Shown here: one piece after another, positions 1 through 64,000 of the stretch | Layout: every line of letters begins with the position of its first letter | How positions within the stretch are numbered: the first letter of the stretch is position 1 | Origin: Escherichia coli | Lineage (GTDB): Bacteria > Pseudomonadota > Gammaproteobacteria > Enterobacterales > Enterobacteriaceae | Length of the DNA stretch: 64,000 bases | Strand: one strand, 5' to 3' | Assembly: GCF_044324875.1 (NCBI RefSeq) | Contig: NZ_CP172186.1 | Notes under the pieces: model-generated | Told to the model about the DNA's origin: nothing | Databases searched by the model: none | Seen by the model: the letters and a program-made list of their open reading frames with translations, nothing else | Made by a program: the position numbers and the translations under genes

Positions 1-2
1 TT

Positions 3-101
3 CGTAAGGCATGGAACCACCTTGGCGAAAAGGTGGTTCTTATGGATGAACCTCAGACAGCGCTGGTCCAGGCTATTGCACGCTTCAAAGCGGAGGAGTA
101 A
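3..101 (+). CDS. C-terminal end of upstream gene, probably actin-like segregation ATPase (StbA/ParM-type), partial
   Basis: Frame 3 reads ...GEKVVLMDEPQTALVQAIARFKAEE then stop at 99-101, 3 bp before the ParR-like gene; identity inferred from position only. Confidence 0.4.
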   Translation, partial: RKAWNHLGEKVVLMDEPQTALVQAIARFKAEE

Positions 102-104
102 TCG

Positions 105-497
105 ATGTACGACGGCGAAGAAAGGAAAAAACTTTCACTCTACCTTCACCCGGAGGACTCTGCCGATTGTCTTGCACTGGCTGAAATCGAAACTGTTCCC
201 CGGAAAAAACGGGGGGAGTTATATCGGCAGGCTTTGATAACCGGCCTGATAATGCATCAGCTTGATGAGAGAATTCCCGCCGTGTTAACCGCGCTATTCA
301 CCAGAGAACTGAATGCGGATGAGGTCATTAGTCAGATTGCCAGGATAACAGGCTGGAAACCCTCCTCCGGTGATTTAAAAGAGGTACTGAAGGCGTTGGG
401 AGGGCTTCAGAGTACAGTTTCACCAGAACTCTCTCAGGATGACGGTGAACAGGCCCGTCTGAAAGCGGCTAGGGTGAAGATGCAAAACCTAATCTAA
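105..497 (+). CDS. stbB: ParR/StbB-like partition adaptor protein
   Basis: 130 aa; core ...RGELYRQALITGLIMHQLDERIPAVLTALFTRELNADEV... resembles ParR of R1/StbB of R100 as recalled. Confidence 0.65.
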   Translation: MYDGEERKKLSLYLHPEDSADCLALAEIETVPRKKRGELYRQALITGLIMHQLDERIPAVLTALFTRELNADEVISQIARITGWKPSSGDLKEVLKALGGLQSTVSPELSQDDGEQARLKAARVKMQNLI

Positions 498-652
498 AAA
501 AGTCTCGCTCCGTGAAACCTGCAAAATTTCTCGGGGTGTGCGGCTTAATTTTTAGATTTCCGCGTTTCCCGTCATTTGAGTCAATGGAGTGCTGGTTGAC
601 AGCTCCCTGCTCTGAAGGACGGGGATTCCCACATATGCAGCCAGATTTCCGG

Positions 653-760
653 CTAGTGTGGTTTCAGACGTTGTTCGATTTCATTCTGTAGCGCCTGAAG
701 TGTGCCTGATTTGAGGTTTTTTGTGCTCTGGCGGTCGAAAAGAATTTCAATGCGGATCAT
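653..760 (-). CDS. micro-ORF (35 aa, MIRIEILFDRQSTKNLKSGTLQALQNEIEQRLKPH) immediately downstream of a LexA box; possibly a longer gene broken by an in-frame TAG
   Basis: ATG at 758-760 (minus) preceded by AAGGGAG Shine-Dalgarno; below the ORF-track length cutoff; 23 further sense codons follow the TAG. Confidence 0.3.
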   Translation of the reverse strand: MIRIEILFDRQSTKNLKSGTLQALQNEIEQRLKPH

Positions 761-781
761 GTTCTCATCTCCCTTTTATTT

Positions 782-801
782 TACTGTGTATATATACAGT
801 A
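782..801. promoter_or_regulatory. LexA (SOS) box
   Basis: TACTGTGTATATATACAGTA = CTGT-N8-ACAG palindrome, near-perfect match to the E. coli LexA operator consensus. Confidence 0.6.
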
Positions 802-1153
802 TTCTAATAACTGAATCCACACACAGTCAAATGTCATTGTTGTGACTAAAAAACGCTCAATTCTCTGAGAGTGTGGCTGTATGCCTGCTGTGGACTGCTG
901 TGTCCAGCTTATCCACAGCATTTTGTGCACGGTTCTGTGGACAAAATACCTGGTTACCCAGGCCGTGCCGGCACGTTAACCGGGCTGCATCCGATGCAAG
1001 TGTGTCGCTGTCGCCGGCCTTCTCACCCGGTCACGTTTCGTCGTTCCTCCTCCACGAGCTGCGGCTTCGGGGCCGCACCTGCATTCGTATGCGGTCGCCC
1101 GGTTACAGGTGCGGCACGGCCTGATGGAGGCCGCATGTGAGAGGAGAATTCCC

Positions 1154-2080
1154 ATGCCAAACTGGTGCTCAAATCGTATGTATTTTTCTGGTGAACCGGC
1201 ACAGATTGCTGAGATTAAACGACTGGCCAGCGGTGCAGTCACACCGTTTTATCGCCGCGCCACAAATGAAGGTATTCAGCTGTTTCTGGCCGGAAGTGCC
1301 GGACTTCTGCAGACCACTGAAGATGTGCGGTTTGAACCATGTCCCGGACTGACGGCTGCCGGACGTGGCGTTGTATCGCCGGAGAATATCGCGTTCACCC
1401 GCTGGCTGACATACCTGCAGGACGGTGTACTGCTGGATGAGCAAAACTGCCTGATGCTGCATGAACTCTGGCTGCAGAGCGGTACTGGACAGCGTCGCTG
1501 GGAAGGATTACCGGACGATGTCAGGGATACCATCACCGCACTTTTCACCGCAAAAAGAGGTGACTGGTGTGGCTTCTGGAGTAACGAAGATGTATCGGTG
1601 TGGTGGAACCGTCTGTGTGACAACGTACTGCCGGAAAAAACCATGCCGTTTGACCTGCTGACGGTTCTGCCCACCCGCCTGGATGTTGAAGTGAATGGCT
1701 TTAACGGTGGTGTTCTGAACGGTGTTCCTTCTGCATATCACTGGTATACGGAACGGTATGGCGTGAAGTGGCCTGTGGGGTATGAGGTGAATATCAGTAA
1801 TCAGGGAGACAACTTCATTAAGGTGGATTTCGACACGCCGTGGTGTCAGCCGGAAAGCGACGTTATTGCAGAATTAAGCCGCCGTTTCAGCTGCACGCTG
1901 GAGCACTGGTATGCCGAACAGGGCTGTGATTTCTGTGGCTGGCAGTTGTATGAGCGCGGAGAGCTCGTTGATGTGCTGTGGGGGGAACTGGAATGGTCTT
2001 CCCCGACAGATGACGATGAGCTGCCGGAAGTCACCGGACCTGCGTGGATAGTCGACAATGTGGCGCATTATGGCGGATGA
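1154..2080 (+). CDS. leading-region hypothetical protein (possibly DUF1281-like)
   Basis: 308 aa from MPNWCSNRMYFSGEP; GAGGAG Shine-Dalgarno 8 nt upstream; start chosen inside the 1109..2080 ORF. Confidence 0.6.
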   Translation: MPNWCSNRMYFSGEPAQIAEIKRLASGAVTPFYRRATNEGIQLFLAGSAGLLQTTEDVRFEPCPGLTAAGRGVVSPENIAFTRWLTYLQDGVLLDEQNCLMLHELWLQSGTGQRRWEGLPDDVRDTITALFTAKRGDWCGFWSNEDVSVWWNRLCDNVLPEKTMPFDLLTVLPTRLDVEVNGFNGGVLNGVPSAYHWYTERYGVKWPVGYEVNISNQGDNFIKVDFDTPWCQPESDVIAELSRRFSCTLEHWYAEQGCDFCGWQLYERGELVDVLWGELEWSSPTDDDELPEVTGPAWIVDNVAHYGG

Positions 2081-2462
2081 AGTATGACGGAGACGGGCGG
2101 GCAACTGCCCGTTTCTTTTCCGGTAAAGGATGTCGCCATGCTCCTCTTTTTACTGCGCCGGCTGACGCGGCGCGGCATAAACGCTGCCTGTGGTCAGTGT
2201 CCCGCGTCCGGTGGGCACGGGACGGGCGCTTTTACCGCTCCCGGCTGGCGTCGGTGACAGTGTACGCCAGCCTGTCGCCCTTTTCTGATGAACGCCCTTC
2301 AAGCCGCTTTCGCGGCATAACCTTGCCGTCAAACAGACGACGGCTGCGGTATTCCACGGTCGGCCTGACCCGTTACCGGACGCGGTGAACAGCCCACAGG
2401 CAGCGGGGAACGGGCACCACAGGGGTGCCCTCCCGGTGCCCCCTGTAAGAGAAGGAGCTGTT

Positions 2463-3146
2463 ATGTCCCGTTTTATCCTGGGTGACTGCGTGCGTGTTAT
2501 GGCCACGATTCCTGATAACGCCATTGATTTCATATTAACCGATCCGCCATATCTCGTCGGTTTCCGTGACCGTTCCGGGCGCACCATTGCCGGTGACGTT
2601 AATGATGACTGGCTGCAACCGGCCTGTAATGAGATGTACCGCGTACTCAAAAAAGACGCGCTGATGGTCAGCTTCTACGGCTGGCACCGTATTGACCGCT
2701 TTATGGCGGCCTGGAAACGCGCCGGATTCAGCGTGGTTGGCCACCTGGTCTTCACCAAAAACTACACATCCAAATCTGCGTATGTCGCGTACCGCCACGA
2801 ATGCGCTTACATCCTGGCAAAGGGCAGTCCGGCCCGGCCCCGTAACCCGCTGCCGGATGTGCTGGGCTGGAAATATTCGGGCAACCGCCATCACCCGACG
2901 GAAAAGCCCGTTACCAGCCTGCAACCGCTGATTGAGAGCTTCACACATCCGAACGCGATTGTGCTGGATCCGTTTGCAGGCAGCGGTTCAACCTGCGTGG
3001 CCGCCCTTCAGTCCGGACGCCGGTATATCGGTATCGAGCTGCTTGAACAGTATCACCGTGCCGGACAGCAACGACTGGCCGCCGTGCAACGGGCCATGCA
3101 GCAGGGGGCCGCGAATGATAACTGGTTTATGCCGGAGGCTGCGTAA
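2463..3146 (+). CDS. orphan DNA methyltransferase (amino-methyltransferase, DPPY motif)
   Basis: 227 aa; ...FILTDPPYLVGF... catalytic motif and ...LDPFAGSGST... AdoMet-binding motif; GAAGGAG RBS; no adjacent restriction gene. Confidence 0.85.
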   Translation: MSRFILGDCVRVMATIPDNAIDFILTDPPYLVGFRDRSGRTIAGDVNDDWLQPACNEMYRVLKKDALMVSFYGWHRIDRFMAAWKRAGFSVVGHLVFTKNYTSKSAYVAYRHECAYILAKGSPARPRNPLPDVLGWKYSGNRHHPTEKPVTSLQPLIESFTHPNAIVLDPFAGSGSTCVAALQSGRRYIGIELLEQYHRAGQQRLAAVQRAMQQGAANDNWFMPEAA

Positions 3147-3368
3147 ATGAACTATGCCGGACACGAAAAACTTCGCGCCGACGTGGCGGAGGTGGCCAAT
3201 GCCATGTGCGACCTGCGTACAACCATGAATGAGATGGAGCGGCGGTACAGCTTTAATGCTGACACCCTGCCGGAACGTCTGGTGCGTCAGACGTTGTTTC
3301 GCGCAAACCGCCTCCTGATGGAGGCATATACCGAAATTCTGGAACTGGATTCCTGCTTCAAAGATTGA
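3147..3368 (+). CDS. hypothetical small protein, translationally coupled to the methyltransferase
   Basis: 73 aa; start overlaps methyltransferase stop (TAAATG). Confidence 0.45.
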   Translation: MNYAGHEKLRADVAEVANAMCDLRTTMNEMERRYSFNADTLPERLVRQTLFRANRLLMEAYTEILELDSCFKD

Positions 3369-3381
3369 GAAGGAGACGAGA

Positions 3382-3816
3382 ATGTACGGAACATGCGAAA
3401 CGCTATGCCGGGCGCTGGCAGCAAAGTATCCGGGAGATACGCCGCTGATGCTGGTTATCTGGTCCCCGGAAGAAATTCAGGCCCTCGCTGACGGAATGGA
3501 TATTTCCCTGTCCGATCATGAAATCAGGACTGTCCTGGCGCGGCTGGCGGACATCCCGGAAGACCAGCGGACTGAGTCCGGTATTTCTTCCGGCGTGGCG
3601 ATGGAGATTATCAGCAACGTGAGCGAAAACCGCCAGGTGACCGTCCCGGCTGAACTGCTGGCGTCCCTGATTCAGACCGCCGAACAGGCACTGTGGAAAC
3701 GTGAATGGGCCGCCCGTGATTACGGCCTCGCCGTCCCGGAATGCGTCACCCGCCGTCAGGCGGTGGTTAATCAGGCCCGCATCCTGCTGAAAAACAACCC
3801 ACACGAAAACGACTGA
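3382..3816 (+). CDS. leading-region hypothetical protein (paralog of 5518..5937)
   Basis: 144 aa; shares length, acidic character and a VTVPA motif with the 5518 ORF. Confidence 0.6.
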   Translation: MYGTCETLCRALAAKYPGDTPLMLVIWSPEEIQALADGMDISLSDHEIRTVLARLADIPEDQRTESGISSGVAMEIISNVSENRQVTVPAELLASLIQTAEQALWKREWAARDYGLAVPECVTRRQAVVNQARILLKNNPHEND

Positions 3817-3860
3817 TGTTATCGCCGCCTTCGGGCGGCGATTCAGGGAGACCATGAATC

Positions 3861-4631
3861 ATGAACAAAACGCTGAATGCACTGGTTTGTCACCACGCCC
3901 GTAACCTGCTGCTGGCGCAGGGCTGGCCGGAAGAGACGGATGTTGACCAGCGTAACCCGAAGTATCCGGGCTGGATCAGCATTTATGTTCTGCTGGATGC
4001 GCCCCGGCTGGCGACGTTACTTATCAACCGTCACGGCGGCGTACTGCCGCCGCTCCTGGCCTCCGCCATTCACAAACTGACCGGAACCGGGGCGGAAGTT
4101 GTACTGTCCGGCAGTCAGTGGCAGTCGCTGCCGGTACTTCCGGCAGACGGAACGCAGGTGTCTTTCCCGTATGCCGGAGAATGGCTGACCGAAGACGAAA
4201 TCAGGGCAGTTCTTGATGCAGTGCGCGATGCGGTACGCAGTGTCAGTTGCCGGGTGACAGAAGATGCGCGGCGTATCAGGGCGGCGCTGACCACAACCGG
4301 TCAGACGTTGCTGACCCGCCAGACGCGGCGCTTTCGCCTGGTTGTGAAGGAAAGCGATCACCCCTGCTGGCTCGATGAAGACGACGAAAACCTGCCCGTG
4401 GTGCTCGATGCCATCCTGAACCGGGGCGCTCGTTTTTCTTCGGTGGAAATGTATCTGGTCAGTGAGTGTGTGGAGCATATCCTGTCCAGTGGGCTGGCCT
4501 GCGATGTGCTGCGTATACCGGATGAACCGCCCCGCCGGTGGTTTGACCGTGGTGTTCTGCGGGAGGTGGTCCGGGAAGCCCGGGCCGAAATCCGCAGCAT
4601 GGCGGATGCCCTGGCAAAAATCCGGAAATGA
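3861..4631 (+). CDS. leading-region hypothetical protein
   Basis: 256 aa ORF, same strand and codon style as neighbours. Confidence 0.6.
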
Positions 4632-4687
4632 TGACGCTGGCGGGGAAAAATCTCCGCCTTTTCCAGCCGGTCCCCGGAAAGAGCAAA

Positions 4688-5040
4688 AGGATGTCGCCGC
4701 AGGCTCCGCTTTACTCGGCCATGCGGGGCATGGCCTTGTGGGTTTTCAGTTATGTGGCCTCAGCGTCGTGTGCGGGCTGTGCCGTGCCTCCATCGTAGCC
4801 GGGCTTCTGCGGGCGGGTTGCAAGGTAAGGTGAACCGCTGCGGTCACCCGGTCCCTCCTTCCCGTCTGCCGTGATTTTCCGGTCGTTCACCCGCTCAGAT
4901 TTCGCGGTCTCACCCTCCAACTCCCGCCAGCCGTGTGCGTCAGGCTGCGGCTTCCCTTGCGCCCTTGCAACCCTGCAGGCCCGGCAAAGATGGAGGCACG
5001 GCACCGCCCGGTGTCGCGGAATATGTGAACAACGGAGGAA
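4688..5040 (+). promoter_or_regulatory. single-strand-promoter-like structured element, family A copy 1 (upstream of klcA)
   Basis: ~350-bp GC-rich element with long-range inverted repeats (TGCCGTGCCTCCATC ... GATGGAGGCACGGCA), near-identical to 16918..17275. Confidence 0.5.
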
Positions 5041-5045
5041 ATCCC

Positions 5046-5471
5046 ATGCAGTATGCGAAACCTGTCACCCTGAACGTTGAAGAGTGCGACCGCCTTTCTT
5101 TTCTGCCTTACCTGTTTGGCAACGATTTTCTGTATGCCGAGGCGTATGTGTACGCGCTGGCGCAAAAAATGATGCCGGAATATCAGGGAGGCTTCTGGCA
5201 TTTCATCCGCCTGCCGGACGGTGGCGGTTACATGATGCCGGATGGCGACCGTTTTCATCTGGTCAACGGTGAAAACTGGTTTGACCGCACTGTGAGTGCT
5301 GATGCCGCAGGCATCATTGTTACGTCTCTTGTGATTAACCGCCAGTTGTGGCTGTACCACGACAGCGGGGATGCGGGACTGACACACCTGTACCGGATGC
5401 GTGATGCGCAGTTGTGGCGTCACATCGAATTTCACCCCGAATGCAACGCGATTTACGCGGCACTGGACTGA
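5046..5471 (+). CDS. klcA: antirestriction protein KlcA/ArdB family
   Basis: 141 aa from MQYAKPVTLNVEECDRLSFLPYLFGNDFLYAEAYVYALAQ..., recalled KlcA/ArdB signature. Confidence 0.75.
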   Translation: MQYAKPVTLNVEECDRLSFLPYLFGNDFLYAEAYVYALAQKMMPEYQGGFWHFIRLPDGGGYMMPDGDRFHLVNGENWFDRTVSADAAGIIVTSLVINRQLWLYHDSGDAGLTHLYRMRDAQLWRHIEFHPECNAIYAALD

Positions 5472-5517
5472 TTAACGGACGGGGCGGCAATGCCGCCCCT
5501 GTAAAGGAGACGAGAAC

Positions 5518-5937
5518 ATGTACTGTACTGTTAAAGAAATTATCCGCGAAGTGCTGAATACAGACGTGCCGGACAGTGAATGTGTTTTTGCCGTGGTGCT
5601 GACCCGCGGGGATGTGCGCCACATAGCCCGGGACTGGAACCTGTCAGACGATGAGCTGGAAACCGTCATGCAGCGGCTGGACGATGCTTTTGTATATGGC
5701 GCATGTGACAGAGTTGTTTCCGATATTGTCAATGAACTGATGGAGGAAAAGCGCGTAAACCGTCTTGTAACAGTTCCTGCGGTGCTGCTGGAAAAAGTGA
5801 TGGTGATGGCTGGTAGTGAAATTTATCGCCTCCATGCTGTAGGGAGCGAGAACGGGGGCGACGGTGACGCATTTGTCAGGGAAGAACGTGAGATTATGCG
5901 GGTAATGCGTCAGGCGCTGGACGGGGAGAACGGGTAA
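5518..5937 (+). CDS. leading-region hypothetical protein (paralog of 3382..3816)
   Basis: 139 aa; RBS GGAGACGAG. Confidence 0.6.
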   Translation: MYCTVKEIIREVLNTDVPDSECVFAVVLTRGDVRHIARDWNLSDDELETVMQRLDDAFVYGACDRVVSDIVNELMEEKRVNRLVTVPAVLLEKVMVMAGSEIYRLHAVGSENGGDGDAFVREEREIMRVMRQALDGENG

Positions 5938-6128
5938 TGAATATCAGCACGGAAACCCGCGAAATTCTGCGTAATTACAGGGCCGTGATTAATGCGCGGC
6001 GTCGTGAAATGGGGCAGAAACCGCTCACCACCGCGCAGATTGTTGATGAAATCTGTGATTTTGTGGCGAATCAGCAGGCGGTTTTCCTCGGTGGTCACTA
6101 TATCCTTCAGGGCAGCAGGCACAGGTGA
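5937..6128 (+). CDS. hypothetical small protein
   Basis: 63 aa, start overlaps previous stop. Confidence 0.35.
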   Translation: MNISTETREILRNYRAVINARRREMGQKPLTTAQIVDEICDFVANQQAVFLGGHYILQGSRHR

Positions 6129-6289
6129 TACAGGGGCAGGCGGTGGAGGCCGCCTGTCAGCCCGCGCGAAAACCCCTGGCAGGCTGGCGCCTGCCGGAAG
6201 GGATGCGGGCCACGCTGGCGCGTCGCCCGTTACCCTTCCTGTTGGTGACAGGCGTTGTTTCAGGAAGTACCTGTTACAGACCTGTCGTT

Positions 6290-6875
6290 AAAGAACCTTC
6301 TTACACATGCGCCCCTTCGGCTCCCGGCTGCCTGGCGGCATCCGGTCGTCAGGCCCGACTCCGACAGGCAGCTGCTGGCGCACCCGCCAGTCTCCGCCGA
6401 ACCCGCTGGCGCGGTTTCGGGCTGTCGCTACGGTCCGATGCGTGAAAACCCGGGCTTGCAGCGACCGTTCCGGTCGCGCCGCCTCTGTCGCGCCGTGACC
6501 TGCGCTCCCTGCACACCTGACGGTGTGTGAGGAAACTGCGCCTGATGGCGCAGCAGTCCTCCCTCCTGCCGCCACCTCTGCGGCCTGTTTCCCGCTGTGG
6601 ACTTTCCGGGGGGCAGACGTAACCCCCTCCCGTTCCATCTGTCCAGGGTGAGATGCACCGGCCACAAAATTTTTAGCCATGAACCCGGCAAAAAATTTTG
6701 CGTCCGCCCCCGGACAGCTGCCCCGTGAGGCGGTAAACGGGCCCCCATCGGAAAGGTCCACTGCGGGGAGAAACCCCTGTGAAGTGGACGGCAGGAGGAG
6801 CTTTCGCTCCTCTGAAGGGGCACATGAACGTCCCGTCGCCGGTATCCGGTTTATCTCACATCTTTCAGTCAGGAG
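6290..6875 (+). promoter_or_regulatory. single-strand-promoter-like structured element, family B copy 1 (upstream of ssb)
   Basis: ~580-bp GC-rich repeat also found at 17935..18505 and, 3' part only, 20990..21380; contains CCACAAAA(C/T)TTTT...GCGTC(C/T)GCCCCCGGACA(G/A)CTGCCCCGTG core. Confidence 0.5.
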
Positions 6876-6881
6876 GTTCTT

Positions 6882-9800
6882 ATGAGTGCACGTGGTATCA
6901 ACAAGGTCATCCTCGTCGGGGTGCGCCGTTGAAGCGCGGTGTTTTATGGAGTGTTGCCTGAAAAGCAACATGGCTTAGTGGTATAGCCATTGCATACTGT
7001 GGTTAGCCTTGCTTGGTAACAGGCTCGGAGATCCTGAAAAGGAGAGGTGAACATAGCATCCACAGAAAAGGGTGGTGAATATGGAAATCGTTATAAGTAT
7101 CACCATTCAATGCAAGATGTATATGGATAAACTGGGTTTGTTGAAGTCGAGATCTATGTGGGAAACAGGAAACCAATAACGCAGAACGATTGAAGCGTTA
7201 TTCCCGTACTAGCACAAGAAATCCGTCCGACGTTGATTGTGACCACTCTAACGGGCCAGCTATTGATGAAATAGTTAAACGATCGAAAGACATCCTAAGT
7301 ACATCGCATCTCCACACCGTGAAACTACGGGACTACCTAAACTGGATTTATACCCAGCATGGTAGCGGAGTCTCCATAGTACTCAAGGTCGGCCTGTAAT
7401 GGGTTCCGGCAGTCCGCATTATACGGAAGCAGCAAAGGTATAAATCAACCGGAAGGAAGATGAAAGCCTCACAGTGCTGCGGGGAAGGGAGACAGTTGTT
7501 AGATACATCAATCTCTAAGAGGAGGGTTAGCCAATGCTGCCTGATGAACTTGAGAAAAGATTAGATGGAATTGAGGATGCTTCAAAAAAAGGGTATCCAG
7601 TACGTAATCTATACAAAATTGCGTGTGAGCCCGGACTGTGGCTGCAAGCCTACGTGAATATACGGGCCAATGCAGGTGCACTGACTCAAGGTGTATCAAC
7701 AGATACCATTGATGGCTTTTCTATCGAAAGAGCAGAGAAGCTGGCAAAAACATTGCGGAGTAGAGAATACGTAGCGAAACCTGTACGCAGAGTTCAGATC
7801 CCAAAAAAGGACGGAAAAACCAGACCGCTGGGGATTCCAGGTGGAGACGATAAACTGGCGCAAGAAGTAGCAAGAATTATTCTGGAAAGGGTTTATGAAC
7901 CAGTATTCTCTGAACACTCTCATGGATTCAGACCAAAACGTTCGTGTGAAACTGCGCTCAGATCTATTCGTCCAGTCTGGAACGGAGTTAAATGGATCGT
8001 GGATGTTGATATCAAAGGTTTCTTTGACAATATCCCCCACAAACTATTGCTGAATACACTGGCAGAGAAAATTAAGGATAAGAATTTCCTGAAATTAATC
8101 GAACAGTGGCTGAAGGCAGGATATGTGGACAATTGGAAATACCATCGCTCATATTCTGGCACGCCACAAGGTGGGATAATTTCTCCCTTACTGGCAAATA
8201 TATACCTCGACAAACTGGACCGTTTTGTAGAACAGAATTTAATTCCTGCATATACAAGCGGTACAAAACGAAGAGCGAATCCAGATATGAACAGGCTGGC
8301 CCATAAGATTCATAAACTACGAAAGAAAGTAGACGGTATGGCAACTGATTCTGAATCAGAAAAAGAAGCCATAAAGAAAGAAATTGAACGACTGCTTGAA
8401 GAAAAACGTTCTATACCATCTCAGGTCATGAACGATCCAAACTTCAGGCGTATGTACTATGTTCGATATGCTGATGACTTCGTAATCGGTGTCATCGGCT
8501 CGAAGAAAGATGCTGAACATATATCAAGACAGGTCAGAAACTTTATTACTACTTCACTGGGATTGGAAGTTAATGAAGCAAAGACCAGGATCCGCCATAT
8601 CTCAGAAGGAGTTAATTTTTTAGGCTATGAAATCAGACAGGCAGATGCAAAGAAATTGCTGAAGCAGAAAATGCAAGGGCGGCACGCTCTCCGGAGATCC
8701 ACCACAGGAATTGTGCAGCTCTTCGTTCCTGACAATATAGCCGCTAAATTTTGTCACCAAAAGAAATATGGCTGTTATGAGAATGTGAAGGCTGTACATC
8801 GTTCAAGTCTACAAAATCTCAGTGAAGCTGAAATTGTTCTGACTTTCAACGCGGAAATGCGCGGATTGGCGAACTACTACAGTCTGGCGCTGGACATGAA
8901 ATATAAATTATCAAAATTATATTTCATATGGCAAATAAGCCTTTTTAAGACCCTGGCGAATAAACGACGTAGTTCAGTGAATAAAGTCGCCAAATCGCTA
9001 CGGCAAAATAATGGAGATCTGGCTATTACCGTTCAGGCCAAAAATGGATCCCGAAAGATTGAGGTTTTCAAACTCAAACATGTCAATCGCAACCGAACAA
9101 CGATTGTCGATACGGAACCGAGAACCGCACATATCACAACCCGCACAACAGAGATCATGCGTCGATTAGGGGCAAGGATCTGCGAGTATTGTGCGAAGAC
9201 TGGGCGCTGCGAAGTACATCATGTCAGAAAGCTAAAAGACCTGAAGAAAGGTCGTAAGGCCGGATATAAACCCAGCTTGTGGCAACTAATGATGATCGCA
9301 CGCCGCCGGAAAACGATGATTTTGTGCGCAAGTTGCCACGACAAGTTACATAGCGGAAAACTACCCGATTTGAGACAGGAAAAGGGAAGAATACTCCTGC
9401 AACCACCTGTCTCAAGCGGGGATTCTGCTAAATGAGTTTATCCCCAATAAGCTAGCAATGGAGAGCCGTATGCACTGAAAGGTGCACGTACGGTTCGGAG
9501 GGGGGGTAACGGTGATCTAACTCAAGATAAGCAGGACATATTCGCCATTTATCTTGAAAGACCACACGTACCCTACCCTACCGTCTGGGCAATGATCCGG
9601 AAGTCTGTTACATCCCCAACGGGGGCGCAGTGGCAAACCTGCAGGTCGCCACGTCAGAAAGCTGGCGCGACAAACAGACGGGGGAGATGCGGGAGCAGAC
9701 GGAATGGCACCGCGTGGTGCTGTTCGGCAAGCTCGCGGAAGTGGCTGGTGAATATCTGCGCAAGGGCGCGCAGGTCTACATCGAGGGGCAACTCCGTACC

Positions 9801-10064
9801 CGTAGCTGGGAGGATAACGGTATCACCCGTTACGTCACTGAAATTCTTGTTAAGACCACGGGCACCATGCAGATGCTGGGGAGTGCACCACAGCAGAACG
9901 CTCAGGCGCAACCGAAGCCTCAGCAGAATGGGCAGCCACAGAGTGCTGACGCGACGAAAAAAGGTGGCGCGAAAACGAAAGGCCGTGGACGTAAGGCCGC
10001 GCAGCCGGAGCCTCAGCAGCCGTCTGAACCCGCGTATGACTTCGATGACGACATTCCGTTCTAA
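6882..10064 (+). CDS. ssb: plasmid single-stranded DNA-binding protein, split by a group II intron (exon 1 6882..6920, exon 2 9582..10064)
   Basis: Exon 1 [13 protein letters not shown]; exon 2 [35 protein letters not shown]...DDIPF; exons are in frame and together match the plasmid SSB N-terminus. Confidence 0.8.
7534..9435 (+). CDS. group II intron-encoded reverse transcriptase/maturase with HNH endonuclease domain
   Basis: 633 aa; RT motifs [31 protein letters not shown]; C-terminal CEYC...HHV...CASCHDKLH zinc/HNH motif. Confidence 0.9.
   Translation: MLPDELEKRLDGIEDASKKGYPVRNLYKIACEPGLWLQAYVNIRANAGALTQGVSTDTIDGFSIERAEKLAKTLRSREYVAKPVRRVQIPKKDGKTRPLGIPGGDDKLAQEVARIILERVYEPVFSEHSHGFRPKRSCETALRSIRPVWNGVKWIVDVDIKGFFDNIPHKLLLNTLAEKIKDKNFLKLIEQWLKAGYVDNWKYHRSYSGTPQGGIISPLLANIYLDKLDRFVEQNLIPAYTSGTKRRANPDMNRLAHKIHKLRKKVDGMATDSESEKEAIKKEIERLLEEKRSIPSQVMNDPNFRRMYYVRYADDFVIGVIGSKKDAEHISRQVRNFITTSLGLEVNEAKTRIRHISEGVNFLGYEIRQADAKKLLKQKMQGRHALRRSTTGIVQLFVPDNIAAKFCHQKKYGCYENVKAVHRSSLQNLSEAEIVLTFNAEMRGLANYYSLALDMKYKLSKLYFIWQISLFKTLANKRRSSVNKVAKSLRQNNGDLAITVQAKNGSRKIEVFKLKHVNRNRTTIVDTEPRTAHITTRTTEIMRRLGARICEYCAKTGRCEVHHVRKLKDLKKGRKAGYKPSLWQLMMIARRRKTMILCASCHDKLHSGKLPDLRQEKGRILLQPPVSSGDSAK
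9461..9494 (+). ncRNA. group II intron domain V (catalytic hairpin)
   Basis: 34-nt hairpin GAGCCGTATGCAC-TGAAAG-GTGCACGTACGGTTC matching the domain V pattern. Confidence 0.65.
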
Positions 10065-10119
10065 CGAAAGACAGTGACAACCGCCCCGTCCAGTGCGGGG
10101 CATCACCGGAGAGATGAGG

Positions 10120-10353
10120 ATGAGCGAATATTTCAGAATACTTCAGGGACTGCCTGACGGTCCTTTTACCCGCAAACATGCCGAAGCCGTTGCCGCACAG
10201 TACCGGAATGTCTTTATCGAGGATGATCAGGGAACGCATTTTCGCCTGGTTGTCCGCAATAACAGTGGCCTGGTCTGGCGTACCTGGAATTTTGAGGACG
10301 GTGCCGGGTACTGGATGAACCATGCCATCCGTGATTTCGGCATTCTTAAGTAA
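10120..10353 (+). CDS. hypothetical small protein
   Basis: 77 aa from [10 protein letters not shown] (internal start of 10093..10353 ORF) after GGAGA RBS. Confidence 0.45.
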
Positions 10354-10416
10354 GAGAGGTGCCGGACGGGAACGCGTCCGGCAGACATACAACCATCCCG
10401 GTCAAAGGAGAAATAT

Positions 10417-12375
10417 ATGTCAGTTACAGAGTCTAAGACAAAAACGGAGCGTAAATCCAGCCGTAAACCTGCAAAAACGCAGGAAACCGTCCTGTCAGCC
10501 CTGCTGGCGCAGACGGAGGAAGTGAGCGTGCCGCTGGCCTCGCTGATTAAATCACCGCTGAATGTGCGCACGGTGCCGTATTCTGCGGAGTCTGTCAGCG
10601 AACTGGCGGACTCCATTAAAGGTGTCGGCCTGTTACAGAATCTGGTTGTTCATGCCCTGCCAGGTGACCGTTACGGTGTCGCCGCAGGCGGTCGCCGACT
10701 GGCTGCACTCAACATGCTGGCAGAGCGTGGCATCCTTACGGCTGACTGGCCTGTACGCGTGAAGGTTATTCCGCAGGAGCTGGCGACTGCCGCATCAATG
10801 ACTGAAAACGGTCATCGTCGGGATATGCACCCTGCTGAACAGATCGCCGGATTCCGCGCAATGGCGCAGGAAGGCAAAACACCTGAGCAGACTGGCGACC
10901 TGCTGGGCTATTCACCCCGCCACGTCCAGCGAATGCTGAAACTGGCAGACCTTGCACCCGTCATCCTTGATGCGCTGGCAGAAGACCGCATCACCACCGA
11001 ACACTGTCAGGCGCTGGCGCTGGAGAACGACACCGCGCGTCAGGTGCAGGTGTTTGAAGCCGCCTGCCAGTCAGGATGGGGCGGTAAACCGGATGTGCGG
11101 GTTATCCGCAACCTGATTACCGAAAGTGAAGTGGCGGTGGCGGGGAACAGTAAATTCCGCTTCGTGGGGGCTGATGCCTTCTCGCCAGACGAACTGCGCA
11201 CCGATTTGTTCAGCGATGACGGGGACGGTTATGTCGACCGCGTGGCGCTCGATGCCGCCCTGCTGGAAAAACTCCAGGCTGTCGCTGAACACCTTCGGGA
11301 AGCCGAAGGCTGGGAATGGTGCGCCGGGCGCATGGAGCCTGTCGGTGAGTGCCGTGAGGATGCCGGAACATACCGCTGTCTGCCGGAGCCGGAAGCGGTG
11401 CTGACGGAGGCGGAATACGAACGCCTGAACGAACTGATGACGCGTTACGACGCGCTGGAAAACCAGTGTGAGGAATCCGACCTGCTGGAAGCAGAAATGA
11501 AGCTGATGCGCTGCATGGCGAAGGTCAGAGCGTGGACGCCGGAGATACGTGCCGGAAGCGGTGTGGTGGTGTCCTGGCGTTATGGCAACGTATGTGTCCA
11601 GCGTGGTGTGCAGTTGCGCAGTGAAGATGACGCGACTGACGACGCTGACCGCACGGAACAGGTGCAGGAGAAAGCGTCAGTGGAGGAAATCAGCCTGCCG
11701 TTGCTGACGAAAATGTCCTCAGAGCGCACGCTGGCAGTCCAGGCGGCACTCATGCAGCAGCCGGACAAATCCCTGACACTGCTGGCATGGACGCTCTGCC
11801 TGAATGTGTTTGGCAGCGGGGCGTACAGTAAACCAGCACAAATCAGCCTGGAATGTGAACATTATTCGCTGACCAGCGATGCGCCATCGGGGAAGGAAGG
11901 TGCCGCATTCATGGCGCTGATGGCAGAAAAATCCCGTCTTGCAGCCCTGCTGCCGGAGGGATGGTCACGGGACATGACGACATTCCTGTCCCTCAGTCAG
12001 GAGGTGCTGTTATCCCTGCTCAGTTTCTGCACCGCATGCAGCCTTAACGGTGTCCAGACCCGTGAGTGTGGTCACACGTCACGCAGTCCGCTTGACTCGC
12101 TGGAAATCGCTATCGGATTCCACATGCGCGACTGGTGGCAGCCGACAAAAGCAAACTTCTTCGGACACCTGAAAAAGCCACAAATTATCGCAGCCCTGAA
12201 TGAGGCCGGACTGTCCGGTGCCGCACGGGACGCGGAGAAGATGAAGAAAGGTGATGCGGCTGAACATGCAGAGCACCATATGAAAGACAACCGCTGGGTT
12301 CCAGGCTGGATGTGTGCACCACATCCACAGACAGATGCCACTGAACGCACCGATAACCTGACTGATGCCGCCTGA
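10417..12375 (+). CDS. ParB/Srx-like nuclease-domain protein (large leading-region ParB-like protein)
   Basis: 652 aa; N-terminal ParB-like box ...VPLASLIKSPLNVRTVPY...GLLQNLVVHAL...GGRRLAALNML... Confidence 0.75.
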   Translation: MSVTESKTKTERKSSRKPAKTQETVLSALLAQTEEVSVPLASLIKSPLNVRTVPYSAESVSELADSIKGVGLLQNLVVHALPGDRYGVAAGGRRLAALNMLAERGILTADWPVRVKVIPQELATAASMTENGHRRDMHPAEQIAGFRAMAQEGKTPEQTGDLLGYSPRHVQRMLKLADLAPVILDALAEDRITTEHCQALALENDTARQVQVFEAACQSGWGGKPDVRVIRNLITESEVAVAGNSKFRFVGADAFSPDELRTDLFSDDGDGYVDRVALDAALLEKLQAVAEHLREAEGWEWCAGRMEPVGECREDAGTYRCLPEPEAVLTEAEYERLNELMTRYDALENQCEESDLLEAEMKLMRCMAKVRAWTPEIRAGSGVVVSWRYGNVCVQRGVQLRSEDDATDDADRTEQVQEKASVEEISLPLLTKMSSERTLAVQAALMQQPDKSLTLLAWTLCLNVFGSGAYSKPAQISLECEHYSLTSDAPSGKEGAAFMALMAEKSRLAALLPEGWSRDMTTFLSLSQEVLLSLLSFCTACSLNGVQTRECGHTSRSPLDSLEIAIGFHMRDWWQPTKANFFGHLKKPQIIAALNEAGLSGAARDAEKMKKGDAAEHAEHHMKDNRWVPGWMCAPHPQTDATERTDNLTDAA

Positions 12376-12429
12376 TGAACAACCACACCGCCCCGCCGGA
12401 GACGGGGCGGCAGCAAGGGAGATACCGTG

Positions 12430-12864
12430 ATGAAAACTGAACTGACCCTGAATGCCCTGCAGTCCATGAACGCACAGGAATATGAAGATATCCGTGCTGC
12501 GGGAAGCGATATGCGCCGTAATCTCACTCACGAGGTGATGCGTGAAGTGGACGCACCGGCTAACTGGATGATGAATGGCGAGTATGGCAGTGAGTTCGGG
12601 GGCTTTTTCCCCGTCCAGGTTCGTTTCACGCCAGCCCACGAACGTTTCCACCTGGCATTATGTTCGCCGGGAGACGTCTCTCAGCTCTGGATGCTGGTTC
12701 TGGTGAGTGGTGGTGGACAGCCTTTCGCCGTCGTTCAGGTGCAACATATCTTCACGCCTGTCGCGATCAGTCACACGCTGGCGCTCGCCGCGACACTTGA
12801 TGCGCAGGGATACAGTGTTAACGACATCATTCATATTTTGATGGCAGAAGGAGGTCAGGCATGA
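12430..12864 (+). CDS. psiB: plasmid SOS inhibition protein PsiB
   Basis: 144 aa [27 protein letters not shown]...[32 protein letters not shown]...; near-identical to recalled PsiB. Confidence 0.9.
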
Positions 12865-13071
12865 GCGCATGCAAAATGGCATCTGAATCGATCGCAGTTT
12901 GGCATTCGAATCGATCATGATTTGGCATCCATCTCCGATCACAGTTTGGCATCACAATCGATCACGATTTGGCATGCTTCCGATCATTGATTGGCATCCT
13001 GCCAGTCACTCCGGGAATTAACTCTTTTCACCACAGTCTCCATTGCCGTGTTTAAACCAGTGGAGACGTCA

Positions 13072-14637
13072 ATGTCCAGAAAGAGAAAATCCAGGAGCAC
13101 TATGGAAACCTGTTTTAAGATCCTTCAGCTCAAGTTCGACAAGAAGCTGACTAACCGTTGTATCGGACTGACGTTACACATCAGCGCCTCAACCGTTTTT
13201 GAGGTTCTTGCCCGCTTCAAAGCCTCTTCTCTGTCATGGCCATTACCTGCTGATATATCCCATGACACGCTGGAGAAACTCATTTTTCCGCCCAAAGACA
13301 CCTTTGCATCAGAGCTTGTAATGCCTGACATGTTGTACTTCGATACGGAAATGAGAAAACCAGGTGTGACGCGGCAACTGTTGTGGATGGAATACAAGGC
13401 ACAGGCGGGTAACAAAGCGATGGGATACTCGCACTTCTGCCGTTGCTACCGGGAGTGGAAAAAAACGCGACGTCTCTCCATGCGCCAGGAGCATCGTGCC
13501 GGCGAAAAGCTTTTTATCGACTTCTGTGGTCCTACGGTTCCTGTTATTAATCCGGACACCGGTGAGATACGCCGCGTGGCAATCTTCGTGGCCGTAATGG
13601 GGGCGTCCAACTATACCTACGTTGAAGCGTGCGAAGGTCAGGACATGATGTCATGGTTAAATGCCCACAGCCGTTGCCTGACCTTCCTGGGCGGCGTACC
13701 GAAGCTGCTCATCCCCGATAACCTCAGAAGCGCAGTGAAAAAGGCCGATCGATATGAGCCTGTCATCAACGACAGTTATCAGGCACTGGCTGAGCACTAT
13801 GGCACGGTTATCATCCCGGCCCGACCACGCAAACCTAAAGATAAACCAAAAGCAGAAAACGGCGTCCTCATCGTTGAACGATGGCTTCTTGCCCGCATCC
13901 GTAATGAAACCTTCCACACGCTCAGGGCGCTGAATGCGCGCCTTAGGGAGTTACTGACAGACATGAATAACCGGCCAATGAAGGGGTACGGCAATCAAAC
14001 CCGTGCAGAACGCTTCCGCATACTGGATGCGCCAGCACTCTCTCCGCTGCCTCTGGCACCTTATGAATACACGGAATACAAAGCTGTGAAGGTTGGCCCT
14101 GACTACCACGTTGAATATGCCCGTCACTGGTACTCCGTTCCACACGAACTGGTCGGTCAGCGTCTGTCACTGAAGGCGGGGCAGTCGGTGGTACAGCTCT
14201 GGCACAAGGGGCAGTGTGTGGCGCAACATCCGCGCAGCACACATGAATATAAACACACAACCAATCCGCTTCACATGCCAGAGCGCCACCGGCAGCACGG
14301 GACATGGACACCGGAACGCCTGATCGAGCAGGGAAAACGTACGGGCCCGTCCACAGGCCGGGTGGTTGAATCCATGCTGAAGGCAAAACCCCATCCGGAA
14401 CTGGCTTATCGTGCAGTTCTGGGGCTGCTGGCACTTCAGAAAAAATACGGCCCGGAACGGCTGGAAAAGGCCTGTTACGTTGCCCTGCACTATAACGCCC
14501 CTGACAGACGCTTTATCGACAATCTGCTGCGTCACCATCGGGAGAACCTGGAGCTTCCATTATCCCGCCAGGGCGAACAACATCCGGCATATGCTTCAGA
14601 GCATGAAAACCTGCGTGGTCCGGGCTACTACCACTGA
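13072..14637 (+). CDS. istA: IS21-family transposase IstA
   Basis: ~521 aa, HTH N-terminus and DDE integrase core; start chosen at MSRKRKS after GGAGACG RBS. Confidence 0.85.
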   Translation: MSRKRKSRSTMETCFKILQLKFDKKLTNRCIGLTLHISASTVFEVLARFKASSLSWPLPADISHDTLEKLIFPPKDTFASELVMPDMLYFDTEMRKPGVTRQLLWMEYKAQAGNKAMGYSHFCRCYREWKKTRRLSMRQEHRAGEKLFIDFCGPTVPVINPDTGEIRRVAIFVAVMGASNYTYVEACEGQDMMSWLNAHSRCLTFLGGVPKLLIPDNLRSAVKKADRYEPVINDSYQALAEHYGTVIIPARPRKPKDKPKAENGVLIVERWLLARIRNETFHTLRALNARLRELLTDMNNRPMKGYGNQTRAERFRILDAPALSPLPLAPYEYTEYKAVKVGPDYHVEYARHWYSVPHELVGQRLSLKAGQSVVQLWHKGQCVAQHPRSTHEYKHTTNPLHMPERHRQHGTWTPERLIEQGKRTGPSTGRVVESMLKAKPHPELAYRAVLGLLALQKKYGPERLEKACYVALHYNAPDRRFIDNLLRHHRENLELPLSRQGEQHPAYASEHENLRGPGYYH

Positions 14638-14653
14638 CAGAAGGAACAACAGT

Positions 14654-15409
14654 ATGAGTGATAACCTGTTAAACAAACTGACCCAACTGAAACTCCCGGC
14701 GATGGCCGGGAGCCTGATACGGCAGCGGGAAACGCCTCAGACCTACGACGAACTGTCGTTCGAGGAAAGGCTGACGCTGCTGGTTGATGACGAGCTTCTG
14801 AGCAGGGAAAACAGCCGTGTGGCACGGTTGAGAAAAAATGCCGGCCTGAAATACCAGGCAACACCGGAAGGGCTGCGCTATCCGGCCTCAAGAGGTCTGC
14901 GGGCTGAACAGATGAGAGAACTGCTGAACGGCCACTACATAACCCACAGGAAAAACCTGCTGATAACCGGTCCGACAGGATGTGGCAAGAGCTGGATAGC
15001 CAATGCGCTGGGCGAACAGGCATGTCGACAGAAACACAGCGTCCGGTACTGTAGAACCGGGCGATTACTGGAACAACTGGCTCAGGGACGTGTTGATGGC
15101 AGCTGGCTGAAATATCTGAAACAGTTGCAAAAAATACAGGTTCTAATCCTGGACGATCTGGGGCTGGAACAGTTAAGTAACGCCCAGTGTAATGACCTTC
15201 TGGAGCTCATAGAGGATCGTTACGGACAAAGCAGCACGATAGTGGTAAGCCAGTTCCCGGTAGATAAATGGCATGGTCTGATGGAGAACCCAACAACAGC
15301 AGATGCCATCCTGGACAGACTGGTACATAACTCACACCGAGTGGTCCTTCAGGGAGAGTCACTGAGGAAAAATCCCCCGGTAGTGGAAAGCAGCGAAAAA
15401 ACGCGTTAA
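14654..15409 (+). CDS. istB: IS21-family helper ATPase IstB
   Basis: 251 aa; Walker A LLITGPTGCGKSW, Walker B ILILDDLG. Confidence 0.9.
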   Translation: MSDNLLNKLTQLKLPAMAGSLIRQRETPQTYDELSFEERLTLLVDDELLSRENSRVARLRKNAGLKYQATPEGLRYPASRGLRAEQMRELLNGHYITHRKNLLITGPTGCGKSWIANALGEQACRQKHSVRYCRTGRLLEQLAQGRVDGSWLKYLKQLQKIQVLILDDLGLEQLSNAQCNDLLELIEDRYGQSSTIVVSQFPVDKWHGLMENPTTADAILDRLVHNSHRVVLQGESLRKNPPVVESSEKTR

Positions 15410-15509
15410 AAAGCGGTAGAAAAAGTTAAGTTCCCGGTTGATCGAATGGATGCGAATCGCTGATCGGACTTCGATGCCAATCCGTGATCGAATAGAGCGG
15501 AATACGCAA

Positions 15510-16225
15510 GCGCACGTTCACGGGCACTGATCCCCCTCAGCGCAGAACAACAGGCCGCTATGCAGGCTGTGGCTGTCACCGAACAACGTCGTCGTCAGGG
15601 ACGCACACTTTCAGCATGGCCTTATGCCACCGCTTTCTTTCGCTGCCTGAATGGCAGTCGCCGGATTTCGCTGACCGATCTCCGCTTTTTTGCCCCTGCG
15701 CTGACGAAGGAGGAATTTCATGGCAACCGTCTCCTGTGGCTGGCTGCAGTGGACAAACTGATTGAAAGTTTTGGTGAAGTCTGTGTTCTTCCCCTGCCAT
15801 CCGATGCGGGGCATCGTTTGTTCCCGTCCGTTCCTTTTCGTGAAGGTGAGCGGCGTCGTCAGAAAACCACGCTGACAGAGCAGAAATACAGCCGCCAGCG
15901 GGAACGTGAGGCAGAACGACGGGAACGGGAATACCAGACATGTTTTGCTCAGGCGCAGATTGACCTTGCGTTTCATACTCCCGCCACGGTCGGAAGCTGG
16001 TTGTCCCGCTGGTCTGGTGTTGTTGAGGAGCATGATCTGGAAACGATTTTCTGGGGGTGGTGCGGGCGTTTTCCATCACTGTCATCATTTGACCGGTTTT
16101 TCTGGCAGGAGGAACCACTCTGGCGGTTGATTTTTGAAGCCGGTGAGGCCGGTCGTGGTGCACCGGTACAGGTACGTGCACTTGAGCAGTGGATGATCCC
16201 GAACAAGCTGGAGAACGTAATATGA
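15510..16225 (+). pseudogene. psiA: plasmid SOS inhibition protein PsiA, separated from its first three codons (12861..12869) by the IS21-family insertion
   Basis: Joining ATGAGCGCA to the sequence after the IS gives MSARSRALIPLSAEQQAAMQAVAVTEQRRRQGRTLSAWPY..., matching PsiA. Confidence 0.8.
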
Positions 16226-16818
16226 TGAAATCAGACGAAAAATACCAGGTTCCCGCGTGGATGCGACCTCTGTTGCCGTTGCTCTGCAACACCGGGGAGA
16301 ACGATCCGGAAGAACTGCTGAATGATACAGAAACCACTGCCAGTGCGAATGTTGTCCGTTATGTGCTGATAGTTGCTGTGCGGTCGCAGGTTGATCTGCT
16401 GCAGCTTCTGTACAGGAAAGGGCTGTTGCGCACAGAGATACCAGGTGGCTTTTCACCGGAAGAAGCGCAGGAACTCCTGGATAATCTGGTGCGCAGCCAT
16501 ATCAGCAGGGCGCTGTCGGGTGAGCGAATGGCAGCCCGTGACAGGAATGCCGATCTGGCCTGGATTCGACAGCAACTGGTCGATGCCGCCTGGTTTGTCC
16601 GTGCCACACTGGAAGCGCATGGGATGAGCGTCGGAAATGAGAGTCCCCCTGCTCAGCCGGAGACAATGCCGGACATACAGACACGGGAACTGGTGATGTT
16701 GATCAAGCGACTGGCATCATCGCTGAAAGCGGTGAAACCGGACAGTTGTGTGGTGCGTGAAGCGCAGGACTGGCTGCGCGACAGAAAACTTGTGAGCATC
16801 ACGGATGTTCTTCGGTGA
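16222..16818 (+). CDS. leading-region hypothetical protein
   Basis: 198 aa from MMKSDEKYQ; start overlaps psiA stop. Confidence 0.55.
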   Translation: MMKSDEKYQVPAWMRPLLPLLCNTGENDPEELLNDTETTASANVVRYVLIVAVRSQVDLLQLLYRKGLLRTEIPGGFSPEEAQELLDNLVRSHISRALSGERMAARDRNADLAWIRQQLVDAAWFVRATLEAHGMSVGNESPPAQPETMPDIQTRELVMLIKRLASSLKAVKPDSCVVREAQDWLRDRKLVSITDVLR

Positions 16819-16917
16819 ACCAGTGGAGGTATGCTTGAGGAGCAGGGACATGCCGGCCATGATCGTTTCGTTCCAGGGGTGGTCTGGAGATCATGCGGCG
16901 TGTCCTCTGCACTCGCC

Positions 16918-17275
16918 GGAATAAGGACGTCGCCGCCGGCTCCGCTTTTACCCGGCCATGCGGGGCATGGCCTTGTGGGTTTTCAGCTCTGTGGCCTCAG
17001 CGTCGTGTGCGGGCTGTGCCGTGCCTCCATCGTAGCCGGGCTTCTGCGGGCGGGATGCAAGGTAAGATGAACCGCTGCGGTCACCCGGTCCCTCCTTCCC
17101 GTCTGCCGTGATTTTCCGGTCGTTCACCCGCTCAGATTTCGCGGTCTCACCCTCCAACTCCCGTCAGCCGTGCGCGTCGGGCTGCGGCTTTCCTTGCGCC
17201 CTTGCATCCCTGCAGGCCCGGCAAAGATGGAGGCACGGCACCGCCCGGTGTCGCAGAACATGTGACTATGGAGGA
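16918..17275 (+). promoter_or_regulatory. single-strand-promoter-like structured element, family A copy 2 (upstream of ardA)
   Basis: Near-identical to 4688..5040. Confidence 0.5.
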
Positions 17276-17282
17276 TTCGGGA

Positions 17283-17783
17283 ATGTCTGTTGTTGCACCT
17301 GCTGTATACGTTGGAACCTGGCACAAATATAACTGCGGAAGCATCGCCGGCCGCTGGTTTGACCTGACCACGTTTGATGATGAACGCGATTTTTTCGCCG
17401 CCTGCCGTGCCCTTCACCAGGATGAAACCGATCCGGAACTGATGTTTCAGGATTATGAGGGTTTCCCGGGGAATATGGCCTCTGAATGTCATATCAACTG
17501 GGCCTGGGTTGAAGGCTTCCGCCGGGCACGGGATGAAGGCTGCGAAGAGGCTTATCGTCTCTGGGTGGATGATACCGGTGAGACGGATTTTGACAGCTTC
17601 CGCGATGCCTGGTGGGGCGAGGCTGACAGTGAGGAGGCTTTTGCGGTTGAGTTCGTCAGTGATACCGGCCTGCTGGCTGACGTGCCGGAGACGGTGGCGC
17701 TCTATTTTGACTATGAGGCGTATGCGCGGGATTTATTCCTGGACTCCTTCACCTTTATTGACGGTCATGTGTTCCGTCGGTGA
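17283..17783 (+). CDS. ardA: antirestriction protein ArdA
   Basis: 166 aa MSVVAPAVYVGTWHKYNCGSIAGRWFDLTTFDDE...; acidic DNA-mimic, matches recalled ArdA. Confidence 0.9.
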   Translation: MSVVAPAVYVGTWHKYNCGSIAGRWFDLTTFDDERDFFAACRALHQDETDPELMFQDYEGFPGNMASECHINWAWVEGFRRARDEGCEEAYRLWVDDTGETDFDSFRDAWWGEADSEEAFAVEFVSDTGLLADVPETVALYFDYEAYARDLFLDSFTFIDGHVFRR

Positions 17784-17934
17784 TTTACTCCCCCGCTCCG
17801 GCGGGGGTATGGCCTGCCGGGCCGCCGGAAAACCCTGGCAGGCTTACGCCTGCCTGAAATACAGGAGGGCCGCGCCTGCGGCGCTGCCCTTCCTGCCCGT
17901 CATGGTGTGAGGCATTTTTCTGTTTTGTCGTTTC

Positions 17935-18505
17935 TGTTGTTCTGATGCCCGGAGGCGGGGACACCCTTCGGCTCCCGGCTGCCTGGCGGCATCCGGTCGT
18001 CGGCCCGACTCCGACAGGCAGCTGCTGGCGCACCCGCCAGTCTCCGCCGAACCCGCTGGCGCGGTTTCGGGCTGCCGCTACGGTCCGATGTCTGAAAAAC
18101 CAGGCCTGCAGCGACCGTTCCGGTCGCGCCGCCCCTGTCGCGCCGGAAACGGCGCTCCCTGCACACCTGACGGTGTGTAAGGCCACTGCGCCTGATGGCG
18201 CAGTCAACCCTTCCGCCGCCACCCCTGCGGCCTGTTTCCCGCTGTGGACTTTCCGGGGGCTGAAGCGGCCACAACACGGGGCAGCCGTCCAGGGGAGAGA
18301 TGTACCAGCCACAAAACTTTTTGCCGCAGGCGTCAAAAACTTTTGCGTCTGCCCCCGGACAACTGCCCCGTGCCGTGGCAGTCGCTGCCCCATCGGAAAG
18401 GTCCACTGCGGGGAGAAACCCCGAAGAAGTGGACGGCAGAAGGGGCTTTCGCCCCTCCGGGGGAGCAACCGGTCGGCCCGGCGACCTGATTCAGCAGAAG
18501 GAGAC
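17935..18505 (+). promoter_or_regulatory. single-strand-promoter-like structured element, family B copy 2
   Basis: Near-identical to 6290..6875. Confidence 0.5.
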
Positions 18506-18511
18506 GTTTTC

Positions 18512-18946
18512 ATGACAGTCAGCAGCACGATTTCCGTTTTTTGCCGAGACGGGGTGTTCCGTACCGTTTACTGCCACCTGCACGGTGAGCCGACCTGGAA
18601 CGGTCGCATCCTGCATACCCACTATGCCACCGGTCAGCTGGCCGAAGCCCTGGTTGAACACGGAGATATCCGTTGCCTCGGTCCCCGTTGCGACAAACCC
18701 GCCGGGCATACGCTTCAGAACCCGGTGGACGGTGTGACGGCTTATTACGGACGTGACAGTGGTTTCCGGATGGACAGTGAGGCGCGTGAGTACCGTTCTT
18801 TCAGGGAGGCTATTGCCACTGAAAGCACTGAAGAGGTGCGCTTCCATTATGTGTTCATCGACGGCTACTGGAAGGTGATGTACCGCACGCCGGAAGGCTG
18901 GAAGATGAAAGCGCTCGCGCTGGCACTGCGTCGCTGTCCGGAATGA
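18512..18946 (+). CDS. hypothetical protein directly downstream of a family-B element
   Basis: 144 aa from MTVSSTISVFCRDG; GAAGGAGACG RBS; the long 17945..18946 ORF upstream of this start is the repeat element read in frame. Confidence 0.6.
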   Translation: MTVSSTISVFCRDGVFRTVYCHLHGEPTWNGRILHTHYATGQLAEALVEHGDIRCLGPRCDKPAGHTLQNPVDGVTAYYGRDSGFRMDSEAREYRSFREAIATESTEEVRFHYVFIDGYWKVMYRTPEGWKMKALALALRRCPE

Positions 18947-19037
18947 AAAAAAGCAGGGCGATAAACCCTGCCTCTCTCCGCCGCTGCTTCCCGGCCAGGA
19001 AGAGCGGCAGTCATCAACAACATAAGGAGAAATATTT

Positions 19038-19304
19038 GTGAGACCATCAATTATCTTCGCAACCGCCGAGTATGTAAAGCGTCTGCGTGAAGAGTGCCTG
19101 CGGGAGAATAAACCCCTGCACCGCCATACCCGCTTCAGACGTCAGGAGCTGGCACAGGATGAGATTAACCCGGACGTCCTGGCGATGAGCGGTCATATCG
19201 CCAGACGCTGCAGTGAGCAGAAGCGGGTGCGTATCCCCGCCATGAAAGTCAGCGAATGGGGCCACCTGCTCCGCGCGCTTGAAATTGAACGGGTCTGTCA
19301 CTGA
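19038..19304 (+). CDS. hypothetical small protein (GTG start)
   Basis: 88 aa; AAGGAGA RBS 8 nt upstream. Confidence 0.4.
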   Translation: MRPSIIFATAEYVKRLREECLRENKPLHRHTRFRRQELAQDEINPDVLAMSGHIARRCSEQKRVRIPAMKVSEWGHLLRALEIERVCH

Positions 19305-19368
19305 TTAACCCTTGCCGTCTGCCTGTGCAGGCGGCAGGATACGTTCAGACATCTCACCAGGAGGAACC

Positions 19369-20247
19369 GTGAGTAAGAAGAAAAACACCACAACGCCCAC
19401 GCCGCATGATGCCGCGTTCCGGTCGTTCCTGGCGAATCCCGACGTTGCCAGGGATTTTCTGGAGTTGCATCTTCCTGCGGAGTACCGGCAGTTGTGCGAC
19501 CTGTCCACCCTGAAGCTGGAACCCGCCACCTTTGTTGAGCCGGACCTGCATCAGTACGCCAGCGATATCCTCTGGAGTGTGAAAACCACCGGGGGTGAAG
19601 ACGGCTATGTTTATACGCTCATCGAGCACCAGAGCACCGAAAATCTGTACATGCCTTTTCGCATGTTACGTTACAGTGTGGCGGCGATGCAGAGACATCT
19701 GGAGCAGCACAAAACGTTGCCACTGGTCATTCCGGTGCTGTTCTATCACGGTGAGCGCAGCCCGTACCCGTACAGCATGAACTGGCTGGACTGTTTTGAG
19801 AATCCGGCACTTGCGGCTAAAATATACACAAAGCCGTTTCCGCTGGTTGATATCACTGTCGTTGATGACAATGAAATCATGAACCATCGCCGGATGGCCG
19901 CACTGACGCTGCTGATGAAGCATATCCGCCATCGTGACATGATGGAGCTGCTGGACAAACTCCCGCAGGTCATGGTGGAAATTTCAGACGAGCAGGTGCG
20001 TGTTCTGATTCATTACATCGTTAACGCAGGGGACACTGTATCACCGGAATTTATGCGGGCGCTGGCCGAGCGCCTGCCGCAGCATGAGGATAAACTGATG
20101 ACAATCGCAGAACGTCTTGAGCAGAAAGGTGCGCTTGAAAAAGCCCTGGCCATTGCGCGTCAGCTTCAGAAAATGGGGATGACACCTGAGCAGATTAAGC
20201 AGGCCACCGGACTTTCCGAAGCTGAACTGAAAAAAGTCATTCACTGA
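19369..20247 (+). CDS. rpn: Rpn-family (YhgA-like, PDDEXK) recombination-promoting nuclease
   Basis: 292 aa from GTG after AGGAGG RBS; ...TPTPHDAAFRSFLANPDVARDFLELHLP...DILWSVKT...YTLIEHQSTENLYMPFRMLRYSVAAM... typical Rpn N-terminal nuclease domain. Confidence 0.8.
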   Translation: MSKKKNTTTPTPHDAAFRSFLANPDVARDFLELHLPAEYRQLCDLSTLKLEPATFVEPDLHQYASDILWSVKTTGGEDGYVYTLIEHQSTENLYMPFRMLRYSVAAMQRHLEQHKTLPLVIPVLFYHGERSPYPYSMNWLDCFENPALAAKIYTKPFPLVDITVVDDNEIMNHRRMAALTLLMKHIRHRDMMELLDKLPQVMVEISDEQVRVLIHYIVNAGDTVSPEFMRALAERLPQHEDKLMTIAERLEQKGALEKALAIARQLQKMGMTPEQIKQATGLSEAELKKVIH

Positions 20248-20259
20248 TGAGAGCATCAC

Positions 20260-20285
20260 AGCCCGGCAAAATGCCGGGCTTTTTG
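20260..20285 (+). terminator. intrinsic terminator after rpn
   Basis: AGCCCGGCA-AAA-TGCCGGGCT followed by TTTT. Confidence 0.5.
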
Positions 20286-20308
20286 CCAGCAGGAGCAGAG
20301 CAAACAGC

Positions 20309-20527
20309 ATGACGATTGCAGAACGTCTTATACAGAAAGGTTTCGACGAGGGTTTTAAAGAAGGTTTTAAACAAGGTTTTAAACAAGGTTTTAAACAAGG
20401 AGCTCTTGAAGTGGCGCGGGAAATAGCCTGCCGGCTTCGGGATATAGGCTGGTCGCCGGAACGGATTCAGGAGGTCACGGGACTTTCCGGTGAAGAACTG
20501 AAAAAGCTGTTTCCTGATGAGCAGTAG
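20309..20527 (+). CDS. free-standing Rpn C-terminal-tail (RpnS-like) small protein with GFKQ repeats
   Basis: 72 aa MTIAERLIQKGFDEGFKEGFKQGFKQGFKQGALEVAREIACRLRDIGWSPERIQEVTGLSGEELKKLF; parallels the last ~50 aa of the upstream Rpn (MTIAERLEQKGALEKALAIARQLQKMGMTPEQIKQATGLSEAELKKVIH); AGGAG RBS. Confidence 0.65.
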   Translation: MTIAERLIQKGFDEGFKEGFKQGFKQGFKQGALEVAREIACRLRDIGWSPERIQEVTGLSGEELKKLFPDEQ

Positions 20528-20557
20528 CCTGGCATTCAGCCAGGCTGTGAATCACGC

Positions 20558-20809
20558 TCACACATCCTCTGCCGTTTCCCCCAGTTCATTTTCCAGTCGC
20601 CTGATGATATCTGCCTTACGCATCCCCTGCATGTGAGGCAGCAGGTCACGGACTGAAAGTGCCTGGGTGGTCCTCCAGACGGTGACGTCCACCTGTTCCG
20701 CATTTTCCCAGGCGTGCCATGTTCTCTGCGTCACGCCAAATTCTCTGGCCGCTTTTTCGCGTGACCAGAGCATGCTTTTTCGCCAGATTCGCAGTTCCCA
20801 TCCGGTCAT
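20558..20809 (-). CDS. putative helix-turn-helix regulator
   Basis: 83 aa; ...WSREKAAREFGVTQRTWHAWE... HTH-like segment; AAGGTG RBS. Confidence 0.5.
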   Translation of the reverse strand: MTGWELRIWRKSMLWSREKAAREFGVTQRTWHAWENAEQVDVTVWRTTQALSVRDLLPHMQGMRKADIIRRLENELGETAEDV

Positions 20810-20823
20810 AAAACACCTTTGAA

Positions 20824-20908
20824 AAAGTGAAAAAACTTCACTTTATTTTATCATCACAATTGCCAAATCAGCGCGATAAATAAGTGTAAAAAAGTGAAGA
20901 AATTTCAC
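20824..20908. promoter_or_regulatory. two palindromic operator-like sites AGTGAA-N5-TTCACT
   Basis: AAAGTGAAAAAACTTCACTTT at 20824..20844 and AAAGTGAAGAAATTTCACTTT at 20890..20910, upstream of the minus-strand HTH gene. Confidence 0.45.
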
Positions 20909-20989
20909 TTTTTTTGGTTGTAAATGTCGTGCGGTTTTCTCTGTTTTCACCTGTGCGGGAGTGGTGTGCCAGTGACCACCACATGCCAT

Positions 20990-21380
20990 TGTTGTGCCGT
21001 CGTTTTTCTTCAGTCGCGCCGGATGCGGCGCTCCCTGCACACCTTACGGTGTGTAAGGCCACTGCGCCTGATGGCGCAGCTGCCTCTGCCTGTCTGCCGC
21101 CGCACTGCGGCCTGTTCTCCGCAGACGGACTTTCCGGGGGTACATACACGACCACATCCCGTTTCAGTCGTCCAGGGGAGAGATGTACCAGCCACAAAAC
21201 TTTTTGCCGCAGGCGTCAAAAACTTTTGCGTCTGCCCCCGGACAACTGCCCCGTGACGTGGTGAGCGTCCCCCGTCGGAAAGGTCCACTGCGGGGAAATC
21301 CCCGAAGACCCGGACGGCAGAAGGAGCTTCGCTCCTCCGGGAAATGACCTGGCTGACCCGGCAGTCGTGACGATGAGGAG
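20990..21380 (+). promoter_or_regulatory. single-strand-promoter-like structured element, family B copy 3 (3' two-thirds only)
   Basis: Matches the 3' part of 6290..6875 and 17935..18505. Confidence 0.45.
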
Positions 21381-21385
21381 ACAAT

Positions 21386-22237
21386 GTGATGAATCAGACT
21401 TTACCCACTGCTGACCTGAATACTGCCGGCACGACAGATGTTATTCCGTCTGTGGCTATCGACCGCATCATCGCGCAGCGTAACGAAGGTATTGCACTGT
21501 TCATGCAGGCGATGGAATGCCTGGCGACAGCGCGCAGGATTCTGCTCGATGCTTCCGGTGACATTTTTCTCTACGGGTTTGAAGACTGCGTGACTGACTC
21601 CGTTCGATGCATGGATAAACCGGAAGAAGCGAAAAGGAATATCACCCGTCTTGCCGACCGGAAAATCTGGGACCGCCTGATGACAGATACGGGCATGTAC
21701 ACCTTCATGAGTTCATGCCAGCGTGATGAGTGGAACAGCCAGCTGATGAGCGACACCTGTCCTGAAATCACCCTGGACAATGTACTGGCAACATTCCGCC
21801 ATCTTAATGCCAGCAAGATGCAGACATTTGAACAGGGACTGATTGATGTCTACCGGAAATTGTCATGGGATTACAGAACCAATAATCCCTGCCGTCTGGG
21901 CAAGAAAATCATTATTGAAAACCTGCTGTACCGCTGGAGTAACGGGCGTGTGACGCTGGACTGCAGCAGACGGGAGGCACTGGATGACCTGGTACGTCCG
22001 TTTTATCTGCTGGAGGGGCGCAACGTTCCTGACTTCAGGAACAGCATCGGGGCGCAGTATGGTGAATTTCTCAGGAACGGCGACAATGTCGGTAAGTTGT
22101 TAGAAGGGGAATATTTTACGGTGCGTGGCTACCAGAAAGGGACCGTACACATTGTCTTTAAGCGTTCTGACCTTGTTGAAAAACTGAATGATATTATTGC
22201 ACGGCATTATCCTGGTGCATTGCCGCCACGAGTCTGA
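21386..22237 (+). CDS. hypothetical protein directly downstream of a family-B element
   Basis: 283 aa; GAGGAG RBS; hairpin plus T-run at 22248..22280 follows. Confidence 0.6.
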   Translation: MMNQTLPTADLNTAGTTDVIPSVAIDRIIAQRNEGIALFMQAMECLATARRILLDASGDIFLYGFEDCVTDSVRCMDKPEEAKRNITRLADRKIWDRLMTDTGMYTFMSSCQRDEWNSQLMSDTCPEITLDNVLATFRHLNASKMQTFEQGLIDVYRKLSWDYRTNNPCRLGKKIIIENLLYRWSNGRVTLDCSRREALDDLVRPFYLLEGRNVPDFRNSIGAQYGEFLRNGDNVGKLLEGEYFTVRGYQKGTVHIVFKRSDLVEKLNDIIARHYPGALPPRV

Positions 22238-22322
22238 TTAAACAGAAAAGCCCTGGTATTTATGCCGGGGCTTTTTTTTCTGTAATCATCATAATCTCAG
22301 AACACGATGTGACATTGTCACA

Positions 22323-22664
22323 TCAATTGTTGTTCATATCGATGCCATCTTTCCTGCCTGAATCTGTCTTTTTAGGTGCTGTTTTAGAGGAAGAACGGCG
22401 GGATGTTTTTTTCGATTCTGCTTCCCGAATAATGTCACGAAGTGCCTTCTCTCCTACTTCATACCCTGCATTTTTGAGCGTGTCACGAATATCTGCCAGT
22501 GTATAACCCTTTGTCCTTACCAGGACAATAATGTCATCACGAATGGCATCAAGAAAATCACGCAATGTTTTCCGTTGAGCGGTGAGATCTGGCAATTCCG
22601 ATAAAGCAGCTTTTGCCAGCTGGATGTCATCATCTGAGTAAAATTTTTTAGAAGCCATTGGCAC
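22323..22664 (-). CDS. hypothetical protein with basic C-terminal tail, divergent from oriT
   Basis: 113 aa; K/R/S-rich tail ...KKTSRRSSSKTAPKKTDSGRKDG. Confidence 0.5.
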   Translation of the reverse strand: MPMASKKFYSDDDIQLAKAALSELPDLTAQRKTLRDFLDAIRDDIIVLVRTKGYTLADIRDTLKNAGYEVGEKALRDIIREAESKKTSRRSSSKTAPKKTDSGRKDGIDMNNN

Positions 22665-22699
22665 TTTCTCTCCGTTTAATCTTGAAGCCTGATTTTATC

Positions 22700-22885
22700 A
22701 TCAAAAACTGACTCCTGGCAGGGCTGCGCCCTGCCTCTGCCGTCTGCATAAGACTATGATGCACAAAAATAACAGGCTATAATGGCATGAAAAACGGGAC
22801 AGGATGTGTAATCGTATAACCGCGCACGCACGGCTATACGATTACCACCTGGTCAGGGCTTAGCCCCGACACCCCGGTAAGGAGC
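22700..22885. other. oriT: origin of transfer (oriT) region upstream of nikA
   Basis: Intergenic region with inverted repeat GTAATCGTATA...TATACGATTAC (22810..22848) and hairpin GGCAGGGC-TGC-GCCCTGCC; location immediately 5' of nikA. Confidence 0.65.
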
Positions 22886-22890
22886 AGACC

Positions 22891-23223
22891 ATGAGTGAGA
22901 AGAAAACCCGAAGTGGCAGTGAGAAACGGCAAAAGAATGTCCTCATTGCTGTTCGTTTTTCACCAGAAGAGGCTGAGATTGTTAAAGAAAAGGCAGAAAA
23001 AAACGGACTGACAGTTTCAACTCTGATAAGAAAAACTGTGCTGGGAAAACAGATAAATGCCCGCATTGATGAAGATTTTTTGAAAGAGCTGATGCGTCTT
23101 GGTCGCCTGCAGAAGCATCTGTTTGTGGAAGGAAAACGCACGGGAGATAAAGAGTATGCAGAGGTTCTCGTTGCTATTACAGAACTTGCTAATACTCTGC
23201 GAAGAGATTTAATGGGACGCTGA
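22891..23223 (+). CDS. nikA: relaxosome accessory protein NikA (ribbon-helix-helix)
   Basis: 110 aa, size and position as in IncI1 oriT operon; NVLIAVRFSPEEAEIVKEKA... RHH-like. Confidence 0.8.
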   Translation: MSEKKTRSGSEKRQKNVLIAVRFSPEEAEIVKEKAEKNGLTVSTLIRKTVLGKQINARIDEDFLKELMRLGRLQKHLFVEGKRTGDKEYAEVLVAITELANTLRRDLMGR

Positions 23224-23234
23224 GATAATCGCTG

Positions 23235-25937
23235 ATGAATGCCATCATTCCGAAAAAAAGACGCGACGGAAAGTCTTCTTTTGAAGACCTGATTGCGTAC
23301 ACCTCAGTGCGGGATGATGTGCCGGAAGATGAACTCAGACCAGACACGGAAGTGAAAGGTGAGGTTCCGCACCGGAATCGCTTCAGACGTCTTGTTGATT
23401 ATGCAACACGTCTGCGTAATGAAAAATTTGTTTCCCTGATTGATGTGATGAAAGACGGCAGTCAGTGGGTGAATTTCTATGGTGTGACCTGCTTTCATAA
23501 CTGTTTGTCTCTTGAATCTGCGGCTGAAGAAATGCAGAAAGCAGCAGACCTTGCTTATTTTTCCAAAGATGATACAGATCCTGTTTTTCACTATATTCTC
23601 TCCTGGCCTGCGCACGAAAGTCCGCGTTCTGAGCAGCTTTTTGACTGTGTGCGTCACACCCTGAAATCCCTTGAGCTGTCAAAACATCAGTATGTGGCAG
23701 CCGTTCATACAGACACGGATAACCTGCATGTACATGTTGCAGTGAATCGTGTCCACCCTGAAACCGGCTATATCAATTGCCTTCCGTGGAGCCAGGAAAA
23801 ACTCAGCCGTGCATGTCGTGAACTTGAACTTAAGCACGGATTCGCGCCGGATAATGGCTGCTTTGTGCATGCACCCGGCAACCGTATTGTGCGCAAAACA
23901 GCGCTGGTACGTGAGCGCCGTAATGCCTGGCGACGCGGGAAAAAGCAGACGTTCAGGGAATATATTGCTCAGATGTCGATTGCCGGGCTGCGTGAAGAGC
24001 CTGCACAGGACTGGTTATCTTTGCATAAACGGCTGGCCAGCGATGGTCTGTATATCACGATGCAGGAAGGGGAACTGGTGGTGAAGGATGGCTGGGACAG
24101 AGCGCGGGAAGGTGTTGCACTCAGTTCGTTCGGACCGTCATGGACAGCTGAAAAACTGGGGCGGAAACTGGGGGAATATCAGCCTGTACCGACAGATATT
24201 TTCAGTCAGGTGGGGACACCCGGTCGTTATGATCCGGAAGCCATAAACGTTGATATCCGGCCGGAAAAAGTGGCAGAAACGGAGAGTCTGAAACAGTACG
24301 CCTGCCGTCACTTTGCTGAACGCTTACCGGCAATGGCGCGCAATGGTGAACTGAAAAGCTGCCTGGCTGTACACCGTACTCTGGCAGAGGCGGGATTATG
24401 GATGGGGATCCAGCACGGGCATCTGGTACTGCATGATGGATTTGATAAACAACAGACACCAGTACGTGCAGACAGTGTGTGGCCGTTGTTAACGCTGGAA
24501 AATATCAGAAAACTGAATGGCGGCTGGCAGTCTGTACCGAAGGATATTTTTACTCAGGTTGTACCACAAAGTCGCTTTAGTGGGCATCGAATGGATATGC
24601 ATCCGGTCAGTGATCATGAATGGCACAGAATGAGAACAGGGGCTGGCCCACAGGGGGCAATTAAGCGGGAGATTTTCTCTGACAAAGAGAGTCTGTGGGG
24701 ATATGCAGTCAGCCATTGTGCCCGTGATATTCAGTACATGATCTCTGAAGGGCGCTTTAGCTGGCAGAACTGCCATGAACTGTTTGCCCGCAGTGGACTG
24801 ATGTTACAGAAACTGCATCATGGTCTTGTGATTGTGGATGCGTTTAATCATGACCAGACACCGGTTAAAGCCAGCAGCATTCATCCGGATTTGACTTTGT
24901 CCAGAGCAGAGCCGCAGGCCGGGCCATTTGAAATTGCAGCGGCGGATATTTTCGATCGGGTGAAGCCTGAAAGCCGTTATAACCCTGATATGGCTGTCAG
25001 TGACAGTAAGGAACCCGGGTTTAAACGGGATCCTGAATTGCGCCGCCGTCGTCGTGAAACCCGTGCAGCTGCGCGGGAAGATTTGCGTGCGCGTTACCTT
25101 GCATGGAAGGAGCACTGGCGTAAACCCGATTTACGTTACGGCGAACGGTTACGGGAAGTTCATGCTGCCTGCCGCCGGCGCAAGGCGCATATCCGCGTAC
25201 AGTTCAGGGATCCGCAAGTGCGTAAGCTGCATTACCATATTGCGGAAGTGCAGCGAATGCAGGCGCTGATCAGGCTGAAGGAAAGCGTCAGGGAAGAGCG
25301 ACTGTCGCTGATGGCGGAAGGTAAGTGGTACCCGCTGTCTTACAGGCAGTGGGTGGAGCAGATGGCGGTTCAGGGGGATTCTGCTGCTGTATCTCAGTTA
25401 CGTGGATGGAATTATCGCGACAGAAGGAATGATGAGGTGCTTTTAACCACGCCTCAACGCTGTGTGGTTCTTTGTGAACCAGGCTCCACCCCGATTCACA
25501 GGGATATCGGTGGCATGGTGGCGACTTTGCAGCGTAATGGCAGTGTGCGTTTCCGTGATGCGACAACAGGAGAGTACGTCTGTACAGATTATGGTGATCG
25601 CGTTGTTTTCAGCAACAGTGCCGATAACAAAACACTGAAGAAAAGGATGGTCAGGGTGTCCAGTGTGCTTTTTGCAAGGGATCCCCGAATGGGGTTTGAG
25701 CCGGAAGGTCAGGATGCACAATTTAACCGTATGTTTGCTGATATGGTTGCGTGGAAAAACGTGCAGCGGGATGAGCGTAAGGGGCACTACAGGATAAGTC
25801 GTTCTGATGTTGATCAACTGAGGGTCAGTAGTGAAAAACGTTTTCGTGATTATCTTAAAGGGCGTGATACTGAATCACACACTTACCATCATGCAACGGA
25901 TGAAAATAAGTGGGAGCCGCCATCACCGGGGATGTAA
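23235..25937 (+). CDS. nikB: relaxase NikB (MOBP-type)
   Basis: 900 aa; N-terminal relaxase domain with HxDTDNLHVHVAVNRV histidine motif. Confidence 0.85.
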   Translation: MNAIIPKKRRDGKSSFEDLIAYTSVRDDVPEDELRPDTEVKGEVPHRNRFRRLVDYATRLRNEKFVSLIDVMKDGSQWVNFYGVTCFHNCLSLESAAEEMQKAADLAYFSKDDTDPVFHYILSWPAHESPRSEQLFDCVRHTLKSLELSKHQYVAAVHTDTDNLHVHVAVNRVHPETGYINCLPWSQEKLSRACRELELKHGFAPDNGCFVHAPGNRIVRKTALVRERRNAWRRGKKQTFREYIAQMSIAGLREEPAQDWLSLHKRLASDGLYITMQEGELVVKDGWDRAREGVALSSFGPSWTAEKLGRKLGEYQPVPTDIFSQVGTPGRYDPEAINVDIRPEKVAETESLKQYACRHFAERLPAMARNGELKSCLAVHRTLAEAGLWMGIQHGHLVLHDGFDKQQTPVRADSVWPLLTLENIRKLNGGWQSVPKDIFTQVVPQSRFSGHRMDMHPVSDHEWHRMRTGAGPQGAIKREIFSDKESLWGYAVSHCARDIQYMISEGRFSWQNCHELFARSGLMLQKLHHGLVIVDAFNHDQTPVKASSIHPDLTLSRAEPQAGPFEIAAADIFDRVKPESRYNPDMAVSDSKEPGFKRDPELRRRRRETRAAAREDLRARYLAWKEHWRKPDLRYGERLREVHAACRRRKAHIRVQFRDPQVRKLHYHIAEVQRMQALIRLKESVREERLSLMAEGKWYPLSYRQWVEQMAVQGDSAAVSQLRGWNYRDRRNDEVLLTTPQRCVVLCEPGSTPIHRDIGGMVATLQRNGSVRFRDATTGEYVCTDYGDRVVFSNSADNKTLKKRMVRVSSVLFARDPRMGFEPEGQDAQFNRMFADMVAWKNVQRDERKGHYRISRSDVDQLRVSSEKRFRDYLKGRDTESHTYHHATDENKWEPPSPGM

Positions 25938-26005
25938 AAATCATGTAGACAGGGTGATTAAATCACCGTAATGTGTCCTCGTTGTGTATACATTATGGGG
26001 GAGAT

Positions 26006-26254
26006 ATGCGAACACAGGTGACACTGCAAAAATGGGGCAACAGTATTGCTCTCCGGTTAACCGGAAATCTGAAAACCGTGCCGGGTTTTTCGGCAGGAGA
26101 TGTGGTTGATGTGGAAATCAGTGAGAAAGGATTGATCGTGGAAAAACCGGTGAGACCTCGTCTTACAGAGGCTGTATTGCTTGCGGGGCTGACGCCATTT
26201 TCCGCGCATGCAGATGAAGCTGCCACTCTTCTTGATAAGGAGAGTGAGTTCTGA
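26006..26254 (+). CDS. MazE/PemI-like antitoxin (AbrB/SpoVT fold)
   Basis: 82 aa MRTQVTLQKWGNSIALRL...; immediately precedes and overlaps the toxin gene. Confidence 0.7.
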   Translation: MRTQVTLQKWGNSIALRLTGNLKTVPGFSAGDVVDVEISEKGLIVEKPVRPRLTEAVLLAGLTPFSAHADEAATLLDKESEF

Positions 26255-26598
26255 TGTTTGTTCCAAAGCGTGGTGATATTTGCTGGCTTGATTTTGAACC
26301 CCAAAAAGGAAAAGAAATTGGCAAATATCGTCCGGCATTAATCCTGTCCCATGAGCAATATAATCGTTTAACAGGGCTTGTCATATGCTGCCCTGTCAGT
26401 ACGAGTATCCGGGGCGCTCCAACAGAGGTTCCTGTTACTAATCTCGATGCACCAAGTGTGGTGGCCACAACGCTCATACAGACACTTGACTGGCGGCAAA
26501 GGCAAGTGCGTTTAATTACGGAAGCAGAAGAGGGCGTATTTGATGAGGTGCTTGAGAGAGTGATCACTCTGATTGGTGGTGAACATTTACTGAAGTGA
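26254..26598 (+). CDS. MazF/PemK-family endoribonuclease toxin
   Basis: 114 aa ...KRGDICWLDFEPQKGKEIGKYRPALILS...GLVICCPVSTS... PemK-like. Confidence 0.75.
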   Translation: MFVPKRGDICWLDFEPQKGKEIGKYRPALILSHEQYNRLTGLVICCPVSTSIRGAPTEVPVTNLDAPSVVATTLIQTLDWRQRQVRLITEAEEGVFDEVLERVITLIGGEHLLK

Positions 26599-26600
26599 AG

Positions 26601-26854
26601 GAGCCTGTTTAAGATTCTGTGTAAATGCCTTTCTCAGAAGTGACCGTCCAGGCGGTCACCGAACTCGATAATAAAGCGGCTCATTGCCATTCGCCAGTCC
26701 TTCAACGGCATCGTCCATTTCCGGGACGCAGACTGGATTGCCAGCCACACCACTTTTTTCACCGAGTCGTCTGTCGGGAACACTTTACGCTTTTTGATCG
26801 CATGGCGGATCACGCTGTTTAGCGACTCGATGGCATTCGTCGTATAGATCACTT
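26601..26854 (-). mobile_element. IS256-family element, right-end fragment with transposase C-terminus
   Basis: 72-aa ORF 26634..26852 ...TNAIESLNSVIRHAIKKRKVFPTDDSVKKVVWLAIQ... typical IS256-family Tnp C-terminus. Confidence 0.7.
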
Positions 26855-28144
26855 TGAACCGCCCCGGAAATCCTGGAGACTAAACTTCCTGAGAAAGATG
26901 TAAACAGGATGACTAAAAATACTCGTTTTTCCCCCGAAGTCCGTCAACGGGCAGTTCGTATGGTTCTGGAAAGCCAGGGCGAATATGACTCACAATGGGC
27001 GGCAATTTGTTCCATTGCTCCAAAGATTGGCTGTACGCCAGAGACCCTGCGTGTCTGGGTTCGCCAGCATGAGCGGGATACCGGGGGCGGTGATGGTGGG
27101 CTCACCACCGCTGAACGTCAGCGTCTGAAAGAGCTGGAACGCGAAAATCGTGAACTGCGCCGCAGTAACGATATCCTTCGCCAGGCTTCCGCTTATTTTG
27201 CGAAGGCGGAGTTCGACCGCCTCTGGAAAAAATAATGCCACTGCTGGATAAGCTGCGTGAGCTGCAGTGAGCTGCATATTGCCCCGTCAACGTATTACCA
27301 CTGTCAGCAACAGCAGCATCATCCTGATAAACGCAGCGCCCGTGCGCAGCGTGATGACTGGCTGAAGAAAGAGATACAGCGCGTATACGATGAAAATCAC
27401 CAGGTGTACGGTGTGCGTAAAGTCTGGCGTCAGTTGTTACGGGAAGGTATCAGAGTGGCCAGATGCACTGTGACACGTCTTATGGCGGTTATGGGTTTTG
27501 CCGGTGTTCTCCGGGGTAAAAAGGTCCGCATTACCGTCAGCCGGAAAGCCGTTGCCGCAGGCGACCGCGTAAACCGTCATTTCGTGGCAGAACGTCCTGA
27601 CCAGCTGTGGGTGGCTGATTTTACTTACGTCAGCACATGGCAGGGCTTTGTTTATGTGGCGTTCATCATTGATGTGTTTGCCGGATACATCGTGGGATGG
27701 CGGGTCTCCTCGTCCATGGAAACGACATTCGTGCTGGATGCACTGGAGCAGGCGTTGTGGGCCCGTCGTCCGTCTGGCACCATCCATCACAGCGATAAAG
27801 GCTCTCAGTATGTATCGCTGGCCTACACGCAGCGGCTTAAGGAAGTCGGATTACTGGCATCAACAGGGAGCACAGGCGACTCGTATGACAACGCGATGGC
27901 GGAGAGCATCAATGGTCTTTACAAGGCGGAGGTAATACACCGTAAGAGCTGGAAAAACCGGACAGAAGTGGAGCTGGCTACACTCACGTGGGTGGACTGG
28001 TATAACAATCGACGATTGCTGGAAAGGCTGGGCCATACTCCCCCGGCAGAAGCAGAAAAAGCTTATTATGCTTCCATCGGAAACAATGATCTGGCAGCCT
28101 GAGTTCACAGACAAAACATTCTCCAGGAAACCCGGGGCGGTTCA
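26855..28144 (+). mobile_element. IS629/IS1203-like IS3-family element, copy A (small internal deletion, frameshifted orfB)
   Basis: Ends TGAACCGCCCCGG...CCCGGGGCGGTTCA; orfA 26909..27235, orfB remnant 27257..28102; ~20 bp missing at orfA/orfB junction relative to copy C. Confidence 0.85.
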
Positions 28145-28603
28145 GTTTTGCCATTCTACAACCTGCTCCATCACGGCATCGGTAACCTTTGATATCAGTG
28201 CCGGTGAAACATCTGCGTCATACAGTTCTTTGAACGCAGCGGCTATCTCACGGGTGGTCATCCCTTTGGCATACAACGAGAGGATCTGGTTATCCATCCC
28301 GGTAATACGGGTCTGATTTTTCTTTACCAGTTGTGGTTCGAAGGTACCGTCACGATCGCGCGGAGTACGCAGTTCCAGTGGACCGTCGCCTGTGATAACG
28401 GTCTTTGTGGAATAACCGTTGCGGGAGTTAGCTCCTGGTCTGGACTGATTTTTCTCATACCCAAGATGGTGTGTCATCTCTGCATTGAGAGCGGCTTCAA
28501 CGCTGAGCTTTTTCAGCAGCCGATCAAACTGACTGAGGTCTTCAGGGGTTTTGAGGTTTTTGGCCAGTTCGTTAGCCAGAGCCTGTAACTGTTTTTCGTC
28601 CAT
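28142..28603 (-). pseudogene. IS256-family transposase, N-terminal 153 aa (interrupted by IS629 copy A)
   Basis: MDEKQLQALANELAKNLKTPEDLSQFDRLLKKLSVEAALNAEMTHHLGYEKNQ...; middle ~175 codons absent. Confidence 0.75.
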
Positions 28604-28689
28604 AAATTAACCTTCATTTGATGCTGGATTGAACATATCAAAATCAGGCAATTACACAAATCTATGTACAGGCTCTTCCGCTGGCTGGC

Positions 28690-28935
28690 TCACCTGCGTC
28701 GCGCCGGCTGCCAGGTAAACGTGTTCTCTGCGGCACGATACGCTTTTGTTCGTTGAGCCTTTGCGGTTCTCGCTTTGCGCTCTGCCCGAATCATTCTCAA
28801 AACTTTTACACGCACTTTTCTCTTAACTTCCCGTGGCAGTTCATCCCTGCCGGACAACTTTAACTGTGCAGCCTGTGCGGCATAAGCATCGTTGATACGC
28901 TTACGTTCTGCTTCCGTCAGTTTCATCCAAGACAT
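28690..28935 (-). CDS. hypothetical highly basic small protein (cargo of the IS256-bounded insertion)
   Basis: 81 aa; strong AGGAGGA RBS 5 nt upstream of ATG. Confidence 0.45.
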   Translation of the reverse strand: MSWMKLTEAERKRINDAYAAQAAQLKLSGRDELPREVKRKVRVKVLRMIRAERKARTAKAQRTKAYRAAENTFTWQPARRR

Positions 28936-29073
28936 AATTCCTCCTGGTGACTTATCCGTGTTATGTCTTTAATCTGTATCCCCTTCGTTGCTATGCCTCC
29001 GGGATATCAGGTATTACCTTTCGAAGAATTTTATAAAAAACCACCTGTGCAGAGGGAAAGAGTGGATTTGCCC

Positions 29074-29979
29074 CTATATTTCCAGACATCTGTTATCACT
29101 TAACCCATTACAGGCCCGCTGCCGCAGATATTCCCGTGGCGAGCGATAACCCAACGCACTATGCGGATGCCATTCGTTATAATGCTCGAACGCCTCTGCA
29201 AGGTTCTTTGCTGCCGTTAACCCGTCTGGTTTGGGCATGACACTGATGTAGTCACGCTTTATCGTTTTCACGAAGCTCTCTGCTATGCCGTTACTCTCCG
29301 GACTCCGCACCGCCGTGTTCTTCGGTTCAAGCCCCAACATCCGGGCAAACTGCCGTGTTTCATTAGCCCGGTAGCATGAACCATTATCCGTCAGCCACTC
29401 TACTGGAGACGCCGGAAGCTCGTTGCCGAAGCGGCGTTCCACCGCTCCCAGCATGACGTCCTGTACTGTTTCACTGTTGAAGCCGCCCGTAGTGACCGCC
29501 CAGTGCAGTGCCTCACGGTCACAGCAGTCCAGCGCGAACGTGACTCGCAGTTTTTCTCCGTTATCACAGCGGAACTCGAACCCGTCAGAGCACCATCGCT
29601 GATTACTTTCTTTCACAGCCACTCTGCCGGTATGTGCCCGTTTCGATGGCGGTACAGCGGTTTTTCGCTCAAGCAACAGCGCATTCTGGCGCATGATCCG
29701 GTAAATACGTTTGGCATTGATCGCAGGCATACCATCAAGTTCTGTTTGTCTGCGAAGCAGCGCCCATACCCGACGATAACCATATGTGGGTAGCTCTCCG
29801 ATAACATGGTGTATACGGCGAAGCACATCCGTATCATCCGTGTGACGGCTGCGGCGGCCGTCCTTCCAGTCATCGGCTCGTCTGAGAATGACGTGCAACT
29901 GCGCACGCGACACCCGGAGACAACGGCTGACGAAGCTTACTCCCCATCCCCGGGCAATAAGGGCGCGTGCGCTATCCAC
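29074..29979 (-). CDS. insD: IS2 InsD (OrfB transposase)
   Basis: 301 aa DDE transposase ...[26 protein letters not shown]... Confidence 0.9.
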
Positions 29980-30347
29980 TTTTTTGCTCGCCCATATTCA
30001 ACGGCTTCTTTAAGGAGTTCATTTTCCATCGTTTTTTTGCCGAGCAGACGCTGGAGTTCTTTAATCTGCTTCATGGCGGCAGCAAGTTCAGAGGCAGGAA
30101 CGATCTGTTCTCCGGCAGCCACAGCAGTAAGACTTCCCTCCTGGTATTGCTTACGCCAGAGAAATAGCTGGCTGGCTGCCACACCATGTTGCCGGGCAAC
30201 AAGGGAGACCGTCATTCCCGGTTCAAAGCTCTGCTGAACGATAGCGATCTTTTCCTGTGTAGTACGCCGTCTGCGTTTCTCCGGCCCTAAGACATCAATC
30301 ATCTGTTCTCCAATGACTAGTCTAAAAACTAGTATTAAGACTATCAC
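29937..30347 (-). CDS. insC: IS2 InsC (OrfA)
   Basis: [53 protein letters not shown]... Confidence 0.9.
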
Positions 30348-30394
30348 TTATTTAAGTGATATTGGTTGTCTGGAGATTCAGGGGGCCAGTCTAA

Positions 30395-31981
30395 AGAGTA
30401 AGGAACTTACTGATTCATTTAATATTATTATCCATCAATAACTGAGCATACAAAAAAATAACAAAACTCTGACACAGATACAACCAGCTCTCTCTATATC
30501 AGACTGACATTCTTCTCAAAAAGAGGCGTGTTCTGGAACACGGAACAGAAGCAATGAACATTGTAGACAGAAACACACTCTGTTTTTTACACGAGGATAT
30601 ATGTCGGGAAAATCAGGCAGAAGAAATTAAAGGACTTTGTGCATACAAAGGGAAAGCGCGTTTCCGGTGCACCATATTAGATATTATCCCTGCTACAAAC
30701 ACCAGAGACGCGCTCATAACTCTTCTAGCGTAAAATATCCTTTCAGGCAAGGAAAAGGTCGTGATACAGAATCACGACCTTAATTTTATCGAAAACACGG
30801 ATTTTAGTATGCACATGACTGTACTCCTCAGGAGTACAGGGAAATCATAATCAGTAACAAAAACACCCGGCAACAAAAATTTAACGCGTTTACGCTATTT
30901 TTGTGACAAATATTGCAAATATGGAATCACTGTATTTTTACTGCAACAAAATCTGGTTGATCCACAGGCGGATCCGGGGTAAAAAATTATCCGGAATGTT
31001 TCTGCGTGGTGTGGTAAAACCTCTAGCCGGATTGCCTTTGCAGCAACGCAGGAACATTCCATCCTTTATCAGTACTCCTGACGCTGTAAAGACCTGGCTG
31101 ATGCAGACAGGACTGCTGATATCGAATCAAAGCTTTCTCATTTTTTCGCGTACACAAAATAAAACAAATCAGGCAATTCCTTACACTCCCCCTCTAAAAT
31201 TGAGGGTTTTTTTTTACCATATAAATTACTTGCACAGCTTTTAAAAAAATTGCAAATCTTTACTGTAGTGTCGGGCTTCATGTAGCTCAACAGGGCATGG
31301 ACTAAAAAGAAGTAAACCCATCTTTTATCTCCCTGATATGGGGGTCTTTGTGGCATAAAGAATTCCTTGAATTATTATTTTGATCATATCAACATGAAAA
31401 GAATAATACTCTGACTTTTGATTTCCAGTGCCAGATATAAAATCAAATTCACTGTAAATATCACATAATGATATCTGGCTGCCCCCAGTCACTTCCTGTA
31501 TTCAGCCACACATATAAGCCCCCTGAATTTCCTTGTGGTTTTTATGTGATAAAAACCACAAGGAAACGATGGTTGAAATAATATTTAAAATGTGAAAGAT
31601 ATCACCCGTAGAATTTTTCAATCCGACACTCCATAGAATGGACCTTTAAGATTTAATCCTCATCATGTATGAGGATTTTTTTTCTGGCAGACAAAAATAT
31701 CTTTTCAGCAATCCCTGTTCAGTTCCGGTTCTGGTGACTCTGGAAGAGGTATTGTTACACGCTATAACCTGCCGGAATGACTCAGGTCCGTTCATCTCTG
31801 ATACCATTAAAAGAAGCATTAAGCACATTCTGAGCGCCTCTTACAGAAGAAGCGGAACGCGTTCCTGGCTCCTGTTGCATAATCTTACTAACCCCATGGT
31901 TTTCTTGACTGCCAGAAACGCGCCCACAGTTTTTTTAGCCTGTCTCCGGTTCCTTGTCTAGAATACTGTTGATTTTTTGTT
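30395..31981. other. AT-rich non-coding segment with three plus-strand intrinsic terminators and a 13-bp-arm palindrome
   Basis: No convincing ORF; hairpin+T-run at ~30760..30790, ~31188..31218, ~31663..31693; palindrome CCTTGTGGTTTTT-ATGTGAT-AAAAACCACAAGG ~31530..31565. Confidence 0.5.
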
Positions 31982-33163
31982 TGAACCGCCCCGGGTTTCC
32001 TGGAGAGTGTTTTATCTGTGAACTCAGGCTGCCAGATCATCGTTTCCGATGGAAGCATAATAAGCTTTTTCTGCTTCTGCCGGTGGGATATGGCCCAGCC
32101 TTTCCAGCAATCGTCGATTGTTATACCAGTCCACCCACGTGAGTGTGGCCAGCTCCACTTCTGTCCGGTTTTTCCAGCTCTTACGGTGTATTACCTCCGC
32201 TTTGTAAAGGCCATTGATGCTCTCCGCCATCGCGTTGTCATACGAGTCACCAGTACTTCCTGTTGATGCCAGTAATCCGGCTTCCTTAAGCCGCTGTGTG
32301 TAGGCCAGCGATACATACTGAGAACCTTTATCACTGTGATGGACTGTGCCGGACGGTCGACGGGCCCATAACGCCTGCTCCAGAGCATCCAGCACGAATG
32401 TCGTTTCCATAGACGATGAGACCCGCCACCCCACGATGTATCCGGCAAACACATCAATGATGAACGCCACATAGACGACCCCCTGCCATGTGCTGACGTA
32501 AGTAAAATCAGCCACCCACAACTGGTCAGGACGTTCTGCCACAAACTGACGGTTTACGCGGTCGCCTGCGGCAACGGCTTTCCGGCTGACGGTAGTGCGG
32601 ACCTTTTTACCCCGGAGAACACCGGCAAGTCCCATAACCGCCATGAGGCGCGCCACTGTACATCTGGCTACCCTGATTCCTTCCCGTAACAACTGACGCC
32701 AGACTTTACGCACACCGTATACCTGATGATTCCCATCGTATACGCGCAGTATCTCTTTCTTCAGCCAGTCATCGCGCTGCGCACGGGCACTGCGTTTATA
32801 AGGATGATGTCGCTGTTGCTGACAGTGGTAATACGTTGACGGGGCAATATGTAGTTCACTGCATACCGGTCCGACCCCGTACAGCTTACGCAGCTTATCC
32901 AGCAGTGGCATCACTTTTTCCAGAGGCGGTCGAACTCCGCCTTCGCAAAATAAGCGGAAGCCTGGCGAAGGATATCGTTACTGCGGCGCAGTTCACGATT
33001 TTCACGTTCCAGCTCTTTCAGACGCTGACGTTCAGCGGTGGTGAGCCCGCCATCACCGCCTCCGGTATCCCGCTCATGCTGGCGTACCCAGACACGCAGG
33101 GTCTCTGGCGTACAGCCAATCTTTGGAGCAATGGAACAAATTGCCGCCCACTGTGAGTCATAT
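31982..33163 (-). mobile_element. IS629/IS1203-like element, copy B, 5'-truncated
   Basis: orfB 32024..32914 intact; orfA loses its first ~30 codons at the junction with the IS66-family element. Confidence 0.8.
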
Positions 33164-33193
33164 GTAAGCGACTCGTCAGAACCGTATTGATAT

Positions 33194-34765
33194 TTACTGA
33201 GAGCTCAGATCAACTTTCCAGGGCAACAGATCGCGTACCCGGTTTGCCGGCCAGTCCTGGATATGTTCAATGACGTAACGCAGCCACTTTTCTGGCTCCA
33301 CATTGTTCAGACGGCATGTGCCGATCAGCGAGTACAACACCGCCGCATGTTCACCACCGCTGTCGGAACCCGCGAACATCCAGTTTTTCCGGCCTACGGC
33401 CACTCCCCGTAAGGCGTTCTCTGCGATGTTGTTGTCGATTTCCACCCAGCCATTACTGCAGTACACGTTCAGTGCATCCCACTGTTTCAGCAGGTATGCG
33501 AACGCTTTTGCCGTATCTGAGTGACGCGACAGTGTTTTCATCTGTTGCTGTATCCAGTCATACAGTGACTGCATCAGTGGCGCGGCTCTGGCTTTTCTTG
33601 CCGCCAGACGCTGTTCTGCTGAACAGCCCCGGACCTCTGCCTCGATGGCATACAGTTCACCGATACGCTGCAGGGCTTCCGTGGTGATGTAGGTGGGCGC
33701 TCTTGCATGCACATCGTGGATTTTTCTCCGGGCATGAGCCATACACGCGGCTTCCGTTATTCTGCCGGATTCGTATAACGCCCGGTAACCACCGTAAGCA
33801 TCGGCCTGAAGCACACCGCTGTAACCGGCCAGGTGATTTTGTGGATGGATACCTTTCCGGTCCGGACTGTACGCGAACCAGACCGCCGGGGGCATCTGTG
33901 AACCGGCGTTACGGTCATCACGGACGTAGACCCACAGCCGGGCTGTCCGGGTTTTACCGCTGCCCGGCTCCTGGACCGGGACGGGGATATCATCAGCATG
34001 GACTTTACCGGGCATCAGCACATACTGGCGCAGGACGTCATACAGCGGCTCCAGCAGTTCAGCAACAGCACCTGTCCAGCGCCCCAGTGTGGCACGGCTC
34101 AGCTCCACTCCCTGACGACGGTATATTTCTGACTGGCGGTATAACGGCAGATGGTCTGCATATTTCCCGGTGACAACATGGGCCAGAAGCCCCGCTCCGG
34201 CATAACTGCGTGCAATGGGTTTTGAAGGTACTGGTGCCTGCACGATATGGTCGCACCGGCAACAGGCCTGTTTCGGACGTTGTGTTTCGATAACCTTAAA
34301 GGCGCTGCTGATAAGCTCCAGTTGCTCTGACACATCACATCCCAGAGAACTGAGTTCACCACCACAGGCAGGACAGCATTCCTCTTCCGGCCGGATAACC
34401 CGGGTTTCACGGGGAAGTGAGGCCGGTAACGGTTTACGGGCTGAAGACTGGCGCAGGGCGGATGGCAGTACCGGGTCATATTGCTCACCCAGCGTTTCCG
34501 CCATTTCTTCCTGAAGTGCGCTGATTCGCTCCTGTGCTTCCTGTATCTGCCGTTCGGTTTTTGCACGAAGTTTTTCTGAGCTTTTACCGAACTGCATACG
34601 TTGCAGTTTCGCAACCAGCGCCTTCAGCCGGTTGATTTCGGAAGCATAAGCCGCCACCCGCTGTGAGAGCAGGCGGTTGTATTCAGCCATCTGGCGGATG
34701 GTGTCCTGTTGCGTCTGCAACAGTGCCCGCAGGCGGGCGTTCTCATGAGCAAGTGAGGTGTCCAT
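33194..34765 (-). CDS. IS66-family transposase (TnpC)
   Basis: 523 aa with leucine-zipper N-terminus and CPACGG zinc motif, typical IS66 TnpC. Confidence 0.85.
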
Positions 34766-34784
34766 ATCCTCACTTTACAACGGG

Positions 34785-35132
34785 TTATATGCGGATTCCA
34801 GCGCGTTCCGTTCGTTTCGGGTGCTTCCAGTTGATACCTTCAAGAAGCATGGATAACTGAGCCGGAGTAAGGTGCACCTTGCCGTCACGGGTGACTGGCC
34901 AGACGAAGCGGCCCCGCTCCAGGCGTTTGGTGAAGAGGCACAGTCCGTCACTGTCAGCCCACAACACTTTTATCTGGTCACCCCGGCGTCCGCGGAAGAT
35001 GAACAGGTGTCCGGAGAACGGGTCATCCTTCAGGACGTTCTGAACTTTTGATGCCAGGCCGTTAAAGCCATTTCGCATATCGGTGATACCTGCAACCAGC
35101 CAGATACGCGAACCTGCAGGGAGAGATATCAT
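34785..35132 (-). CDS. IS66-family TnpB (orf2)
   Basis: 115 aa MISLPAGSRIWLVAGITDMRNGFNGLA... Confidence 0.85.
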   Translation of the reverse strand: MISLPAGSRIWLVAGITDMRNGFNGLASKVQNVLKDDPFSGHLFIFRGRRGDQIKVLWADSDGLCLFTKRLERGRFVWPVTRDGKVHLTPAQLSMLLEGINWKHPKRTERAGIRI

Positions 35133-35809
35133 CAGTGGCTGCTCCCTTTTATTTCGCGGATAAGTGTCTGTAATAACGCCGGCGTCAGTTTACCTTTAAG
35201 CCTGAGAGTTCCGGCCGGCAGAACCAGCTCACAACACAGACTGTCGGACGGTGTATTTATCTGCTCTGGTTCCTGTGCGGGGGCCGGGATTTTATTATCC
35301 GGCTCCGGCGTTAACGTCACGGGAAGCAGTGCCGGCATATTTTTTCCGGAAGGCAGCAGGCCACCTTTCCGGTATTGATGGCGCCAGTTGAAGAGCAGGT
35401 TATCGTTGATTCCGTTTTCCCGGGCGATCTGCGCCACACAGGCTCCGGGCTGCAGTGACTGCTCCACTAAGGCGATTTTAAACTCATAAGGGAAGTTGGG
35501 CCGCCGGGGACGTTTTTTTACCACGGGGGCTTCGGATATAACGGTGCTTTCAGGACGTACGACTGGTACCGTGGAAAATTGTCCGTAAAGGCAGGCATCA
35601 AGTTCCTGCTCCGACATGCCTGCGGGCAAAGGCCACGAAAGGCCAGCTCTCCGAAAGCGCACGAACATACTACAAACTGTTGATTTTGGTACACCCAGGC
35701 GACGCCCGGCCACAACCCGGGGTAAATGTTCTTCAAAGTGAAGACGTAAAGCTTCAGTGATCCAGGTCCGGTGTTTCATACGATAGTGTCCATTAAAAAT
35801 GATGGACAT
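35132..35809 (-). CDS. IS66-family orf1 (TnpA-like HTH protein); start uncertain
   Basis: First ORF of the three-gene IS66 arrangement. Confidence 0.7.
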   Translation of the reverse strand: MSIIFNGHYRMKHRTWITEALRLHFEEHLPRVVAGRRLGVPKSTVCSMFVRFRRAGLSWPLPAGMSEQELDACLYGQFSTVPVVRPESTVISEAPVVKKRPRRPNFPYEFKIALVEQSLQPGACVAQIARENGINDNLLFNWRHQYRKGGLLPSGKNMPALLPVTLTPEPDNKIPAPAQEPEQINTPSDSLCCELVLPAGTLRLKGKLTPALLQTLIREIKGSSH

Positions 35810-35855
35810 TATTTTTGTAGAGCCGGAGGAAACAGACCAGACGGTTTAAATGAGC

Positions 35856-36042
35856 CGGTTACTTCCCGACAGACGACTCGGTGAAAAAAGTGGTGTGGCT
35901 GGCAATCCAGTCTGCGTCCCGGAAATGGACGATGCCGTTGAAGGACTGGCGAATGGCAATGAGCCGCTTTATTATCGAGTTCGGTGACCGCCTGGACGGT
36001 CACTTCTGAGAAAGGCATTTACACAGAATCTTAAACAGGCTC
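35856..36042 (+). mobile_element. IS256-family element, second right-end fragment (inverted relative to 26601..26854)
   Basis: Reverse complement of 26601..~26785 including transposase 3' end. Confidence 0.7.
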
Positions 36043-36086
36043 AAGTGAAGCTAAGCACACAATCAATTCAGGTCTTTGACATCCTC

Positions 36087-36151
36087 CATCTTAACTTCCA
36101 AAGGGTACTCCCGCCGACATAAGGCGGGAGTACCCTTTGGAAGTTAAGATG
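36087..36151. repeat. perfect 29-bp inverted repeat with 7-bp loop
   Basis: CATCTTAACTTCCAAAGGGTACTCCCGCC-GACATAA-GGCGGGAGTACCCTTTGGAAGTTAAGATG; flanked by 13-bp direct repeats TTGACATCCTCCA at 36076 and 36254. Confidence 0.6.
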
Positions 36152-36296
36152 GAAAACCGACATAAGAACCCTCTGTTATCCTGAAACTCTTATATTTATA
36201 TAACTTGTGAAGGCGTTATGCACACAACCAATCTTCGCAAAGTCGGCGTCTCGTTGACATCCTCCACGCCCTGACGAATGTGGAGGAATGTCAATA

Positions 36297-38570
36297 TTAA
36301 TGTCCGGGCCACTCCTGTTGTTCAGTGACGTGATGTGATATTTCTTCTTTAGCTGTAGCCTCATTCTGGAGGTTTGAAGTAAATATACGCTCCATTGTTT
36401 GTGCAACCGATGGTGGCATTTTTTCTTCCACACGTTCCTCTTCCGGACAACTCTGTGTGATATAGCATACGTGCCGTTCTTCCCGGGATGTGGTATTGAT
36501 GATGTGAACTGCCTTGTTCCACAGGCTGTTTCCCCGGGCAGAGATATCTGTATCATATTGCGGAAGCAGATCCAGCGATGTTTGTGTTTCGTTAAGCTGC
36601 TTCTGGAAGGTATCGATGATACGGTAAGGCTCTGTACGGTTTTTACGACGTTTACGGGATGGTTTTGCTGTCAGTACACCAATAATGCTGCTGACATGCT
36701 CCGGTGTGGGAAAACGGCGCTGCACTGTCCTGGGGACGAGACGGCGGAGACGCTCCAGGCGGGGGGCTTCAACGGAAATATAGCGGTTGATGACCACCGG
36801 ATCACTGTCGCAACTTTTCTCGCTGTCCGGAATATACACAGAGGCTGACGGCACCACATCCCCCTGGAAAACGGTAAAGAACTCACCGGCATTCAGTCTG
36901 ATCAAATCCTGCACGTCGATTTTGCTTTCCATCTGGATGGTGATCTGGTTACCGTCCACCCAGGACTCACCCATCACACCATCGTGGCGCTGCAGGCTGC
37001 CCATTCTGGCCCGAGCCTCTTCACCGGCGGCATTTTTCACCGTTCTTGCCGTTTTGTCGTCACTGACAATGCGTCCGGCGAATTTGGTGCCGGCGTTCTG
37101 CATCAGTGTGGCGGTGTTGGTGGCGGAGGTCTGCCCTTCAATTCGCTCCTGATCCTGCGCCATCATTATCAGGGAAAACTCCAGTGAACGTACCTGGGTG
37201 GCCTCCACAGCAATGCGGTCTGTGTAGTAGGCACCGACTTCGTCAAGGATACAGATATAGGGGAAGCGGCCTTTGTATTTTTTTACTTCCAGGGTCTGTG
37301 CGTCTGTGCCTTCCAGGCGGTAGCCCAGGTCACGGGCGAGGATCATGCTCTGCTGGGTGATGAACATACGACCGAGTGCCGACGTGGTATGGGCTGATGT
37401 GTCCAGTGCGGGGATCATCACAATCAGAATTCGGTCGCTGTGGATACTGTCGCGAATATCGATGTCGCCGGCATCTGCCGCAAAGACGTCCCCGAAGGTT
37501 TCGGCAAAGGTTGTGAATGTTTCCGAGAACTGACCGGAGAGATAAGCATGCTGTTTACGGGGCTCCTCAGTCCAGGCTGACGGCGTTCTCACCAGTGACA
37601 TATCGAATCCCGGAACGTCCTGCAGGTAATTTCTCAGTGGTGCGATGGCTTCTTCCGGCCACTGGTCATCAAGCCCACGGCAATAGAGTTTTGCCATACC
37701 TTCCAGCGTCATATGCTCCCGTAACATCTGCAGGGACATGGTTTTTCTTTCCCGGACGCACCAGAATTTTGTGCCAAAGACCAGGGCTTTGTTCATGGCT
37801 ATCGCCCGTGACTGCCATTCACCCCCCTGAACGTTCTGGGGAAGCATGGACTGCATGGTTTCGGCGGTGAAGGCTTCGGTGCTGAATGCGAACGGGTTCC
37901 AGGTGTTTGACTGTGGGCGGGATTTTTCGCCGCTCTGAATGATTTCACTGCGGGATTTTCCGCCGTTCATGAAGTTGATGACCTCGATATCATCCTCCCG
38001 GCCAAAACGTCGGGAGAGATACCAGATTGTCCTCGTGGTATCGTTCTGTGCCTTTCCGTCAACAAAGGTAAAGCCTCTTCCCCAGCAGAGAGGGTTGAGC
38101 AGCCAGGCAAAGGTGGTTTCTGTTTTACCGCCACCGGTGGTGGAAAAAAATATGATATGCCGGGTGAGGTCATCCATGCTCAGCCAGAGCTCACGACCGA
38201 TATCGTTGATACGGCGGTAACCGACATAAAAAATCCCCCGTGCGGGGGATGTTTCATCTGCTTCATACTGAAACAGGGTGGGCCAGAAGCTGAAGAGGCT
38301 TCGCCTGACCTTTCTGTCCTGGGAGGGGTCATCAAGGCTGAGCGTCATGGGCATACGCAGGGGGCATCGCCAGCGTTGCAGCGTGAATATCACGGAGGTG
38401 ACCAGGGTGAACAGCAGACAGACAGGAAGGGCCAGTGGCCATATCAGGGCCGTAATGATACTGCCGGCCAGACACAGACCAATGATGTTCAGGTTGTGCA
38501 GTGCATTCCACAGCGGGTTTCCCCAGGCCGTGCGGTGTATGAGGTCAGGATTAACGTGATGCTGGCTCAT
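36297..38570 (-). CDS. trbC: TrbC, conjugative coupling-type ATPase (N-terminal membrane segments, Walker A)
   Basis: 757 aa; ...FFSTTGGGKTET... Walker A; size/order as IncI1 trbABC. Confidence 0.8.
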   Translation of the reverse strand: MSQHHVNPDLIHRTAWGNPLWNALHNLNIIGLCLAGSIITALIWPLALPVCLLFTLVTSVIFTLQRWRCPLRMPMTLSLDDPSQDRKVRRSLFSFWPTLFQYEADETSPARGIFYVGYRRINDIGRELWLSMDDLTRHIIFFSTTGGGKTETTFAWLLNPLCWGRGFTFVDGKAQNDTTRTIWYLSRRFGREDDIEVINFMNGGKSRSEIIQSGEKSRPQSNTWNPFAFSTEAFTAETMQSMLPQNVQGGEWQSRAIAMNKALVFGTKFWCVRERKTMSLQMLREHMTLEGMAKLYCRGLDDQWPEEAIAPLRNYLQDVPGFDMSLVRTPSAWTEEPRKQHAYLSGQFSETFTTFAETFGDVFAADAGDIDIRDSIHSDRILIVMIPALDTSAHTTSALGRMFITQQSMILARDLGYRLEGTDAQTLEVKKYKGRFPYICILDEVGAYYTDRIAVEATQVRSLEFSLIMMAQDQERIEGQTSATNTATLMQNAGTKFAGRIVSDDKTARTVKNAAGEEARARMGSLQRHDGVMGESWVDGNQITIQMESKIDVQDLIRLNAGEFFTVFQGDVVPSASVYIPDSEKSCDSDPVVINRYISVEAPRLERLRRLVPRTVQRRFPTPEHVSSIIGVLTAKPSRKRRKNRTEPYRIIDTFQKQLNETQTSLDLLPQYDTDISARGNSLWNKAVHIINTTSREERHVCYITQSCPEEERVEEKMPPSVAQTMERIFTSNLQNEATAKEEISHHVTEQQEWPGH

Positions 38571-39669
38571 TGTGATTATCCTCGGTATCTGTGGCTTTCA
38601 GGAACAGGCTGACGGTAGTGGCGTCTTTCAGGATGCCGGACGGCAGGTGCCAGCCGGTATCGGATAACACCCATGGGGTACCGCCAAAACCGAACTGGCG
38701 GAAAGCCTGGTTATTGACATCGATGGCAGCACGAGCAGCGGTCAGACACTTTTCATCCGGTGCAGCCGGTGCATCGCCGGTGGGTGCCATACCACCGTCT
38801 GCGGAATACAGCTGATGCCATCCGGTCGCCCGTTTTTGTGCGTCCGGTTCACACAGCAGTGGCGCAGTCCGGTTTGTGCTGGCCTCTCCGCCGATTACGG
38901 AGACCGGATAAATCACCACGCTGAATTCCCGGGCCAGTTGCTTAAGCGCGGGCTCCAGAAGACGGCAGTTGATGCATGCGGGGTCAAGGAAGGCGTAGAG
39001 TGTGCGTTCATGACCAGTGGAGAGATTAATGGTGAACATACCCCGGTCCGCGTTGCGTTTAAGTACAGTGGCCAGATTACGGCGGGCTTCAGCGACCAGA
39101 GTATTTTTGTCTGCTGTTATCGCCGGGGTAGCGGATGTCTCCTGCATTTCCTGTGATGCCGGGTGAACGATTTCATTTTTCGTCTCTGACGGGGCTACTG
39201 ACCGGACAATTTCCTTGTCGATGTGTAATGGTGCTGTTTCTGTTACGGATTCTGTGACAGGTACCCTGAGAGGGGAATCGCTGTCCGGTTTCAGTAAAAT
39301 ATATCCGGCTGTTACCGCTGTCAGAAGTGCCAGCACTAATCCTGCACCGTATATCAGCCCTCTCATGAAGCTGGTTTTCCGGGCAGGAAGTTCTGCATAT
39401 GCCGCGCTCAGACAGCTGTCAATCGCGGAGAGCATTCTGCCGATGTGATGTCCGGGACGTTCAGTATCAACGGTATCAACAAGCAGTGTTTCGGTTATTT
39501 CACGAAAAGGGGTGCTGAAGGACAGGTGCATCAGCCTGTTATTACGGTTAATCAGTGCGCCCAGTTCTGTAACCGGCAGGATGGCAATAACCTCCTGACC
39601 ACCGTCAGGGTACAGGGCGGTCAGGGACAGGTGTTTATTGTTCAGTGTTGCAGTGTAGCGGATGGTCAT
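38551..39669 (-). CDS. trbB: TrbB, thioredoxin-fold (DsbC-like) conjugation protein
   Basis: 372 aa; C-x-x-C motif PACINCRLL. Confidence 0.75.
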   Translation of the reverse strand: MTIRYTATLNNKHLSLTALYPDGGQEVIAILPVTELGALINRNNRLMHLSFSTPFREITETLLVDTVDTERPGHHIGRMLSAIDSCLSAAYAELPARKTSFMRGLIYGAGLVLALLTAVTAGYILLKPDSDSPLRVPVTESVTETAPLHIDKEIVRSVAPSETKNEIVHPASQEMQETSATPAITADKNTLVAEARRNLATVLKRNADRGMFTINLSTGHERTLYAFLDPACINCRLLEPALKQLAREFSVVIYPVSVIGGEASTNRTAPLLCEPDAQKRATGWHQLYSADGGMAPTGDAPAAPDEKCLTAARAAIDVNNQAFRQFGFGGTPWVLSDTGWHLPSGILKDATTVSLFLKATDTEDNHNEPASR

Positions 39670-40982
39670 TGTGCTTTTTCCTTGTCGGCGGGATGCTGTT
39701 TTTCGGTGGTTTCGGTGGTTTCGGTGGTTTCGGTGGTTTCGGTGGTTTCGGTGGTTTCGGTGGTTTCACCAGTGTCAGTGTCTTCGTCGTTATCATGGCG
39801 GCGGGGTATCACGTCATCCGTGAGTGACCAGCGGGTCCTGATCTGACGTTTACGATCGCGATCTGGCTGAGGTTCGTCCCATATCAGGCCCAGCCCCAGC
39901 ATGTCCCGTCGAAGCCCTTCAATGGCCTCTTCCACACAGGGTTCCGGGCAGGGGAGGCCGAGACGGCTGGCTTCATTTTCTGCCCGGGCAACGGCCACCA
40001 CGCCGGCCCCTTCGATGAAGCCTTTTGTGGTGTTTGCCCGGTGAAGGGCATAGAAGAGCGTCCGGTCAACGCCCTTGAGCCACAGCCAGTTCGGAGGCGT
40101 CAGGCGCAAATCATGTGCGTAAAGCCAGACCAGACCGCTGCGAACGTAACGGTGCTGCCTGAGCCACTTTTGTGCGCCTTCTGTTTTGATGACCCGGATA
40201 AAGGCGTTTCTGGCCAGTGAATACACCGGCGTGCTGAAACGCCCCTGGTCCCGTTTACTTTTGAGCCTGCAGGAGAGATTGAGGTTGTTCATCAGGGCTA
40301 CCGCTGCTTTCCGGTCACCGAGGAAGAACTGCAGGCCAAAGATGGCAAAGAGCGCTTTTTCATGTGGGGCCATGTCTTTCCAGCTGGTCAGTGGTTGCCC
40401 CAGTTGCGCCATGAAGCACTGGCGTGTGGACGCAACATCGAGCTGCATGTTGCGGATAAGGTTGTTCTGCTCCACAAAGGCTTCGGGGGTTAGTGCGACA
40501 CGGCGCTCGGGACGTTTTTGTCCGTGGAAGAGTCTGTTGTTGTCTCCGTCAGCCAGAACGGGGGCGATCGCCGGTGACAGAGCTGAAAAAATATGGGGCA
40601 GTGTGTGGATATTCAGTGGCCTGCGGGTAAAACGGGGCTGGGCCGGATGGTGAAACCACATCCACAGAAAGCCGAATGTCATGGGAAGCAGAATCAGCCA
40701 GAGGATCCCCACTGTCCGGGACATAACATCCAGCCACTGGCTGAAAGTGATGGTTGCCGCGTTGTTAGCAGTGATGGCCAGCAGGTTGTAACGGGGGACG
40801 GCAAAGTTGTGAAAGGGCCCCCAGTCAATCATGCCCCACAGTGTGTGCAGGATCAGGCAGGAGGCGAAGACGATTTCAGGTAAAAAGCGCCAGATGATAA
40901 TCGCAAAGAGCAGGCATATGGCACCGACGATATACCATATAGCCATTGGATCTTCGGCGGCAGACGTCTGTTGGTAAGACAC
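39666..40982 (-). CDS. trbA: TrbA conjugation protein with C-terminal TET repeat
   Basis: 438 aa, N-terminal membrane segments; ends ...TGETTETTETTETTETTETTETTEKQH... Confidence 0.75.
   Translation of the reverse strand: MSYQQTSAAEDPMAIWYIVGAICLLFAIIIWRFLPEIVFASCLILHTLWGMIDWGPFHNFAVPRYNLLAITANNAATITFSQWLDVMSRTVGILWLILLPMTFGFLWMWFHHPAQPRFTRRPLNIHTLPHIFSALSPAIAPVLADGDNNRLFHGQKRPERRVALTPEAFVEQNNLIRNMQLDVASTRQCFMAQLGQPLTSWKDMAPHEKALFAIFGLQFFLGDRKAAVALMNNLNLSCRLKSKRDQGRFSTPVYSLARNAFIRVIKTEGAQKWLRQHRYVRSGLVWLYAHDLRLTPPNWLWLKGVDRTLFYALHRANTTKGFIEGAGVVAVARAENEASRLGLPCPEPCVEEAIEGLRRDMLGLGLIWDEPQPDRDRKRQIRTRWSLTDDVIPRRHDNDEDTDTGETTETTETTETTETTETTETTEKQHPADKEKAQ
39700..39770. repeat. tandem 9-bp repeat (GGTTTCGGT x ~7) inside trbA
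   Basis: Visible tandem array; encodes the TET repeat on the minus strand. Confidence 0.8.
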
Positions 40983-41438
40983 GGGGATTCCTCCATAGAT
41001 GAATGGATAAATTTCGGGATTAAGTCGGGTGGCATGAATGCGAATCAGCGCCGGTAATAACCGGACAGGAATGAATTCAACAGGACATTTTTACAGAGAA
41101 GAGCGAACGGCAGAAGGTGGTGGGAGACAGGTACAAAAAAACCGACTGGTGAGGCCGGTTTTTTTGCGATTCCGGGGTGGAGTTGGTGGCTCTGACCGGA
41201 GGAAGTCTCTTTTCAGCTAACAATGAGAGAGCTGTTGTGACAGGCAATGTAAGAGTAAGCAGCAGTGATTTCCTCCATTGACGGAGAAACGGATGATTAA
41301 CCTGTTAATCATCGTTCTCAGGGCGGTTGTTGCTGTGGCTAACGCAGTGATAGCTCTCCGGGAACTGGTTGACTGATAATCCCGGAAACGTACTTAAGGG
41401 CAGAGGGTCACCTCCTTCTGCCCTTTAACAAAATATGC

Positions 41439-41615
41439 TCAGGTTAAAAATCGAAAACCTTCCTGCACTTCCTGTGCCTGTTCCCGTGAGCCAAACATGA
41501 GCCGGCTTTTACCCGGAACTCCCCAGGAAATATATTCTACATCCACCCACCATTTTCCGTATTCTTCATACGGTCCGGATATCACTTTAGTGACAAATGC
41601 ATCAATCAGGTTCAT
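41439..41615 (-). CDS. hypothetical small protein (58 aa) not in the ORF track
   Basis: MNLIDAFVTKVISGPYEEYGKWWVDVEYISWGVPGKSRLMFGSREQAQEVQEGFRFLT; GAAAGGTG RBS; IS21-family copy 2 lies ~70 bp upstream. Confidence 0.3.
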   Translation of the reverse strand: MNLIDAFVTKVISGPYEEYGKWWVDVEYISWGVPGKSRLMFGSREQAQEVQEGFRFLT

Positions 41616-41785
41616 TTTTACACCTTTCTGTTATTCTGCTTATTACGACCAGCAGACAGCAAATATTAAAAATAACGCGGCGGTAATGCGTATTCCGCTC
41701 TATTCGATCACGGATTGGCATCGAAGTCCGATCAGCGATTCGCATCCATTCGATCAACCGGGAACTTAACTTTTTCTACCGCTTT

Positions 41786-42541
41786 TTAACGCGTTTTTTC
41801 GCTGCTTTCCACTACCGGGGGATTTTTCCTCAGTGACTCTCCCTGAAGGACCACTCGGTGTGAGTTATGTACCAGTCTGTCCAGGATGGCATCTGCTGTT
41901 GTTGGGTTCTCCATCAGACCATGCCATTTATCTACCGGGAACTGGCTTACCACTATCGTGCTGCTTTGTCCGTAACGATCCTCTATGAGCTCCAGAAGGT
42001 CATTACACTGGGCGTTACTTAACTGTTCCAGCCCCAGATCGTCCAGGATTAGAACCTGTATTTTTTGCAACTGTTTCAGATATTTCAGCCAGCTGCCATC
42101 AACACGTCCCTGAGCCAGTTGTTCCAGTAATCGCCCGGTTCTACAGTACCGGACGCTGTGTTTCTGTCGACATGCCTGTTCGCCCAGCGCATTGGCTATC
42201 CAGCTCTTGCCACATCCTGTCGGACCGGTTATCAGCAGGTTTTTCCTGTGGGTTATGTAGTGGCCGTTCAGCAGTTCTCTCATCTGTTCAGCCCGCAGAC
42301 CTCTTGAGGCCGGATAGCGCAGCCCTTCCGGTGTTGCCTGGTATTTCAGGCCGGCATTTTTTCTCAACCGTGCCACACGGCTGTTTTCCCTGCTCAGAAG
42401 CTCGTCATCAACCAGCAGCGTCAGCCTTTCCTCGAACGACAGTTCGTCGTAGGTCTGAGGCGTTTCCCGCTGCCGTATCAGGCTCCCGGCCATCGCCGGG
42501 AGTTTCAGTTGGGTCAGTTTGTTTAACAGGTTATCACTCAT
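41786..42541 (-). CDS. istB: IS21-family IstB (copy 2)
   Basis: Protein identical to copy 1 IstB. Confidence 0.9.
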   Translation of the reverse strand: MSDNLLNKLTQLKLPAMAGSLIRQRETPQTYDELSFEERLTLLVDDELLSRENSRVARLRKNAGLKYQATPEGLRYPASRGLRAEQMRELLNGHYITHRKNLLITGPTGCGKSWIANALGEQACRQKHSVRYCRTGRLLEQLAQGRVDGSWLKYLKQLQKIQVLILDDLGLEQLSNAQCNDLLELIEDRYGQSSTIVVSQFPVDKWHGLMENPTTADAILDRLVHNSHRVVLQGESLRKNPPVVESSEKTR

Positions 42542-42557
42542 ACTGTTGTTCCTTCTG

Positions 42558-44123
42558 TCAGTGGTAGTAGCCCGGACCACGCAGGTTTTCATGCTCTGAA
42601 GCATATGCCGGATGTTGTTCGCCCTGGCGGGATAATGGAAGCTCCAGGTTCTCCCGATGGTGACGCAGCAGATTGTCGATAAAGCGTCTGTCAGGGGCGT
42701 TATAGTGCAGGGCAACGTAACAGGCCTTTTCCAGCCGTTCCGGGCCGTATTTTTTCTGAAGTGCCAGCAGCCCCAGAACTGCACGATAAGCCAGTTCCGG
42801 ATGGGGTTTTGCCTTCAGCATGGATTCAACCACCCGGCCTGTGGACGGGCCCGTACGTTTTCCCTGCTCGATCAGGCGTTCCGGTGTCCATGTCCCGTGC
42901 TGCCGGTGGCGCTCTGGCATGTGAAGCGGATTGGTTGTGTGTTTATATTCATGTGTGCTGCGCGGATGTTGCGCCACACACTGCCCCTTGTGCCAGAGCT
43001 GTACCACCGACTGCCCCGCCTTCAGTGACAGACGCTGACCGACCAGTTCGTGTGGAACGGAGTACCAGTGACGGGCATATTCAACGTGGTAGTCAGGGCC
43101 AACCTTCACAGCTTTGTATTCCGTGTATTCATAAGGTGCCAGAGGCAGCGGAGAGAGTGCTGGCGCATCCAGTATGCGGAAGCGTTCTGCACGGGTTTGA
43201 TTGCCGTACCCCTTCATTGGCCGGTTATTCATGTCTGTCAGTAACTCCCTAAGGCGCGCATTCAGCGCCCTGAGCGTGTGGAAGGTTTCATTACGGATGC
43301 GGGCAAGAAGCCATCGTTCAACGATGAGGACGCCGTTTTCTGCTTTTGGTTTATCTTTAGGTTTGCGTGGTCGGGCCGGGATGATAACCGTGCCATAGTG
43401 CTCAGCCAGTGCCTGATAACTGTCGTTGATGACAGGCTCATATCGATCGGCCTTTTTCACTGCGCTTCTGAGGTTATCGGGGATGAGCAGCTTCGGTACG
43501 CCGCCCAGGAAGGTCAGGCAACGGCTGTGGGCATTTAACCATGACATCATGTCCTGACCTTCGCACGCTTCAACGTAGGTATAGTTGGACGCCCCCATTA
43601 CGGCCACGAAGATTGCCACGCGGCGTATCTCACCGGTGTCCGGATTAATAACAGGAACCGTAGGACCACAGAAGTCGATAAAAAGCTTTTCGCCGGCACG
43701 ATGCTCCTGGCGCATGGAGAGACGTCGCGTTTTTTTCCACTCCCGGTAGCAACGGCAGAAGTGCGAGTATCCCATCGCTTTGTTACCCGCCTGTGCCTTG
43801 TATTCCATCCACAACAGTTGCCGCGTCACACCTGGTTTTCTCATTTCCGTATCGAAGTACAACATGTCAGGCATTACAAGCTCTGATGCAAAGGTGTCTT
43901 TGGGCGGAAAAATGAGTTTCTCCAGCGTGTCATGGGATATATCAGCAGGTAATGGCCATGACAGAGAAGAGGCTTTGAAGCGGGCAAGAACCTCAAAAAC
44001 GGTTGAGGCGCTGATGTGTAACGTCAGTCCGATACAACGGTTAGTCAGCTTCTTGTCGAACTTGAGCTGAAGGATCTTAAAACAGGTTTCCATAGTGCTC
44101 CTGGATTTTCTCTTTCTGGACAT
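42558..44123 (-). CDS. istA: IS21-family IstA (copy 2)
   Basis: Protein identical to copy 1 IstA. Confidence 0.85.
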   Translation of the reverse strand: MSRKRKSRSTMETCFKILQLKFDKKLTNRCIGLTLHISASTVFEVLARFKASSLSWPLPADISHDTLEKLIFPPKDTFASELVMPDMLYFDTEMRKPGVTRQLLWMEYKAQAGNKAMGYSHFCRCYREWKKTRRLSMRQEHRAGEKLFIDFCGPTVPVINPDTGEIRRVAIFVAVMGASNYTYVEACEGQDMMSWLNAHSRCLTFLGGVPKLLIPDNLRSAVKKADRYEPVINDSYQALAEHYGTVIIPARPRKPKDKPKAENGVLIVERWLLARIRNETFHTLRALNARLRELLTDMNNRPMKGYGNQTRAERFRILDAPALSPLPLAPYEYTEYKAVKVGPDYHVEYARHWYSVPHELVGQRLSLKAGQSVVQLWHKGQCVAQHPRSTHEYKHTTNPLHMPERHRQHGTWTPERLIEQGKRTGPSTGRVVESMLKAKPHPELAYRAVLGLLALQKKYGPERLEKACYVALHYNAPDRRFIDNLLRHHRENLELPLSRQGEQHPAYASEHENLRGPGYYH

Positions 44124-44408
44124 TGACGTCTCCACTGGTTTAAACACGGCAATGGAGACTGTGGTGAAAAGAGTTAATTCCCGGAGTGACTGGCAGGATG
44201 CCAATCAATGATCGGAAGCATGCCAAATCGTGATCGATTGTGATGCCAAACTGTGATCGGAGATGGATGCCAAATCATGATCGATTCGAATGCCAAACTG
44301 CGATCGATTCAGATGCCATTTTGCAGGTAAAAATGGCAATTTTTTTCATGCTGTATTTTTGCCATTTATTTTCTTTGAAATGGTTTTTTTCTTCATATCA
44401 GCAAATAA

Positions 44409-44876
44409 TTATTTCTTATTCTGTTTTCTCCAGGTCCATGGTGGTACCGGATTTTTATCTGCCCATAATCCCCGCTTCAGGGCGCGGGCATCACGCTGGA
44501 GCGGCGGGAGAGTATAGTCATTATTGTAGTCCGGGTACACCCAGGCAGCGCCGTTACGGACCTGCCAGCGATTTGCTTCTGTGCCGTCAGCGGTATAGAC
44601 CCGGCCGAGAATACGGCCATACCTGTCTGTCTGCGCGTATTGCACGGTTACGGGCTTTCCGGCCACCAGGTCCTTCAGCTGAGTGGCTGACCAGCGTCCA
44701 AAGGGCTGTTTCTTTTCCGGTGCATCAATATTAGCCAGACGGACCCTGACAGGCTTTTTGTCCTGTAATATTTCCAGCGTATCACCATCAAGAACGCGGA
44801 TGACGTGCCCCTGAATCTGTGCGGCACAGAGAGAAGCGGAAAAAATAATGGTGAGTGAAAAGATATATTTTATCAT
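44409..44876 (-). CDS. nuc: secreted thermonuclease-type (SNase-like) endonuclease
   Basis: 155 aa, signal peptide MIKYIFSLTIIFSASLCAA, ...RVLDGDTLEI...RVRLANIDAPE... SNase motifs. Confidence 0.8.
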   Translation of the reverse strand: MIKYIFSLTIIFSASLCAAQIQGHVIRVLDGDTLEILQDKKPVRVRLANIDAPEKKQPFGRWSATQLKDLVAGKPVTVQYAQTDRYGRILGRVYTADGTEANRWQVRNGAAWVYPDYNNDYTLPPLQRDARALKRGLWADKNPVPPWTWRKQNKK

Positions 44877-44978
44877 TTCATCGTCTCCTTTTTATTTATG
44901 AAAACAGGTGCAATTAATATTGCGAAATAATAACGTTCAGGTGTGTTTTTTTTGGCAGTGTGATACTTCACGCAGGGC

Positions 44979-45659
44979 ATGAATTCCAGTACGCTGATAT
45001 CCGTGATGATACGGCAACAGATATCCGGTGACGGTATGCAGGAACATATTGATTATCAGATTGAGAAATATCAGTTCAGGGCCAGGAATGAGTCACCGCG
45101 ACTGATGCGCCAGTGGGAAGATGTCATGCGTGAATGCCGTGATACCGGAGCAGGAGCCAGGGAGCGGCTGCGGATTGCCTTACTTAATGTTGATTATGTG
45201 ACCAGTTTTGAACTGCCGTTTCGTCTGCTGTTAACCCGGACACCGCAGATGATTGACAGCGTGCGGCGGGAATGGCAGCTCAGCCAGAAAAAAGTCGTAT
45301 TCAATGAGCGGCAGCGGGGATGTGTATACAGTCTGCAGAATGACTTATCCGGCGTGCCGGATAGCTTCAGTTACAGTCTTGCGACGCGAATACGGCGGGT
45401 GGACAGCTATGGCATGACGACGCGTTGTTTCACTGATATAGCCGGGCAGGTTAAAGCCCCGACAGCACGGCTGAAACTGGCGCTGGAAAGCGGGTTAATT
45501 GTCACCGCGCTGGATGGTCTGTTCTGGCTTGGTATTCAGCGTATTGCCGCAGATGTGCAGCGGCTGCGTCAGTCCGGAATGACAATCATCACCCGGGATG
45601 TTGAGGTCTCAGACTCGCTGACCGGAACCACACGGGTTGTTTCCGGGTACAGACTTTGA
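44979..45659 (+). CDS. hypothetical protein; start uncertain
   Basis: 226-aa ORF. Confidence 0.5.
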   Translation: MNSSTLISVMIRQQISGDGMQEHIDYQIEKYQFRARNESPRLMRQWEDVMRECRDTGAGARERLRIALLNVDYVTSFELPFRLLLTRTPQMIDSVRREWQLSQKKVVFNERQRGCVYSLQNDLSGVPDSFSYSLATRIRRVDSYGMTTRCFTDIAGQVKAPTARLKLALESGLIVTALDGLFWLGIQRIAADVQRLRQSGMTIITRDVEVSDSLTGTTRVVSGYRL

Positions 45660-45860
45660 TTTATGCAACAAAGTATCGCAGCGTCGAATATGAGCTATGG
45701 CCAGATTTTTGTTAATCGTGGTTGTTGCAACATGTAAGGCGAATGACCACACTATTCTGGTACGCTCGTAATCACGCTGAAATTCTGCTTCCTGTCCTGC
45801 CGTGATGAGTTCCGACCAGGACATACGGCGAAGTGTATGTCTGTCAGTAATATCCGTCAT
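45609..45860 (-). CDS. hypothetical small protein
   Basis: 83 aa, start overlaps previous stop. Confidence 0.4.
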   Translation of the reverse strand: MTDITDRHTLRRMSWSELITAGQEAEFQRDYERTRIVWSFALHVATTTINKNLAIAHIRRCDTLLHKSKSVPGNNPCGSGQRV

Positions 45861-46072
45861 GAGCTCTCAGCCTCCTCCTTCGTATTTCCGTCAGAAACAC
45901 AAACGCCCCGCAGAGAAAATTCGCCAACATTCTCCTTTTTAATGGCGCGCAATGCATCGCGGCAGGCCCGTTCGGTATGAAAGGCCTGGCTGTGCACCGC
46001 CAGTGTGGGCTGACGGGCATCACCGGAAGAGACATTAAAGGGCGATGAAAGCCAGAAAATCAGTAGCCACAT
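45857..46072 (-). CDS. hypothetical small exported protein
   Basis: 71 aa, hydrophobic N-terminus MWLLIFWLSSPF. Confidence 0.45.
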   Translation of the reverse strand: MWLLIFWLSSPFNVSSGDARQPTLAVHSQAFHTERACRDALRAIKKENVGEFSLRGVCVSDGNTKEEAESS

Positions 46073-46075
46073 GCG

Positions 46076-46459
46076 TCACACCTCGTCCTTTTTATGCGGG
46101 TATCTGGACAGAATATTGAGCGCCTGTAATGGCGCTTCATGCATTTCACGGATACAACGGGCATCGGTGATATTTTCCCGGTAATGTGTGGTTTCCAGCA
46201 TCATATGATGCATATGGAGCATCCGGGCCAGGGCTGCGCGGAGTTCTTCAATATGTTGTTCATGGGAATGCTGGCGGGGCTGTATCCGGCAGAGAGGGAT
46301 AACCTCCACATCATCCGGGTGCGCGCGAAGCCACGCGTCAGTGACTGCAATGTCGTCAGTGTAAAACCATGTGCCGGATGTCCCGTTGGCCAGAAAACGC
46401 ATTTTCCAGGCTTCTGGGGTGGCGGTTGTGTTGTTATCTTTCATGGTGCCACCACTCAT
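46076..46459 (-). CDS. hypothetical protein
   Basis: 127 aa. Confidence 0.5.
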   Translation of the reverse strand: MSGGTMKDNNTTATPEAWKMRFLANGTSGTWFYTDDIAVTDAWLRAHPDDVEVIPLCRIQPRQHSHEQHIEELRAALARMLHMHHMMLETTHYRENITDARCIREMHEAPLQALNILSRYPHKKDEV

Positions 46460-46647
46460 TCAACAGGCTTAATGCTGTCCAGGCGCAGTCTGCTCAGACT
46501 GTCGTGGCTGCCACAGCGGCGTCCAGTGCTTTTGCTGTAGCACTCCTGCCCCCTGATACACCATGCCGTTGGCGTTTCGTAGAGGCTGACACGTCGGGTT
46601 TTATCTTTAATGATGAGAAGCCCGGTGTGAGTTTTTGTCTTTTTCAT
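46456..46647 (-). CDS. hypothetical small protein (first ORF of a four-ORF overlapping minus-strand string)
   Basis: 63 aa; stop overlaps next start. Confidence 0.35.
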   Translation of the reverse strand: MKKTKTHTGLLIIKDKTRRVSLYETPTAWCIRGQECYSKSTGRRCGSHDSLSRLRLDSIKPVE

Positions 46648-46991
46648 CGGTGGGGTACAAACGCAGAAATTTTGTTGTCATTACATCATCAGTTTTAGCC
46701 TGCAGAGACGCTGAAAAATCAGCGTTTTCAGACCCTGTTCAGGTTAGTGAATATTCTTGCCTGGCCTTTCGGCAATATCAATCCCCTGATGTGTGCACAC
46801 GTAGTCACTTTCCGGCTTTATTTCTGTCCCTGACACAAAATACGTGGTGGCATGAAAAGGATTGTGGCGGACAGGAAAACGATTAGAATAGCGGCGGGCG
46901 CTTGAGGCTGTATGCCGAAAGCGTTTTGTGGACGGCATGTAGCAGAAAGCCCCAGGCGATTTTTTTATCAATCAACCCAGGGCCCACTGTA

Positions 46992-47195
46992 ATGCCTAGA
47001 CAACATTATAGTAGCCCGATGACGGCCGAAAGGCAATGGAGGGGCTGCGATGCCACAACGAACGTTTTTAATGATGTTAATCGTCGTCTGTGTGACGATA
47101 CTGTGTTTTGTCTGGATGGTGAGGGATTCGCTTTGCGGATTTCGTATCGAGCAGGGAAATACGGTGCTTGTGGCAACGTTAGCCTACGAAGTTAA
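46992..47195 (+). CDS. pndC: possible PndC (mok-like overlapping reading frame); start uncertain
   Basis: Alternate frame overlapping almost all of pndA, as in hok/mok-type loci. Confidence 0.35.
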   Translation: MPRQHYSSPMTAERQWRGCDATTNVFNDVNRRLCDDTVFCLDGEGFALRISYRAGKYGACGNVSLRS

Positions 47196-47202
47196 ACGTT
47201 AA
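47050..47202 (+). CDS. pndA: Hok/Gef-family post-segregational killing toxin PndA
   Basis: 50 aa MPQRTFLMMLIVVCVTILCFVWMVRDSLCGFRIEQGNTVLVATLAYEVKR; below ORF-track cutoff, read directly. Confidence 0.8.
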   Translation: MPQRTFLMMLIVVCVTILCFVWMVRDSLCGFRIEQGNTVLVATLAYEVKR

Positions 47203-47339
47203 CGGGCAACACGGCGGTAGAGAATCTGCCGCCGGATTGTTGCGAAGGCTGACCTCAATGCGCCTTGTTTGTCTTTTTTACCGGACGACTGCTGGTTGCT
47301 GCTGTCCGGCAGCTATTATTTTTTCCGTCCTGTGCGTCA

Positions 47340-47555
47340 TCAATTATGACAGTCGCTCTCATTTAGTTGTCTCTGGTTAGATGTATTATTATATATTTTC
47401 GGGGTAATTCGATAAAAGTTATCCACTTCAGCACCAGACTGAATGATATATGCAATAAGATCTAAACGATGAATCTCGTATCGTGTACGTAACTCCATTA
47501 TTTCACGCCATGGAGTACCATGTCGTGCTGGAAAATTGCTGCGGGATTCAGACAT
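47340..47555 (-). CDS. hypothetical small protein in AT-rich spacer
   Basis: 71-aa ORF only. Confidence 0.25.
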   Translation of the reverse strand: MSESRSNFPARHGTPWREIMELRTRYEIHRLDLIAYIIQSGAEVDNFYRITPKIYNNTSNQRQLNESDCHN

Positions 47556-47759
47556 GATTTTATCTTTATGTTTTCTAGGTACTGCCTTGAGTGTGTGGAT
47601 ATGATAATTATTTATAATGATATTGTTATCTTTTATAGATAACTGATATGCAGAATTGTATTGATTTTGTCTACAGTGGGCAAGACAGTGCTAAGAATTT
47701 GTGGGGAAAACATAGAGACTCCATGCTGCGTCCTGAGATAGACGGCAGACAGGCATTCT

Positions 47760-47800
47760 GCCTGAAAAGAAAAAGCCGGTTCAGAGAAAACCGGCTGACG
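47760..47800 (-). terminator. intrinsic terminator after excA
   Basis: Minus-strand hairpin AGCCGGTTTTCTCTGAACCGGCT followed by T-run. Confidence 0.5.
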
Positions 47801-47828
47801 GATTATCGTCTAACAGTTGATAGCTACC

Positions 47829-48476
47829 TCAAAATACTTCTGCAACAGGAACACCGGCAACTTTTTCCCACTCTTTAACCCGATACCGGATCATCTGTGG
47901 GAAACGTTCCTTGTACTCATATCCACGTGCAGCCATGGTGTGCATGGTGTTGGCCAGCGTCCTTGCTGAGATGCCGGAGATCTCAAGAGGAATCATCGGC
48001 AGACTCACATAGGTGGTGTGGATTTCCAGCTTGCCGTCCTCAGCAACCGTGCGGGTAAAGTTGTGAATATCCAGACCAATCACATCCATCACATTGTTTG
48101 GATAAATACGCACATACAGCATGGTGCCGTTTTTAATGTCGATCCCGAAATAACAACTCTTCGAGAATGACAGTTGCTCATAATCGCTGGTCGGCGCAAA
48201 GGGACTGCTTTCTTTTATCTGCTGAACAACCTGCTGGACTTTCTTTTTCTTCGCCCTGGTTCTTAGATATAGCCAGAGTAATGGGAGGATAATCAGCGTT
48301 GAACATCCATATGTTATCATATAGATATTAGGGGAGGAGTATCTGGCGTAGCTAATACTTAATGTACCTAATATTGCATATATTAATAGGAATGGTATTC
48401 CAATAATAAAATAAGCATTGCGGATCAGGTAATAATATGCCCACCAGGAAGGATATCTGTTTTTTGTTGTACTCAT
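47829..48476 (-). CDS. excA: entry-exclusion inner-membrane protein ExcA
   Basis: 215 aa, membrane-embedded N-terminal half, position after traY as in IncI1. Confidence 0.7.
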   Translation of the reverse strand: MSTTKNRYPSWWAYYYLIRNAYFIIGIPFLLIYAILGTLSISYARYSSPNIYMITYGCSTLIILPLLWLYLRTRAKKKKVQQVVQQIKESSPFAPTSDYEQLSFSKSCYFGIDIKNGTMLYVRIYPNNVMDVIGLDIHNFTRTVAEDGKLEIHTTYVSLPMIPLEISGISARTLANTMHTMAARGYEYKERFPQMIRYRVKEWEKVAGVPVAEVF

Positions 48477-48563
48477 AATAAACCTCCATATTCACCTGAA
48501 TGTATTTTAATCTCTTCAGGTGAATATGGCAATGGTATTTTAGTGGTTTTTCGATATTTTCAT

Positions 48564-50723
48564 TTATTGTTTTATTCCGTCTTTATCATCTCTATTAATA
48601 TTTTTCAGTTTTTCTTCACGAACGCCAGGTGTTCTGCGCATATTGGTATTACCTCCGGCAATAATATCTTTGACGGATGAAACCATATTCCCCAGCATAT
48701 TAACACCGTCACGTCCGCCCAGAAAATTAATCACATGGTCAGGCAGATAAGCCTGAAGCGCAAAAACGGCCGCAACCAGCGTGGTACAGACTCGGGCATA
48801 AATCAGCAAAAATCCTGCCATGCTGAATAGCCCCGTCAGGGAGTCTGTCTGTACATTGGCCAGTGCAGCTCCAAACAACGAATTTAGAATGGTTCCGGCA
48901 GCAATGATAGCGACTGACGCAAAGAAGAACCCGAATACCATCAGCAGCGGTCTGATCATGCTGTCTATCAGGTAGATGTAACCGTAAGCGGCCCGGCTTC
49001 CCCGGTCCTGGCTTGTTCCCAGGTGGGTGGCCGCCCAGAGGGGGCCAGCAGCACATCCAATCAGCACGCTGACTATCCAGTTACCAATGCCGGTCATCCA
49101 GAAGATAAACGGAATAAACGGCAGGTAAATGGATAACGAAAAGCCGGCACAGAACAGCAAAAACAGCAGGAAGTAGAGCGGTGGAGCGGCTGCTTCCATA
49201 AAAGCCTTTGCAGCCTCAGGTAAGCCCGTAACGGTATTAACCAGCCGACCAAAAATGGAGTTGCTGCCGGCAGTCGAAAGCACCCTGACTGTGGTATAAC
49301 CCGCCCAGATGCTTTCAGTAATGCCCATAGTGTAATCACCGATATTTTTCATTTTTATCAGTGGGTTTAGTTGGTCAGTGGTTGTGCCGGTTTTTGTAAA
49401 GATTGTTGCTACATTATTTGTAAGTTCTACTCCAGGAATTGAACTTAAAATAGCACTTTGCGGATCGTTACTGCCTGCGCTGTTATATTCATTTGCTGAT
49501 TTTAATGTTCCCAGTGCAGGAGTATACGTTGAGTTCTGTAGCTGTGCCTGGTAAGCCCCCTTGACTTCCTTCAGGAACTCCGTATCCCCGGCTTCGCCCA
49601 GTGACGAGACGCCACTCACAGTAGGAGCGCGGTTGGCCAGGTCTTCCAGTCGCTGGTTGGCGGTGGCAAAGGTCTGGTACCAGGCGCCCAGGGCAACCCA
49701 GCCGTAGGTGGTCAGGTAGGATTTCAGCTGCTCCCTGCGCTCAGTTTCTGCGTTATCTGCCGGCAACGCCTTCTGCACCGTTTCTTCATACCGGTTGGCA
49801 GCCTGCTGAATACGGCTTTCAATATCCGGCAGGTTGCCGTTACCCGTGTCGCGTCGGGTCCGGTACGCTGACACAAATTCCTGCGCCGCGCTGTCCAGGT
49901 CACGGAGCATGGTATCCATGGCGGAGCGCTGTGCCGTCAGAACCCCCTGATATTCCGTTTCAATGAAGGGATTGAAAAAATGGGCCAGCGCGGACTGCTT
50001 GTTACTGCCGTTTCCTTTCACGGAGAGACTCACACTCCCGCAGGTGGCGCTGCCATTTGAGACGGTGACGGTATATCTGCCATTCTCTGTCCGTGAGGAT
50101 TCGCTCATGGGCGGCGTTGATGAACGTGCGGTACGGTTAAAGTCATCGAGGCCCGTATTCATGGCGTGTTTGCACAGTTCCATCTCCAGTATTCCCCGTG
50201 CTGCCGTGCGGGTGGAGACATGTACTGGCTGTACGGTCATTGAATAGCCTTCAGCGATGTTTTCTGCCGCTGTCTGAACCATGATATTGGCGGAACCGAT
50301 GCCCATGATGGATGCGCCCCACAGCATGACCAGTTGTGCCAGACTCCAGCCGGAAGCGGTGGGCACAATCATCATAAAACCGCTCACAATACTGAGCATT
50401 CCGACGACGTCCCGTCCGTTGTTAAAGACATTGCCCTGGTGTCCCGTGCGGACAGCATGACGGATACCAATAAACAGAAACCAGACTATCCCCATCGTGG
50501 CGATAATTGCGTTAAACACCATGAACAGGTTGCCAATGATGGTGTTGCTGCTGGCTGTCAGGGGATTTGTGACCACATCACCAAAAATGGTGACCAGTGC
50601 CTGGCGCGACAGGTCATCCGGATTGGTGGCGGCACTCACAATGTCCTGATAGGTGACGAAAGCCTGTGCAGGTACGGCAGCCAGCGCCAGACCTGCACTC
50701 AGTGCTCTGGGTATGATTTTCAC
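48564..50723 (-). CDS. traY: TraY polytopic membrane protein (IncI1 transfer)
   Basis: 719 aa, multiple hydrophobic segments; order traU-V-W-X-Y-excA. Confidence 0.75.
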   Translation of the reverse strand: MKIIPRALSAGLALAAVPAQAFVTYQDIVSAATNPDDLSRQALVTIFGDVVTNPLTASSNTIIGNLFMVFNAIIATMGIVWFLFIGIRHAVRTGHQGNVFNNGRDVVGMLSIVSGFMMIVPTASGWSLAQLVMLWGASIMGIGSANIMVQTAAENIAEGYSMTVQPVHVSTRTAARGILEMELCKHAMNTGLDDFNRTARSSTPPMSESSRTENGRYTVTVSNGSATCGSVSLSVKGNGSNKQSALAHFFNPFIETEYQGVLTAQRSAMDTMLRDLDSAAQEFVSAYRTRRDTGNGNLPDIESRIQQAANRYEETVQKALPADNAETERREQLKSYLTTYGWVALGAWYQTFATANQRLEDLANRAPTVSGVSSLGEAGDTEFLKEVKGAYQAQLQNSTYTPALGTLKSANEYNSAGSNDPQSAILSSIPGVELTNNVATIFTKTGTTTDQLNPLIKMKNIGDYTMGITESIWAGYTTVRVLSTAGSNSIFGRLVNTVTGLPEAAKAFMEAAAPPLYFLLFLLFCAGFSLSIYLPFIPFIFWMTGIGNWIVSVLIGCAAGPLWAATHLGTSQDRGSRAAYGYIYLIDSMIRPLLMVFGFFFASVAIIAAGTILNSLFGAALANVQTDSLTGLFSMAGFLLIYARVCTTLVAAVFALQAYLPDHVINFLGGRDGVNMLGNMVSSVKDIIAGGNTNMRRTPGVREEKLKNINRDDKDGIKQ

Positions 50724-50797
50724 GGTAACTCCGGAACCGAAGGGGATGCCCGGGCATCAGCCCCCGGAATGAGGAAAAGAAATTGCAGACCGGACGG

Positions 50798-51367
50798 TCA
50801 GTACTGCCGGTGGGTAATGGCCAGCCATGTGGCCTGTTTCCAGCCGTGCCGGGCCTGCAGGTAATCGGGGAAGGTGCCCTGTTCGTCCTCGCTGACCCGC
50901 CGTTCATTCAGCTGCCAGAGGCGGTATGACGCAATCAGGGCTTTTGAGGCACACAGTGCTGCAATGGTGCTCATCAGTAACAGGCAGACCAGGATACGTA
51001 TCAGGGTGATGACCGGCAGTGCGGTGGCCGCAAGGGCCATACCACACAGCAGAAGTACCGGTATCATCATCAGCCAGAATCCTGTCCGCCAGAACATCCT
51101 GCGACGTCGCAGACGCCGGTCCAGTTCGTCGACCGTCAGTCCGCTGGCCCTGACCGCTTCCTCCCAGGTCATACAGACCGGACTCTCCGGTTGCCGGTCG
51201 GGCATGAGGCGCTTCAGGCGCGTTTTATGCTGGTCCAGCATATGGCGGCAGCTGCGCAGCATCCAGCGGGTTTCTGCCAGTGGTGCGAACAGATTTATCC
51301 CTATATCACCGATGCGGCGGAGACGGGGGGCCGGTTTTTTTTCGTCGATGCTGTTGTCGTCTTTCAT
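50798..51367 (-). CDS. traX: TraX
   Basis: 189 aa membrane protein, synteny. Confidence 0.65.
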   Translation of the reverse strand: MKDDNSIDEKKPAPRLRRIGDIGINLFAPLAETRWMLRSCRHMLDQHKTRLKRLMPDRQPESPVCMTWEEAVRASGLTVDELDRRLRRRRMFWRTGFWLMMIPVLLLCGMALAATALPVITLIRILVCLLLMSTIAALCASKALIASYRLWQLNERRVSEDEQGTFPDYLQARHGWKQATWLAITHRQY

Positions 51368-52569
51368 CTTACGCTCCCCTGGCTCATGGCCTGTGACAGT
51401 TCGCCAAGGCGCTGTCCGTAATACTGCCGTGCGGCCAGCGCAAGTTGCTGCCCGGCGATAACGTTACCCTGACGAATCTGCTCTTTCAGGTCGTTCATCT
51501 GCCAGTTCAGCAGGGCGGTGGTGCGCAGCAGTTCACGGAGAAGGTTATCGCCTTCCATGCCCTGCAGATCCTGCTGCCAGTCGGTGTTTGCATAGCGTCT
51601 GCCGGCTTCAAAGGCCTCAAACTCCCGCTGGCTCATGTGACCACGGGTGCGGGCCTCTGATGATGCGGTCCGGTCAAAATATGCCGCAGCGGATGGTGAC
51701 TGCAGGGCTTCAGTCAGCGCTCCACGGGTGGCCTCATTAGGGGTGCTGTCAGCTATCAGTGACAGTTGCGGATGAGAGGCGGCATCGATGATGCCGTTGT
51801 ATTCATTCTGCAGGCCCACATACGTGCGCCCGGTCTGTGTTCCCACTTCACCTTTCCCCGGGGCACGACCCGCTGACGGTCTGGCGGTGTTTTTCATGTA
51901 AGCCGTGGCAGCATCAATCTGTTTCTGATCCCAGGTGAGGGCGGCAGGGGTATCTGCTGTGCCTGCACCCTGATAGAGCGATCGCACCTGGCTGTCTCCG
52001 CCCGGCAGCTCGCCCACGGCAGGGCAGACATCGGTTCCGCCAAAGCGGGCATATTCAGCTTCCGTGCAGTAACCGGCATGAATGCCTGCACTGTCATATG
52101 CCTCGCGGGTTGGTGAGTCTGCTGCCCGGGAGAGACGTTCACGGATGAGTTTACTGCTGACGCCTCCTCCCTGACTCAGACGTGCAGCCGCAGACGCTGC
52201 TGCACGGCGACTTTCAGCTGCAACTCCGGAGGCGGATTCACTGCAGATGGAGTCCGGCACGCTGAAGCTCTTCCGGGCTTCCTCAAGCCGGCGGGTTTCA
52301 TTACTGAATATCATCTGCTGACGGGTGGCCTGCCCATCCTGTGCGATGACAGAGGCCAGCTTCTCTGAACTCTGGTTGATGGCTGTGCCGGTGGCTGTCT
52401 GCATACGGACCATCTCTGCCATCACGCCCTGAATGGCGGCCAGCTCCGGCATGATTTGTGTGGTGACAGGCTGGCTGGCCACTACGGTCACAGAATAGGC
52501 GTGGGTGGACGGGATAACCGCACAGCCTACCAGGAGTGCAAGCAGTGTGGTTGCTGGTTGTCTTTGCAT
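51364..52569 (-). CDS. traW: TraW lipoprotein
   Basis: Start set at MQRQPATTLLALLVGCAV (lipobox LVGC); the longer upstream extension is less likely. Confidence 0.7.
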   Translation of the reverse strand: MQRQPATTLLALLVGCAVIPSTHAYSVTVVASQPVTTQIMPELAAIQGVMAEMVRMQTATGTAINQSSEKLASVIAQDGQATRQQMIFSNETRRLEEARKSFSVPDSICSESASGVAAESRRAAASAAARLSQGGGVSSKLIRERLSRAADSPTREAYDSAGIHAGYCTEAEYARFGGTDVCPAVGELPGGDSQVRSLYQGAGTADTPAALTWDQKQIDAATAYMKNTARPSAGRAPGKGEVGTQTGRTYVGLQNEYNGIIDAASHPQLSLIADSTPNEATRGALTEALQSPSAAAYFDRTASSEARTRGHMSQREFEAFEAGRRYANTDWQQDLQGMEGDNLLRELLRTTALLNWQMNDLKEQIRQGNVIAGQQLALAARQYYGQRLGELSQAMSQGSVR

Positions 52570-53147
52570 TCTTTTTTCTCCGTTTTCAGGGGATACAGGA
52601 TGTCTGGTACGCGGTGACTGTGTGATTCCGGCAGCGGAGCCAGCGGGAAACACTGGAAGCGGCGCGTGATCCATCCCTGACGGTTACGGTTATCGATGAG
52701 CGTGAAGGTACGACGCTTCACGCGTTTCAGTGTCGGGGTGTCGCTTTCCATGACCGGCCAGTCTCCGGCTGTGAGTGCCGGTGTGCCGGGGACATCCGGC
52801 CACAGCCAGGTGTTGTCAGACATCAGCGCCGTGAGAGGCGAGGGCAGAAGCCAGTGAATGACATGCTGTATATCAAAAGGCGGTCGCTCCGGCACGTTAA
52901 CCTGCCAGGTGGCCGTTGTTATCAGCGTGCCTGTCTCTCCGGGCAGGGCCAGGCGAATACCACTCATCTCCCCGTCAGCCCGTCTGTCACTGGCAAAAAT
53001 GACCCGGGGATTGGGGGACGGTCGCAGTGTGAAGCAGGCGGACGGCAGGGTGAAGCTGAAACTGTCACCGTCCACGCGCAGCGTTTTCAGGAAGACCTGT
53101 CCCCGTGCAGGACGCCGGCAGCGGGGAGTGATGTGTATGCTGTACAT
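52527..53147 (-). CDS. traV: TraV
   Basis: 206 aa, synteny. Confidence 0.65.
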   Translation of the reverse strand: MYSIHITPRCRRPARGQVFLKTLRVDGDSFSFTLPSACFTLRPSPNPRVIFASDRRADGEMSGIRLALPGETGTLITTATWQVNVPERPPFDIQHVIHWLLPSPLTALMSDNTWLWPDVPGTPALTAGDWPVMESDTPTLKRVKRRTFTLIDNRNRQGWITRRFQCFPLAPLPESHSHRVPDILYPLKTEKKECKDNQQPHCLHSW

Positions 53148-56100
53148 CAGAGGTGATATCCCTGCTTACGGATGAGTTCCGCAGCCAGATCATGGATGAC
53201 GTTTTCACTGTCATGTGTACGGGCGCGGTGTTCTATCAGTGAGGTGGCTGAACCACGGGGAAAGTTTTCTGCCAGGATCTGGCGTGCCCGCAGTGACCCG
53301 AGCTCCTGCGTCAGCGCACGTCTCAGGGCGCTGTCTTTGGGTGAGGAATTCAGAGCCCACAGCTCCAGTGGACCGAGAGTGAATTTCAGGATCCGGGCCA
53401 GCGTACCGTTTTTTACACGGAACACAGCCAGTACCGGGACACCGCTGCCATCCGGTGCAGCCCCTTCCGGCATTTTCAGAAAGCGCCGCAGGGTGACTTC
53501 AGGGACACCAAAATTATCCCGCAGAAACGGAATTTCGTCAGGGCGGTAACGCAGCAACCAGAGGGTGTTGGCGGATTTGAGAACTGCCGGTGGATAGTCC
53601 TGCAGTAGCTGGGTGCTCAGCACTGTGCGTATCCCGAACTTACGCTGCTCCAGCTCCTGGGTGTCCAGGGCTTCCCAGATGAAGTTGATCCCTTTTGCAT
53701 TGTGCAGTTCGTCATAGACTTTGGTCTTGACCTCCTGATCAAGCTGTTCAATGCGGCGGAAAATCACCTCATGGTAGCGTGGGTCGAGATTTTTCCGTAT
53801 TTCCTCCTGATACTGCGGCAGGACAAAATCCCCGCCGGCGATTTGTCCTGCCAGCAGGTACATGATGCCGGTGCGCAGACGCCCGGCAGGTGTCTTGTCA
53901 CCGGCCACATTGTTCAGATCAACGGCCACAACGCGGGTGTCGGGGCTGAGCATAAACCGGGTACAGCCGGACATCATCGGGTAGTCACTGTGTCCCTGAT
54001 CGAGGGCACGGCGGATGTAGTCCAGTAACAATTCTGCTGAGTTATCGCGCTGAACTGTGCCGAACACATCCCGGATGGATGGCTGTCCCAGCAGGGCGGA
54101 CATTTCAGCCAGCAGGGGCATGGCCTGGTAGTGTGCCCGCTGGGCTGCGGGGATATTGCCAGCCATATGCAGCATGTCCCTGATTTCAAACCAGGTGGCA
54201 GCATTCCACCATCCAGAGTCATGTTGTTCTGCGATGCCACTCTCTTCCAGGGCGAGATCCACAAGGGGCTCTGTTCCTGCACGGTACAGTCTGGGGTTGT
54301 TTTCGCCATACTCCCTGAAGGCCAGATCCACCAGGTTGCTTATGATTTGCCGGGTGTCACCGGGATTACAGGGCTGACCGGTGCCGGTATCCACGCACAG
54401 TGCGCAGAGTACAGATACCATGAAGTTCTTTTCCGGGGTGGCGGGTTTTTTAGCACCGTACATCACATCAAACAGGTTACGGGTGTGTTCCGGATCATTG
54501 CTCAGAATGATCCCCACGGCTTCGTCCTTTCTCTGCTCCGGCAGGCTGTCACGGATAAGCTGTACCAGTCCCTGTGCACTGAATCCCTTGTCGATATAGG
54601 CAATGAAAGGCAGGTTCTTCTGGGCTGAGGCTATCTGGATCTCCGACAGTGCGTTGATGAGTACCGATTTGCCCAGACCGGGTGCGCCGGGCGTCAGTTC
54701 CGTGTGCTTGTTCTGTTGTGACGATGCCAGTGCGACCTCCCATGCAGAGCCGTCCTCGGTGTGCATCATCAGATTTCCCTGTCCCCGCCAGACAGAGCCT
54801 GCCCTGTTCAGGGGAAACAGGGAAAGGGCGTGTGAAAGGGGCGGGTAAAGGGGGATCGGGCCGGAGCTGTGGGAGGCTGCCAGAACCGTGTTCACCCAGG
54901 CACGTCTCGGATCACCGAAGGTGGTGGTGGTGCCGCATACCCCCCAGCCTTCCAGCGCAGATTTCAGGAGAGCCTGGTTACGGGTACAGACTTCCCGGCT
55001 GTTTCCCCATGTGGTGGCAACAATGGTCATGATACAGACCGGATCATGTTTGTTGATGTCATTCAGCATCATCACCGAGTCATACATGGGCCGGAGAGGG
55101 GAAATAAAGCTGCTGTAGGTTAGCAGGGTTTTCTTGACTCCAAGCGCCTTCATGCCGCCGGGCATCAGATCCATCCGGATACGCCAGGGGATTGCGCGGG
55201 GCACATCCCTGACCAGCTGGTTGAATGTCCGCAGATTCTGGGGTGGCAGGGTAATGGCGACCATACCGTGCCAGAGGTCACCGGCCTTTATCAGGCTGCC
55301 GTGTGTTTCAGGCTGTGTGGTGAATAACTGCAGATTCAGCGACGGTGCGTGGAATACAGAGGTATCCTCGCCCTGTCGCCAGCCGGCAGGACGGGCATCT
55401 TCAGGCAGATGAGGCTGCCATACTGCAGGTGTGCTGTTGCGCTCCAGTTGACGGCGGATTTCCCGTCCCACTTCATGAATATCCATCAGGCGAACCAGCA
55501 GACCATCAGAATCATGTGTCAGGGCCTGCTCCAGCGTGTCCAGAAAGGCGTCATGCCGTATTTTGAGTGCGGAAAGTGTCCAGCGCCATGGATCCTGCGC
55601 AAATCGGGCTGGCGGAGCGTGTTCAGCGAGTTTCCTGATACGGGTCTGGTGGTCCTTGCGATCGGTCCGGCTCAGCAGTTCTTCAGAGCTCCAGACGGTC
55701 AGCCAGCAGCGTTCCCGGACAAGCCAGGGGGTGAGGGTGGTGACTTTTTCATCCAGAACGTCCTGAAGCAGGATCCCCGTACGTGCGATGGATTTTCGCT
55801 GGGGTAAGAGCATGGCTTCGATTTCATCCCTTCCACGCTCCGGATCGCGTTCGAAAACAAAACTGATTTTGTGACCGGTGTTTTTATAGGCAGTGTTCAT
55901 TCGCTCTGCCAGCGCTGTAATCAGTGATTCCAGTGTGCCGGGGGCTGTCAGGTCCGGGTTTTCATCCATTTCTTTCAGGGCACCGCTGATTTCAAAGACG
56001 GAAAGGTAATACCCCTGTTTTGTGGTGGCAATGTAGGGGGCTTTCAGCCAGGGGCGGCGTTCGCGGTCCTGTTGGTCCAGACCGATGACGGTGTGCAGAT

Positions 56101-56203
56101 CACAGTAATCGGGGAAGAATGCGGAAACGGAATACCGTGACAGGGTACTGATACAGTCTTCAATGGCAAAAATAATGCGGTTGATATTCATGGCATGGAG
56201 CAC
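53147..56203 (-). CDS. traU: TraU, large ATPase of the IncI1/Dot-Icm-type secretion system
   Basis: 1018 aa; Walker A ...GAPGLGKSV... Confidence 0.8.
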   Translation of the reverse strand: MLHAMNINRIIFAIEDCISTLSRYSVSAFFPDYCDLHTVIGLDQQDRERRPWLKAPYIATTKQGYYLSVFEISGALKEMDENPDLTAPGTLESLITALAERMNTAYKNTGHKISFVFERDPERGRDEIEAMLLPQRKSIARTGILLQDVLDEKVTTLTPWLVRERCWLTVWSSEELLSRTDRKDHQTRIRKLAEHAPPARFAQDPWRWTLSALKIRHDAFLDTLEQALTHDSDGLLVRLMDIHEVGREIRRQLERNSTPAVWQPHLPEDARPAGWRQGEDTSVFHAPSLNLQLFTTQPETHGSLIKAGDLWHGMVAITLPPQNLRTFNQLVRDVPRAIPWRIRMDLMPGGMKALGVKKTLLTYSSFISPLRPMYDSVMMLNDINKHDPVCIMTIVATTWGNSREVCTRNQALLKSALEGWGVCGTTTTFGDPRRAWVNTVLAASHSSGPIPLYPPLSHALSLFPLNRAGSVWRGQGNLMMHTEDGSAWEVALASSQQNKHTELTPGAPGLGKSVLINALSEIQIASAQKNLPFIAYIDKGFSAQGLVQLIRDSLPEQRKDEAVGIILSNDPEHTRNLFDVMYGAKKPATPEKNFMVSVLCALCVDTGTGQPCNPGDTRQIISNLVDLAFREYGENNPRLYRAGTEPLVDLALEESGIAEQHDSGWWNAATWFEIRDMLHMAGNIPAAQRAHYQAMPLLAEMSALLGQPSIRDVFGTVQRDNSAELLLDYIRRALDQGHSDYPMMSGCTRFMLSPDTRVVAVDLNNVAGDKTPAGRLRTGIMYLLAGQIAGGDFVLPQYQEEIRKNLDPRYHEVIFRRIEQLDQEVKTKVYDELHNAKGINFIWEALDTQELEQRKFGIRTVLSTQLLQDYPPAVLKSANTLWLLRYRPDEIPFLRDNFGVPEVTLRRFLKMPEGAAPDGSGVPVLAVFRVKNGTLARILKFTLGPLELWALNSSPKDSALRRALTQELGSLRARQILAENFPRGSATSLIEHRARTHDSENVIHDLAAELIRKQGYHL

Positions 56204-56526
56204 TCCGGTAAGGATGAATCATCACGGTCTGATATTTTTTGATGCCACAGCAGGGGATGTGGCATGAAAAAACAGCAGAGGAAATAAATAATCTGTTGAG
56301 GGACAGGTGCGTATTTCTGTGTGATTACAGTAAATAATAAAAATGTAATAAGGTGGAAACACGCTGTCAGCTTAGTGAATTTACAGGCGGATAAGTGATT
56401 TTATTAATATGTACAACAATAGATTTTCTTCTTTTATTTTGTATAAATACCGGTGGGACATAAAAGAAACGGAGACTGCAGAGACAGAGATGAAGGGGTT
56501 CTACGCCGGAACCGCCGAAATTTCCG

Positions 56527-56769
56527 TTACCCTAGTTTTAGGCCGGCGACCAACTCATCTAAATCAATAATTTCATTACTGTTTTGAAAGGTATAATGGC
56601 CGTTCAGTAAAATGTGTTGCCAGGCCACCGGTGATATCCGAGTTAGAGCATCAATGCCTTTAGTATTGCCTTCCGCTTCCAGTCGCTCTAGTAATCGTGA
56701 CAGGATCGCTGAGTTGTAGTAGATGATTGCATTGGAAATTAACCGACCACATTGGTTGCTGATTTCCAA
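56527..56769 (-). pseudogene. tnpA: Tn3-family transposase TnpA, C-terminal fragment ending inside the IR
   Basis: ...ISPVAWQHILLNGHYTF... typical Tn3-family TnpA C-terminus. Confidence 0.75.
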
Positions 56770-56842
56770 TGCAATGTCATTTTTTCCTGTTAATTCCTTC
56801 TTTCCACCTACTTTGGCTATTGCAGCACGTAACTGGTGGTAG

Positions 56843-57120
<278 letters not shown>

Positions 57121-57148
57121 TAAACTCCCTGAGAAAGAGGTAAACAGA

Positions 57149-57475
57149 ATGACTAAAAATACTCGTTTTTCCCCCGAAGTCCGTCAGAGGGCGATTCGTA
57201 TGGTTCTGGAAAGTCAGGGCGAATATGACTCACAGTGGGCGGCAATTTGTTCCATTGCCCCAAAGATTGGCTGTACACCGGAGACTCTGCGTGTCTGGGT
57301 ACGCCAGCATGAGCGGGATACCGGAGGCGGTGATGGCGGGCTCACCACCGCTGAACGTCAGCGTCTGAAAGAGCTGGAACGTGAAAATCGTGAACTGCGC
57401 CGCAGTAACGATATCCTTCGCCAGGCTTCCGCTTATTTTGCGAAGGCGGAGTTCGACCGCCTCTGGAAAAAGTGA
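57149..57475 (+). CDS. IS629 OrfA
   Basis: 108 aa [41 protein letters not shown]... Confidence 0.9.
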
Positions 57476-58362
57476 TGCCACTGCTGGATAAGCTGCGTAA
57501 GCTGTACGGGGTCGGACCGGTATGCAGTGAACTACATATTGCCCCGTCAACGTATTACCACTGTCAGCAACAGCGACATCATCCTGATAAACGCAGTGCC
57601 CGTGCGCAGCGCGATGACTGGCTGAAGAAAGAGATACTGCGCGTATACGATGGGAATCATCAGGTATACGGTGTGCGTAAAGTCTGGCGTCAGTTGTTAC
57701 GGGAAGGAATCAGGGTAGCCAGATGTACAGTGGCGCGCCTCATGGCGGTTATGGGACTTGCCGGTGTTCTCCGGGGTAAAAAGGTCCGCACTACCGTCAG
57801 CCGGAAAGCCGTTGCCGCAGGCGACCGCGTAAACCGTCAGTTTGTGGCAGAACGTCCTGACCAGTTGTGGGTGGCTGATTTTACTTACGTCAGCACATGG
57901 CAGGGGGTCGTCTATGTGGCGTTCATCATTGATGTGTTTGCCGGATACATCGTGGGGTGGCGGGTCTCATCGTCTATGGAAACGACATTCGTGCTGGATG
58001 CTCTGGAGCAGGCGTTATGGGCCCGTCGACCGTCCGGCACAGTCCATCACAGTGATAAAGGTTCTCAGTATGTATCGCTGGCCTACACACAGCGGCTTAA
58101 GGAAGCCGGATTACTGGCATCAACAGGAAGTACTGGTGACTCGTATGACAACGCGATGGCGGAGAGCATCAATGGCCTTTACAAAGCGGAGGTAATACAC
58201 CGTAAGAGCTGGAAAAACCGGACAGAAGTGGAGCTGGCCACACTCACGTGGGTGGACTGGTATAACAATCGACGATTGCTGGAAAGGCTGGGCCATATCC
58301 CACCGGCAGAAGCAGAAAAAGCTTATTATGCTTCCATCGGAAACGATGATCTGGCAGCCTGA
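57472..58362 (+). CDS. IS629 OrfB (DDE transposase)
   Basis: 296 aa; ...[13 protein letters not shown]...[10 protein letters not shown]...[15 protein letters not shown]... Confidence 0.9.
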
Positions 58363-58425
58363 GTTCACAGATAAAACACTCTCCAGGAAACCCGGGGCGG
58401 TTCAAAACGTCAGCCACATCACAAA

Positions 58426-60271
58426 ATGGTAGCTGTTCATAGAATCGCGTCTCTTTTGCCTTATTACGATTGACAACGGGTTTATGCCAAGTCAGCTTCT
58501 GCGTTTCTCTATCGTATATCACATGCTTCAACTTTCCCTGTTTTAGCTCGCGGTTGAATGCTTTCCATTGTCGATGCAGTTCAGACTCCAACTTCTTTAG
58601 TTGTGTTTTGATCGGCTTGTGCAAAAATGGGATATTCATTTCAGCCAGCACCGTCGCCTTTTTTCCTTCTGGTACCAGTTCATCAGAAAGATGACGATGA
58701 CGGAGACTGTTATTGAGGTGGAATTCACCTGCCTGAAAGCGTTTTCTAATCTGTCGGTAGAGCCAGAACTCATAGCGCCCAGCATTCAGTCCAATGACTT
58801 CGCCACTCTCATCAAACTCTAGCAAATACGGGCGTAATCGTTTGGGTAATGTTCCCTTTGGGCATTCTGTTAGTGGTCGCTGCGAAAGCGTCTGCTTTTT
58901 ACTGAATACCACCTTAAGCCAGTTCATGGCTTTTACCCACGGACTATCGCTGACTACACTGTTGAGGTCGAGCGACAGAAATAATGGTCGAAGGTGACGC
59001 CGGATTAATCCGGTCATACCATCGACAGCTTGCCACTGTAATGCCAGTTTGCTGACGGGTTTTACGCTCATACGCTGAGCGGTGGTTTGCAGTGTCTCCC
59101 GTGGCATAATCTTCCACGCTCTACGGCGCACTTCGCCAAAGGTGGTAAAGTCTGAGACACTATCATCAACATAAAGAGACAGCAGTCGTCCGATCTTAGG
59201 CGTTTCACGCCGGTGTTTTTCTTGAACGTCAACCAGAAGCTGCTTAGCTACACGGCGACTCTCATCCTCGATCTTTTTCAAATGGAAAAACATGGCTTCC
59301 ACCAAGTTATCGCTGAACTGACGATAACGAACCCATGCATAACACAGCAGATAAAGACGCGCCTGCTCGGGTTTCAGTTGACGCAGATCGTAAACGGTAT
59401 AGAAATTTGCCAGACTCGCGTAGTACAACAGGTTTTGCTGAGAAATATTCAGTGTAGGTAAAATATTGCAGGCTTTATGGTGCAGTGCTTCCAAAATGGT
59501 TCGTTTTTCCCTTTCTTGGGTCATCTGTCGCCATCCGAAGTCTCGGGCATCTTGCCTGAGAATGGCAAGGCGGGAAAGAGTTTCATCGCGTTCAATCAGC
59601 TTGTTCAAATGAGCAATAGTCGCGTCATCGAGTTGTTCCGTTAAAATATGTCCTAATCTTTGTCTTTCATTAGAAAGGACTTTGCTGACTAGCTCTTGAA
59701 GTGTGGTATAGCCGGGTCTGATAATTTTGTTCTCGTTGAGCCAGATAATTAGCTCTGTGGCAACAAATCCGGGAGTGATATCGCGGTGAACAATATGGAC
59801 AGCTTGTTGTTCAACCAATGAAGACAATGCTGAGGACCATGGACGATAATTATACAATTTGAATATTTTTTCTCGCTGAGCATAGCGTTCATATTTAGAG
59901 GGCGATTGAAGTGGAATTGACTCTCCAGGAAAATAACGACTCAGGATAAAGTTGCAGTCGTCCAAGACATCATGCCAATTGAAATGAAAAAACAGACTTT
60001 TAGCTTTAAAGTAAGCAATCTGCAGAATGCAACAAAGCTGCGCATGAAGCCCTTTTCGACTGTTGACTAACGCTAACTCCGATTCATCCAGAACCAAAAA
60101 CTCTAATTGTTGTGCATCATCGAAATCAGGGAGGCCATAGAGAGCTTCTTGTTCAGCATTACTTAATACCGCTAGTCGTTCACTTTTACCAGCGGCTTTA
60201 CCACCACTTACCATCTTGCCCCCCGAAATTAATGTCCGTAAGAGGATCGTTAAGCGGACAGTAATAACCAC
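58426..60271 (-). pseudogene. tnpA: Tn3-family TnpA, N-terminal portion (truncated by IS insertions)
   Basis: ~615 aa of TnpA-like sequence; the ORF-track protein 58244..60271 reads on into IS629. Confidence 0.7.
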
Positions 60272-60362
60272 TTTTATAATCCGCCTATTTATTAGGCTGA
60301 CGTTGTCTCATATAACTGGTACGATATCAATCTCTTTTATCCCCCCTTAAACGTACATTAAT

Positions 60363-60938
60363 ATGACTGGAATCAAGATTGGCTATGCTCGTTGCTCCAC
60401 AGACCAACAAGACCTAACTGCCCAGATAGATGCGCTGATAAATCTAGGCATTTCCACTGACAGGATCTATACAGACAAAGGACTGACTGGTTCAAACCGA
60501 CAGAGGCCGGGCCTAGAACAGGCGCTTGCAGCGGTTCGAGAGGGAGATACGCTAGTTGTTCCAAAACTAGATCGTTTAGCCCGTTCAGTACCTGATGCAA
60601 GAGGTATTGCTGATATCCTACAAGCTCGAGGAGCGAAACTCGCTCTAGGGGACAGTATCTATGATCCAACAGACCCGATGGGGAAAATGTTCTTCAATAT
60701 TCTTGCTACTTTTGCAGAGTTTGAAGGAGACCTTATTCGACTACGAACTAAAGAGGGGATGGCTGTTGCCCGTTCAAAGGGAAAATTGAAAGGAAAACAG
60801 CCTAAATTATCTGAAAAACAACAAAAAGAACTATGCCGTATGCGTGATACTGGCCAGTACTCTATCAGCGATCTAGCGGAACTATTTACCGTCTCGCGTG
60901 CAACGGTTTATCGAACACTTTCACGAGGACAAAAATGA
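60363..60938 (+). CDS. tnpR: Tn3-family resolvase (serine recombinase) TnpR
   Basis: 191 aa; MTGIKIGYARCSTDQQDLTAQ... catalytic Ser region, C-terminal HTH; divergent from tnpA with ~90-bp res-like spacer. Confidence 0.9.
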   Translation: MTGIKIGYARCSTDQQDLTAQIDALINLGISTDRIYTDKGLTGSNRQRPGLEQALAAVREGDTLVVPKLDRLARSVPDARGIADILQARGAKLALGDSIYDPTDPMGKMFFNILATFAEFEGDLIRLRTKEGMAVARSKGKLKGKQPKLSEKQQKELCRMRDTGQYSISDLAELFTVSRATVYRTLSRGQK

Positions 60939-61149
60939 CCGATTTAACTACACAGCAACATCTAGTAAAAATTGTCCATGATTATGCCTGCCCTCAAAAG
61001 GGTCATGGACAGTCCATCAAAGGTTCAAATGGATTACATCTGCATTCAATACCCAGATTACTTCCGCTTTGCTAAATGGATAGAACGGTTGGCGTAGGGT
61101 ATTGTTGATGGTGTAATTAAAGTTCCTAAAGATCATTAAAATATCAGAT

Positions 61150-61188
61150 CGGAAATTTAGGCGGTTCCGGCGTAGAACCCAGAACCCC
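61150..61188. repeat. internal degenerate copy of the Tn3-family terminal IR
   Basis: CGGAAATTTAGGCGGTTCCGGCGTAGAACCCAGAACCCC: same orientation as the right IR, with one substitution and a 7-bp duplication. Confidence 0.65.
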
Positions 61189-61197
61189 TTATCCGAA

Positions 61198-62061
61198 TTA
61201 TTGTTCAGTTAACTTCATTTCGACAAGTAAAGGTAAATGATCTGAGACAGATGCATATGGCTTACTTTCAGGGGTCGCTCTATCTGACGGTTTAGGAATA
61301 TATACATCTTTAATGTCCCATTTTTGAGCATTTGATGTAAGTATATAATCAATTTTCCTGTCTGGATTCCATGATGGTGCCGTGTACTTCAATTCCTTAT
61401 CAGTGTCATTGAACCATGCTGTTAAATCCAAGTACTCTGTTGATTGAGGTGGTAAATTAAGATCACCCACTATAATTGGAAGTGCATTTTTAAACTGCCA
61501 AGAAGAGAATTTTGTTTGAAGAGTTCTTACTTGCTCTGCTCGTAATGGCTGCGTAGTGAAGTCCAAATGAGTAGTTACTAACATAACAGGCGCAGGATAA
61601 TTAGGGACATCAACTTCTACAGCACAGGCCGCTCTTTGCTCCGCACCTTTGATGTTAGGTAGTTCCATCCTTTTACTCAATTTCAAATCATACTTAGACA
61701 GTACTGCTGTACCATATTCCCCACCATCATGATCTATAGCCTTGCAGAAGTAATAATTCATTCCCAACTTATTAGCTATATACTCTGCTTGATTGACTGG
61801 GTTAGAACCCTCTTTACTAAAGTTCTTACCAGAACGCCTAGTCATGTTATCAACTTCTTGCAGTCCAATAATATCAACATTCATTTTACGAATTGCTTCT
61901 ACAATGGCATCAGTACTCCCCATTCTAGAGGCCATTATGTTATATGACCCAACACGAATACTATCGGTATCTGCTGGACCATCCATGAGGCGATCAGAAG
62001 CTAAAGTTGAAGAGGAAAGAACTATAAACCCTATAACCGCAGCAATGCTTGTTAATTTCAT
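61198..62061 (-). CDS. secreted endonuclease/exonuclease/phosphatase (EEP, DNase I-like fold) family protein
   Basis: 287 aa; signal peptide MKLTSIAAVIGFIVLSSSTLA; ...VGSYNIM...IIGLQEVD...TTHLD...VGDLN...SDHLPL... EEP motifs; visibly AT-rich gene. Confidence 0.7.
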   Translation of the reverse strand: MKLTSIAAVIGFIVLSSSTLASDRLMDGPADTDSIRVGSYNIMASRMGSTDAIVEAIRKMNVDIIGLQEVDNMTRRSGKNFSKEGSNPVNQAEYIANKLGMNYYFCKAIDHDGGEYGTAVLSKYDLKLSKRMELPNIKGAEQRAACAVEVDVPNYPAPVMLVTTHLDFTTQPLRAEQVRTLQTKFSSWQFKNALPIIVGDLNLPPQSTEYLDLTAWFNDTDKELKYTAPSWNPDRKIDYILTSNAQKWDIKDVYIPKPSDRATPESKPYASVSDHLPLLVEMKLTEQ

Positions 62062-62067
62062 TTGGAT

Positions 62068-62389
62068 TTGCCCCTATATTTCCAGATACCTGTTATCACT
62101 TAACCCATTACTGGCTTGCTGCCGTAGATATTCCCGTGGCGAGCGATAACCCAGTGCACTATGCGGATGCCATTCGTTATAATGCTCGAACGCCTCTGCA
62201 AGGTTCTTTGCTGCCGTTAACCCGTCTGGTTTGGGCATGACACTGATGTAGTCACGCTTTATCGTTTTCACGAAGCTCTCTGCTATGCCGTTACTCTCCG
62301 GACTCCGCACCGCCGTGCTCTTCGGTTCAAGCCCCAACATCCGGGCAAACTGCCGTGTTTCATTAGCCCGGTAGCATGAACCATTATCC
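62068..62389 (-). mobile_element. IS2 3'-end fragment
   Basis: IS2 right terminus TGGATTTGCCCCTATATTTCCAG and InsD C-terminal ~104 codons. Confidence 0.8.
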
Positions 62390-62936
62390 GTCATCCATAT
62401 CACCACGTCAAAGGGTGACAGCAGGCTCATAAGACGCCCCAGCGTCGCCATCGTGCGTTCACAGAATACGTGCGCAACAACCGTCTTCCGGAGCCTGTCA
62501 TACGCGTAAAACAGCCAGCGCTGGCGCGATTTAGCCCCGACATAGCCCCACTGTTCGTCCATTTCCGCGCAGACGATGACGTCACTGCCCGGCTGTATGC
62601 GCGAGGTTACCGACTGCGGCCTGAGTTTTTTAAGTGACGTAAAATCGTGTTGAGGCCAACGCCCATAATGCGGGCAGTTGCCCGGCATCCAACGCCATTC
62701 ATGGCCATATCAATGATTTTCTGGTGCGTACCGGGTTGAGAAGCGGTGTAAGTGAACTGCAGTTGCCATGTTTTACGGCAGTGAGAGCAGAGATAGCGCT
62801 GATGTCCGGCGGTGCTTTTGCCGTTACGCACCACCCCGTCAGTAGCTGAACAGGAGGGACAGCTGATAGAAACAGAAGCCACTGGAGCACCTCAAAAACA
62901 CCATCATACACTAAATCAGTAAGTTGGCAGCATCAC
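62390..62936 (-). mobile_element. IS1 5' fragment (insA plus start of insB) fused to the IS2 fragment
   Basis: InsA 62607..62882 [39 protein letters not shown]...; InsB N-terminus reads in frame into IS2 InsD; IS1 terminus ...GGCAGCATCACC. Confidence 0.8.
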
Positions 62937-63228
62937 CCGCGAATTATTAAATAAATACCATGGGCTCTCTCGTATTAGCCAAAAATTAAGGCAAAAAGGC
63001 TCGAGACCTTAGTAATAGAACAAGAGCTTGAAGATACCGATGTCAATTGGTTTGAGACGTGCCTTAAAGCAAAAGAAAAAAGTTTGGCAGCAGCTTCCCC
63101 CAAAATCAGAGTTAGAAAACAAAGATGATTCGTGACCTTCTATATTAAGGTCACTCGTTATCAATGATATTAGAGTGCATAAGCAAATAGAAAGAACATA
63201 CCAGTCAATTACTTATACTTTCTTTGAC

Positions 63229-63678
63229 TCAATGTCGGAAATTTCGGCGGTTCCGGCGTAGAACCCCATGAAGTTGTTTTCTCCGTTTCCTTAATGAAAA
63301 TTCAGCCAGAGGCGCAGCAGGATGATTATGTAGTGCACTTAATGCCCTGTTGAACTGAAGTATTCCGGCAATATCCATCCATGAGAGATATTTATCGACG
63401 CTCACTGTGACGGTGATGCAGTCATGGGTACGGGATTTTTCATGAATTTCTGCAGCCAGAAAGAGCAGCCAGCCGCCGTTAAATGCCGGGTGGCGGAGAA
63501 TGAACCGGGCAATCTCTTTTTCAACTCCATCAGGCGGAATATCGTCCGTCAGTGTCCGGATAATAAAGTGCCGGAATGCATCAGCGGTGAACTGATATGC
63601 GGCAGAGAGGGTATCCATTTTTGTTCCTCTGTAAGTTGAGAGGGCCGGCAGAACGTCACCGGCACCGGTGTGTGTCAC
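63229..63678 (-). CDS. hypothetical backbone protein whose 3' end is displaced by the Tn3-family insertion
   Basis: ORF reads from backbone across the IR outer boundary (63267) and terminates inside the IR. Confidence 0.4.
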   Translation of the reverse strand: MTHTGAGDVLPALSTYRGTKMDTLSAAYQFTADAFRHFIIRTLTDDIPPDGVEKEIARFILRHPAFNGGWLLFLAAEIHEKSRTHDCITVTVSVDKYLSWMDIAGILQFNRALSALHNHPAAPLAEFSLRKRRKQLHGVLRRNRRNFRH

Positions 63679-63974
63679 ATGACGTACTTTTTGTCAGGAA
63701 ACGAATCCGGCAGCAGGATAAGCGCCACACCGTCCATTTTCTCCCGCAACATTTGACGCTGTGCCGGCGGCCAGCGGCGCAGTGCATCAGCAAAATCCGC
63801 CGGACGCCAGGTGCGAAATTTCTCCTCAACGGCCAGGCGGTTCTGTACCAGGGCATTCAGTACGGCCCGTCCCTGTCTGACTCGCTTACGCTCATCGCTG
63901 AAAATTTCCTTCAGTGCCCGTGCATTGAGAGCAACTACCGAGGCCGGATGCAAATCAGGGAGCCAGACCATCAC
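63675..63974 (-). CDS. hypothetical backbone protein
   Basis: 99-aa ORF ending 4 bp before the next start; may continue beyond the window. Confidence 0.4.
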   Translation of the reverse strand: MMVWLPDLHPASVVALNARALKEIFSDERKRVRQGRAVLNALVQNRLAVEEKFRTWRPADFADALRRWPPAQRQMLREKMDGVALILLPDSFPDKKYVM

Positions 63975-64000
63975 CCCCTGTGCGGCAGCGTAGCCGTTCA

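What the first reader, a model, noticed from the sequence alone, without database searches (positions are those of the whole stretch)
30395..31981. AT-rich 1.6-kb non-coding cargo with three evenly spaced intrinsic terminators
Trapped between IS2 and IS629, this segment has no convincing ORF on either strand yet holds three plus-strand hairpin+T-run terminators about 430-470 bp apart and a 13-bp-arm palindrome (CCTTGTGGTTTTT...AAAAACCACAAGG). That pattern suggests small RNA genes or the decayed regulatory region of a lost locus.
Basis: seen in the sequence. Interest (0 to 1): 0.45.

Follow-up and report, generated by a model that had tools for sequence, protein, structure and literature searches.

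The report
Conserved non-coding plasmid cargo, probable small-RNA cluster
This 1.6-kb gene-less stretch is not random debris: it is an unannotated non-coding module kept on three unrelated kinds of E. coli plasmid, with conserved hairpins and transcription terminators that most likely mark several small RNA genes of unknown target.

Summary
The observation largely holds. Window 30394-31981 is AT-rich and has no ORF conserved in its relatives. It carries strong plus-strand terminators T2 (31190-31215) and T3 (31655-31685), plus weaker T1 (30755-30781). The "even spacing" fails because a fourth hairpin sits at 31330-31344. The palindrome (31528-31566) is real but specific to one lineage.

IS2 (29063-30393, AAGAG duplication) is an insertion into a larger module. 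That module continues left to an 81-aa gene (28690-28935) and ends near 31955.

Relatives occur only on E. coli plasmids, in three lineages:
- A: IncI1-type large plasmids, about 99% identical.
- B: 8.9-kb ColE1-type colicin plasmids and a 5.7-kb plasmid, about 79%, inserted between mbeD and cer.
- C: rearranged, in 4.4-5.6-kb Rep_3 plasmids.

No copy was found in chromosomes or phages. Two single-motif scans of species-representative genomes and metagenomes found no further lineage.

Conservation is blockwise and drops after terminators. One 13-pair helix survives in all three lineages with compensatory and G-U changes. No Rfam, Pfam, cer, oriT or hok/sok match was found.

Best reading: a functional non-coding cargo holding about five sRNA-like units. 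No expression data exist and the targets are unknown. A decayed remnant or a DNA-level cis element remain possible.

The parts
28690..28935 (-). 81-aa basic protein gene (WP_045148228) that belongs to the same module, left of the IS2 insertion. It is intact here and frameshifted in type B.
   Evidence: ORF. Annotated in relatives. Homologues are 62-98% identical and some sit next to rop in small ColE1-type plasmids. No Pfam or NCBIfam family. The type B frameshift was read from the and 58 sequences.
29035..29062 (-). 3' end (weak hairpin plus T6 on the minus strand) of the left sRNA-like unit UL, cut off from its body by IS2. Includes the left copy of the AAGAG target duplication (29058-29062).
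   Evidence: Sequence. Aligned with the strong minus-strand terminators of types B and C.
29063..30393 (-). IS2, a secondary insertion into the module and not part of it.
   Evidence: 1331 bp between AAGAG duplications. The junction is uninterrupted in L005, which carries a different, independent IS2 insertion at about 30461/30468.
30394..30490 (-). Body of unit UL (about 118 nt before the IS2 insertion). Its 3' part is the 'IR module' AAATCAGnnAnTTCCTTAC.
   Evidence: Conserved in A, B and C, starting at GGTTGTATCT just downstream of a TTGAGA-15-TATAGA/TACAAA promoter-like site in A and B.
30527..30542 (-). Minus-strand terminator-like hairpin upstream of UL.
   Evidence: The sequence is conserved in type B.
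30586..30790 (+). Unit U1: promoter-like TTTACA-16-GAAAAT (30586-30613), internal hairpin 30655-30669/30700-30714, and terminator T1 (30755-30781).
   Evidence: The same promoter-like site is at the orthologous place in type B. The T1 stem is kept with one compensatory change and is also called on the minus strand in B. The block is 92-96% identical to B.
30782..31215 (+). Unit U2, a structured region of about 430 nt ending at terminator T2 (stem 31190-31206, T-run to 31215). Contains the conserved helix 30993-31007/31046-31060, whose loop carries an invariant GTAAAnnCTCTAGCCGGATnGC.
   Evidence: Plus-strand fold z = -4.2 against -1.85 for the minus strand. The helix has 13 pairs, 100% paired in A, B and C, with 2 compensatory and 3 G-U-type changes. 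A T2 equivalent is present in B and C.
31244..31352 (+). Unit U2b: a conserved block of about 100 nt ending in hairpin 31330-31344 plus a T-rich tail.
   Evidence: 92-100% identical to B, with identity dropping after the hairpin. The hairpin is called in A and, stronger, in B.
31353..31590 (.). Variable spacer (36-76% identity to type B) holding the lineage-specific palindrome 31528-31566.
   Evidence: IS1 is inserted at 31552-31560 in another type A lineage.
31591..31689 (+). Unit U3: runs of 40 and 34 nt identical to type B, a small hairpin 31630-31642, and terminator T3 (31655-31677 plus T8).
   Evidence: Identity falls to 60% immediately after the T-run.
31690..31955 (.). GC-richer right end of the module (48-96% identity to B), with no conserved frame. 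In type B it faces the end of the mob operon. It may be decayed sequence.
   Evidence: A and B diverge after about 31955.

Best explanation
The segment is the core of a non-coding accessory module, about 2.1 kb before IS2 split it, that travels on small E. coli plasmids. Here it lies as a captured fragment in an IS-rich spot of an IncI1-type plasmid.

It most likely encodes a cluster of about five short transcription units:
- UL on the minus strand;
- U1, U2, U2b and U3 on the plus strand.

Each unit ends at an intrinsic terminator. U2 is a structured RNA of about 430 nt with a conserved long hairpin. UL and U2 share a 3' module, AAAUCAGnnAnUUCCUUAC followed by a terminator, whose UUCCUU stretch could pair with Shine-Dalgarno-like AAGGAA sequences.

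The inferred mechanism is that these are regulatory RNAs, either base-pairing or protein-binding, acting on host or co-resident plasmid transcripts.

Shown: the anatomy, the conservation pattern, the structure and the distribution.
Inferred: transcription, the promoters, and any target.
For: 1. Distribution. The module is found in 36 of 5426 complete E. coli genomes, on plasmids only, with a median of 3 places per genome. It sits on three unrelated backbones:
- IncI1-type plasmids;
- ColE1-type plasmids, where it replaces ColE1 3739-3790 between mbeD and cer;
- Rep_3 plasmids of 4.4-5.6 kb.
No further lineage turned up. Whole-segment blastn found nothing in phages or chromosomes. Two scans of species-representative genomes and metagenomes with the single U2 hairpin-loop motif found only types A, B and C. 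A viral-contig scan with the IR-module motif gave chance hits only.

2. Selection-like pattern between A and B (78% identity overall).
- There are 8 identical runs of at least 24 nt (51, 40, 36, 35, 34, 34, 25, 25), against 0.8 expected and a maximum of 4 in 2000 column shuffles.
- Window variance is 4 times binomial.
- Identity drops right after T2, T2b and T3.
- Several of the A/B-conserved blocks are the parts that survive in the distant type C: the UL body, the stretch just after T1, and the U2 hairpin.

3. Terminators.
- T2 and T3 exceed chance (0 of 300 shuffles).
- Type B has terminator-like sites at the orthologous positions: 10 found against 1.5 +/- 1.2 expected.
- Type C keeps T2-like and UL terminators.

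4. Structure.
- U2 folds with z = -4.2 on the plus strand only.
- Helix 10 is fully kept in all three lineages with compensatory and G-U changes.
- 17 of 100 predicted pairs change on both sides, against 1-8 for slid controls.

5. Not coding.
- No ORF is kept with a conserved frame.
- In the 59-aa ORF almost every nucleotide change alters the amino acid.
- No Pfam hit.
Against: - There are no expression data.
- Promoter-like matches are weak (9 of 12) and no more numerous than in shuffles. Only the U1 site recurs at the orthologous place.
- The short units do not fold better than shuffled sequence (z between +0.6 and -1.8).
- Covariation rests on three lineages and on a structure predicted from the same alignment.
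- No complementary target was found in the 64-kb window.
- UL is disrupted by two independent IS2 insertions in type A lineages, so at least that unit is dispensable on IncI1 plasmids.
- A and B plasmids share cells, so patchy gene conversion could add to the block pattern.
Confidence: 0.5

Rival explanations
1. Decayed remnant with no present function. The segment would be what is left of a lost gene cluster or plasmid backbone, its terminators and hairpins being fossils. It persists because it hitch-hikes on successful plasmids, and the conserved blocks reflect recombination between co-resident copies rather than selection.
For: - The neighbouring 81-aa gene is frameshifted in type B.
- The right end (31690-31955) has shifting frames.
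- Type A is riddled with IS2, IS1 and IS629 insertions.
- Types A, B and C co-occur in the same strains, which allows gene conversion.
- The distribution is narrow: 36 of 5426 genomes.
Against: - Identical runs of 34-51 nt lie beside stretches of 36-60% identity. These are too short and too many for conversion tracts and far exceed chance.
- Several of the same blocks, and the helix with compensatory changes, survive in the much more distant, rearranged type C.
- No coding ancestor or Pfam trace was found anywhere.
- A 5.7-kb plasmid annotated with only rop, mob genes, a small replication-initiation ORF and an IS fragment still keeps the module.
Confidence: 0.25
2. DNA-level cis-acting region. 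The hairpins would act in single-stranded or double-stranded DNA: priming signals for complementary-strand synthesis after conjugative transfer (ssi or primosome assembly sites), protein-binding sites, or a transcriptional insulator between mob and neighbouring genes. They would not be RNA genes.
For: - All small carriers except pGF43-E are mobilisable plasmids.
- In type C the structured strand is the strand that carries the oriT nick sequence GTGCGCCCT, which, from general knowledge of MOBQ transfer, would be the strand transferred.
- A perfectly conserved 25-mer holds AAGCGG next to the palindrome GGAACGCGTTCC (31841-31865). From my memory of the literature, that hexamer is associated with primosome assembly sites.
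- Outward-facing terminators at both ends of 30394-31215 would insulate neighbours.
Against: - Long T-runs directly after GC-rich stems are the signature of transcription termination, not of priming sites.
- G-U-type changes in the conserved helix are better tolerated in RNA.
- pGF43-E carries the type C region but no mob genes.
- A single AAGCGG hexamer is expected by chance in 1.6 kb.
- No repeats typical of iterons or partition sites are present.
Confidence: 0.15
3. Hidden small-protein genes or type I toxin-antitoxin pairs. Very short ORFs would be the real products, for example the 26-aa ORF at 31321-31241 on the minus strand with a GGGAG ribosome-binding site, antisense to unit U2b.
For: - The 26-aa ORF is intact, with a start codon and SD, in both A and B.
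- It is fully overlapped by a conserved plus-strand unit, an arrangement like type I toxin-antitoxin loci.
- A motif flanking the module in types B and C lies just upstream of hok/pnd promoters on other plasmids.
Against: - The peptide (MGLLLFSPCPVELHEARHYSKDLQFF) is not a hydrophobic membrane toxin.
- Its two A/B differences are both non-synonymous.
- The sok covariance model does not match the module, though it does match true hok/sok loci.
- pEC332_05 has a 4-nt deletion next to the start codon.
Confidence: 0.05

Closest known systems
Plasmid-borne small regulatory RNAs (ColE1 RNAI and Rcd, R1 Sok and CopA, F FinP)
   Same: Short non-coding units on plasmids, each ending in an intrinsic terminator, and maintained without any protein product. 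They sit in the accessory or maintenance part of small mobilisable plasmids.
   Different: There is no sequence or structure match to any Rfam family, although RNAI and sok are found at their true sites in the same or related records. The known RNAs sit next to the gene or origin they control. Here no target gene is adjacent, and several units are clustered.
sRNA genes in AT-rich horizontally acquired islands (Salmonella island-encoded Isr sRNAs, EHEC prophage sRNAs); named from my own knowledge, not tested here
   Same: AT-rich foreign DNA without ORFs that carries several independent promoter-to-terminator units.
   Different: Those islands are chromosomal or prophage-borne and were defined by expression data. 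This module is plasmid-only and has no expression evidence.
Variable cargo segments beside the multimer-resolution site of ColE1-type plasmids; named from my own knowledge of the small-plasmid literature
   Same: In type B the module is a discrete insert of about 2.3 kb at the mob/cer junction, replacing 52 bp of ColE1.
   Different: Known cargo there is protein-coding (resistance or colicin genes). This insert has no intact gene in type B. No Xer core site is present in the window or in pEC332_05.
hok/sok-type (type I) toxin-antitoxin loci
   Same: Size range of 400-600 bp per unit, overlapping sense and antisense units, strong terminators. A flanking motif of about 50 nt is shared with the region upstream of hok/pnd promoters.
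   Different: No Hok-like ORF, no sok model hit, and the motif is absent from type A.

Membership tests
Intrinsic (Rho-independent) terminator | GC-rich stem-loop followed directly by a T-run on the transcribed strand | tested here: met
   T2 has 5 pairs plus T9, and T3 has 9 pairs plus T8. Two such sites occurred in 0 of 300 shuffles. Both are present at orthologous sites in type B. T1 has an 11-pair stem but only 5 T in 8, so it counts as weak.
Base-pairing sRNA gene | Own promoter, discrete transcript, terminator, and conservation confined to the transcribed part | tested here: inconclusive
   Terminators and blockwise conservation are met. Promoter-like sites are weak, and only the U1 site recurs in type B. 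Transcripts cannot be tested with these tools.
Any Rfam 15 family | Covariance-model match at E <= 1 | tested here: not met
   The only hit in window 29500-33000 is the ALIL pseudoknot inside the IS629-like element. There is none in the homologous regions of L001, L003 or L006.
ColE1-type replication origin (RNAII/RNAI) | RNAI antisense RNA with three stem-loops overlapping the 5' end of the primer RNA | tested here: not met
   The RNAI model hits the true origins of L001 (4689-4791) and L003 (90-191) but nothing in the module. Every carrier has another replicon: ColE1, Rep_3 or IncI1.
hok/sok type I toxin-antitoxin | Hok-family toxin ORF plus Sok antisense RNA | tested here: not met
   The sok model scores 98 bits on a real locus and nothing in the module. 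No Hok-like ORF appears among conserved small ORFs.
cer / Xer multimer-resolution site | 30-bp XerC-spacer-XerD core | tested here: not met
   The core is found in ColE1 (3909-3938), pPK8275 (8144-8173) and L007, outside the module. No match with up to 7 mismatches exists in the window or in pEC332_05.
MOBQ-type oriT | Inverted repeat followed by the nick sequence (T)AAGTGCGCCCT | tested here: not met
   The IR module has hairpin-TAAGTGTAAGGAA and lacks GCGCCCT. The real oriT (GTGTGCGCCCT) lies upstream of the relaxase gene in L006.
Degraded protein-coding gene | Recognisable similarity to a protein family, or a frame shared between relatives | tested here: not met
   No credible Pfam hit at E <= 10 for ten long stop-free segments from types A and B. 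Frames are not shared between A, B and C. The right end (31690-31955) remains uncertain.
IS2 insertion (flank, not the finding itself) | 1331-bp element with a 5-bp target duplication | tested here: met
   29063-30393 lies between AAGAG copies. An empty site is seen in L005. The 1331-bp length and 5-bp duplication of IS2 are from my own knowledge.

The most novel reading that the evidence does not exclude
The module would be a new, self-contained 'RNA-only' plasmid cargo: a cluster of previously undescribed regulatory RNAs that has moved between three unrelated plasmid backbones. One of them is a structured RNA of about 430 nt with a conserved hairpin whose loop carries GCCGGAU. Up to three diverged copies are kept in the same poultry-associated E. 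coli cells, which would suggest RNA-mediated cross-talk between co-resident plasmids or control of the host.
Probability: 0.3. Interest if true: 0.65.

Novelty: new variant of a known kind. Interest (0 to 1): 0.45.

Why it matters
Small 'cryptic' plasmids are usually explained by the proteins they carry. Here a 5.7-kb plasmid keeps this non-coding module as essentially its only cargo beyond replication and mobilisation functions and an IS fragment. A 4.4-kb plasmid has only its replication gene annotated and still keeps the type C version. The same module also sits on colicin plasmids and on large IncI1 plasmids of poultry E. coli.

If the units are expressed RNAs, they would form an unannotated class of plasmid cargo. 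Such cargo could influence host physiology or plasmid-plasmid interactions in strains relevant to food-chain spread of resistance plasmids. They would also be new families for RNA databases. If the module turns out to be inert, it serves as a useful marker of plasmid recombination history.

Tried and rejected
- **Rfam.** Scans of the window region and of three relatives found nothing in the module.
- **ColE1 comparison.** No homology to the module. It is an insert replacing ColE1 3739-3790.
- **cer/Xer core search.** Absent from the window and from pEC332_05.
- **Replication-origin idea.**
  - Type C plasmids first looked Rep-less.
  - Rotating the record revealed a 233-aa Rep_3-like initiator across the record start.
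  - In the related pGF43-E, 22-bp repeats lie upstream of the rep gene.
  - Every carrier has its own replicon, so this idea was rejected.
- **MOBQ oriT mimic** in the IR module. Rejected; the true oriT is elsewhere.
- **Search for a coding ancestor.**
  - Pfam on six-frame segments.
  - Conserved-ORF scans.
  - blastn against plasmids, E. coli genomes and phages.
  - No ancestor was found.
- **Pattern scans of public collections.** All hits were known types A, B or C, or chance.
  - Genome contigs gave one chance hit.
  - Metagenome contigs gave only A, B or C plus three unrelated contigs.
  - Viral contigs gave nine chance hits.
- **Literature.** Searches by sequence motif, by plasmid names and by topic found nothing relevant.
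- **CsrA-sponge idea for U2.** About nine GGA motifs in 434 nt by my hand count, against about five expected, and only one sits in a conserved loop. Not pursued.
- **Antisense targets.** A search for targets of the units elsewhere in the 64-kb window found nothing.
- **The 81-aa neighbour.** No family in Pfam or NCBIfam. Structure prediction was not run.
Full report
**What is at the coordinates**

Window 30394-31981 has GC 0.33-0.47, while the flanks are at 0.51-0.60. The mechanical ORF list gives nothing longer than 113 aa.

- T1 at 30755-30781;
- T2 at 31190-31206 followed by nine T;
- T3 at 31655-31677 followed by eight T.

It also finds a fourth plus-strand hairpin at 31330-31344 and a minus-strand one at 30542-30527. 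With a stricter rule (at least 7 T in 8), T2 and T3 remain. Two such sites never occurred in 300 dinucleotide shuffles, where the mean was 0.017. T1 has a long stem but a poor tail.

The spacings are 425 and 471 bp as reported, but the fourth hairpin makes 'evenly spaced' an accident. The palindrome is real, with 18-nt perfect arms at 31528-31545 and 31549-31566.

**The flanks**

The left neighbour is IS2 at 29063-30393. It is 1331 bp long and sits between two copies of AAGAG, at 29058-62 and 30394-98.

In plasmid pTB-nb2 the two sides of this junction are contiguous, and a different IS2 copy sits about 70 bp further in. IS2 is therefore a late insertion into a larger unit. That unit continues left through a promoter region to an 81-aa gene on the minus strand (28690-28935), until an IS1414 fragment cuts it at about 28650.

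On the right, homology to the diverged relatives stops at about 31955, 26 bp before the IS629-like element that starts at 31982. A lineage without that IS shows the native right flank. This flank resembles a 4.4-kb Rep_3 plasmid, pGF43-E.

**Relatives**

blastn finds the segment only on E. coli plasmids: 36 of 5426 complete genomes, no chromosomal place, and a median of three places per genome. PLSDB gives the same picture, and phages give nothing. There are three lineages.

- **Type A** is about 99% identical. It lies in an IS-rich spot of IncI1-type plasmids, next to remnants of a mobilisable plasmid (MobC, MobA, relaxase, MazEF).
- **Type B** is about 79% identical.
  - It lies in 8.9-kb ColE1-type colicin plasmids, a colicin R plasmid and the 5.7-kb pEC332_05.
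  - In the 8.9-kb ColE1-type plasmid compared in detail (pPK8275-8kb) it is part of an insert of about 2.3 kb that replaces ColE1 3739-3790. That position is between mbeD and an intact cer site.
- **Type C** is a distant, rearranged version in 4.4-5.6-kb plasmids with a Rep_3-type initiator. It lies in a stretch of about 1.4 kb with no annotated gene.

Exact-pattern scans with the most conserved hairpin-loop motif found only A, B and C again, plus chance hits. These covered 100,044 species-representative genomes and the JGI metagenome collection. A viral-contig scan with the IR-module motif gave chance hits only.

Several strains carry two or three types at once on different plasmids, for example LH10-b-1, GF43, 135, EF5-18-41, PKF4, TUM1886 and TUM9803.

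**Coding or not**

None of the ORFs of type A is kept in type B. Indels of 14, 5, 5 and 12 nt break the frames.

The 59-aa ORF (30554-30733) loses its start in B. Over its shared part, nearly every nucleotide difference changes the amino acid.

A scan for Shine-Dalgarno-preceded ORFs of at least 10 aa that stay intact in B finds four short ones of 14-29 aa. The only one with a good ribosome-binding site and an arrangement worth noting is a 26-aa ORF. It is not hydrophobic, and both of its two differences are non-synonymous.

Ten long stop-free segments from A and B have no credible Pfam match even at E <= 10.

Between B and C the invariant loop sequence is read in one frame, and in A in another because of a 5-nt insertion. 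The core is therefore non-coding.

The GC-richer right end (31690-31955) shows fragments of shared peptide in shifting frames. It may be decayed sequence from the end of a mob region.

**Signs of constraint**

The A/B alignment is 78% identical overall but very uneven.
- There are eight identical runs of 24 nt or more (51, 40, 36, 35, 34, 34, 25, 25), against 0.8 expected and at most 4 in 2000 column shuffles.
- The variance of 25-column windows is four times binomial.
- High-identity blocks are 30420-30494, 30599-30848, 30899-31198, 31244-31342 and 31591-31689.
- Identity falls directly after T2, after the 31330-31344 hairpin and after T3.
- The palindrome lies in the least conserved stretch (31343-31590). 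It is absent from B and is the site of an IS1 insertion in another type A lineage.
- Type B has terminator-like sites at all orthologous positions, including a strong minus-strand one at the left edge. Ten were found against 1.5 +/- 1.2 expected.
- Type C keeps the T2-like and left-edge terminators.
- The promoter-like site TTTACA-16-GAAAAT recurs at the orthologous place in A and B.

**Structure**

The stretch between T1 and T2 (30782-31215) folds with z = -4.2 as plus-strand RNA, against -1.85 for the minus strand.

A three-way alignment with type C shows a 13-pair helix at 30993-31007 / 31046-31060.
- It is paired in all three lineages.
- It has two double (compensatory) changes and three G-U-type single changes that are only compatible with the plus strand.
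- Its loop keeps GTAAAnnCTCTAGCCGGATnGC unchanged.

Over the whole predicted structure, 17 of 100 pairs change on both sides, against 1-8 in slid controls. The structure was predicted from the same three sequences, so this overstates the support.

The short units do not fold better than shuffles. That is common for small RNAs but gives no support.

**A repeated 3' module**

The sequence AAATCAGnnAnTTCCTTAC(AC)T followed by a CCCTC...GAGGG hairpin and eight or nine T occurs in three places:
- at T2, on the plus strand;
- in inverted orientation at the left edge of the segment, as the end of the minus-strand unit UL;
- in degenerate form at the far left of the type B insert.

In this window IS2 separates the body of UL from its hairpin and T-run.

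**Interpretation**

Four features fit a cluster of small transcription units best: strong terminators, conservation bounded by them, strand-specific conserved structure, and no coding signal. I propose UL (minus strand) and U1, U2, U2b and U3 (plus strand).

What they regulate is unknown. No extended complementarity exists elsewhere in the 64-kb window. No Rfam family matches, although RNAI and sok are detected at their proper sites in related records.

I put this reading at 0.5. The rivals are:
- an inert decayed remnant (0.25);
- a DNA-level cis-acting region such as priming signals or an insulator (0.15);
- hidden small peptides or a type I toxin-antitoxin pair (0.05).

Points against my preferred reading:
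- promoter calls are weak;
- only three lineages are available;
- UL has been disrupted twice independently by IS2 in type A;
- A and B share cells, which could allow gene conversion.

**Comparison with known systems**

The module works most like plasmid-borne regulatory RNAs and like sRNA genes in AT-rich acquired islands. It is not a member of any described family:
- Rfam: none;
- ColE1 origin: RNAI model negative;
- hok/sok: negative;
- cer: core absent;
- MOBQ oriT: nick sequence absent.

Its position in type B, a discrete insert at the mob/cer junction of ColE1-type plasmids, matches the known habit of these plasmids of collecting cargo there. I state that habit from memory of the literature, not from a test here. 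Three literature searches found nothing on this region.

**Verdict**

The finding is real and more than debris. The 'even spacing' and the palindrome are incidental. Interest is moderate, because this is an unannotated, narrowly distributed, apparently constrained RNA-only plasmid cargo that can readily be tested by transcript mapping.

Noticed in passing
window 28690-28935 (minus strand): An 81-aa, very basic protein (WP_045148228) with no Pfam or NCBIfam family belongs to the same module. Homologues are 62-98% identical, and some lie directly downstream of rop in small ColE1-type plasmids. It is frameshifted in all type B copies.
   Followed up: partly
L001 8863-8910 (type B flank); L006 4250-4300 and 4512-4561; L012 2259-2301; L013 3001-3054: A motif of about 50 nt (TTGACATCCTC..CCCTGAAGGAC..GGGTTTTACGGCG) flanks the module in types B and C but not A. 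The search that included it matched 594 enterobacterial plasmid records, most of them through this motif. It sits immediately upstream of hok/pnd promoters in IncI1 and IncI2 plasmids. In type C two copies form a 51-nt inverted repeat around 211 bp. Its function is unknown.
   Followed up: partly
window 30766-30770 versus L001 418-422: The loop of hairpin T1 is ACAGA in type A and its reverse complement TCTGT in type B, while the stem is kept. This looks like a flip of the hairpin loop, for example by template switching.
   Followed up: no
E. coli genomes listed: Types A, B and C of the module co-occur in the same strains on different plasmids far more often than their individual frequencies (about 0.4% each) would predict. 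At least eight of 36 carrier genomes hold two or three types. Most carriers are from poultry.
   Followed up: partly
L005 6605-8004; L040 4172-4939: Independent IS insertions hit the module in different type A lineages. A second IS2 sits at about window 30461/30468, inside unit UL. An IS1 sits at 31552-31560, inside the palindrome.
   Followed up: yes
L028 4099-4216; L040 5392-5455: A unit of about 61 nt (GTCGCTCCGGCGACC...GCGCCTTCGGGTGG) is tandemly duplicated in pGF43-E and present once in the native right flank of type A. It links type A to a Rep_3 small-plasmid ancestor. Its function is unknown.
   Followed up: no
L006 4781-4909 (plus strand): A 42-aa, very hydrophobic ORF (MNEYIVAILQCNIYYFLIVFSLLFYFFSIFPKIIFLYSVSRY) lies in the AT-rich part of the type C region, with a 10/12 promoter-like site inside it. 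It has no counterpart in A or B and may be spurious.
   Followed up: no
window 32840-32956 (minus strand): An ALIL frameshift pseudoknot (Rfam RF01497, 116 bits) lies inside the IS629-like element on the right flank. That element appears truncated at about 33163 by an IS66-family element.
   Followed up: no
window 31841-31865: A 25-nt run identical between types A and B contains AAGCGG next to the perfect palindrome GGAACGCGTTCC. From memory, that hexamer is associated with primosome assembly sites. A single occurrence is within chance.
   Followed up: no

Follow-up and report, generated by a model that had tools for sequence, protein, structure and literature searches.

Where does a long perfect palindrome in the spacer beside a plasmid transfer gene come from, and does it serve any purpose there? 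The question is raised by a stretch of 64,000 nucleotides from Escherichia coli (contig NZ_CP172186.1), the whole of which is referred to here as the window, and in which such a sequence lies next to trbC. An earlier note, made from the sequence alone, described a perfect palindrome with arms of 29 bp and the loop GACATAA in the spacer before trbC, and suggested abutted ends of a tiny mobile element, a recombination site, or a protein-binding site. The palindrome is real and its loop is confirmed by a repeat finder, but its arms measure 31 nt. Because trbC is encoded on the minus strand, the spacer lies downstream of the gene and not before it. A mobile element is indeed involved; however, what was taken for the abutted ends of a tiny element corresponds to two inverted copies of one end, the left end, of an element of 1818 bp.

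The palindrome occupies positions 36085-36153 of the window, with arms at 36085-36115 and 36123-36153 that match each other with 100% complementarity on either side of the 7-nt loop, which appears inverted, as TTATGTC, on the bottom strand. As single-stranded DNA, the palindrome folds with an energy of -38.8 kcal/mol (z = -14.8 relative to shuffled sequences), and either strand behaves alike. In Rfam, no family reached its gathering threshold on either strand; the only match, mir-5984, scored 52 bits against a threshold of 95 and was rejected as an identity, being a sub-threshold artefact that any long hairpin can produce. A telomere-resolvase site was also considered, on the grounds that the 8-mer GCACACAA is part of N15-type tel sites, and was dropped, as no other feature speaks for it.

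The origin of the sequence follows from a search with positions 36076-36160 against PLSDB plasmids and 5426 E. coli genomes. The search for other copies in enterobacteria, which the earlier note had proposed, yielded both partial matches and whole units at other loci. In PLSDB, 175 records matched, about 18 of them over the whole palindrome, while the E. coli set gave 118 records (113 of the 5426 genomes), about 15 of them over the whole palindrome. The remaining matches comprise one arm, the loop and 8 nt, and are found on plasmids of many types and in chromosomal genes. These partial matches are the edge of an insertion that carries divergent genes for an IS200/IS605 transposase of 134 aa and a TnpB of 408 aa, with the Pfam domains Y1_Tnp and OrfB_IS605 plus Cas12f1-like TNB, respectively. 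This 1818-bp element of the IS200/IS605 family is labelled IS-A here (reference copy at L004 4005-5822), and its TnpA has the accession WP_001175008.1. It starts with CTTAACTTCCAAAGGGTA-CTCCCGCC-GACATAA-GGCGGGAG-GGGAATTTGGA and ends with GGGGGAGGATGTCAA.

When IS-A is compared with the whole window by BLAST, its nt 1-41 match positions 36090-36130 and its nt 1-26, inverted, match positions 36148-36123, both with 100% identity. No IS-A sequence was found by this comparison outside 36090-36148 of the 64-kb window, hence no copy of tnpA or tnpB and no right end of IS-A. Consequently, the palindrome can be described as LE/LE', that is, a left end and its inverted copy centred on the left end's own hairpin. 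Judging from these matches, it is very probably the fossil of an IS200/IS605-family insertion sequence, and the fuller explanation, according to which it is an LE/LE' scar of IS-A at a deletion junction, is considered probable.

The insertion habits of IS-A were deduced from its copies elsewhere. The tetranucleotide CCAT stands directly 5' of every one of eight copies, complete or with internal deletions, which are located in pdeB, a tail-fibre gene, IncI2 plasmids, the chromosome of K. pneumoniae ATCC 13883, Photorhabdus, phage If1, and a 4-kb Salmonella plasmid. The insertions in pdeB and the tail-fibre gene are preceded by CCAT and, after the terminal TCAA, followed by GGCG and TAGT, respectively, with no target duplication. 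The halves of pdeB sum to 146 + 371 codons only when CCAT is counted as flank, and its reading frame is regained on removal of exactly 1818 bp. It follows from this codon arithmetic that IS-A inserts 3' of CCAT without duplication. BLAST did not find the inverse of the left terminus within IS-A, which means that the element has no terminal inverted repeats. In the window, each strand of the palindromic unit reads CCAT followed directly by CTTAAC, which is the canonical target-to-left-end joint of IS-A.

These properties, namely a subterminal hairpin with a tetranucleotide in the flank and neither duplication nor terminal inverted repeats, are those of an IS200/IS605 left end. In IS608, cleavage on the left takes place in the flank, 19 nt upstream of the hairpin foot, at a site recognised by four guide nucleotides on the 5' side of that foot (PMC3201880). 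IS-A is similar: CCAT lies 18 nt 5' of the left hairpin foot, within the range of about 18-19 nt of the IS608/ISDra2 type, and the putative guide GGTA is parallel-complementary to CCAT as AAAG is to TTAC. The hairpin at 36108-36130 is presumed, by its position and fold, to be the one bound by TnpA. The likeness extends to the right end, which finishes with TCAA 10 nt 3' of the foot of its hairpin. In contrast to IS608 and ISDra2, the target is CCAT and not TTAC or TTGAT, and the window has the first 41 nt of the left end and the inverted first 26 nt, without tnpA, tnpB, or a right end. The feature in the window is thus not a complete IS200/IS605 element, which needs a Y1 TnpA.

No formal name was found for IS-A. 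IS683 was considered and is a different element, and one paper terms the copy in pWF-5-19C just "an IS200 element". A full copy, 97% identical over 1.8 kb, is present in phage If1 (NC_001954.1, approximately 5311-7137; L017 3205-5031) 3' of GTTGCCAT, in a region that the record labels solely as "major intergenic region" and "ORF348". If1 is an I-pilus-specific single-stranded filamentous phage of cells carrying I plasmids, and it is a plausible vehicle for a single-strand transposon. In Photorhabdus khanii NC19 (L013 2688-3224), a derivative of the family has an internal deletion that joins nt 1-565 to nt 1765-1818 and keeps both ends; by its structure, it is a candidate non-autonomous mini-IS. 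The features of the window and the loci with equivalent units are collected in the table.

Table. Features in and around the palindrome (window positions) and equivalent 59-bp units at other loci
Feature	Position or locus	Strand	Basis or remark
IS66-family element, left bound of spacer	approximately 33194-36042	-	Pfam: 523-aa DDE transposase, 115-aa TnpB_IS66, 225-aa HTH ORF
Flank of remnant 1, paralogous to 36205-36253 (flank of remnant 2)	36043-36075	-	Local alignment; repeat family D4
Right-end remnant 1: last 13 nt (TGGAGGATGTCAA) of IS-B right end, cut short by the event	36076-36088	-	Intact in pRM10042
CCAT, target and left cleavage tetranucleotide joined to plus-strand left end	36086-36089	+	CCAT before 8/8 copies
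LE/LE' palindromic unit, 59 bp (CTTAAC...GTTAAG)	36090-36148		26 nt of IS left end + 7-nt loop + 26 nt inverted; BLAST of 1818-bp element
GGTA, presumed guide for CCAT	36104-36107	+	4 nt 5' of hairpin foot; geometry fits IS608 rule (PMC3201880)
Native left-end hairpin, stem CTCCCGCC/GGCGGGAG, loop GACATAA	36108-36130	+	Same in full copies L004, L005, L011, L017, L018; fold
CCAT (plus strand ATGG) joined to inverted left end	36150-36153	-	First backbone base common with palindrome-free plasmids
Right-end remnant 2, imperfect hairpin beside trbC stop; 3' terminus 36254-36266	36254-36294	-	L015 right-end match; fold
trbC, 757 aa, 3' end bounds spacer	36297-38570	-	ORF list; Pfam TraG-D_C; trbC annotation in homologous plasmids
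Perfect unit, pEC16-2 phage-plasmids	L006
Perfect unit, C variant in both arms, Klebsiella plasmid	L007
Perfect unit, C variant in both arms, Klebsiella plasmid	L008
Imperfect unit, Arsenophonus plasmid	L009		Native GGGAATTTGGA kept 3' of hairpin; outer arms 13-bp
Perfect unit, G/C change in both arms, metagenome contig	L012

Insertion sequences have piled up in the spacer downstream of trbC, with IS66-family, IS3, and IS605-family elements as well as restriction-modification and toxin-antitoxin cassettes in related plasmids. The right boundary of the IS66-family element can be placed at approximately 36042, many plasmids matching 35800-36042 alone; the first ORF of this element (225-aa HTH) is unusually long. 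Sibling plasmids differ from the window to the left of 35863. In one of them, pE16-3, identity with the window stops at this position; the astA (EAST1) gene annotated there is absent from the window and was rejected as a neighbour of the spacer. The earlier note had proposed a comparison with IncI1 reference plasmids and had allowed that the palindrome might be universal at this position in IncI plasmids as part of a known terminator. The closest typed plasmids are IncK2/Z, which belong to the I-complex but are not IncI1 proper, and the palindrome is not universal among the relatives compared. The 3' end of trbC together with the spacer was found in just 13 PLSDB plasmids, of which 10 carry the palindrome, one more carries it with an extra 2.7-kb insertion, and two, pRM10042 and pA16EC0070, are free of it. 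In NZ_CP033633.1 (132418-135209), about 2.7 kb lie between the palindrome and the trbC-proximal spacer, and homology resumes at window position 36160.

The palindrome-free plasmids make it possible to define what was replaced. In pRM10042, the nearest relative without the palindrome, the left side is common with the window up to TTGACATCCTCCAT. On the right, homology with both pRM10042 and pA16EC0070 resumes exactly at ATGG, position 36150 (alignment with coverage from position 30 of the query 36120-36520). Between the same CCAT and ATGG, pRM10042 contains exactly 200 bp, which include the right end of a second element, IS-B, and a 3' remnant of its tnpB. The comparison therefore indicates that 200 bp between CCAT and ATGG changed to 59 bp between the same two tetranucleotides. 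Because the lost segment included the IS-B end, the last 13 nt of that right end now abut the palindrome. A 10-nt sequence, CCGACATAAG, occurs twice, at 36114-36123 in the loop region of the left end and 43 bp rightward at 36157-36166. It was rejected as a microhomology of the event, since it is already present in the pRM10042 backbone, away from the junctions, and since, by a rough estimate, chance alone would produce about one repeated 10-mer of this kind per 1.4 kb. The second copy in the backbone is older than the palindrome and probably due to chance, although its position is striking.

IS-B is the label used here for a tnpB-only relative of IS-A in the IS605 family, and it accounts for the 13-bp direct repeats that the earlier note had reported on either side of the palindrome. 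The repeat TTGACATCCTCCA is located, as described there, at two sites 178 bp apart (36076-36088 and 36254-36266). It extends to 16 nt with one mismatch, and the repeat finder gave the longer versions TCTTTGACATCCTCCA and TCGTTGACATCCTCCA at 36073 and 36251. Taken as its reverse complement, the repeat is TGGAGGATGTCAA, a right-end terminus. The left 13-mer runs on, in pRM10042 (IncI-gamma/K1), into the full right hairpin and approximately 118 bp of the tnpB 3' end of IS-B; about 400 plasmids match this stretch up to TCAA and no further, and a complete IS-B ending with GGGCGTGGAGGATGTCAA is present in L015. The second 13-mer belongs, again as described, to an imperfect hairpin at 36254-36294 (-11.9 kcal/mol, z = -4.0), of which it forms the 5' arm and whose end lies 2 nt away from the stop of trbC (36297). 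This remnant matches the right end in L015 at 27 of 31 nt, the last 19 of which (AGGGCGTGGAGGATGTCAA) are exact.

On the strength of these sequence matches, both 13-mers are regarded as old right-end remnants of IS-B on the minus strand and not as a target duplication. The reading of the repeats as a target-site duplication fails because they are right-end termini and the right copy lies 100 bp off the palindrome, whereas a MITE with a target-site duplication would have direct repeats abutting both its ends. The flanks that follow the two remnants (36043-36088 and 36205-36294, minus strand) are themselves paralogous, sharing AGAC, ATTGRTTGTGTGCWTA, and CTTCAC in this order with a 13-nt indel. 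This indicates that the right end was duplicated together with approximately 45 nt of flank as one unit.

Equivalent 59-bp units were found at five other unrelated loci, so that six contexts are known together with the window. The left flank is CCAT in all six, and the right flank is ATGG in five and ATAG in one. In pEC16-2, compared with about 80 related plasmids (including pLR-48_2), 166 bp in a small ORF are replaced between CCAT and ATGG. In the first of the two Klebsiella plasmids (L007), homology to ColE1-like plasmids on the left stops exactly at CCAT, and homology to other plasmids on the right begins exactly at ATGG; in the second (L008), the sequence on the left comes from within IS2. 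The Klebsiella units share their C variant (CTTAACCTCC) with a full IS-A copy in a Klebsiella chromosome, and in general the arm variants of the units track local variants of the IS. The native GGGAATTTGGA kept in the Arsenophonus unit points to a different crossover point. For the Arsenophonus and metagenome units, no close relative without the unit was found.

Each replicon carries one unit. Pattern scans found no unit in 100,044 species-representative genomes, none in viral contigs, and one among 241 million records from metagenomes. With a looser pattern anchored on the flanks, a single match was obtained, which has no palindrome, lies within a coding region, and was set aside as chance. 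In the metagenome contig (L012 9020-9370; ERZ1026846 NODE-235), the palindrome, here with the flank ATAG, joins the start of a leftward gene annotated as a recombinase to the middle of a rightward serine-recombinase-like gene, which suggests a junction created by inversion or deletion.

The matches to IS-A, the two junctions, the segment that was replaced, and the repeated occurrence of the unit elsewhere are seen directly. The route of formation inferred from them, in which two left-end joints are followed by collapse through slippage, is offered tentatively, its chances being judged somewhat below even. In this route, TnpA would make left-end joints at two CCAT sites of opposite orientation. 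The two joints would give a tail-to-tail inverted pair of IS-A sequence, which would form a long snap-back on one strand. Replication would then slip across the foot of this structure where the left end has its first internal palindrome, with slippage at GGCGGGAG yielding the perfect type and slippage at TTTGGA yielding the Arsenophonus type. After the collapse, 26 + 7 + 26 nt would be left, and the host DNA between the CCAT sites would be lost. The centre of the observed unit falls in the internal palindrome of the left end.

Formation of this kind would resemble the nearly precise excision of Tn10, which, as Foster et al. reportedly described in 1981, leaves a short palindromic remnant through slippage between short repeats near the base of a snap-back. 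In both cases, a short palindrome follows the deletion of a long inverted-repeat structure. However, Tn10 has inverted IS10 copies, whereas the inverted IS-A pair is postulated, and 166-200 bp of host DNA are also lost here. Simple fold-back or microhomology is less likely, because the palindrome stops at the IS boundary plus target in all six contexts and no extra flank is copied. Template-switch mutagenesis at quasipalindromes, reportedly described by Ripley in 1982 and by Lovett's group, could perfect the native imperfect hairpin (TCCAAA-GGGTA-stem / stem-GGGAA-TTTGGA) and keep the arm variants symmetric. On its own, however, it leaves unexplained the exact ends at the IS boundary, the CCAT on both sides, and the deletion. 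Since the symmetric arm variants could also come from such correction, they are no proof of de novo origin.

Several points bear on how the two joints of the proposed route would be made. A non-systematic search for the intermediates, namely a tail-to-tail IS-A pair or a longer palindrome, found none. That two insertions should occur independently within 166-200 bp of each other is improbable, yet six scar contexts were seen against about a dozen distinct full-copy contexts. Consequently, both joints were probably made in one concerted event. Since transposition of the IS608 type is directed at a single strand, the lagging-strand template, an inverted second joint close by is awkward for the proposed route. 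In the hairpin form of the perfect palindrome, the GGTA guide is base-paired.

The alternative that survives best treats the 59-bp unit as a non-autonomous mobile element in its own right, with TnpA supplied in trans cutting at CCAT on both strands and pasting the unit between inverse CCATs, the DNA between them being lost. The presence of the same or nearly the same units at six unrelated loci with such regular flanks is what this explanation would lead one to expect. In addition, the right-flank sites resemble genuine IS-A targets (TTCCAT, TGCCAT) and not arbitrary microhomology, the Arsenophonus form has a bubble that would free the GGTA guide from pairing, and two left-end joints followed by host removal of a 5' flap would yield the observed product. 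Nevertheless, this alternative is considered unlikely. The unit occurs as a single copy per replicon with no amplification, and the scans found it in none of the representative genomes, in one of the metagenome records, and in no viral contig. It is without the right end or TCAA cleavage site that IS608-type excision needs, and its bottom-strand loop is inverted. Furthermore, its variants track host-specific IS variants, as expected of local de novo origin.

It is also very improbable that the palindrome is a selected plasmid element, such as a terminator or RNA stabiliser for the trbABC transcript or a protein-binding or recombination site. Its hairpin is very stable on either strand, it lies approximately 140 nt beyond the trbC stop, where transfer genes converge, and it is unchanged in about 12 plasmids. 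However, these carriers are near-identical and mostly chicken plasmids, so that retention reflects recent common descent, and the palindrome is missing from two of the 13 plasmids that share this spacer and the 3' end of trbC. The earlier note had already argued that the palindrome is not an ordinary terminator, and this is borne out: the scan of 35800-36500 detected no terminator-like site on either strand and no promoter-like site, the sequence shows no T-run, and the palindrome is not an intrinsic (Rho-independent) terminator. The same sequence occurs at non-homologous loci, including the inside of a disrupted ORF and the inside of IS2, and the IS end accounts for the whole of it. The unit is most likely inert now and without present function, given that it has no right end, that no copy of IS-A or its transposase is present in the window, that terminator features are missing, and that close relatives do without the palindrome. 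Residual effects are conceivable from its sequence: trbC transcripts that read through may form a strong hairpin, the DNA may extrude a cruciform or be sensitive to SbcCD, and TnpA, if it entered the cell, might nick the site.

Still less credible is the idea that the minus strand from 36153 to 36076 is a miniature PATE-like IS, bounded on the left by the junction of CCAT and CTTAAC and on the right by the end of AGGATGTCAA, and mobilisable as one unit. The minus strand does read CCAT, CTTAAC, and so on to GTTAAGATGG-AGGATGTCAA and then AGACC, with TCAA at a distance of 10 nt from the long hairpin's foot, and the stem is followed by the very 10 nt that follow the native right hairpin. However, the whole 85-nt stretch is found in one context only (11 PLSDB records, all of the same locus), and the right-end hairpin and its 5' guide are missing. 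TnpA reads the hairpin tip, which is here 32 nt and not 10 nt from TCAA, and a left end landing on a CCAT inside an older right end explains the arrangement.

Known families of short derivatives were also compared with the unit. PATEs and MITEs derived from IS200/IS605 elements are likewise short, non-coding, hairpin-forming derivatives of the ends (PMC3119063, PMC7290912), but PATEs combine a left and a right end in multiple copies without host deletion, whereas the unit in the window combines two left ends, occurs once, and stands in place of lost DNA. The neighbouring TGGAGGATGTCAA comes from the older right end of IS-B, which pRM10042 has as well, and the units, at one locus per record, took the place of 200 bp and 166 bp. 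REP sequences are also hairpins related to IS200/IS605 ends, and BIMEs pair two of them in inverted orientation (PMC3333891, PMC8266576). In contrast to the unit in the window, REPs are present in hundreds of chromosomal copies with a RAYT and a conserved 5' GTAG; the matches in the 113 E. coli genomes are nearly all plasmid-borne and mostly full IS copies. Finally, although library artefacts such as chimeric hairpin reads can create perfect palindromes, an assembly or sequencing artefact is a negligible prospect, since different laboratories have independently assembled at least 12 complete plasmids with the identical sequence and variants of it occur in Klebsiella, Arsenophonus, and a metagenome.

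The scar reading is thus retained. The palindrome itself is explained by known biology, that of IS200/IS605 ends, and the recurrence of the LE/LE' scar is the only mildly novel aspect. According to the usual description, elements of the IS200/IS605 family leave no trace at donor or target sites. The present observations contrast with this seamless model: the LE/LE' unit is found at six unrelated loci, five of these have the target tetranucleotide on each side of the unit, and both cases that could be checked show a loss of host DNA. A limited literature search found no description, for this family, of an LE/LE' scar that replaces the DNA between inverted targets. LE/LE' between target tetranucleotides may be the signature of an undescribed side reaction of the Y1 transposase, in which concerted joints at two inverse targets replace the intervening DNA (200 bp here, at least 166 bp elsewhere) with a 59-bp hairpin unit, a proposal that is judged less likely than not.

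For the host plasmid, the finding is of little consequence, as the palindrome is debris. For annotation, it carries a warning that long perfect palindromes in enterobacterial plasmids can be scars of IS ends and not regulatory sites. If the units do arise in one TnpA-dependent step, the IS200/IS605 family, the source of the TnpB nucleases, has a deletion-forming side reaction. Such a reaction would produce precise local deletions and novel plasmid junctions, and the 59-bp signature would be useful for annotating plasmid rearrangements.

Follow-up and report, generated by a model that had tools for sequence, protein, structure and literature searches.

Whole-unit copy-number variation of an in-frame 9-bp tandem repeat in trbA of IncB/O/K/Z plasmids

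The trbA locus and its 9-bp array

The trbA coding sequence is located at 39666..40982 on the minus strand of the window, the whole 64-kb stretch of DNA that was analysed, and encodes 438 amino acids plus the stop codon from a GTG start. The ORF was assigned from its Pfam, PDB and IncI1 TrbA matches; its limits are the same as those of the RefSeq trbA in a related plasmid (L013), and near-identical public plasmids annotate this 438-aa ORF as “IncI1-type conjugal transfer protein TrbA.” Next in the operon comes trbB (38551..39669, minus strand), which encodes a DsbC/thioredoxin-like protein of 372 aa annotated as “DsbC family protein” in public plasmids, and it is followed by trbC (36297..38570, minus strand), whose 757-aa product scores above the cut-off of NCBIfam TrbC_conju (E 1.3e-303) and is the DotL-like type IV coupling protein in the I-type system. 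The sequence and the ORF coordinates place the stop codon of trbA (TGA) and the start codon of trbB (ATG) in an ATGA overlap at 39666..39669 on the minus strand, and a Shine-Dalgarno-like AAGGA motif was found 8 nt upstream of this overlap.

TrbA matched the Pfam family DotM_C (PF23127) with an E value of 1.6e-47 and 162 bits against a cut-off of 27. The match covered residues 185–358, the DotM C-terminal cytoplasmic domain region, which corresponds to 39909..40430 on the minus strand. The TrbA profile also matched the Legionella DotM/IcmP structure 6sz9_B over profile positions 5–359 (E 2e-19). The score with the NCBIfam DotM equivalog NF033890 (70.7 bits) was far under its cut-off of 230, indicating that TrbA is a divergent DotM homologue and not an equivalog. 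These matches identify TrbA as the subunit of the DotM/IcmP family in the coupling complex for type IVB (I-type) conjugation. It resembles the Legionella DotM/IcmP (PDB 6EXA-E, 6SZ9) in having the C-terminal cytoplasmic domain and in the proximity of its gene to that of a DotL-like coupling protein, trbC. The importance of this operon in conjugation is known from previous studies, in which transfer was abolished in the trbA::Cm mutant of pMS7163B (PMC10286972) and in the trbA deletion of pCT (PMC6868128), and conjugation was lowered on loss of trbB (PMC10286972). When the arrays of pCT and pMS7163B, both conjugation-proficient, were read directly, each was found to carry a 5-unit trbA allele. 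Since both plasmids need trbA for transfer, the 5-unit allele, at least, is functional.

The array is located at the 3′ end of trbA. Tandem Repeats Finder reported it at 39701..39767 with a period of 9, 7.4 copies, 100% matches, 0 indels and a score of 134, and direct reading of the plus strand at 39702..39767 gave TTC(GGTGGTTTC)7 in the context ...GGGATGCTGTTTTTC(GGTGGTTTC)7ACCAGTGTCAGTGTC.... On the minus (coding) strand, it reads (GAAACCACC)7GAA with GAAACCACC as the unit. The array showed a lag-9 self-match of 58 consecutive bases, which is far beyond chance, and a tandem repeat scan found it to be the sole perfect short-period array within the window. It is in frame with trbA and encodes (ETT)7E as residues 406–427, so that the C-terminus of the protein reads ...DNDEDTDTG-ETTETTETTETTETTETTETTE-KQHPADKEKAQ*, or ...RRHDNDEDTDTG-(ETT)7E-KQHPADKEKAQ*. 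The ATG of trbB lies 31 nt downstream of the array end. An earlier note on this DNA had described a 9-bp repeat of about seven units at the 3′ end of trbA encoding a (TET)n tail. Both the reading and the program bear out this description: the unit given there, GGTTTCGGT, is a rotation of GAAACCACC, and (TET)n and (ETT)n denote the same tail. Other ORFs running across the array (PPKPPK..., GGFGGF..., VVSVVS... and RWFRWF...) were rejected as mere products of the repeat read in other frames or on the other strand.

The position of the array in the protein was analysed on an AlphaFold2 model built on an alignment of 18 sequences; the exact TrbA of the window is absent from the protein collection, and the cluster of P0001 was used in its place. 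The model (mean pLDDT 72.7) was helical up to residue 364. Residues 375–438 (39669..39860, minus strand) had pLDDT below 50, with block means of 30–39, and were without secondary structure; together with the C-termini of the homologues, they mark a predicted disordered tail. Within this tail, residues 375 to about 392 (PDRDRKRQIRTRWSLTDDV) are conserved in the homologues. In the homologue alignment, conservation runs to about residue 392 (...DEPQPDRDRKR.I.T.WSLTDDV, with W385 nearly invariant) and then ends, and the region from about residue 395 onwards, including the array, is lineage-specific. Thus, the array comes after both the DotM-like fold and the last conserved motif, in a tail predicted to be disordered. 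The Legionella DotM, unlike TrbA, is without an (ETT)n tail, and the array is an addition to the DotM/TrbA family and not a family feature.

The C-termini of the TrbA homologues outside IncB/O/K/Z (P0003–P0040) were also compared. Nearly all of them end in a short acidic stretch and a terminal Phe (...TDNEF, ...DDEQPF, ...DDSPF and ...DESF, for example), and this conserved C-terminal feature is replaced in the repeat-bearing lineage. Another homologue, P0047 (462 aa), has a long Pro/Ala-rich tail instead of the acidic-Phe end.

Carrier plasmids and copy number of the array

The plasmids carrying the array were searched by megablast using 341 bp around it as a query. The query matched 471 PLSDB records (395 from Escherichia and 60 from Shigella) and 392 RefSeq E. 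coli records, the latter in 380 of the 5,426 complete genomes (~7%). The fetched matches were typed by MOB-suite as IncK2/Z or IncI-gamma/K1, and the reference plasmids pCT (IncK1), pTMSA970 (IncK2) and NC_022996 (IncZ) were among those matched; the IncB/O reference plasmid R805a was found in the protein search only. Both the synteny of trbA-trbB-trbC and the homology to IncI1 TrbA, which characterize TrbA of the I-complex, are present in the window. The IncI1-type TrbA (about 1,500 records) showed ~76–77% protein identity, but the array was absent and the search alignment ended at residue 394. The TrbA of the IncI1 plasmid pS1400_89 (R64/ColIb-P9 type), for instance, has 402 aa and ends in ...LPRTPATDNEF without the repeat. 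It shares with the window 76% identity over 401 residues, the order trbA-trbB-trbC and the motif ...DEPQPDRDRKR.I.T.WSLTDD, whereas in IncI1 an 18-nt spacer, and not an ATGA overlap, lies between the trbA stop and the trbB start. Similarly, TrbA homologues at 60–70% identity have 401–406 aa with the short acidic stretch and Phe at the end, and are without the array. The absence of the array from these proteins indicated that, within the I-complex, the (ETT)n tail is confined to the IncB/O/K/Z branch. Thus, the IncI plasmid setting proposed in the earlier note stands for an I-complex TrbA and not for IncI1 proper, because the near-identical matches were typed as IncK2/Z or IncI-gamma/K1 and the IncI1 TrbA has no array. 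During these searches, NZ_CP016548.1 and several E. coli genome records showed at least two places matching the trbA-trbB junction (up to four per genome, and one place on a chromosome), which suggests that duplicated or integrated I-complex transfer regions may occur in these genomes.

The number of units was determined in systematic spread samples of 59 of the 471 PLSDB records and 58 of the 392 RefSeq E. coli records, from collections that partly overlap. The match spans ranged from 287 to 395 bp, and in all 117 sampled matches the length difference to the window was an exact multiple of 9 bp, corresponding to 1–13 units. In the PLSDB sample (n = 59), the units:records were 1:6, 2:7, 3:3, 4:4, 5:6, 6:10, 7:7, 8:4, 9:3, 10:4, 11:1, 12:3 and 13:1; in the RefSeq E. 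coli sample (n = 58), they were 1:7, 2:13, 3:4, 4:7, 5:6, 6:5, 7:4, 8:3, 9:3, 10:2, 11:2, 12:1 and 13:1. The distribution over the 117 matches was therefore broad and without a preferred length. One record was fetched per match-span class and the arrays were read directly, giving 13, 12, 11, 10, 9, 8, 7, 7, 6, 5, 5, 5, 4, 3, 2, 2 and 1 units in the 17 plasmid loci, which include the window, pCT and pMS7163B. Furthermore, an exact-pattern scan of metagenome contigs, in which loci were selected only for at least two units, returned 25 loci. Twenty-three of these were trbA tails, 20 with 2–10 or 16 units and three ending inside the array; the count of 16 is provisional, as it comes from one metagenome contig of 5x coverage (L023) and long arrays are near short-read length.

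Over the 17 plasmid loci and 23 metagenome contigs, the array thus ranged from 1 to 16 units, and it was perfect except for one 2-unit allele having a single synonymous change (ACC>ACT). No frame shift and no loss of the ATGA overlap with trbB were found in any allele read. These observations agree with the expectation in the earlier note that unit number may vary between isolates (1–13 units in plasmids and 2–16 in metagenome contigs) and change the length of TrbA without a frameshift; the comparison of repeat number across related plasmids that it proposed was carried out, and the number was clearly not invariant. Some alleles of 1–2 units, which like the contig-end cases were read by eye from the translations, had a different 3′ junction (GAAACC-CGG-CAT, encoding ...ET-RHPAD) and look like an unexpanded proto-repeat.

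The tempo of this variation was assessed in 30 loci by comparing the 800 bp to either side of the array. Groups with 0 differences over these 1.6-kb flanks carried 7/7/10/11/12/16, 3/6/9/13, 4/5/6/9 and 2/4/5/6 units, although the plasmid loci had been picked to represent length classes and the identical-flank groups are thus partly selected and not a random sample. The picture was unchanged with 2.6-kb flanks, which showed 0–1 differences. Unit numbers that differ on identical 1.6-kb flanks indicated that the array changes much faster than point mutations accumulate. The backbones of the groups were up to ~10% divergent and the identical perfect unit was present in all of them, as expected from repeated gain and loss (concerted evolution).

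Origin and effect of the length variation

The array has head-to-tail short units, it differs by whole units among relatives and it varies on identical backgrounds, all of which are features of a variable-number tandem repeat (VNTR). We consider it likely that it is a hypervariable in-frame VNTR of the IncB/O/K/Z trbA, driven by slippage or unequal exchange and near-neutral in effect. Whole units would be gained or lost when the perfect 9-bp units misalign, either as the plasmid replicates or through unequal exchange between its copies. As 9 is a multiple of 3, each such event would add or remove one Glu-Thr-Thr triplet with the frame intact, and the trbA stop codon and the ATGA-coupled trbB start would be preserved as well. 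Recurrent gain and loss would keep the units identical to each other. Slippage as the mechanism and the near-neutrality of the length changes are what we infer from these patterns. The length changes would be tolerated as a near-neutral polymorphism because the repeat is past the fold and the conserved motif, in a predicted disordered tail that is absent from IncI1, and the best reading is that the array has little or no functional effect. The acidic tail found in all the homologues counts against the near-neutral reading, as its acidic character could have a function.

In-frame coding VNTRs are used for MLVA typing in enterobacteria, for example the Salmonella STTR loci including the plasmid-borne STTR10 on pSLT. 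The trbA array is like them in its perfect short units of a multiple of 3, in the gain and loss of whole units, in copy numbers differing between near-identical isolates and in keeping the frame. Unlike them, it is present in a conjugation gene of IncB/O/K/Z plasmids and hence marks the plasmid and not the host lineage. Similarity was also seen with the phase-variable contingency loci of Neisseria, Haemophilus and Campylobacter, where a perfect tandem repeat in or near a gene undergoes slipped-strand mispairing with high-frequency heritable variation. The contingency loci, however, are built of 1–8-nt units whose length is not a multiple of 3, or are located in promoters, and they work by ON/OFF switching, whereas the unit of trbA is 9 nt; the frame, the stop codon and the trbB overlap were kept in all the alleles and no promoter was found. 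Since no trbA allele shifts the frame, the array represents a length polymorphism and not a phase-variable contingency locus. A description of this repeat was not found in the openly searchable literature on trbA, IncI1, IncK, IncK2 and 9-bp repeats, and the 9-bp repeat reported in PMC8004404 adjoins pilJ, outside trbA. The array is therefore ordinary in kind, and this instance of it is previously unremarked.

The possibility of the tail length being functionally tuned was considered, with the acidic (ETT)n tail modulating the coupling complex, as a spacer or a Glu-rich pseudo-substrate, or affecting the translational coupling of trbB, and with slippage acting as a heritable and reversible rheostat of transfer. 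Basic patches on the Legionella DotM, a homologue of TrbA, are known to bind effectors by their acidic, Glu-rich C-terminal peptides (PMC5802825). A short stretch of acidic residues at the C-terminus is kept in all the close homologues, the array ends just 31 nt upstream of the coupled trbB start, and trbA is essential for conjugation. Against this, most of the arginines of DotM that bind Glu-rich peptides are not conserved in TrbA: among R196/R197, R217 and R314/R315, R314 is the sole one with a conserved counterpart in the aligned TrbA (R307). In the PDB alignment, a 13-residue insertion that is absent from TrbA contains R196 and is bordered by R197, and R217 aligns with D203. A low conservation of these peptide-binding arginines was noted in PMC5802825 as well. 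Furthermore, the tail was docked nowhere by AlphaFold (pLDDT about 30–39), the 1–16 units are spread broadly with no preferred length and vary freely on identical backbones, the IncI1 plasmids conjugate without such a tail, and the unit changes leave both the frame and the ATGA overlap untouched. We therefore regard functional tuning as unlikely. Its more specific form, in which the tail would be a length-adjustable acidic “E-block-like” segment that competes with or spaces substrate recruitment at the I-type coupling complex and thus serves as a dial on conjugation efficiency or cost, a rheostat and not an ON/OFF switch, is quite improbable. The pseudo-substrate idea in particular was little supported, with only the R314/R307 pair conserved and the tail undocked in the AlphaFold model, and was kept as a low-probability case.

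A role of the array at the DNA or RNA level, with the protein tail being incidental, would require iterons, an internal trbB promoter or an mRNA structure. Direct repeats that lie near the start of a gene may serve as binding sites, and the array is close to the trbB start; yet functional iteron sets are not expected at 1 to 16 copies on identical backbones, the 9-bp period does not fit the helical repeat, and the sister IncI1 lineage has no counterpart. In addition, no sigma-70-like promoter matches were found in 39400..40100, and 201 nt of mRNA at the trbA/trbB junction folded no better than its shuffles (z = −0.97); the prediction left the A/C-rich units essentially unpaired, the MFE structure showing just a few isolated 2-bp pairs and the centroid none. 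Such a cis-acting role appeared highly improbable. An internal terminator was also considered and rejected, as the three terminator-like matches were all weak and on the non-coding (+) strand. Sequencing or assembly artefacts as the source of the copy-number differences were given almost no weight. Short-read assemblies do break at the array, as seen with partial TrbA proteins and with 3 of the 23 metagenome contigs, and arrays of 13–16 units (120–147 bp) are near the Illumina read length. The differences were, however, always of whole perfect units (117/117 sampled matches), and many laboratories and platforms have contributed the finished “complete” plasmid records, numbering in the hundreds, in which they were seen. 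Single short reads span the arrays of 2–10 units (21–93 bp), and alleles are common to independent records, as in the case of pCT, pMS7163B and p50579417_2, which encode an identical TrbA of 432 aa (WP_001402878.1).

Typing, assembly and the surrounding region

The array has its main use as a practical and fast plasmid-typing marker, and it also calls for care in assembly and in the calling of alleles. Resistance genes including blaCMY-2 and blaCTX-M-14 are spread in poultry, food and people by the IncK1, IncK2, IncZ and IncB/O plasmids, and an array that varies while the flanks of 1.6–2.6 kb are unchanged could separate plasmid transmission chains too recent for SNPs to resolve. The same variation inflates the apparent diversity of TrbA alleles (2,525 member sequences in one 90% cluster), and in gene-by-gene typing it may cause plasmids that are near-identical to appear distinct. 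At its extreme C-terminus, this DotM-like subunit can accommodate from 3 to about 50 additional residues, which is useful for tagging TrbA. An effect of tail length on transfer, if there were one, would amount to tunable conjugation control of a new kind, and the present evidence leans against it.

The effect of the array on assemblies was seen in the “partial” TrbA proteins of draft genomes, P0002 (405 aa, 96 member sequences) and P0056 (406 aa), which stop exactly at the first array unit, and in the metagenome contigs L019, L021 and L038, which end inside the array. These partial proteins and contig ends together indicated that the array is a recurrent contig break point in short-read assemblies.

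Other repeats were noticed in the window. Two IS21-family elements of 2,639 bp each, 100% identical and in inverted orientation, are located at 12870..15508 and 41687..44325 and bracket about 26 kb including trbABC. They encode an IstA-like protein of 548 aa with rve/Mu-transposase domains and an IstB of 332 aa, and their ends account for the 23/47-bp tandem repeats at 12877..12998 and 44196..44318. Recombination between these inverted identical copies could invert the segment of transfer genes between them. When compared with L013 and L002, both of them related plasmids, the element at 41687..44325 represents a simple insertion accompanied by a 5-bp duplication, and it sits between a 58-aa ORF upstream of trbA and a thermonuclease gene. 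A 12-bp tandem repeat, GGTTTTAAACAA, was found at 20337..20400 with 4.2 copies and 97% match, and was also called with a period of 24. The interval from trbA to the 58-aa ORF (about 41000..41440 of the window) differs among relatives, including L005 and L014, in having one or two copies of dqlB, a DinQ-like type I toxin gene, and in the spacer lengths; the homologous trbA-to-traY interval of IncI1 plasmids, for example between trbA and pndA, is an insertion hot spot (PMC8004404).

Follow-up and report, generated by a model that had tools for sequence, protein, structure and literature searches.

The window, i.e. the whole stretch of 64,000 nucleotides that was analysed (Escherichia coli, RefSeq assembly GCF_044324875.1, contig NZ_CP172186.1), carries two copies of an IS21-family element, the second of which (copy 2) lies between the thermonuclease-family gene nuc and a small gene encoding 58 amino acids (orf58). 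The genes nuc, istA, istB and orf58 follow one another in that order, all on the minus strand. The features relevant here are:

12870–15508, plus strand: copy 1 of ISSso4, interrupting psiA after its third codon, with an AGCGCA duplication at 12864–12869 and 15509–15514
41133–41220, minus strand: antisense RNA AgrB, the antitoxin in the dqlB module (Rfam RF02891: 51.8 bits, gathering threshold 40, E = 1.2e-7)
41294–41377, plus strand: dqlB, which encodes a DinQ-like toxin of type I (NCBIfam NF041473: 47.2 bits, cutoff 35; RefSeq annotation)
41396–41425: stable hairpin at, and common to, the convergent dqlB and orf58 3' ends
41439–41615, minus strand: orf58, conserved 58-aa gene, phrog_8110 member, predicted small OB-like beta-barrel
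41616–41681, minus strand: what is left of the orf58 leader, 66 nt (71 nt with the IRR-side GGTAA at 41682–41686), including the Shine-Dalgarno sequence
41682–41686: target-site duplication GGTAA, IRR side, found once only in the empty site of pLH50-c-A
41687–44325, minus strand: ISSso4 (IS21 family) copy 2, 2,639 bp, with its IRR end at 41687 and its IRL end at 44325
41786–42541, minus strand: istB, intact, encoding an AAA+ helper ATPase of 251 aa (NCBIfam NF038214: 257.8 bits, cutoff 200)
42558–44093, minus strand: istA, intact, encoding a transposase of 511 aa (NCBIfam NF033546 transpos_IS21: 284.7 bits, cutoff 160)
44196–44318: subterminal array of 23-bp repeats (ATGCCAAA...GATCGA) within the IRL region, from Tandem Repeats Finder and direct view of the sequence
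44326–44330: target-site duplication GGTAA, IRL side, read from the sequence
44409–44876, minus strand: nuc (thermonuclease family), intact (Pfam SNase, E = 6.5e-22; RefSeq WP_000598962.1 in relatives)

A preliminary description of this locus placed an unannotated ORF with a ribosome-binding site about 70 bp from the IS and next to trbA. Such an ORF is indeed present, with a Shine-Dalgarno sequence (AAGGTG, 41621–41626) 5 nt ahead of its ATG and exactly 71 nt (41616–41686) between that ATG and the IS; however, RefSeq already has an entry for it as a hypothetical protein, WP_181664677.1, and its immediate neighbour is not trbA but the agrB/dqlB toxin-antitoxin module, in which a small hydrophobic toxin ORF accompanied by an AgrB antisense RNA identifies a type I system of the DinQ/AgrB type. 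The dqlB gene is convergent with orf58 and is not disrupted by the IS; the hairpin common to the two 3' ends has a minimum free energy of −21.8 kcal/mol on the plus strand and −20 on the minus strand (z = −3.9 and −2.9, respectively). We place orf58 outside the module because each gene occurs without the other, dqlB without orf58 on other plasmid backbones (e.g. 63.5-kb Klebsiella and Citrobacter records) and orf58 without an annotated dqlB in L007. On the opposite side, where nuc reads toward istA, the IS faces nuc with its istA-proximal IRL end, which lies 83 nt beyond the nuc stop codon.

The reverse complement of copy 2 (41687–44325) is 100% identical to copy 1 (12870–15508). Both genes of the element are also recognised by Pfam, istB by IstB_IS21 (E = 1e-60) and istA by Mu-transpos_C_2 above its cutoff (72.1 bits) and by rve slightly below (32.1 bits against 32.6); 16 nt lie between the istA stop codon and the istB start. 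The element termini read TGCAAAATGG... and ...GGAATACGCA, forming imperfect terminal inverted repeats of the type 5'-TG...CA-3', and the array in the IRL region has a period of 23 with 4.3 copies according to Tandem Repeats Finder, or about six by eye, which probably represents multiple IstA binding sites. The element thus shows the features that define the IS21 family, i.e. an IstA DDE transposase, IstB, TG...CA ends with subterminal sites, and a duplication within the range of 4–8 bp. In the IS21 prototype, the IstA transposase is paired with IstB, an AAA+ ATPase that bends target DNA (PMC11208146, PMC10122671); both elements have two genes, TG...CA ends, several subterminal repeats and short duplications of variable length, whilst ISSso4 differs in being longer and in the 23-bp repeat array of its IRL region.

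Membership of ISSso4 is set at a nucleotide identity of at least 95% to the ISfinder reference, and the comparison here was made with the copy on the IncK1 plasmid pCT (NC_014477 / FN868832), which has been named ISSso4 (PMC6361801). Our element is 99.7% identical to that copy over its full length, and in RefSeq such copies carry the label 'IS21-like element ISSso4 family'; by way of the pCT copy and the RefSeq naming, it is probably ISSso4 or an isoform. The pCT element is also 2,639 bp long and agrees with ours in its istA and istB, in its ends and in how it is oriented to nuc, but it is found on the opposite flank of nuc, separating that gene from an HTH gene, and has a 6-bp duplication (ATACTT), whereas copy 2 separates nuc from orf58, has a 5-bp duplication and is accompanied by a second copy that interrupts psiA. 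An exact scan of representative genomes for the IRL tip returned no matches.

The GGTAA repeats flank both ends of copy 2, as the preliminary description had noted, and the comparison with an IS-free relative establishes their origin. When window positions 41287–41686 are joined to 44331–44730, the resulting 800 nt are found exact and contiguous in the IncK2/Z plasmid pLH50-c-A (NZ_CP100501.1), which is 100% identical across the rejoined site and contains the target once. GGTAA is a true target-site duplication, because excision of the IS together with one GGTAA restores the pLH50-c-A sequence, and its length of 5 bp is normal for ISSso4, since in pCT and metagenome loci a further 13 copies derived from ISSso4, whether full-length, of variant length or miniature, have duplications of 4–7 bp. 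The psiB–psiA site rejoined without copy 1 is likewise 100% identical to pLH50-c-A, and both empty sites are contiguous in related plasmids, on the same strand for both in pLH50-c-A. With a separate duplication at each copy and each empty site contiguous in relatives, the sequence comparison upholds the earlier proposal that copy 2 is a simple, independent transposition and not the product of recombination with copy 1. Neither junction was found in PLSDB, among the complete E. coli genomes of RefSeq or in 120 metagenome loci; both ISSso4 insertions are recent and occur in no other sampled record, and the intact istA and istB, together with the identity of the copies, suggest recent ISSso4 transposition activity. 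The picture is of an active-looking ISSso4 with intact istA and istB that entered the 149-bp nuc–orf58 spacer of an IncK2/Z conjugative plasmid, duplicating GGTAA. The IS and the plasmid backbone are both known; what this adds is a previously unsampled insertion site, at which the genes on either side remain intact, in a plasmid lineage whose ISSso4 is apparently active and has also knocked out psiA.

At the IRL junction, the IS tip and its flank together form a perfect palindrome (TGCCATTTTGCA/GGTAAAAATGGCA, 44314–44338), and targeting of a pseudo-IS-end, a neighbouring sequence similar to the end of the element itself, was considered. A metagenome scan supplied 59 independent ISSso4 IRL flanks, in which the best match to the IRL tip averaged 7.08/14 in inverted and 7.03/14 in direct orientation, compared with 7.0 +/- 0.14 (6.93) for a shuffled-motif control, and the 9/14 score of the copy 2 site recurs in 4 of the 59 flanks per orientation (the copy 2 site being counted in the inverted set); the resemblance was accordingly rejected as chance. 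Nor was a preference for AT-rich targets seen in these 59 flanks, their GC content being 0.48.

The IS leaves the coding sequence, ribosome-binding site and 71-nt leader of orf58 unbroken, and the retained leader is shared unchanged by IS-free plasmids and conserved in part in IncI1. The proposed separation of the ORF from its promoter by the IS is not borne out: a consensus scan of the orf58 strand located no sigma-70 promoter in either the retained 71 nt or the intact 149-nt spacer, and conservation between IncK and IncI1 did not place one either. The nuc–orf58 spacer is not significantly structured (z = −0.05) and contains a weak AU-rich hairpin (z = −1.2), and all seven terminator-like sites between 40900 and 45000 are on the plus strand. 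Read-through is possible because the genes are co-oriented and no intrinsic terminator is predicted on the minus strand. Upstream of orf58, similarity between the IncK/Z and IncI1 versions runs to about −115, and because it crosses the insertion point, the insertion may have split a regulatory element of orf58. We infer that orf58 transcription is most likely to change modestly, in that a transcript from nuc would have to cross 2.6 kb of IS to reach orf58, or, alternatively, orf58 would depend on a weak proximal promoter or on istAB read-through. On this account the insertion beside orf58 would cost no plasmid function.

More severe would be silencing, if nuc and orf58 normally share a transcript with orf58 at its distal end and the IS separates orf58 from the nuc promoter, an outcome we consider possible but rather unlikely. 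The outcome of the promoter scan is in keeping with it, and the weakness of the spacer hairpin makes co-transcription with nuc plausible in IncK/Z plasmids; however, the IncI1 orf58 has no nuc upstream, instead following a 390-bp stretch common to it and a divergent gene, and yet its probable orthologue is expressed, which suggests that orf58 has its own promoter. The co-orientation of the IS and the lack of predicted terminators on the minus strand also count against silencing.

Conversely, the IS might raise or rewire orf58 expression, by istAB read-through or by a hybrid promoter at the IRR junction. IS21-type right ends can supply promoter elements at junctions, and here IRR faces orf58 in the same orientation, with 99 terminator-free nt after the istB stop codon. 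However, IS21-family istAB transcription is weak as a rule, and neither the scan nor manual inspection yielded a candidate −35/−10 pair spanning IRR and its flank that would form an outward promoter, so that we regard this outcome as improbable. We are confident that the best explanation is a simple ISSso4 insertion beside a real gene, orf58, with a modest change in transcription as its likeliest consequence and with the un-inverted form of the plasmid in hand.

That orf58 is a chance ORF without function, as its shortness, its 'hypothetical' label and the lack of a match to Pfam, NCBIfam, PADLOC or PDB sequences might suggest, is for practical purposes refuted by a dN/dS of about 0.05 between the IncK/Z and IncI1 versions with strong third-position bias, by the retention of the 58-aa length across 80 diverse homologues, by the phrog_8110 match, by an AlphaFold2 model with a pLDDT of 91, and by the detection of a probable orthologue by proteomics. 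The pattern of substitution indicates a genuine gene under strong purifying selection. The homology search with the 58-aa peptide that the preliminary description had proposed returned many homologues, and the notion of an ORF with no homologs and no transcription fails because of these, of the purifying selection and of the probable IncI1 orthologue detected as protein. Residues 1–57 of orf58 align with positions 1–58 of the 59 of the phrog_8110 HMM (E = 1.3e-18), which is matched by all 80 aligned homologues, and the family comprises 174 cluster representatives at 50% identity. By these matches, the family is common to phages and IncI-complex plasmids; the neighbourhoods of the distant homologues consist of small phage genes of early or replication regions, with no consistent partner and no function inferable by association. 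The predicted fold is a small OB-like barrel, which makes it a candidate relative of OB-fold nucleic-acid-binding domains (eS28, IF1/eIF1A, SSB, RPA, PriB), a class defined by five strands in a beta-barrel, a helix between strands 3 and 4, and demonstrated binding of nucleic acid.

The IncI1 version is 81–83% identical, has the same dqlB–orf58 arrangement and is often annotated with an N-terminal extension of 25–37 aa that is not conserved. By synteny and domain layout, not by sequence, it is the probable counterpart of 'protein 140' (HTE32_RS00140) of the IncI1 plasmid pTF2 (KJ563250), a hypothetical protein encoded between another hypothetical and a HEAT-repeat gene/excA, modelled with a 39-aa disordered N-terminus and a C-terminal alpha/beta domain (PMC12211044); both context and layout agree with the synteny and the non-conserved extension of the IncI1 orf58. 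HTE32_RS00140 was detected by proteomics, with abundance ratios in three comparisons of 2.12, 1.08 and 2.03, i.e. about twofold up in an SOS-hyperinduced strain and with cefotaxime and unchanged with ciprofloxacin, and deletion of the probable orf58 orthologue from pTF2 lowered traF and traM expression (PMC12211044). It is conceivable, though we rate it a long shot, that orf58 and its phrog_8110 relatives are OB-fold nucleic-acid-binding regulators of IncI-complex transfer-gene expression or early establishment, with the ISSso4 insertion as a natural expression variant. The insertion is otherwise routine mobile-element biology; only orf58 itself is mildly interesting, as a real, widely distributed small phage and plasmid protein with expression via its probable IncI1 orthologue.

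The two ISSso4 copies are inverted and 26,178 nt apart. A composite transposon made up of both copies and the intervening 26 kb, or their joint arrival by recombination, would suit identical inverted IS copies bracketing a defined segment, but is refuted by the duplications, the outer flanks being different (AGCGCA and GGTAA) with a matching duplication at each copy and none shared by the outer ends, and by an inner segment and outer flanks that are all IncK2/Z backbone in the order and orientation of pLH50-c-A. The observation that the copies form a substrate for inversion is true but trivial for two identical 2.6-kb copies, the process being RecA-mediated; recombination between them could flip the oriT-containing block psiA'-ardA-oriT-relaxase-trbCBA-dqlB-orf58. 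In the flipped isomer, psiB and the genes preceding it would be the last to reach the recipient. Assemblies of the plasmid may exist as two inversion isomers, and as all four IS-flank junctions are the same in both, short junctions cannot separate them, and only reads longer than 2.7 kb do so. The window holds the parental, un-inverted arrangement, because copy 1 and copy 2 each retain their own duplication, and its order and orientation are as in pLH50-c-A.

The second IS21-family copy, correctly placed by the preliminary description beside a 58-aa ORF (orf58), is an ordinary, recent ISSso4 insertion. It spans 2,639 bp (window 41687-44325, minus strand), has TGC...GCA termini and a 23-bp repeat array at IRL (the istA-proximal end, adjoining 44325), and its reverse complement is 100% identical to copy 1 at 12870-15508, the spacing between the two being 26,178 nt. 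RefSeq names matching copies 'IS21-like element ISSso4 family', and along its full length it shares 99.7% identity with the element of the IncK1 plasmid pCT, listed as ISSso4 (PMC6361801). Its two proteins, which also have Pfam matches (IstB_IS21, E = 1e-60, for IstB; Mu-transpos_C_2 above its cutoff and rve just under its own for IstA), are as follows:

41786-42541, minus strand, IstB, 251 aa (NCBIfam IS21_help_AAA, 257.8 bits vs cutoff 200)
42558-44093, minus strand, IstA, 511 aa (NCBIfam transpos_IS21, 284.7 bits vs cutoff 160)

Each copy carries its own target duplication, GGTAA at copy 2 (41682-41686 and 44326-44330) and AGCGCA at copy 1 (12864-12869 and 15509-15514), and the independence of copy 2 claimed earlier is thereby upheld. 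Removal in silico of copy 2 and one GGTAA restores 800 nt that are exact and contiguous in the IS-free IncK2/Z plasmid pLH50-c-A (NZ_CP100501.1). Copy 1 interrupts psiA after codon 3, leaves psiB, directly upstream, intact, and points the same way as its neighbouring genes (psiB, istA, istB, psiA'); once it is taken out, the psiB-psiA sequence matches pLH50-c-A at 100% identity, and there it shares its strand with the orf58 site. Since each copy has its own duplication and both empty sites are restored in pLH50-c-A, both are simple insertions and the window is the un-inverted arrangement.

The view of the inverted copies as a substrate for inversion holds, although it is generic and the window itself is un-inverted. 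If the copies recombined homologously, the rest of psiA, ardA, oriT and the relaxase genes, pemIK, trbCBA, agrB/dqlB and orf58 would be inverted. Going by the general behaviour of leading regions, psiB and the genes preceding it would in the inverted isomer no longer lie early after oriT in transfer. The four IS-flank junctions are identical in both isomers, so that only reads spanning a whole IS distinguish them. The window also holds an inverted, 100% identical repeat pair of 1,184 nt (31980-33163 and 57223-58406), with one of its arms within the 26-kb segment, and further long repeats at 26601-28144, 35863-36042, 57095-57822 and 62063-62362; all these additional repeats probably represent other IS copies that could likewise mediate rearrangement.

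Neither the orf58-side nor the psiA-side IS junction was present in PLSDB, RefSeq complete E. coli genomes or 120 metagenome loci. This absence and the 100% identity between copies 1 and 2 point to two recent insertions confined to this plasmid's lineage. The pCT element (NC_014477.1; locus L003, 4838-7476) has the same orientation as copy 2, but sits on the opposite flank of nuc, where it separates nuc from an HTH gene instead of occupying the nuc-orf58 spacer, and has a 6-bp (ATACTT) rather than a 5-bp duplication. Two plasmid lineages have thus received independent ISSso4 insertions within ~650 bp of backbone, and no general target signal accounting for both nuc-flanking insertions was found. 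Duplications measure 4-7 bp in 15 ISSso4-derived copies in which one is recognisable (the two window copies, that of pCT and metagenome copies, some of them miniature derivatives), so the 5-bp GGTAA is unremarkable. The IS tip and target flank of copy 2 form a perfect 25-nt palindrome (12+13 nt, 44314-44338), scored as a terminator-like hairpin on the plus strand, which raised the idea of targeting to IS-end-like sequence; this was rejected, as 59 independent insertion sites exhibit no such tendency, nor any AT preference, and the palindrome is coincidental.

The miniature derivatives consist of an IRL tip fused to an IRR tip (the opposite end) and nothing else, and look like MITE-like non-autonomous elements. 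They occupy at least five independent metagenome sites, three distinct sites (four loci) having their own 6-7-bp duplications:

loci L010/L081, 89 bp
locus L112, 89 bp
locus L115, 64 bp
L025 group and locus L037, 65 bp

Only orf58 (41439-41615, minus strand) is of some interest; on sequence evidence it is a real gene. A Shine-Dalgarno sequence (AAGGTG) lies 5 nt ahead of its ATG, and comparison of its IncK/Z and IncI1 versions gives a dN/dS of ~0.05, with 26 of 39-40 nucleotide differences at the third position of a codon. The homology search proposed earlier for the 58-aa peptide, run exhaustively with HMMER, yielded many homologues: at E <= 1e-3 there were 174 representatives of 50%-identity clusters, nearly all 57-60 aa long, so the ORF does not lack relatives. 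IncI1 orthologues are often annotated at 83-95 aa (e.g. L004, 2755-3039; proteins P0011-P0033), with an N-terminal extension that varies by record; as these extensions, present in many records, lack conservation, 58 aa appears to be the true form, and the start codon of the extended records is probably mis-called. Labelled hypothetical in related plasmids by RefSeq, orf58 has homologues in phages of Aeromonas, Pseudomonas and Bacteroides and in crAss-like phages, and all 80 family members in the alignment match phrog_8110, a family of phage proteins with no assigned function. No match was obtained in Pfam, NCBIfam, PADLOC or PDB sequences, and the neighbourhoods of distant homologues contain no consistent partner gene. 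The family is widespread, uncharacterised and, by fold prediction, one of small OB-like proteins.

The gene neighbour closest to orf58 is not trbA, as had been described, but a complete agrB/dqlB type I toxin-antitoxin module (41133-41430) situated between the two:

41133-41220, minus strand, AgrB RNA (Rfam, 51.8 bits vs gathering score 40)
41294-41377, plus strand, dqlB, DinQ-like (NCBIfam match)

dqlB and orf58 are convergent, with a stable hairpin common to both 3' ends; agrB/dqlB and orf58 are independent modules, since either is found without the other in some plasmids. A LexA box has been predicted upstream of dqlB in the IncI1 plasmid pTF2 (PMC12211044); by eye, no CTG-N10-CAG box is evident near dqlB in the window. 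At the 3' end of trbA (39690-39800), 9-bp tandem repeats encode (TET)n at the TrbA C-terminus, and the annotated protein has 438 aa here vs 444, 465, 432 and 420 aa in close relatives.

Copy 2 leaves the orf58 reading frame and its ribosome-binding site unaltered, along with 71 nt of the leader. The proposal that it cuts orf58 off from its promoter is unproven, consensus scanning having placed no promoter on the orf58 strand in the interrupted or the intact spacer; the intact nuc-orf58 spacer also has no significant secondary structure. In IncK/Z plasmids nuc lies 149 nt upstream of orf58, whereas in IncI1 a 390-bp region is shared with a divergent gene instead. As IncK/Z-IncI1 similarity reaches ~-115, past the insertion point at -71, copy 2 may have split a regulatory element. 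Read-through into orf58 is possible, given that nuc, istA, istB and orf58 are co-oriented and all terminator-like sites in 40900-45000 lie on the opposite strand. Judged by sequence, orf58 expression may fall, rise or remain as it was.

The pTF2 supplement orders trbA (RS00125), hypotheticals RS00135 and RS00140, a HEAT-repeat protein (RS00145) and excA (RS00150) (PMC12211044); the IncI1 loci compared share this order, with orf58 directly ahead of the HEAT gene, and by synteny 'protein 140' (HTE32_RS00140) is a probable orf58 orthologue. Figure S5 of that study depicts RS00140 as a C-terminal alpha/beta domain preceded by a disordered N-terminal stretch of 39 aa (PMC12211044), a layout that fits orf58 with a spurious extension, corresponding to the disordered segment. 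Protein 140 was detected with high confidence, which speaks for expression of the gene. Its level was up ~twofold under cefotaxime and in a strain with SOS hyperinduction, but did not rise under ciprofloxacin; in its absence traF and traM were expressed less, while conjugation frequency was unaltered by the deletion (PMC12211044).
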